Shown here in pieces: positions 1 to 16,983 of a DNA stretch of 16,983 nucleotides. Numbering within the stretch: position 1 is the first letter of the stretch; every line of letters starts with the position of its first letter. The position numbers and the translations under genes were made by a program. The notes below the pieces were generated by a model. That model was not told the origin of the DNA, did not search any database, and worked only from the letters and a program-made list of their open reading frames with translations. The DNA comes from an uncultured Oscillospiraceae bacterium (GTDB lineage: Bacteria > Bacillota > Clostridia > UBA1212 > SIG427): assembly GCA_902465325.1 (NCBI GenBank), contig CABQMV010000029.1:1-16983 (forward strand). Direction: 5' to 3'.

Positions 1-1615
1 CGCCGCCGGTGCCGTCTAACCTGTATGTGTACAGGCCGTACTGTTCATTGACACAGCCGTCAAAATACAGAAGGCCGTCTGCAATGCAGAAAGCTCCCGT
101 TCCCAGCTGAAAGCCCTCCACTGGAGAGGAGAGTCCGGTTTCCCTGTGGAGACGGTACAGCAGAATCTTTGGATTGCCGTCTTCGTCATAGGATTTTAAA
201 TCAAAATAAAGGGAATCCTTTGTTATTTCAAAGGTATAGGCTTCCTCTGTATATACCAGTTCTATTCCGCTTTTGCCATTAAATTCCGTTACATAATAAA
301 TTCCCTTTCCTGCCCCTGCTGAAAAATACAGAAGCGATTCCGGCGAAAATTTCATCATATACCGGTACGGCGAAAGCCCCATGCCGGAGAAATAGGTGAG
401 ATCTTCTGACTGCAGATCAATAGAGACAAGGGTTTCCTCTCGCGTTCCGTCTAGGTTGATCCTGCTGATTCCGCCGGCAGTAGAGAAATAAATCTTATCC
501 TGAAACAGAGTCATGCAGGTTCCCGGATTTTCAGTTAGCTTGCGATTTTCGGTTCCGTCTGGGTTCACTATATACAGATAACCGTCTGCCAGATTTCGGT
601 AATAGAGTCTGACTCCATCCGTTATTAATTCTTTTATAGGAAAATCTAAGAGCTGCCGGCTTTCTTTGGTCTCGCTGCTGTATATCCAAAGGGTATTTTC
701 ATCTTGGGTGTTCTGATAAAAGGTATCGTTTCCCAGACGGGCAATTGCTATGCGGTTGCCAAACTGAACATCCACCGAGGGTTTCTCCGGATTGTTGTTG
801 AGAACATTGGTTACCAGAAGGACAATGATATTGGCAACGACAATGACGGAGACCGTTATGATTGCCGCTATCGTACGGCGCTTTTTACGCGTTTGTCTAA
901 TATGTTTTTCCTCTATGGCCTTTTCTTTATCCTGGTCTGTATAGACCAGATCTTCCGAGGCCAGATTCAGCTCCTCGTGACTAATATGGGAGAGCGGACT
1001 GCTGTACTGGAAAAGAATCCGATCCCATACGTCCGGCACGATAGCGGCAATGTCATGGGTGATATGAGAGGGGAGCTGTGCCTTTTCAATATTTGGAATC
1101 TTTTCTGCCAGACGGTTAAGCCCCCGCTTATACTCTTTTCTGCAGGCGTTTGTTTTGTACCACAGCAGCTTGGCAATATCTTTTTTACTGATCTGAGAAA
1201 GACAGCGGACCATCATAATAGCAGCCCGGTCGTTTTTACTGTGATTGACCAGTTCCATTAAAACTCTGGACAGATTATCCTGCTTCGGCGATAGGGCTTT
1301 TTGCCTGAGACTGGCGTCATGAAGCGCATTGGTTGCAATATTCTTTGCCATATCCAGAATCCAGTATTCGGCAGAAAGCTCTGTGTCAAAAAGATAGGCT
1401 AAGGTAATAATCCTTCTGTAGGTTTCTGCTAACACCTCTGCTGCCAGTCCTGTGTCCTTTACAATGGCCAGTGCCAGTCCAAACACCTCTGCCGCTGTTT
1501 TTTCATATAATGTCCGCAGATCCTCGCGGGATTCTTTTGCTATGCCGACTACCAAAAATTCAAGCTCCAACCGCTGGTCACCTCTACTATTTTTTATGAT
1601 AAGACATTTTAGCAT
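1..1615 (-). CDS. Fusion protein: ECF-like sigma-70 domain, one transmembrane helix, and an extracellular DUF5050-type beta-propeller repeat domain. The 3' end runs off the window. The start may instead be the TTG at 1570.
   Basis: My own minus-strand translation from the ATG at 1615-1613 reads without a stop to position 1 in frame 1 mod 3 (frame checked at coordinates 1258, 901 and 13). The N-terminus, ...EDLRTLYEKTAAEVFGLALAIVKDTGLAAEVLAETYRRI...AEYWILDMAKNIATNALHD, looks like sigma region 2. LMELVNHSKNDRAAIMMVRCLSQISKKDIAKLLWYKTNACRKEYKRGLNRLAEK looks like the region 4 helix-turn-helix. A hydrophobic helix TIAAIITVSVIVVANIIVLLVT (about 800-877) follows. After it come repeated ...LYYRNLADGYLYIVNPDGTENRKL...IYFS...INLDGTRE... 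units typical of DUF5050 propellers. The ORF track omits it because its stop lies outside the window. A Shine-Dalgarno-like AGAGGTG sits 7 nt before the alternative TTG start. Confidence 0.6.
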   Translation of the reverse strand, partial: MLKCLIIKNSRGDQRLELEFLVVGIAKESREDLRTLYEKTAAEVFGLALAIVKDTGLAAEVLAETYRRIITLAYLFDTELSAEYWILDMAKNIATNALHDASLRQKALSPKQDNLSRVLMELVNHSKNDRAAIMMVRCLSQISKKDIAKLLWYKTNACRKEYKRGLNRLAEKIPNIEKAQLPSHITHDIAAIVPDVWDRILFQYSSPLSHISHEELNLASEDLVYTDQDKEKAIEEKHIRQTRKKRRTIAAIITVSVIVVANIIVLLVTNVLNNNPEKPSVDVQFGNRIAIARLGNDTFYQNTQDENTLWIYSSETKESRQLLDFPIKELITDGVRLYYRNLADGYLYIVNPDGTENRKLTENPGTCMTLFQDKIYFSTAGGISRINLDGTREETLVSIDLQSEDLTYFSGMGLSPYRYMMKFSPESLLYFSAGAGKGIYYVTEFNGKSGIELVYTEEAYTFEITKDSLYFDLKSYDEDGNPKILLYRLHRETGLSSPVEGFQLGTGAFCIADGLLYFDGCVNEQYGLYTYRLDGTGG

Positions 1616-1657
1616 AAAAATGTTTTTTTGGCCATTATATTCTTTTTTCCTGTTTTG

Positions 1658-1666
1658 TGGTATACT
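1658..1666 (+). promoter_or_regulatory. Extended -10 element (TGgTATACT) for the nfeD-floT operon. A ribosome-binding site AAAGGAG lies at 1682-1688.
   Basis: TG at 1658-1659 and TATACT at 1661-1666 sit about 35 nt upstream of the ATG at 1701. The site lies in the divergent intergenic region, and the RBS is 12 nt before the start. Confidence 0.4.
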
Positions 1667-1700
1667 TTGAATAACTTACAGAAAGGAGCTATACCGTTAT

Positions 1701-2402
1701 ATGAGCTGGTGGAACGAAATTACATTTACAGAACAGATTTTGTACATAATAGCTGCGTCTTCCACAATTATTCTGTTGATTCAGACGGTTCTGTCTATGA
1801 TAGGCTTTGACAGCGACGCCGCGGAACTGCCCGGTGCCCCTGATTTTACCGAGGGAGGAGGCTTTTCGGAGGCTGCGGACCTGGGCGATCTGACAGATGC
1901 CAATCCAGACGGTGTTTTTGACGGCAACGGAACGCCCAATGAAGGAGGCTTTAACAGCTCTGATACAGCGGGCCTGAGAATTTTTACTGTCCGGGGAATG
2001 CTTTCCTTTTTCTCTATCGGATCCTGGGTTACTATCGTTGTATATAAAGCGTTAACGAACTTTTATTTGGCCTTTGGCATTGGAATTCTGGCAGGACTGC
2101 TTACCATGTTTTTAATTGCTAAGGGATTTCAGCTGGCAATGCGGCTGCAGAGCTCCGGCAATATTGATTTAAGAAATGCTGTGGGCGTTGTGGGGGAGGT
2201 TTATCTGACGATCCCGCCCAAGGGAGAAGGCAAGGGGAAGGTCAGCGTAGTGGTGCAGGAACGGCTGAAGGTATATGATGCCATCGCCTATGAAGACAAT
2301 AAAATTTCTACGGGAAGAGATATCAAGGTACTGGATGTATTAGGACCTGACCTTCTTCTAGTAGAAAGTACAGAGAAAGAACAGAAAAAGCAGGAGGCGT
2401 AG
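1701..2402 (+). CDS. NfeD-like (YuaF-like) membrane protein, the usual partner of flotillin. N-terminal transmembrane helix, acidic Gly/Asp-rich insert, two more helices and a C-terminal OB-fold.
   Basis: Hydrophobic helices MSWWNEITFTEQILYIIAASSTIILLIQTVL and ...SFFSIGSWVTIVVY...FGIGILAGLLTMFLIA. The C-terminal beta-rich domain LRNAVGVVGEVYLTIPPKGEGKGKVSVVVQERLKVYDAIAYEDNKISTGRDIKVLDVLGPDLLLVE matches the NfeD OB-fold pattern. It sits immediately upstream of the flotillin gene (3-nt gap), which is the canonical nfeD-floT arrangement. Confidence 0.75.
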   Translation: MSWWNEITFTEQILYIIAASSTIILLIQTVLSMIGFDSDAAELPGAPDFTEGGGFSEAADLGDLTDANPDGVFDGNGTPNEGGFNSSDTAGLRIFTVRGMLSFFSIGSWVTIVVYKALTNFYLAFGIGILAGLLTMFLIAKGFQLAMRLQSSGNIDLRNAVGVVGEVYLTIPPKGEGKGKVSVVVQERLKVYDAIAYEDNKISTGRDIKVLDVLGPDLLLVESTEKEQKKQEA

Positions 2403-2404
2403 AG

Positions 2405-3727
2405 ATGGAAACAGAGACCCTTTTCATGATTGGTGCTATTATTATTGTTGTATTTGGATTTTTGATTTTTATATTCGGACGGTACAGAAAATGTCCCTCG
2501 GATAAAGTAATGGTTATCTACGGAAAGGTGGGGAACAACAAGGACGGGACCTCTAAATCGGCGAAATGCATTCATGGCGGAGCGTCCTTTATCTGGCCGG
2601 TCATCCAGTCCTATCAATATCTTGACCTGACCCCCATTGCGATTAATGTACCTTTGAAAAATGCCCTTTGCCGGCAGAATATCAGAATTGATGTTCCCTC
2701 CAGCTTTACAGTAGGGATTTCCACAGAGCCGGGAATTATGCAAAATGCTGCAGAGCGCCTTTTGGGAATGAAGCTGGCAGAGGTCCAGGAGCTGGCGAAG
2801 GATATTATATTTGGTCAGCTGCGGCTGATTAATGTAAATGTAACAGATATTACAGATGAGTCCGGCTATATAGAGGCCTTGGGAAAAGAGGCTGCTGCCC
2901 GGGCCATTAACGATGCAAAAAAGAGTGTGGCCGAAAAAAACAGAGACGGATCTATCGGTGAAGCAAATGCCATACGGGATCAGCGTGTGGCGGTGGCTTC
3001 TGCGGATGCGGCTGCCATTGAAGGAGAAAACGAAATACAGATCCAGGTGGCGAATTCTGCGGCTACGCGCCGGGAAAAGGAAGCCGAGGCTCTGTGCCGG
3101 GCCACTGCTGCCGAGAAGGTACAGTCTGCCAATGCCCTGAAGGAGGCCTATGCGGCGGAGCAGGAGGCAGAGGTCGTGCGTGCCCAGAAGGAGAAGGCTA
3201 CTTTAGAGGCAAACGAGCTGGTAAAAGCAGAGGTTGAGAAAAGAAGAGTTGAGCTGGCGGCTGAGGCTGAGGCTGAGCAGATCAGGAGAAAAGCCAAAGG
3301 TGAAGCCGATGCGATTTTTATGAAAATGGAGGCGGAGGCCCGGGGTATGCAGGAAATCCTGCAAAAGCAGGCGGAGGGTTTTGCCGATGTTGTACAGGCA
3401 GCCGGAGGAAAGGCGGACGATGCGGTGAAGCTGATTCTGGCAGATAAGATGGAGGATCTCATCCGCATCCAGGTAGAGGCCGTCAAGAACCTGAAAATTG
3501 ATAAGGTAACGGTATGGGACAGTATGAGTGGAAAAGACGGAAGCTCCACTACCTCTAATTTTTTATCGGGCCTGATGAAATCTGTGCCTCCTATGCAGGA
3601 AATGTTTGACATGGCGGGAATGGATTTGCCCTCATTTCTTGGGAAGAAGAAAGAATCTGCCCCTGTCATAGAAGCGGAGGAAGCGGCTGTACAGCCTGAT
3701 GAAGCCGGCGGGCAGACATCGTTATAA
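2405..3727 (+). CDS. floT: Flotillin-like SPFH/Band-7 protein (FloT/YuaG-like).
   Basis: N-terminal membrane hairpin FMIGAIIIVVFGFLIFIFG. SPFH core ...VMVIYGKVGN...ASFIWPVIQSYQYLDLTPIAINVPL.... A long C-terminal Glu/Ala-rich coiled-coil repeat region (EAEQIRRKAKGEADAIFMKMEAEARG...) is typical of flotillins. It is paired with an upstream nfeD. Confidence 0.85.
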   Translation: METETLFMIGAIIIVVFGFLIFIFGRYRKCPSDKVMVIYGKVGNNKDGTSKSAKCIHGGASFIWPVIQSYQYLDLTPIAINVPLKNALCRQNIRIDVPSSFTVGISTEPGIMQNAAERLLGMKLAEVQELAKDIIFGQLRLINVNVTDITDESGYIEALGKEAAARAINDAKKSVAEKNRDGSIGEANAIRDQRVAVASADAAAIEGENEIQIQVANSAATRREKEAEALCRATAAEKVQSANALKEAYAAEQEAEVVRAQKEKATLEANELVKAEVEKRRVELAAEAEAEQIRRKAKGEADAIFMKMEAEARGMQEILQKQAEGFADVVQAAGGKADDAVKLILADKMEDLIRIQVEAVKNLKIDKVTVWDSMSGKDGSSTTSNFLSGLMKSVPPMQEMFDMAGMDLPSFLGKKKESAPVIEAEEAAVQPDEAGGQTSL

Positions 3728-3741
3728 TATTTGTTTTATAA

Positions 3742-3781
3742 AGCCGCCCGGTATGTGCAATACAGACCGGGCGGCTTTTTG
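3742..3781 (+). terminator. Rho-independent terminator after floT.
   Basis: A perfect 11-bp stem AGCCGCCCGGT (3742-3752) pairs with ACCGGGCGGCT (3766-3776) around a 13-nt loop. A T5 tract at 3776-3780 follows directly. Confidence 0.75.
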
Positions 3782-3815
3782 ATAACTTCCTGTTTTCCGT
3801 CCGCTTTTTTCTGCA

Positions 3816-3845
3816 TTGACTGACCTTTCCGTCTTATGATAAAAT
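3816..3845 (+). promoter_or_regulatory. SigmaA-type promoter for the symporter gene: -35 TTGACT, 18-nt spacer, extended -10 TGaTAAAAT.
   Basis: TTGACT at 3816-3821, TG at 3837-3838 and TAAAAT at 3840-3845. RBS GGAGAG at 3871-3876, just before the ATG at 3880. Confidence 0.45.
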
Positions 3846-3879
3846 TTATACATCTTTTATTGCTGAATAAGGAGAGTAT

Positions 3880-5328
3880 ATGGCTGCTTTTTTTGAGGAA
3901 TTGGGAAAAACAATTGCCGTTGTAAATGAAAAGGTATATGACGTAGTAGGCGGAATTCCACTGGTTCTCCTCCTGTTTTTAGTAGGGATTTTTATGACAG
4001 CAGGTACCGGCTTTTTTCAGGTCAGACATTTTGGATATACCATGAAGAAGACGATTTTTGCTGTATTTCATGACAGAAGGGTTACAAAGACAGAGGATCA
4101 TAAGGCCATTTCACAGTTTCAGGCGCTGTCTACGGCTTTAGCGGCCACAGTAGGCTCGGGGAATATTGTGGGAGTGGCCACTGCCATTGCCTCCGGAGGT
4201 CCCGGCGCAGTATTTTGGATGTGGCTGTCTGCTTTCTTTGGTATGATGACCAATTTTTCAGAAAATGTACTGGGAATCTATTTTCGCCATAAAAATGAAA
4301 AAGGAGAATGGGTGGGCGGTCCCATGCACTACTTGGAGAAGGGCGTCCATGTCAAATGGCTGGGAATCATTTTTTCAGTTTTTTGTCTTTTGGCCTCCTT
4401 TGGCATAGGCAATCTGGTGCAGGTGAACAATATATCCAGTTCTCTTAAGAACAGCTTCCAGATTCCTCAGCTTATAACCGGTGTTGCCGTTGCGCTGTTT
4501 GTCGGTTTTATTATATTGGGCGGGTTAAAAAGGATTGCTGCCGTTACGGAGAAGCTGGTGCCGTTTATGGCTATTGTGTACATAGCCGGGGCGCTGCTGG
4601 TTGTATTGTTTCATCTTCCGGAGGTCCCGTTGGCCTTTCGGGAAATTTTTATGCAGGCTTTCAGCTTCCGGTCTGCCGGCGGCGGAATTATGGGGTATAT
4701 GATTGCCCGAGCTATCCGTTTTGGCGTAGCCAGAGGCGTTTTTTCCAATGAGGCGGGGCTGGGCTCATCTGTAATGGTACATGCCTCCTCTGATGTGAAG
4801 GAGCCTGTGATCCAGGGCATCTGGGGGATTTTTGAGGTGTTTTTTGATACCATTGTGATCTGTACGCTGACGGCGCTGGCAATTTTAACTACCGGAGTAC
4901 ATGAGGCGGGTATTTATCAGGCAAATAACTATACTGCCGCTGCATTCACCACGGTATTTGGCTCTGCCGGCGGTTATATTGTTTCCTTTTGTATTTTGCT
5001 GTTTGCTCTTTCCACCATACTGGGCTGGTCCGTCTACGGCAGCAGGGCAGTAGAATATCTGTGGGGAAGCAAAGGGGTCATTTTCTATAAAGTTGTTTTT
5101 GTGCTTTTGCTTGTTCTGGGGGCTGTACAGCAAATGGATCTGCTCTGGGCGCTGGCAGATACCTTTAACAGCCTTATGGCCATTCCCAATCTGATAGGCG
5201 TTTTGCTTCTCTCCGGGACGGTATTTCAAATAACCAAAAATTATTGTAATAGAACGTTTAAAGGCTTGAAGGTCAGTCCTATGTTATCTTATGGGGATAA
5301 AACGATGAAAGGAAAGGTGAGTAAGTAA
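3880..5328 (+). CDS. Alanine/glycine:cation (sodium) symporter, AGCS family.
   Basis: A polytopic membrane protein of 482 aa whose layout and motifs are characteristic of AGCS transporters, including ...QFQALSTALAATVGSGNIVGVATAIASGGPGAVFWMW... and ...GVFSNEAGLGSSVMVHASSDVKEPVIQG.... Good RBS. Confidence 0.85.
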   Translation: MAAFFEELGKTIAVVNEKVYDVVGGIPLVLLLFLVGIFMTAGTGFFQVRHFGYTMKKTIFAVFHDRRVTKTEDHKAISQFQALSTALAATVGSGNIVGVATAIASGGPGAVFWMWLSAFFGMMTNFSENVLGIYFRHKNEKGEWVGGPMHYLEKGVHVKWLGIIFSVFCLLASFGIGNLVQVNNISSSLKNSFQIPQLITGVAVALFVGFIILGGLKRIAAVTEKLVPFMAIVYIAGALLVVLFHLPEVPLAFREIFMQAFSFRSAGGGIMGYMIARAIRFGVARGVFSNEAGLGSSVMVHASSDVKEPVIQGIWGIFEVFFDTIVICTLTALAILTTGVHEAGIYQANNYTAAAFTTVFGSAGGYIVSFCILLFALSTILGWSVYGSRAVEYLWGSKGVIFYKVVFVLLLVLGAVQQMDLLWALADTFNSLMAIPNLIGVLLLSGTVFQITKNYCNRTFKGLKVSPMLSYGDKTMKGKVSK

Positions 5329-5329
5329 A

Positions 5330-7600
5330 ATGCGCGGTATTGTTATGAAAAAGCATGGCATTTTTGGGATTTTTCTTATCTGCTTTGTTATATTAGCAAG
5401 CACTTCGGTATTACAGGCAAAAGTGGAAAGGCTGGAGTTCCAGTACGAAAGCGGGTACAGCTGGGAGGGGGAGTATATCTACGGAGCTTATCCCAATGAG
5501 ACTGTGCAGTATCTGTTTGAGATGGCTCAGGATACTTCTGTTATCCGGGTGCGGAATGCAGCAGGAAATTTTATCAGCGGCAATGCAAAGCTCTATACAG
5601 GGATTAAGGTGCAGCTGTATGCGTACAATACAGTATGGGATGAGTCGTCTCTGGTAATGCTGGGAGATATCAACGGAGACGGAAAAATAAATTCAGCAGA
5701 CTATATTCGGCTGAAGCGGTATTTTTCCGGTACAGAGCTTGCCGGTGCCTATTATGAGGCGGCGGATCTGAATGGAGACGACAGACTGATGTCTGCAGAT
5801 TATATTAAACTGAAGTCCTACTTCGGCGGAAAACTGGAACTGTTTCCCCAGAAAGGCGGCGAGGCTCCTGAGCCTACTCCGGTACAGAAGTATACAGGTC
5901 CCTATTCCGAGTATAATGGCGCCTATGGAGGTGTAGATGATTTAGGACGGGAGCAGTACTATGAGACACAGGTATCGACAGGCAGTCGGGAAAAGGATGT
6001 GGGGATTTTTTATTTCCTCTGGCAGGGGCAGCACGGTACCTCAGGTCCCTACGATAATAATAAGATTGTGGCTTCCCATCCGGAGGCCCTTCTTTCGGAG
6101 GCTAACTGGAAGGCAGCCGGCGGCGGGAACCGGGGCGCCCATCATTTCTGGGGCGAGCCTTTATTTGGCTACTATACGATGAACGACACCTGGGTTATGC
6201 GGAAGCACGTGCAGATGCTGACGGCAGCGGGAGTTGACTATCTGGTATTCGATACAACCAATGGATATACTTATGATGCCCAGGCGCTTAAGCTTTTGTC
6301 TGTATTAGACGAGTATTCTCAGCAGGGCTGGGATGTGCCCCAGATCGCTTATATGACCCATTCAAATTCCTGGGAGACCATGCAGCAGATCTATGAAAAT
6401 ATCTATGCCGCTCATCCGGAATATTCCCATCTTTGGTATCTGTATAACGGGAAGCCTATGATCATAGGCTCTAATCCTACAGAGGAGGTTAGAAACTTTT
6501 TTACCGTCAAGACGGATCAGTGGCCCAATGCCTCCAAAGCGCCTAACGGATTTCCGTGGATGGAATTCAGCCGGTGGCTGACAGCGGATTCTGTATACGG
6601 CCTTCAGGGGAAGAAGGAGATTATGAATGTGTCTCTGGCCCAGCACAACGCTACGGTTCAGTTCAGCAATACAGCTTGGTACGGGGGGAATGACCGCTCC
6701 AGGAATTATACAGGAACCTTTATAAAAGGCCTGACTTCGGAACAGGCACTGCTTCAGGGTACGAACTTTGCCATTGGCTTTGACTATGCTCTGTACCAGG
6801 ATCCTGAAAATATCTTTATTACAGGCTGGAATGAATGGGTGGCACAAAGACAGGCCTCTGACAGCAATGCCATTGTATTTGTAGACTGTGCAGATCCCAA
6901 TAACAGCCGGGATGCCGAGCCTATGAACGGGGTTTTAAAGGACAACTACTATATGCAGATGACCAATCTGATTAAAGAGTTTAAGAATGCCGCTCCTAGA
7001 GTGGATGTGGGAGAGAATACGACTATTGATATAAATGGAAGTTTTGCTCAATGGGATTCTGCTACAGCCAACTATACGGATTTTACCGGAGATACTGTGG
7101 ACAGAAATGAAAAAGGCTTTGGCAATATCCTGTATACGGATACCAGCGGAAGAAACGATTTTTCTCTCATGAAGGTGGCAAAGGATGCGGATACGGTATA
7201 CTTTTATGTAAAGACTGTGTCAGACATTGTCGGAGAGGGAAGCGGACAGTGGATGAATCTGTTTATACGCAGCGGTACTTCCGGCAGCGCCTCCTGGGAG
7301 GGCTTTGACTATGTGATTAACCGCACTGCGCCGGTGGACGGCAAAATGACGGTAGAAAAGAACCTGGGCGGCTGGAGCTGGGAGAAAGCAGGGACGGTAT
7401 CCTACAAGCAGGAAGGGAACCAACTGATGCTGGCAGTGCCTAAGGCTATGCTGGGAATTGCCTCTGATGACCTGATCGACCTGCAGTTTAAATGGGCGGA
7501 TAACTGCGGAGACAGTGGGGATGTGATGACCTTCTATACCAAGGGAGATGCAGCTCCTTACGGAAGGTTTACTTATATTTACAGTGAAAAGGTAAAATAG
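5330..7600 (+). CDS. Secreted protein with a signal peptide, an N-terminal type-I dockerin, a TIM-barrel glycoside-hydrolase-like domain (tentatively GH71/GH99/GH114-like) and a C-terminal beta-sandwich.
   Basis: Signal peptide MKKHGIFGIFLICFVILASTSVLQA. Dockerin duplicated Ca-binding segments GDINGDGKINSADYIRLKRYF and ADLNGDDRLMSADYIKLKSYF (about 5663-5833). Catalytic-domain-like motifs IFYFLWQG...HHFWGEPLFGYYTMNDTWVMRKHVQMLTAAGVDYLVFDTTNG...FITGWNEWVAQ. The C-terminal part, ...DFSLMKVAKDADTVYFYVKT...WEGFDYVINR..., looks like a beta-sandwich. I cannot assign the GH family by eye. Confidence 0.6.
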   Translation: MRGIVMKKHGIFGIFLICFVILASTSVLQAKVERLEFQYESGYSWEGEYIYGAYPNETVQYLFEMAQDTSVIRVRNAAGNFISGNAKLYTGIKVQLYAYNTVWDESSLVMLGDINGDGKINSADYIRLKRYFSGTELAGAYYEAADLNGDDRLMSADYIKLKSYFGGKLELFPQKGGEAPEPTPVQKYTGPYSEYNGAYGGVDDLGREQYYETQVSTGSREKDVGIFYFLWQGQHGTSGPYDNNKIVASHPEALLSEANWKAAGGGNRGAHHFWGEPLFGYYTMNDTWVMRKHVQMLTAAGVDYLVFDTTNGYTYDAQALKLLSVLDEYSQQGWDVPQIAYMTHSNSWETMQQIYENIYAAHPEYSHLWYLYNGKPMIIGSNPTEEVRNFFTVKTDQWPNASKAPNGFPWMEFSRWLTADSVYGLQGKKEIMNVSLAQHNATVQFSNTAWYGGNDRSRNYTGTFIKGLTSEQALLQGTNFAIGFDYALYQDPENIFITGWNEWVAQRQASDSNAIVFVDCADPNNSRDAEPMNGVLKDNYYMQMTNLIKEFKNAAPRVDVGENTTIDINGSFAQWDSATANYTDFTGDTVDRNEKGFGNILYTDTSGRNDFSLMKVAKDADTVYFYVKTVSDIVGEGSGQWMNLFIRSGTSGSASWEGFDYVINRTAPVDGKMTVEKNLGGWSWEKAGTVSYKQEGNQLMLAVPKAMLGIASDDLIDLQFKWADNCGDSGDVMTFYTKGDAAPYGRFTYIYSEKVK
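5663..5833 (+). other. Dockerin type I module (two EF-hand-like repeats) inside the CDS 5330..7600.
   Basis: GDINGDGKINSADYIRLKRYFSG...AADLNGDDRLMSADYIKLKSYFGGK matches the dockerin duplicated D-x-N-x-D-G loop plus helix pattern. Confidence 0.7.
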
Positions 7601-7618
7601 TCGGGAGAAAAAACAGCT

Positions 7619-8128
7619 ATGATATTACTGGCGATAGAAGGGCCTTGCTGCAGCGGCAAAACTACCTTTGCCGGCCAACTGGCAGAGAAGTATGACTGCA
7701 ATGTGTTTCATATGGACGATTTTTTTCTGAGGCCTTTTCAGCGTACAGAAGCACGCTTCAATATGCCGGGCGGCAATATTGACTGGGAAAGATTTTCTGA
7801 GGAGGTGCTGGTTCCCTTAAAGGAGAACCGGCCCTTCTCCTTTCGTCCCTTTTGCTGCTGTACAATGGAACTTGGTGAAAAAATTGATGTAATGCCCAAG
7901 GAGATTAATGCTATAGAGGGCTCCTATTCTATGCATCCCTGTCTCAGAAGCTTTTATACGGACAGTGTTTTTCTGACTGTATCGCCGGAGGAACAGCTGC
8001 GCAGACTGAAGGAAAGAGAGACGCCTGAAAGCTTTCAGCGCTTTTTAACAAAATGGCTGCCCATGGAGCAGCGGTACTTTGAGGCCTTTAAGCCCTGGAC
8101 CTTTTGCGGCCATGTCTTTTCCGTCTGA
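7619..8128 (+). CDS. Small P-loop NTPase, uridine-kinase/nucleoside-kinase-like.
   Basis: Walker A motif LLAIEGPCCSGKTTFAGQLA at the N-terminus. 169 aa. RBS GGGAGA at 7604-7609. Its 3' end overlaps the convergent yihY-like gene by 41 nt. Confidence 0.55.
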   Translation: MILLAIEGPCCSGKTTFAGQLAEKYDCNVFHMDDFFLRPFQRTEARFNMPGGNIDWERFSEEVLVPLKENRPFSFRPFCCCTMELGEKIDVMPKEINAIEGSYSMHPCLRSFYTDSVFLTVSPEEQLRRLKERETPESFQRFLTKWLPMEQRYFEAFKPWTFCGHVFSV

Positions 8129-9005
8129 ATTTATCCCAGAATTTATTTTCGTTAATTAAGCAGTTTATTTCGCCTCCAATGAACAGCATATACATACAGA
8201 TGTAAAGCCACAGCATCAGCAGTACAATGGTGGTAAGGCTACCGTAGAGGTTGGAATAGTTGGCGATATTGTCTACATAAAAGGCGTACAGATACGAAAA
8301 GCCGATCCAGCCTACTGCAGTCAGCAGCGCTCCCGGCAGCTCCTTAAAGAAATTGCCCCGGCGGTCCGGCATCATTACATACATCAAATCAAAGAAAAGT
8401 GCCAGCAGCGCCAGTCCTGTGACGCCGCGAAGGTCCATGATGATCGCTGCAATTTCTGCCAATACCGGGGTGCTGGAGGCAAGCCATTTGTAAAGCGTGT
8501 TTCCGAATACCATGATAATCAGCATCACTAATAGAATTAATAAAAAGGCCAGTGTTTCTATAACAGAATAAAACCGTATAATAATGTAGCTTCTGGACTC
8601 TGTGTTTTCATATACGGAATTCATTCCTCTGCGTATTGCCAGCAATCCTTTGGAAGCAGACCATAATGCAGTAATGGCAGTAATAGATATAACTGTACCG
8701 GAGGCATTAATATGGATTTCTGCCAAAAGCTCGTTGACAAATTTTGTGACGGCTTCCGGCAATATACCTGTGACAAGAGCGCCGGTTTCATCAAGAGGAA
8801 TCGGAATGTAATTTAAAAGTGTCAGCAGCAGCATTACAAAAGGAAAAAACGAAATGATAATAAAGAATGCACTCTGAGCTGCATAAGCAGTAACCGCATG
8901 CCGCGACAGCCGTTCCAAAAAATCCGATACCGGATTGATAAACGGCCTTAACCTGACTATTTTCCTTTTGGTTTTCATACTCAGATTTGGCTGCAGCTTT
9001 TTCAT
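8088..9005 (-). CDS. YihY/BrkB-family integral membrane protein. The start is probably the internal ATG at 9005 rather than the ORF-track start at 9086.
   Basis: A six-helix hydrophobic protein with the conserved YihY N-terminus ...RLSRHAVTAYAAQSAFFIIISFFPFVMLLL... and the core FIGGEIN.... An AGGAGA RBS (9013-9018) lies 7 nt upstream of the ATG at 9005. The ATG at 9086 has only a 4-nt spaced SD and lies upstream of the putative promoter. Confidence 0.7.
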   Translation of the reverse strand: MKKLQPNLSMKTKRKIVRLRPFINPVSDFLERLSRHAVTAYAAQSAFFIIISFFPFVMLLLTLLNYIPIPLDETGALVTGILPEAVTKFVNELLAEIHINASGTVISITAITALWSASKGLLAIRRGMNSVYENTESRSYIIIRFYSVIETLAFLLILLVMLIIMVFGNTLYKWLASSTPVLAEIAAIIMDLRGVTGLALLALFFDLMYVMMPDRRGNFFKELPGALLTAVGWIGFSYLYAFYVDNIANYSNLYGSLTTIVLLMLWLYICMYMLFIGGEINCLINENKFWDKFRRKRHGRKRSRA

Positions 9006-9027
9006 TCTTTTATCTCCTGTAGATATT

Positions 9028-9056
9028 ATATTAATATAACAGACAAAATTATTCAA
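9028..9056 (-). promoter_or_regulatory. Putative promoter for the yihY-like gene (TTGAAT-17-TAATAT on the minus strand).
   Basis: Reverse complement of 9051-9056 is TTGAAT and of 9028-9033 is TAATAT (17-nt spacer), with an overlapping TATAAT at 9025-9030. Weak call made by eye. Confidence 0.3.
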
Positions 9057-9106
9057 GTGTTCTCCTTGCTGCTTTGTTCTTTTCAATATAGACTCCTGCC
9101 TGCGGT

Positions 9107-9134
9107 TTGCAAAAATTTTCCGGCGGCGTATAAT
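9107..9134 (+). promoter_or_regulatory. Putative sigmaA promoter for the ABC exporter: TTGCAA, 16-nt spacer, TATAAT.
   Basis: TATAAT at 9129-9134 and TTGCAA at 9107-9112. RBS TGGAGGG at 9149-9156 before the ATG at 9161. Confidence 0.4.
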
Positions 9135-9160
9135 GAATAGTTGTATTTTGGAGGGATCGT

Positions 9161-10897
9161 ATGAAGTCTTTTAAAAAATTTGCACATTATTATAAACCGT
9201 ATATTGGACTCATTCTTTTAGATTTGCTGTGTGCTGGCATATCCGCAGGCTGTGAGCTGGTATTGCCTTTGATTGTAAGGCATATTACGGGAGATGCGCT
9301 GGCGGGAGAGGCCGGTCATATAATCGGATCGGTGGTGCGGCTGGGACTGTTGTACCTGGCGCTGCGCATGGTTGATGTGGGTGCTAATTACTATATGTCC
9401 TATATTGGACATACTACCGGCGTAAGGCTGGAGACTGACATGCGCCGAGATCTGTTTGCCCATCTTGCAGAGCTTCCGTTTTCTTTTTATGACAATACAA
9501 AGGTGGGACAGATCATGTCCCGGGTAACCAACGACCTATTTGATATTACAGAATTTTCCCACCACTGTCCGGAGGAATTCTTTATTGCAGGGCTGAAAAT
9601 CATTGGTTCCTTTATTATTTTAATGACTGTTAATATACCGCTGACCCTAATTATTTTTGCGCTGCTGCCTTTGATGCTGGTTTCCGTGCTGCTTTTCAGG
9701 AAGAAAATGAGAGCAGCCTTTAAAAAATCCAGAGTACAGACTGGCGAACTGAATTCTGATTTGGAAGATTGCCTTTTGGGGATTCGCGTAGTGAAGAGCT
9801 TTGCCAATGAAGAGGTGGAGAAAGAAAAATTTGGAAGGGGAAACAACAAATTTCTGGAGATTAAGAAAGAGGCGTACAAATATATGGCCGGCTTTAATGC
9901 GGGCACAAGATTCTTTGAGGGGGTTATGTATGTGGCGGTTATTGTAATCGGCGCGGTTTTTATGCAACGCCAGCAAATCACTGCAGCAGACCTGATTGCT
10001 TATCTGCTCTATATTCAGAGCCTGTTAACCTCAATTCGGAGAATTGTGGAATTTACAGAGCAGTTTCAAAAGGGGATTACCGGCATTGAACGGTTCCAGG
10101 AGCTTATGGATGTACCGGTTTCTATCGCTGACCTGCCCGGCGCAGTGCCGTTGACCGGTGTACGCGGAGAAATCGAATTCAGGGATGTGACTTTTTCTTA
10201 TGGAGAGGGAGGCCCTGTTCTGGCGCACTTTGATTTGAAAGTGGCCAGCGGTGAAAATGTGGCGCTGGTAGGTCCCTCTGGAGCGGGAAAGACTACGGTA
10301 TGCAATTTGATTCCCCGCTTCTATCAGCCAGATGCGGGAACGATTACTTTAGACGGACATGATATCAGCCGGGTAACGCTGGATTCCCTCCGAAGGAATA
10401 TTGGTATGGTACAGCAGGAGGTTTATCTTTTCAGCGGCAGTGTGGCAGATAACATTGCCTATGGAAATCTTTCTGCCCAAAGAGAGAAAATTGAAGCGGC
10501 TGCAAAGGCCGCCGGCGCTCACTCTTTTATCTGTCAGCTGGAAAACGGCTACGATACCTATGTAGGGGAAAGAGGCGTGAAACTTTCTGGAGGACAGAAG
10601 CAGAGAATCTCCATTGCAAGATTGTTTCTGAAAAATCCGCCGGTGGTTATTTTAGATGAGGCTACTTCTGCATTGGATAATGAGAGTGAGCGGCTTGTGC
10701 AGAAATCTCTGGAGCGGCTGGCCCAGGGCAGGACTACCATTACCATAGCGCATCGGCTAAGTACAATAAAAAATGCCGACCGCATAGTTGTACTGTGCGA
10801 GGACGGCATAAGGGAGCAGGGAACACACCAGGAGCTGCTGCGCTCCGGCGGAGAGTACGCTAAGCTCTATGGTCAAACTCTTGATCCGTTATTATAA
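9161..10897 (+). CDS. ABC transporter fused permease/ATP-binding protein (MsbA/type-I exporter-like).
   Basis: N-terminal six-helix transmembrane domain. Walker A GPSGAGKTT, ABC signature LSGGQKQRISIARL, Walker B VVILDEATSALD, H-loop IAHRLST. Confidence 0.9.
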   Translation: MKSFKKFAHYYKPYIGLILLDLLCAGISAGCELVLPLIVRHITGDALAGEAGHIIGSVVRLGLLYLALRMVDVGANYYMSYIGHTTGVRLETDMRRDLFAHLAELPFSFYDNTKVGQIMSRVTNDLFDITEFSHHCPEEFFIAGLKIIGSFIILMTVNIPLTLIIFALLPLMLVSVLLFRKKMRAAFKKSRVQTGELNSDLEDCLLGIRVVKSFANEEVEKEKFGRGNNKFLEIKKEAYKYMAGFNAGTRFFEGVMYVAVIVIGAVFMQRQQITAADLIAYLLYIQSLLTSIRRIVEFTEQFQKGITGIERFQELMDVPVSIADLPGAVPLTGVRGEIEFRDVTFSYGEGGPVLAHFDLKVASGENVALVGPSGAGKTTVCNLIPRFYQPDAGTITLDGHDISRVTLDSLRRNIGMVQQEVYLFSGSVADNIAYGNLSAQREKIEAAAKAAGAHSFICQLENGYDTYVGERGVKLSGGQKQRISIARLFLKNPPVVILDEATSALDNESERLVQKSLERLAQGRTTITIAHRLSTIKNADRIVVLCEDGIREQGTHQELLRSGGEYAKLYGQTLDPLL

Positions 10898-11471
10898 GAT
10901 CTTCCGCGACGGCTTTCACATACTTTGATACTCGGCTGATGGTCCAGATATCGGATATTCCCACAAGCATCAGACAGATTCCCACCAGGCGGGCGATGTC
11001 CAGGGTGGCTTCAAAGGGATCGGCAATAACCAGCACGCCCAGCCCAATCGTCATAAAAGAAAGAAGAAGTGCAATCCACTACAGTGGATAGTGATTTCTG
11101 TGAAGCTCCAGTGCCTTTTGAAATTTTACAAAGCTGTCGATCACAATAATCAGTCCCATAACAAAGCCTATGCTTTCTGCTACGATGCTGTATTTTACAA
11201 TAAAAAAGATCCCGATTCCTGCGGCGATCAGGCCGTTGATCATGCCGAATCCGTAGAAGCTGCCGTCTCCGTGGTCAGCAAAGTTCCCTATTACAATAAT
11301 CAATCCGTAAATCAGCAGCAGGCCGCCAAAGGCATAGCAGACCAGCCTTCCCATCGTTTCGGGCCATATGGTCAGGCAGATGCCCACAATTACATAAAAT
11401 ATGGCGGTCAAAATGTAGCTCTTCTTTAGCTTTGTCAGAAAATTTTTCATATCGTATACACCTCCGGGCAC
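10860..11471 (-). pseudogene. HdeD/DUF308-like six-helix membrane protein interrupted by a single in-frame amber codon (TAG at 11079-11081, minus strand). The two ORF-track pieces, 11079..11471 and 10860..11054, are in the same frame.
   Basis: Both pieces are in frame 2 mod 3. The reading is ...LELHRNHYPL-TAG-WIALLLSFMTIGLGVLVIADPFEATLDIARLVGICLMLVGISDIW.... Hydrophobic helices with the G-x-x-x-I-x-x-G periodicity of DUF308 continue across the stop. The combined length of about 204 aa fits the family. RBS GGAGGTG before the ATG at 11471. Confidence 0.6.
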
Positions 11472-11617
11472 GGTTTAAAGGAAACCTGCAACTATTATTT
11501 TACTGTAGTATACCATAAACGGCATAAAATATCTTCAGAAATTTATTCTGGCGGGTTCATTAAAGGTGAGAGTTCCTGTTTGCAGCAGGAGGTATTCCTA
11601 TGTTGGACATAGAGCCG

Positions 11618-11646
11618 TTGACAAGAATATTGTAAAAAAGTATAAT
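11618..11646 (+). promoter_or_regulatory. Consensus sigmaA promoter (TTGACA-17-TATAAT) for the dockerin-hydrolase, cohesin and PAP2 operon.
   Basis: TTGACA at 11618-11623, an exact 17-nt spacer, TATAAT at 11641-11646. The ATG at 11709 has the RBS GAAGGG 9 nt upstream. Confidence 0.6.
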
Positions 11647-11708
11647 AAAAAAGTATTACATAGGAAGAAGCTCCGTTTTTTTGTTTATAAGGAAAGAAGG
11701 GACGCGAA

Positions 11709-13703
11709 ATGCAGCATTTTACCAAGAAAAAGATCTTGATTACCGCAGTGCTGGCGGTTGTTATGATAAGTCTCACAGTAGCGGGAGTGATCAGTCTGGC
11801 TGCTGTTCAAACCGGCATGGTTAATATTGTAGATGACACGCTGAATGTCAGAACGGGTCCCGGAAAATCTTATCAGGTTATTGATGTACTGGATACGGGA
11901 GATATTATTACAATTACCGATTCTCAAAAGGACACAGATGGCAATGTCTGGTATAAAATGTCTATTTCTAAAAACGGCAAGACGATAACCGGTTTTGTAC
12001 ACTCTTATTACATCACTCTGCTGCCGGATTCCTCTGCCGATACGGCTTTTGAGCAGGAGATGGTAAAGCAGGGCTTCCCCGACAGCTATAAGCCGTATTT
12101 GAGACTTCTGCACAAGCAGTACCCAAACTGGAAGTTTGTATCTTTGCAGACGGGCTTGGATTTTAATACGGTTATTACGAATGAAAGCAAGCTGGGCGAC
12201 AATTTGGTGCCGAATTATGCCAGTACTAAATCCTCCTGGAAATCTATGCAGGACGGTGCTTTTAACTGGGAGAAGAACGACTGGGTGGTGCTCAGCGGTT
12301 CTTATTCCGTACAGGCTTCTTCTGAGATTATACGGTATTTTATGGATCCCAGGAATTTTTTGAATGCCGAGGATATTTTTCAGTTTGAATTGCTTACGTA
12401 TTCCTCCTCTCAGACAGTAGAAGGGGTAAATGCGATTATAAAAGACACTTTCATGTACAACAATACAGTGCAGTCCGGTATGACTTATGCCCAGGCCTTT
12501 ATGCAGATAGGAAAGGAATTGAACGTAAGTCCGTATTTTCTGGCAAACCGGGTGAGACAGGAGCAGGGGGTTAACGGTACATCTCCTCTTATCTCCGGCA
12601 CAGTATCCGGGTATGAGGGGTACTATAATTATTTCAATATCAGTGCCAGCGGCTCGAATCAGAATTTAGTAATAGAAAACGGTTTGAAGAAAGCCAAAAG
12701 CGAAGGCTGGAATACGCGGTACAAAGCTCTGAAGGGCGGTGCGGAGGTCGTAGCGGCCAATTACATATTAAAAGGACAGGATACGCTGTATTTGCAGAAG
12801 TTTGATGTGGAGTCCAAATATAACGGCCTGTATTGGCACCAGTATATGCAGACACTGCAGGCGCCCTATGATGAAGGACATACTGCCAGAAGGGCTTACA
12901 ACAGCATGGGACTTCTGAGCAGCTCCTTTACTTTCAAAATTCCTGTGTACAATAATATGCCTTCCGCCGCCTGCGCAAAGCCTACAAAGGACGGCAATCC
13001 AAACTATAAGCTTTCTTCTATCAGTGTAAGCGGCTACAGCCTCACGCCCACATTTAGCGCAGACGTTTCCAGCTATAGCCTGATTGTGCCGTATTCGGTA
13101 AGTTCTGTTACTGTAAGCGCGAAACCCTATGCTGCCACTACTACGGTTTCCGGCACAGGCAGCAGGGCTCTGAATGTAGGCTCAAATACGGTTGTGATAA
13201 CGGCTACTGCACAAAACGGCGACCAGAAGACGTACACGCTGCTGATTACAAGAGAAAATGCGCCGGCAGGAGAAACCTCTGTACATTCTGACGTGCTGAA
13301 ATTTAACGGACAGACGGTATATGGTTTTTCACCGGGAATTACCGCTGAAAATGCGCTGAAGCTTATGAAGGTTACCAACGGAACAGGCGCCTTCTGCAAT
13401 AAGTCCGGGGAAAAGAAGAGCGGAACCCTGGTGACCGGAGATATTCTGAGAATATTTGACAACGCCGGAAAGGTTGTTAAAAATGAATATTCTGTTATAA
13501 TATTTGGTGATGTAAGCGGTGACGGAGCCATTGATGCTTTGGATTTGGTTTACATGAAGAGACATTTGTGGGATGTTTCCAAACTGTCTGGGGTATACAA
13601 ACTGGCCGCCGATGTGTCCCATACCGGCGGAGATGTACTGCCTCTGGATCTGGTATATCTTAAGAGACACGTCTGGAATATAAGCGAGATCGTACAGCAA
13701 TAA
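11709..13703 (+). CDS. Secreted or anchored cell-wall hydrolase: N-terminal signal or anchor, SH3b domain, glucosaminidase (GH73)-like catalytic region, cadherin-like beta-sandwich and C-terminal type-I dockerin.
   Basis: N-terminal hydrophobic ILITAVLAVVMISLTVAGVISLAA. SH3b-like NIVDDTLNVRTGPGKSYQVIDVLDTGDIITIT...NVWYKMS (about 11817-12014). FPDSYKPYLRLLHKQYPNWKF...YAQAFMQIGKELNVSPYFLANRVRQEQG...YNYFNI resembles glucosaminidase-family autolysins. Cadherin-like segment SSISVSGYSLTPTFSADVSSYSLIVPYSV...TYTLLITR (about 13005-13252). Dockerin GDVSGDGAIDALDLVYMKRHLW...ADVSHTGGDVLPLDLVYLKRHVWN (13506-13679). Confidence 0.75.
   Translation: MQHFTKKKILITAVLAVVMISLTVAGVISLAAVQTGMVNIVDDTLNVRTGPGKSYQVIDVLDTGDIITITDSQKDTDGNVWYKMSISKNGKTITGFVHSYYITLLPDSSADTAFEQEMVKQGFPDSYKPYLRLLHKQYPNWKFVSLQTGLDFNTVITNESKLGDNLVPNYASTKSSWKSMQDGAFNWEKNDWVVLSGSYSVQASSEIIRYFMDPRNFLNAEDIFQFELLTYSSSQTVEGVNAIIKDTFMYNNTVQSGMTYAQAFMQIGKELNVSPYFLANRVRQEQGVNGTSPLISGTVSGYEGYYNYFNISASGSNQNLVIENGLKKAKSEGWNTRYKALKGGAEVVAANYILKGQDTLYLQKFDVESKYNGLYWHQYMQTLQAPYDEGHTARRAYNSMGLLSSSFTFKIPVYNNMPSAACAKPTKDGNPNYKLSSISVSGYSLTPTFSADVSSYSLIVPYSVSSVTVSAKPYAATTTVSGTGSRALNVGSNTVVITATAQNGDQKTYTLLITRENAPAGETSVHSDVLKFNGQTVYGFSPGITAENALKLMKVTNGTGAFCNKSGEKKSGTLVTGDILRIFDNAGKVVKNEYSVIIFGDVSGDGAIDALDLVYMKRHLWDVSKLSGVYKLAADVSHTGGDVLPLDLVYLKRHVWNISEIVQQ
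13506..13679 (+). other. C-terminal dockerin type I module of the cell-wall hydrolase.
   Basis: Two Ca-binding loop plus helix repeats, GDVSGDGAIDALDLVYMKRHL and ADVSHTGGDVLPLDLVYLKRHV. Confidence 0.7.
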
Positions 13704-13720
13704 AGGGGATTTAGCATACA

Positions 13721-15745
13721 ATGAAGACTTTAAAAAGCAAATTACTGATTCTGTTGGCGTTCACGGTCATGGCCGTGTCTGTTTTGGGCGTTCCGATCCA
13801 GGCTGCCTCGGGAACCATGAGTATAACGGTGAGCAATGCGAATGTAAATGCAGGGGATAATTTCACGGTAACGGTCAGCTATACCGGCAGTACGGTTCTG
13901 GCCTATGCCAACTGGACGCTAAAGTACGATGACTCTCTGGTGTCCTGCGGCGGATACGGAGGGTCTATCCCGGACCGTTTTGATCCGGACCAGAGTGCCA
14001 ATGCCAAATCTTTTTCTCAGACCTATACCTTTACTGCGAAGGCAGTGGGGACGGTATCTTTCAGTATAGCGGATGAAGGCGTCTACAATTTGTATCCGGA
14101 AGACGGGGATTTGGTTACGCTTAATAAGAGTGGTGCCTCTGTTAAAATTTCCGCCAAGGGATCCAGCAATGCCAATTTGTCCAGCCTGAAGCTGTCGGCG
14201 GGCAGCCTGTCTCCTTCCTTTTCCAATGATGTATCCAGCTACACAGTTACTGTACCTAACAGTGTGGCTTCTATTTCTATAAGTGCTGTTGCGGCGGATT
14301 CCAAGGCGAGAGTGTCTGTCTCCGGAGCCAATGAGGTCCCTGTAGGAGACAGCAGCCGGGTGGTGATTGTGACTGCTGAGGATGGCACCGTCAAGAAGTT
14401 TACAATACATATTAACCGGGCGGCCAGTGTACCGCTGACGCCTATTGCCACGGCAACCCCGGTCACAACGCCTATGGCGACCTCCGGTACGCTGCCGGTC
14501 CCTACGACGGATCCCAGTAATCTCCCGGGAGAGCTGGAGGTGACAGCCAGCGGTGCGGTTCTTACGATTGTAGATAAGCCTGATACGGTAACGCTGCCAG
14601 TAGGCTTTACGGAAATCCAGTATACCTATAAAAGCAGGCAGGTGTGGGCTGCTCAGGCTGAGAATCAGGAGCTTATTATCCTGTATCTCCAGGATGAGGC
14701 CAATGAAAAGAGCGGCTTTTATGTATATGATGAAGTCAACGATGAGTTTTCAAAGTATATTATTCTGTACACGAGAAACAGCAGCTATACGCTGTTGCAG
14801 CTCCCGGAGATCGTTGCGGTTCCTGAGGGATATGTTGAAAAAATTGCCGTATTGGACGGTGAAAATGTCACGGTATGGGTTCCCGAGTCCATGAAATATA
14901 TGGAGGCGGAAATCTGTGAGTTCTATCTTGTGTACGCGATGAATCAGAATGGGGATAAAGGCTTTTATGTGTATGATACAGTAGAGCAGACCTTTCAGCG
15001 GTTCAGCAGTGATATAGGACTTCCTGTTTCTTCCCCTGTGCCTGATGATCCGGAGGCAACACCGGCACCGGATGTGGTAAATCCCGATGGAGATCCGGTG
15101 GAAACAGGTCTTTGGGATAGCTGTAAGGCATTTTTCTCCAGGATATTTTCAGGGGAAGCCAGAGCGGTGGATTGGCTTTTGTTTAGTCTGCTGTTGTTTA
15201 TGGTTTTATTAATTGTAGTATTGATTCTGTTTATTGTATATGCGGTTCAGAAGCACAGAGAGGAAGCGGTGGATGAGGACTTCCCTCTGGCAAAGAAAGA
15301 AGAGGGAAACCGGAATTTCCGCAAGACGAATTTATTTGAAATAGAGGAAGTTCCTATAGAAACGGAAGAACCGGAGAAGCCGGAGCCGGCAGAGGCACTG
15401 CCCGAGGCTGAGACGGATTCTTCAGAGGAGCAGGAAGTACCGGAAGAGCCGCCCGAGGAGATTGAAACACAGGAGAGCGCAGAGGCAGAAAGTACATACG
15501 GCGAAGCAGTGCCCTGGGAGGATACGCCGGCAGAGCCTCAGGATACGGAAGCTTTGCAGCAGGATCTGCAGGCTGAGCCGGAGCCAGAGACTGAGAATGA
15601 GGCTGAAGCGGAAGAGAATACAGAGGCGGAGAAAGAAACAGATCCCTTTGATTTTAATATTGAGGATTTAAAGAAAGCAGAGGAAAAACCTTGGGGTTTT
15701 GACGATGAAATAGGAGACGACTTCTTTAATGAAGATCAGAGTTAA
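13721..15745 (+). CDS. Membrane-anchored cohesin-domain protein (scaffoldin/anchor-like). Signal peptide, cohesin, cadherin-like domain, Pro/Thr linker, two tandem modules of about 82 aa, a transmembrane helix, and a long acidic Glu/Pro-rich cytoplasmic tail.
   Basis: Signal peptide MKTLKSKLLILLAFTVMAVSVLGVPIQA. Cohesin-like MSITVSNANVNAGDNFTVTVSYTG...ANWTLKYDDSLVS...TYTFTAKAVGTVSFSI (about 13808-14161). Cadherin-like SSLKLSAGSLSPSFSNDVSSYTVTVPNSV...KFTIHINR (about 14167-14419). Pro/Thr linker. Repeated ...GFYVYDEVNDEFSKY / ...GFYVYDTVEQTFQRF modules. Transmembrane helix WLLFSLLLFMVLLIVVLILFIVYAV (about 15170-15245). About 170 aa of Glu/Asp/Pro-rich tail ending ...PWGFDDEIGDDFFNEDQS. Confidence 0.75.
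   Translation: MKTLKSKLLILLAFTVMAVSVLGVPIQAASGTMSITVSNANVNAGDNFTVTVSYTGSTVLAYANWTLKYDDSLVSCGGYGGSIPDRFDPDQSANAKSFSQTYTFTAKAVGTVSFSIADEGVYNLYPEDGDLVTLNKSGASVKISAKGSSNANLSSLKLSAGSLSPSFSNDVSSYTVTVPNSVASISISAVAADSKARVSVSGANEVPVGDSSRVVIVTAEDGTVKKFTIHINRAASVPLTPIATATPVTTPMATSGTLPVPTTDPSNLPGELEVTASGAVLTIVDKPDTVTLPVGFTEIQYTYKSRQVWAAQAENQELIILYLQDEANEKSGFYVYDEVNDEFSKYIILYTRNSSYTLLQLPEIVAVPEGYVEKIAVLDGENVTVWVPESMKYMEAEICEFYLVYAMNQNGDKGFYVYDTVEQTFQRFSSDIGLPVSSPVPDDPEATPAPDVVNPDGDPVETGLWDSCKAFFSRIFSGEARAVDWLLFSLLLFMVLLIVVLILFIVYAVQKHREEAVDEDFPLAKKEEGNRNFRKTNLFEIEEVPIETEEPEKPEPAEALPEAETDSSEEQEVPEEPPEEIETQESAEAESTYGEAVPWEDTPAEPQDTEALQQDLQAEPEPETENEAEAEENTEAEKETDPFDFNIEDLKKAEEKPWGFDDEIGDDFFNEDQS
13808..14161 (+). 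other. Cohesin domain.
   Basis: Pattern I-x-V-x-x-x-x-A-x-x-G-D-x-x-x-V-x-V-x-x-x-G then x-x-Y-D-x-x-L, comparable by eye to type-I cohesins of CipA-like scaffoldins. Confidence 0.6.
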
Positions 15746-16397
15746 AGAGAACCTTCATGCAGTCTGGCTGCTCTTTTGGCCTCTGCAGATTATATGGTAT
15801 GCAATACTGGAATCCAATGCCCGTGAAATGCCTCGCTTTTTCACGGTGCATTCTTTTATAGACGATTGGATTCCTTTTATTCCTTGGTTTGTGATTTTCT
15901 ATCTTTTGTGGTATGTCTATATTGCCGTGGGAATGTTGTATTTTACATTTGTAGAAAAAGAGGGCTTTCGCAGGCTGATTGTTTTTCTTTATACAGAGAT
16001 TTTTCTGTGCCTTTTGTTTTGTACTATGTTTCCTAACGGCCATGATATGAGGCCGGTTCTGGCAGGACGCACGGATCTTTTCAGTAATTTGGTGAAGCTG
16101 ATTTACGATGCAGATCCGCACTGTGTTACGGTTATGCCCAGTATGCATGTAATGAATGCGGTTGCCATAACGGCTGCGGTTACAAAGAGCAAGCGCTTGT
16201 CCCATAAAAAGGGGCTTGTCTGGGGCTGCTGGATTTTTACTTTTCTGGTAGCTCTGTCTACTGTTTTTATTAAGCAGCATTCTATACTGGATGTGGCTGT
16301 TGCTGCAGTTGTGTGTGTTCTGATGTATCTGCTGGCATACAGGACAGAATTTCCATTTTTTGATAAGAATAAGAGAATAGAAAGAGTAACACAATAA
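15729..16397 (+). CDS. PAP2-superfamily integral membrane phosphatase-like protein. It overlaps the 3' end of the cohesin gene by 17 nt.
   Basis: A multi-helix membrane protein carrying PAP2-like motifs (PNGHDMRP, PSMHVMNA, KQHSILDVAVA with the H-x-x-x-D spacing). Its mirror ORF on the minus strand (15726..16394) is low-complexity and I reject it. Confidence 0.65.
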   Translation: MKIRVKENLHAVWLLFWPLQIIWYAILESNAREMPRFFTVHSFIDDWIPFIPWFVIFYLLWYVYIAVGMLYFTFVEKEGFRRLIVFLYTEIFLCLLFCTMFPNGHDMRPVLAGRTDLFSNLVKLIYDADPHCVTVMPSMHVMNAVAITAAVTKSKRLSHKKGLVWGCWIFTFLVALSTVFIKQHSILDVAVAAVVCVLMYLLAYRTEFPFFDKNKRIERVTQ

Positions 16398-16436
16398 TAC
16401 CGATGTTTATATATTAAAACAAAGGTTGTGTTGCGG

Positions 16437-16983
16437 ATGAAAGCTGTTATTATGGCAGGAGGGTGTTCGGCTCAGACCGCTTACTTGCACCTTGCCAAAA
16501 CCGATGGTGCCTATAGGAGAGAAGCCTGTTATTGTTCATATTATTAATTTGCTGAAGGCACACGGGATTACCCAAATTGCAATTACGCTGAAATACTTAC
16601 CGGGATCTGTCAGAAATTATTTAGGCGACGGAAAAGAGCTGGGGGTACAGCTGGAATATTTTACTGAAGATAAGCCAATGGGAACCGCAGGCAGTGTGGC
16701 AGGCTGCCGCAGCTTTTTGTCTCCGCAGGAGGATTTTATTGTTATGAGCGGGGACAGCATGACAGATGTGGATTTAACGGAGGCAATCAGGTTCCATCGT
16801 CAGCATGGCTCTATGGCGACGCTTGTACTCACGCATTCTGATCATCCTATGGATTACGGTGTGGCTTTGACGGATCAGCATGGGCTGATTAAAGGCTTTT
16901 TGGAGAAGCCGGATTGCCGGCATCTGATGGGGGATTTGGTTAATACGGGAATTTATATACTAAACCCTTCTGTTATGAAATTT
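16437..16983 (+). CDS. Sugar-1-phosphate nucleotidyltransferase (mannose-1-phosphate guanylyltransferase-like), truncated at the window end. The N-terminal frame is disrupted near codon 10.
   Basis: ATG at 16437 gives MKAVIMAGG, the canonical N-terminus, but then runs into a stop (CSAQTAY...YY*). The +1 frame from about 16459 gives GVRLRPLTCTLPKPMVPIGEKPVIVHIINLLKAHGITQIAITL...KPMGTAGSV...VMSGD..., the G-x-G-T-R-L-R-P-L-T pyrophosphorylase fold. That implies an indel in the GGAGGGTGTT run. Confidence 0.6.

Follow-up and report, generated by a model that had tools for sequence, protein, structure and literature searches.

The dockerin-bearing hydrolase

At the locus analysed here, a cell-wall hydrolase carries a dockerin and the membrane protein encoded directly behind it carries a cohesin. 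It lies in a contig of 16,983 nucleotides from an uncultured Oscillospiraceae bacterium of the gut (GCA_902465325.1, CABQMV010000029.1; below, the whole stretch is called the window). An initial annotation had proposed a non-cellulosomal cohesin-dockerin pair linking a hydrolase to a membrane protein, and most of the features it listed were found at the coordinates it gave. The promoter and the two dockerin proteins are composed as follows.

5330..7600, + strand: second dockerin protein, 756 aa; signal peptide, X-module, canonical dockerin and GH99-like domain (~590 aa)
5660-5824, + strand: dockerin of the 5330-7600 protein, aa 111-165; Pfam 43.3 bits
11618..11646, + strand: sigma-70-type promoter TTGACA-17 nt-TATAAT, 62 nt 5' of the ORF1 start codon; 12/12 consensus positions
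11709..13703, + strand: ORF1, 664 aa; dockerin-bearing GH73-type peptidoglycan N-acetylglucosaminidase (by homology)
11709..11807, + strand: N-terminal signal peptide or signal anchor of ORF1, aa 1-33; read from the translation, KKK followed by a hydrophobic stretch of ~25 aa
11835..12014, + strand: SH3b (SH3_3) domain, aa 43-102; Pfam 45.6 bits
12039..12995, + strand: GH73-like glucosaminidase catalytic domain, aa 111-429; PDB profile and single-sequence matches
12561-12563, + strand: predicted catalytic Glu285 in the RQEQG motif of ORF1; aligned to the Glu of LLETG in 6fxo
13011..13256, + strand: Cadherin-like beta-sandwich of ORF1, aa 435-516; Pfam 43.8 bits
13281..13493, + strand: ORF1 'X-module', ~70 aa directly before the dockerin; conserved in alignment A3
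13494..13697, + strand: dockerin, aa 596-663; Pfam Dockerin_1 at aa 600-654, 28.5 bits (cut-off 22.9), and PDB dockerin matches

The domain order that had been proposed for the hydrolase was confirmed by Pfam for SH3_3, Cadherin-like and dockerin. The glucosaminidase assignment stands by way of solved GH73 structures, as the Pfam model PF01832 (Glucosaminidase) itself did not match ORF1 even at E ≤ 0.1. With the family profile, the closest PDB entries were SagB (6fxp/6u0o, 1e-20), AtlE (4pi7, 5e-20), Atl (6fxo, 3e-18) and Acp of C. perfringens (5wqw, 6e-16); the single sequence matched the solved glucosaminidases of S. aureus and C. perfringens at 1e-8, and the best NCBIfam match was a partial one to SagB (2.6e-13). 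Glu 285, which we take to be the catalytic residue from what is known of GH73, lies in an E-x-G motif and is invariant among the 16 diverse homologues of alignment A3. Judged by the structure-profile match of 1e-20 and by this invariant residue, the ORF1 enzyme looks active. A single hydrolase cluster comprises 12,641 member sequences. The SH3b domain is assumed from its family to bind the wall. The N-terminal hydrophobic stretch is long (~25 aa) and may remain uncleaved as an anchor, in which case tethering would be partly redundant; homologues of ORF1 possess typical signal peptides.

The suggested search with the Pfam dockerin model (PF00404, cut-off 22.9 bits) recovered the dockerins of both ORF1 (28.5 bits) and the 5330-7600 protein (43.3 bits), and the family profile matches PDB dockerins down to 5e-15, e.g. 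8x39. Of the two putative Ca2+-binding loop-helix repeats of the ORF1 dockerin, the first, DVSGDGAIDALD, is canonical. The second, DVSHTGGDVLPLD, contains a one-residue insertion in its loop, which counts against a tethering function; the pattern recurs in many homologues. The two helices, IDALDLVYMKRHLW and VLPLDLVYLKRHVW, are near-duplicates and display the internal two-fold symmetry of dockerin recognition helices: among 60 family members, helix identity is 74% within a protein and 36% between proteins of different species. Cellulosomal dockerins possess a duplicated helix pattern that is matched to the partner. Since its helix pattern corresponds to theirs, the ORF1 dockerin appears to behave like a functional one.

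The second dockerin protein, which had been noted 4 kb upstream, was recovered with its dockerin at aa 111-165 (43.3 bits), and its glycoside hydrolase-like part turned out to be GH99-like. An X-module precedes the dockerin in this protein as well; over 141 aa, ORF1 is 29% identical to its N-terminus. Its dockerin helices differ from those of ORF1. The protein is kept in close relatives and may serve the ORF2 cohesin as a second client.

The membrane-anchored cohesin protein

The downstream gene encodes a protein with the following features.

13721..15745, + strand: ORF2, 674 aa; type I membrane protein with N-terminal cohesin
13721..13804, + strand: signal peptide, aa 1-28, ...PIQA/AS; read from the translation, conserved in the ORF2-family alignment A2
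13805..14170, + strand: cohesin domain, aa 29-150; domain HMM, PDB profile search, AlphaFold2 model, Foldseek
14177..14419, + strand: Cadherin-like beta-sandwich of ORF2, aa 153-233; Pfam 45.1 bits
14420..14527, + strand: Pro/Thr-rich linker, aa 234-269; read from the translation, length varies in A2
14528..15010, + strand: 'FYVYD' domain, aa 270-430 (~160 aa); membrane-proximal, all-beta, two GFYVYD-type motifs
15173..15247, + strand: single transmembrane helix, aa 485-509, WLLFSLLLFMVLLIVVLILFIVYAV, followed by QKHREE; hydropathy maximum
15248..15742, + strand: acidic tail, ~165 aa (61 D+E, 12 K+R), presumed cytoplasmic, ending in ...WGFDDEIGDDFFNEDQS; C-terminal motif conserved in close relatives

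The claim of an N-terminal cohesin held, with the qualification that the Pfam Cohesin model (PF00963, cut-off 24.1 bits) gave 18.7 bits for the full-length protein and 25.3 bits for the isolated domain. All of the 18 ORF2 family members compared matched Cohesin (best 1.6e-11), and the family profile matches PDB cohesins, the best at 1.8e-7. The AlphaFold2 model of the domain is all-beta with a pLDDT of 92.6. In a Foldseek comparison with the PDB, each of the top 11 matches was a cohesin (E-values from 4e-7 to 2.5e-6, TM-scores of 0.66-0.76). At the level of the predicted model, the flattened beta-sandwich (jelly-roll) fold of a cohesin is confirmed for ORF2. Note that the domain is short; its about 120 aa are some 20-40 residues fewer than in the matched cohesins.

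The initial annotation listed the cohesin and the membrane helix correctly and missed the Cadherin-like domain (aa 153-233) and the FYVYD domain between them. For the latter, neither a Pfam family nor a solved structural relative was found. The FYVYD domain is present in about 3000 protein clusters at 50% identity. Among the 133 representatives with at least 100 aa N-terminal to this domain, 129 have a cohesin there, and 120 of these 129 possess the C-terminal helix too.

One helix follows the ectodomain in every ORF2-family member (65 in the loci analysed below), and no SLH domain of ORF2 was found in the Pfam search. An LPXTG-type motif is absent in 64 of the 65 members, and the remaining one has a loose chance match; sortase anchoring of the family was therefore rejected. 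Thus, the proposal that a C-terminal helix takes the place of an SLH or sortase anchor applies to the whole family.

Conservation of the gene pair

It had been suggested to check whether the two genes stay together in related genomes. For this analysis, 80 loci from species-representative genomes were retrieved with the hydrolase alignment A3 only, so that the adjacency test is independent of ORF2. The count was restricted to hydrolases whose dockerin is strong and which are followed by 400 nt or more of sequence (n = 53). In all 53 cases, the following gene has the same orientation and codes for a protein with a cohesin and an FYVYD domain; the pair was co-located in every testable related genome. 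The genomes belong to Lachnospiraceae, Oscillospiraceae, Acutalibacteraceae and others. The intergenic gap is 17 nt in the window and mostly 10-70 nt, or an overlap, elsewhere. The flanking genes are unrelated: purine genes and ClpB (L004), CNNM and aldose epimerase (L003), or plsY, gpsA and spoIVA (L007). No more than one cohesin was detected in the window or in any locus, except for a weak second one in L076.

Several loci deviate from the common arrangement. In L036, peptidoglycan-binding-type repeats replace the X-module and the dockerin of the hydrolase, and the partner is without cohesin and cadherin-like domain, while the gene pair and a PAP2 gene are still there; judged from these sequences, dockerin and cohesin have been lost together. 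At seven loci (L063, which is possibly truncated, L069, L070, L071, L073, L074 and L085), a hydrolase lacking the dockerin adjoins a cohesin-bearing partner, which indicates that the association does not always need a dockerin. ORF1 and ORF2 may meet through other domains too; a cadherin-like domain is common to both. In L006, an ORF2 homologue is found without an adjacent hydrolase, which counts against a tether.

A partial Mantel analysis of 52 pairs gave a dockerin-cohesin correlation of r = 0.21 (GH73 and FYVYD controlled; permutation p about 5e-4). This weak signal is not specific to the presumed interface, because the dockerin-FYVYD correlation (GH73 controlled) is, at 0.19, close to it.

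A prophage endolysin was considered as well and rejected. Good matches in viral sequences are confined to a few unannotated virome fragments of 4-14 kb, and the neighbours of the pair in the window are transporters and kinases. In annotated phages neither gene was found; the sole resemblance there was a GH73 domain with 30% identity in tail hydrolases of Staphylococcus phages.

Proposed function and alternatives

Building on the established domain identities, cohesin fold, topology signals, conserved Glu, strict pair conservation and dockerin symmetry, we propose that the ORF1 dockerin sits in the ORF2 cohesin and so tethers an autolysin to a wall-spanning membrane stalk, an interpretation which we consider probable. 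ORF1 and ORF2 would form a two-gene, non-cellulosomal cohesin-dockerin unit for metabolism of the cell's own wall. Exported ORF1 would act as a GH73-type N-acetylglucosaminidase cutting the glycan strands of peptidoglycan, presumably at GlcNAc-beta-1,4-MurNAc bonds. From the membrane outward, the stalk of ORF2 would consist of the helix, a juxtamembrane linker, the FYVYD domain, the Pro/Thr linker, the cadherin-like domain and the distal cohesin, to which the C-terminal dockerin of ORF1 would bind, presumably in a Ca2+-dependent manner. In this way, an otherwise diffusible hydrolase would stay attached to the cell that made it, with the stalk fixing how far from the membrane it sits. Cutting would be limited to the own wall, for daughter-cell separation or for trimming and turnover of glycan strands, and the enzyme would neither act randomly nor escape into the medium. 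The pairing suggested by the initial annotation is thus supported and withstands the two objections raised there that can be computed, missing HMM matches and genes that never lie together: both modules are real and co-located in 53 of 53 cases. This adjacency and the joint loss in L036 lend indirect support to the presumed binding between them.

ORF2 could instead act as a regulator across the membrane that stimulates or inhibits the hydrolase or sets the time of its action, relaying a cytoplasmic cue through its tail to the outside, with the cohesin-dockerin contact as a coupling device. This account, which is modelled on FtsEX-PcsB/CwlO, SpdC-SagB and ActH-LytH, seems rather unlikely to us. 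SagB, an enzyme that works in complex with a membrane protein, is among the closest solved enzymes; a large conserved FYVYD ectodomain lies between membrane and cohesin; and the long acidic tail of 165 aa ends in a motif conserved in relatives, which is DDFFN here and LEFIDL, IEFLDL or FEFEFINLED in many Lachnospiraceae. Furthermore, the pair persists in L036 without dockerin and cohesin and at seven loci without the dockerin, suggesting a relationship beyond docking. However, the tail is not a family-wide feature: in many Oscillospiraceae and Acutalibacteraceae only 8-30 basic residues follow the helix, and signalling by the tail can therefore not be the general mechanism. In addition, Pfam and NCBIfam searches detected no recognisable enzymatic or signalling domain in ORF2. 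The same dockerin-less hydrolases next to cohesin-bearing partners would also fit a situation in which both proteins serve the same process but the dockerin and the cohesin are not mutual partners. The cohesin would then take up other dockerin proteins, e.g. the GH99-like one (5330-7600), which is located 4 kb upstream and kept in close relatives, and the partner of the ORF1 dockerin would be a different cohesin or a wall polymer; the unspecific co-evolution signal is compatible with this. [quoted passage not shown]

Two further alternatives were considered. From its place at the far end of a long stalk, the hydrolase could reach beyond its own wall, and the SH3b domain could bind foreign walls; the displayed enzyme might then be an antibacterial muralytic enzyme held on the surface, or might salvage peptidoglycan of foreign origin in the gut. 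This appears very improbable, as the pair is chromosomal and near-universal, occurs in varied housekeeping contexts with no conserved adjoining immunity-type gene and was not found on annotated phages (it was seen in unannotated virome fragments only), and as the closest characterised relatives of the enzyme are autolysins. A wall hydrolase system specific for sporulation or germination, which would remodel the cortex or act in engulfment, has hardly any probability in our estimate. There are many spore formers in the host families, and spoIVA adjoins one locus (L007), but the neighbours are otherwise unrelated to sporulation, similarity to known sporulation hydrolases was not detected in the Pfam, NCBIfam and PDB comparisons, and the promoter has the perfect sigma-70 (vegetative) consensus.

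Relation to known systems

The proposed tether resembles the anchoring scaffoldins of cellulosomes and the scaffoldins of the R. bromii amylosome, in which a cell-bound cohesin likewise captures secreted enzymes via their dockerins; the best structural matches of the ORF2 cohesin are cellulosomal cohesins. SdbA, OlpB and Orf2p of C. thermocellum are anchored by SLH domains, ScaE of R. flavefaciens by a sortase signal. ORF2 differs from these proteins in its anchor, which is a membrane helix, in pairing a single cohesin with what appears to be a single main client encoded alongside it, instead of a multi-enzyme scaffold, and in the length of this cohesin (~120 aa), which in the full-length protein scores below the Pfam cut-off. 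Moreover, the ORF1 client cuts, by homology, peptidoglycan and not plant polysaccharide or starch. A cellulosome or amylosome was therefore rejected: there is one cohesin with no other in the window and in almost any locus, and neither an SLH match for ORF2 nor, apart from the loose chance match in one of 65 members, a sortase signal was found; it is the connector that is the same.

Cohesins and dockerins outside plant-fibre degradation are likewise known from the NagJ/NagH toxin complexes of C. perfringens and, as the cohesin 2xdh, from Archaeoglobus fulgidus, and the cohesins of NagJ and 2xdh are among the sequence or fold matches of the ORF2 cohesin. Non-cellulosomal systems were reportedly surveyed by Peer et al. 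in 2009. In the cases known to us, either secreted glycosidases or toxins are linked or the clients are unknown; we know of none in which a peptidoglycan hydrolase and a membrane-anchored cohesin form a conserved operon.

Like SpdC-SagB, ActH-LytH and FtsEX-PcsB/CwlO/RipC, the pair would rely on a membrane protein to retain or control a wall hydrolase and thereby direct its cutting to the proper site. Of the NCBIfam models, that of SagB matches ORF1 best, and with the family profile SagB is also the best PDB match of the catalytic domain. The partners of those hydrolases (SpdC and ActH of S. aureus; FtsEX) are polytopic or ABC-type and contact the enzyme via membrane helices or coiled coils, whereas ORF2 is single-pass and its presumed contact, the cohesin-dockerin pair, lies far from the membrane. 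A complex of the SpdC-SagB type, in which a polytopic, CAAX-protease-like partner contacts the membrane anchor of the enzyme, was rejected, because ORF2 is single-pass and contains no such domain; the resemblance is functional only.

The closest precedent, and the only earlier mention found, is R. bicirculans. Ze et al. (2015; PMC4611034), citing Wegmann et al. [quoted passage not shown] Here too, in a non-cellulolytic member of the gut Clostridia, the sole dockerin and cohesin accompany a GH73 enzyme, and this is very probably the same gene pair as ORF1 and ORF2. The passage concerned is a one-sentence genomic remark and holds no statement on membrane anchoring, partner domains, family-wide conservation or function. 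Table 3 of Dassa et al. (2014; PMC4081043) has a GH73 entry in the dockerin column for each of three R. albus strains. Full-text literature searches found no functional study of the pair. The earlier view that the pairing is not a standard annotated system is thus right with respect to annotation; given the sentence on R. bicirculans in PMC4611034, the pairing had not gone entirely unnoticed.

Implications

Holding a wall hydrolase at a fixed place in the cell's own wall, the probable role of the pair, is a use of cohesin and dockerin that has barely been described so far. If the tethering interpretation is correct, a connector best known from plant-fibre degradation is a routine autolysin leash in these bacteria, at least 53 species-representative genomes of which carry the pair, and cell separation and wall turnover become accessible to tests in organisms which are difficult to work with. 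The interpretation would also help to explain genomes reported with few dockerins and no cohesin, as the cohesin described here falls below the Pfam cut-off in the full-length protein. Short, naturally orthogonal cohesin-dockerin pairs from many species would then be available as parts for protein assembly. Furthermore, the interpretation would bear on the origin of cellulosomal cohesin-dockerin modules. In a far-reaching version, which we offer as a speculation and consider doubtful, the pair would be an ancient housekeeping device of gut Clostridia and represent a new class of autolysin control; as it is so widespread in non-cellulolytic lineages, this may also be the ancestral use, recruited later for cellulosomal and amylosomal systems. 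ORF2-type proteins would then span the wall as 'rulers', positioning the glucosaminidase and possibly switching it, with the FYVYD domain as a sensor of the wall or of the synthesis machinery, and the conserved acidic C-terminal motif of Lachnospiraceae would couple the system to a cytoplasmic partner, e.g. of the divisome.

Transcription and the adjoining PAP2 gene

The promoter claimed upstream of ORF1 is indeed a perfect TTGACA-17-TATAAT sequence (11618-11646, 12/12), which argues for vegetative expression. It had been thought to serve three genes. No convincing terminator was found between the third gene and the next one, which starts at 16438; the transcript may thus exceed three genes. 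The third gene is the following.

15729..16397, + strand: ORF3, PAP2-family phosphatase; PAP2 match 34 bits, start overlaps the ORF2 end

The PAP2 assignment is correct, and the overlap with ORF2 amounts to 17 nt. The gene extends beyond position 15745, where the proposed unit was said to end, and it is lineage-specific and outside the conserved unit. As a third component of the system it was rejected as a general feature, being confined to close relatives and one other lineage: a PAP2 gene is located 3' of the pair in L001, L002 and L036 only, plus the same-strain contigs L088-L090.

Locus organization and domain content

The genes of a dockerin-bearing GH73-type hydrolase (ORF1) and a cohesin-bearing membrane protein (ORF2) are tightly packed behind a promoter that agrees with the consensus at 12 of 12 positions, as the initial annotation had proposed; the gene of a PAP2-family phosphatase (ORF3) follows.

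11618-11646: promoter, TTGACA-17-TATAAT
11709-13703: ORF1
13721-15745: ORF2
15729-16397: ORF3 (PAP2 gene), its start overlapping the end of ORF2

As no convincing terminator was found before the NTP-transferase gene starting at position 16438, the transcript may continue beyond ORF3. The layout is in agreement with the proposal of one promoter serving three genes; its PAP2 part, however, does not extend to the family as a whole, because this gene is a lineage-specific neighbour: apart from locus L036, only close relatives have it downstream of the pair. The proteins of the window are 100% identical to those of metagenome contigs of an uncultured bacterium, and the nearest named homologues of the hydrolase stem from metagenome-assembled genomes of Oscillospiraceae ("Ruminococcaceae bacterium").

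Pfam assigned the following domains to ORF1:

aa 43-102: SH3_3
aa 435-516: Cadherin-like
aa 600-654: Dockerin_1 (28.5 bits; cut-off 22.9)

These correspond to the SH3b, cadherin-like and dockerin domains expected from the sequence. For the expected glucosaminidase domain, Pfam including PF01832 gave no match in the central 320 residues, whereas a comparison with the PDB showed this region to be homologous to solved GH73 N-acetylglucosaminidases. A single-sequence search found S. aureus Atl (1e-8), C. perfringens Acp (5e-8), and SagB and AtlE (both 1e-7); a profile of 16 homologues found SagB (1e-20), AtlE (5e-20), Atl (3e-18), and Acp (6e-16). NCBIfam reported a partial match to SagB (2.6e-13). 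Glu 285 (RQEQG) is aligned to the glutamate of the LLETG motif and is invariant among homologues, which suggests that the enzyme is probably active. About 70 conserved residues separate the cadherin-like domain from the dockerin; the protein encoded at 5330-7600 has a comparable stretch ahead of its own dockerin, with 29% identity across 141 aa. We name this stretch X-module, by analogy only. In the ORF1 dockerin, Ca2+ loop 1 is canonical and loop 2 contains a one-residue insertion.

The N-terminal domain of ORF2 scored 18.7 bits in the context of the whole protein, which is under the Pfam Cohesin cut-off; the isolated domain scored 25.3 bits and passes. This sub-threshold score may be part of the reason why genomes were reported to possess a few dockerins yet no cohesin. 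Of the ORF2 homologues listed by a database search, roughly one in three carried a precomputed Cohesin match; among the aligned family members, 18 of 18 matched Cohesin. The family profile found cellulosomal cohesins and the cohesin of C. perfringens NagJ in the PDB. An AlphaFold2 model of residues 28-153 was confident (pLDDT 92.6), and its best 11 Foldseek matches in the PDB were all cohesins (TM 0.66-0.76). Isolated-domain score, profile matches and predicted fold agree on the cohesin claimed for ORF2. The remainder of the protein is composed as follows:

aa 153-233: cadherin-like domain (Pfam)
after the cadherin-like domain: Pro/Thr linker
after the Pro/Thr linker: all-beta domain of 160 residues with two GFYVYD-type motifs (FYVYD domain)
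between FYVYD domain and hydrophobic helix: linker
aa 485-509: single hydrophobic helix
C-terminus, behind the helix: acidic tail of 165 residues

Signal peptide and the charge that follows the helix point to a type I topology, which, as read from the sequence, would place the cohesin at the far tip of an extracellular stalk. ORF2 contains no sortase motif; the single C-terminal helix is consistent with the sortase-independent membrane anchor of the initial annotation.

The tails of the Lachnospiraceae type, presumed to be cytoplasmic, share a terminal motif (LEFIDL, IEFLDL, LEIIDFNDL or FEFEFINLED; loci L008-L015, L054, L063, L070, L074), which could be a docking site for a cytoplasmic partner. 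The tail encoded in the window (15248-15742) has DDEIGDDFFNEDQS in its place, and many Oscillospiraceae homologues possess merely 8-30 basic residues where others have the acidic tail.

Conservation of the gene pair

Species-representative genomes were searched with the hydrolase family alone, and every ORF at the resulting 80 loci was scanned with purpose-built HMMs for four domains. Adjacency was counted for hydrolases behind which 400 nt or more of sequence was available.

Hydrolases with and without a cohesin + FYVYD gene as next gene
Hydrolase class; next; not next
Strong dockerin; 53; 0
No dockerin match; 8; 7
Weak dockerin-like C-terminus (~600-aa paralogue class); 1; 7

Co-location in related genomes had been proposed as a check, and the partner gene was the next one for all 53 hydrolases with a strong dockerin. 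Together with the identification of the modules, this adjacency supports the central interpretation, a cohesin-dockerin pair that would dock a wall hydrolase onto a membrane protein. Even ORF2 homologues of just 27-33% identity are encoded directly downstream of an SH3-GH73-cadherin-dockerin gene, and the neighbourhoods of these loci differ widely. The hosts are Lachnospiraceae (Agathobacter, Roseburia including R. inulinivorans DSM 16841, Lachnospira intestinalis, Faecalimonas), Oscillospiraceae, Acutalibacteraceae, Anaerovoracaceae and others. The eight pairs without a dockerin match include L042, from the draft genome of R. inulinivorans DSM 16841, where a frameshift falls within the dockerin: the hydrolase frame (L042:4572-6929) breaks in the first dockerin loop (...GDINGDGK), which reflects either a fault of the assembly or pseudogenisation of the dockerin in this cultured strain.

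Partner architecture is likewise constant. The FYVYD domain is present in 3080 representative proteins at 50% identity. A cohesin lies N-terminal to it in 129 of the 133 top-ranked representatives having at least 100 aa there, and 120 of these 129 also contain the C-terminal helix. The hydrolases form a very large family: of 8000 candidates scored, over 7500 reached E <= 0.001, and one cluster at 90% identity comprises 12,641 member sequences. Two tandem hydrolase paralogues with a single cohesin gene downstream were seen at L002:3921-9875, L039 and L064; at L002 both carry a dockerin, one of them more canonical.

Indirect evidence on a presumed dockerin-cohesin contact

In cellulosomal dockerins that pair with one particular cohesin, the helices are near-duplicates within a protein and diverge between species. 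The family studied here follows this pattern: its two dockerin helices are 74% identical inside each protein versus only 36% between species, a strong divergence. A further indication comes from L036 (1988-7022), a relative retaining the gene pair and the downstream PAP2 gene. Its hydrolase has four peptidoglycan-binding-type repeats instead of X-module and dockerin, and its partner, lacking cohesin and cadherin-like domain, begins directly with linker and FYVYD domain; dockerin and cohesin were apparently lost together.

Three observations argue against contact. At seven loci (L063, L069, L070, L071, L073, L074, L085), a cohesin-bearing partner follows a dockerin-less hydrolase in which the cadherin-like domain comes last. 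Except for the short and maybe truncated hydrolase of L063, these enzymes begin with several SH3 domains; the partners of L071 and L085 are short and lack FYVYD. One ORF2 homologue stands without a hydrolase gene next to it, and a distance-matrix test of co-evolution gave a weak, non-specific signal.

At L076 (95-2637), the main pair is preceded, at a distance of 2.3 kb, by a second one. Its first member is an otherwise unknown protein of 449 aa that ends in a dockerin; the overlapping second gene encodes 398 aa, with weak matches to a cohesin at the N-terminus and to a cadherin-like domain. The order of dockerin gene and then cohesin gene may be one that recurs.

Proposed mechanism and alternatives

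We consider it fairly probable that the exported glucosaminidase is captured via its dockerin by the cohesin at the tip of the membrane-anchored stalk, which would limit the site of cutting and whose wall gets cut. GH73 autolysins act in daughter-cell separation and glycan-strand trimming; by analogy, one of these would be the likely role here. The main alternative is that ORF2 additionally regulates the hydrolase. The large ectodomain, whose FYVYD domain has no Pfam family, and the conserved acidic C-terminal motif in Lachnospiraceae (LEFIDL-like; DDFFN in the window) speak for regulation, but the tail is nearly absent from many members in Oscillospiraceae, which argues against it as a general mechanism. 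There was little support for an antibacterial enzyme or a sporulation system. A prophage origin was also considered and found little support.

The proposed docking of the hydrolase on the stalk resembles, in function, the control of hydrolases by membrane partners such as in SpdC-SagB and FtsEX-PcsB; the coupling device, however, is different. Each module by itself is an ordinary member of its family (cohesin, dockerin or GH73). With a single cohesin, an anchor of neither SLH nor sortase type and a client that is a wall hydrolase, the system is neither a cellulosome nor an amylosome. It consists of known parts and has been glimpsed before: the searchable literature contains a single relevant sentence (Ze et al. 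2015, PMC4611034), on a lone dockerin and a lone cohesin that go with a GH73 enzyme in Ruminococcus bicirculans. The literature searched yielded no study that treats the pair functionally, structurally or comparatively, in accordance with its description as not a standard annotated system; it is real, widespread and essentially uncharacterised.

The second dockerin protein and other genes of the window

The protein encoded at 5330-7600, to which a second dockerin had been attributed, indeed contains a canonical one behind an X-module, both near the N-terminus; the recognition helices of this dockerin (INSADYIRLKRYF and LMSADYIKLKSYF) are distinct from the ORF1 helices. A profile search linked the large domain (~590 aa) remotely to GH99 endo-alpha-mannosidases (1.2e-6), and most homologues of the protein lack a dockerin. 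Hundreds of "hypothetical" proteins from Clostridia, most of them without a dockerin, contain this GH99-like domain in highly conserved form (~50% identity); some forms of 970 aa additionally carry a dockerin and PF08481 repeats.

The gene of a DUF308 membrane protein (10860-11471, minus strand) is broken by TAG at 11079-11081, where TGG stands in L089, a strain without other differences; this single-base nonsense polymorphism yields fragments of 130 and 64 aa versus 196 aa. Upstream of the SPFH/Band 7 gene, two ORFs (704-1261 and 1701-2402; 185 and 233 aa) are without Pfam match.
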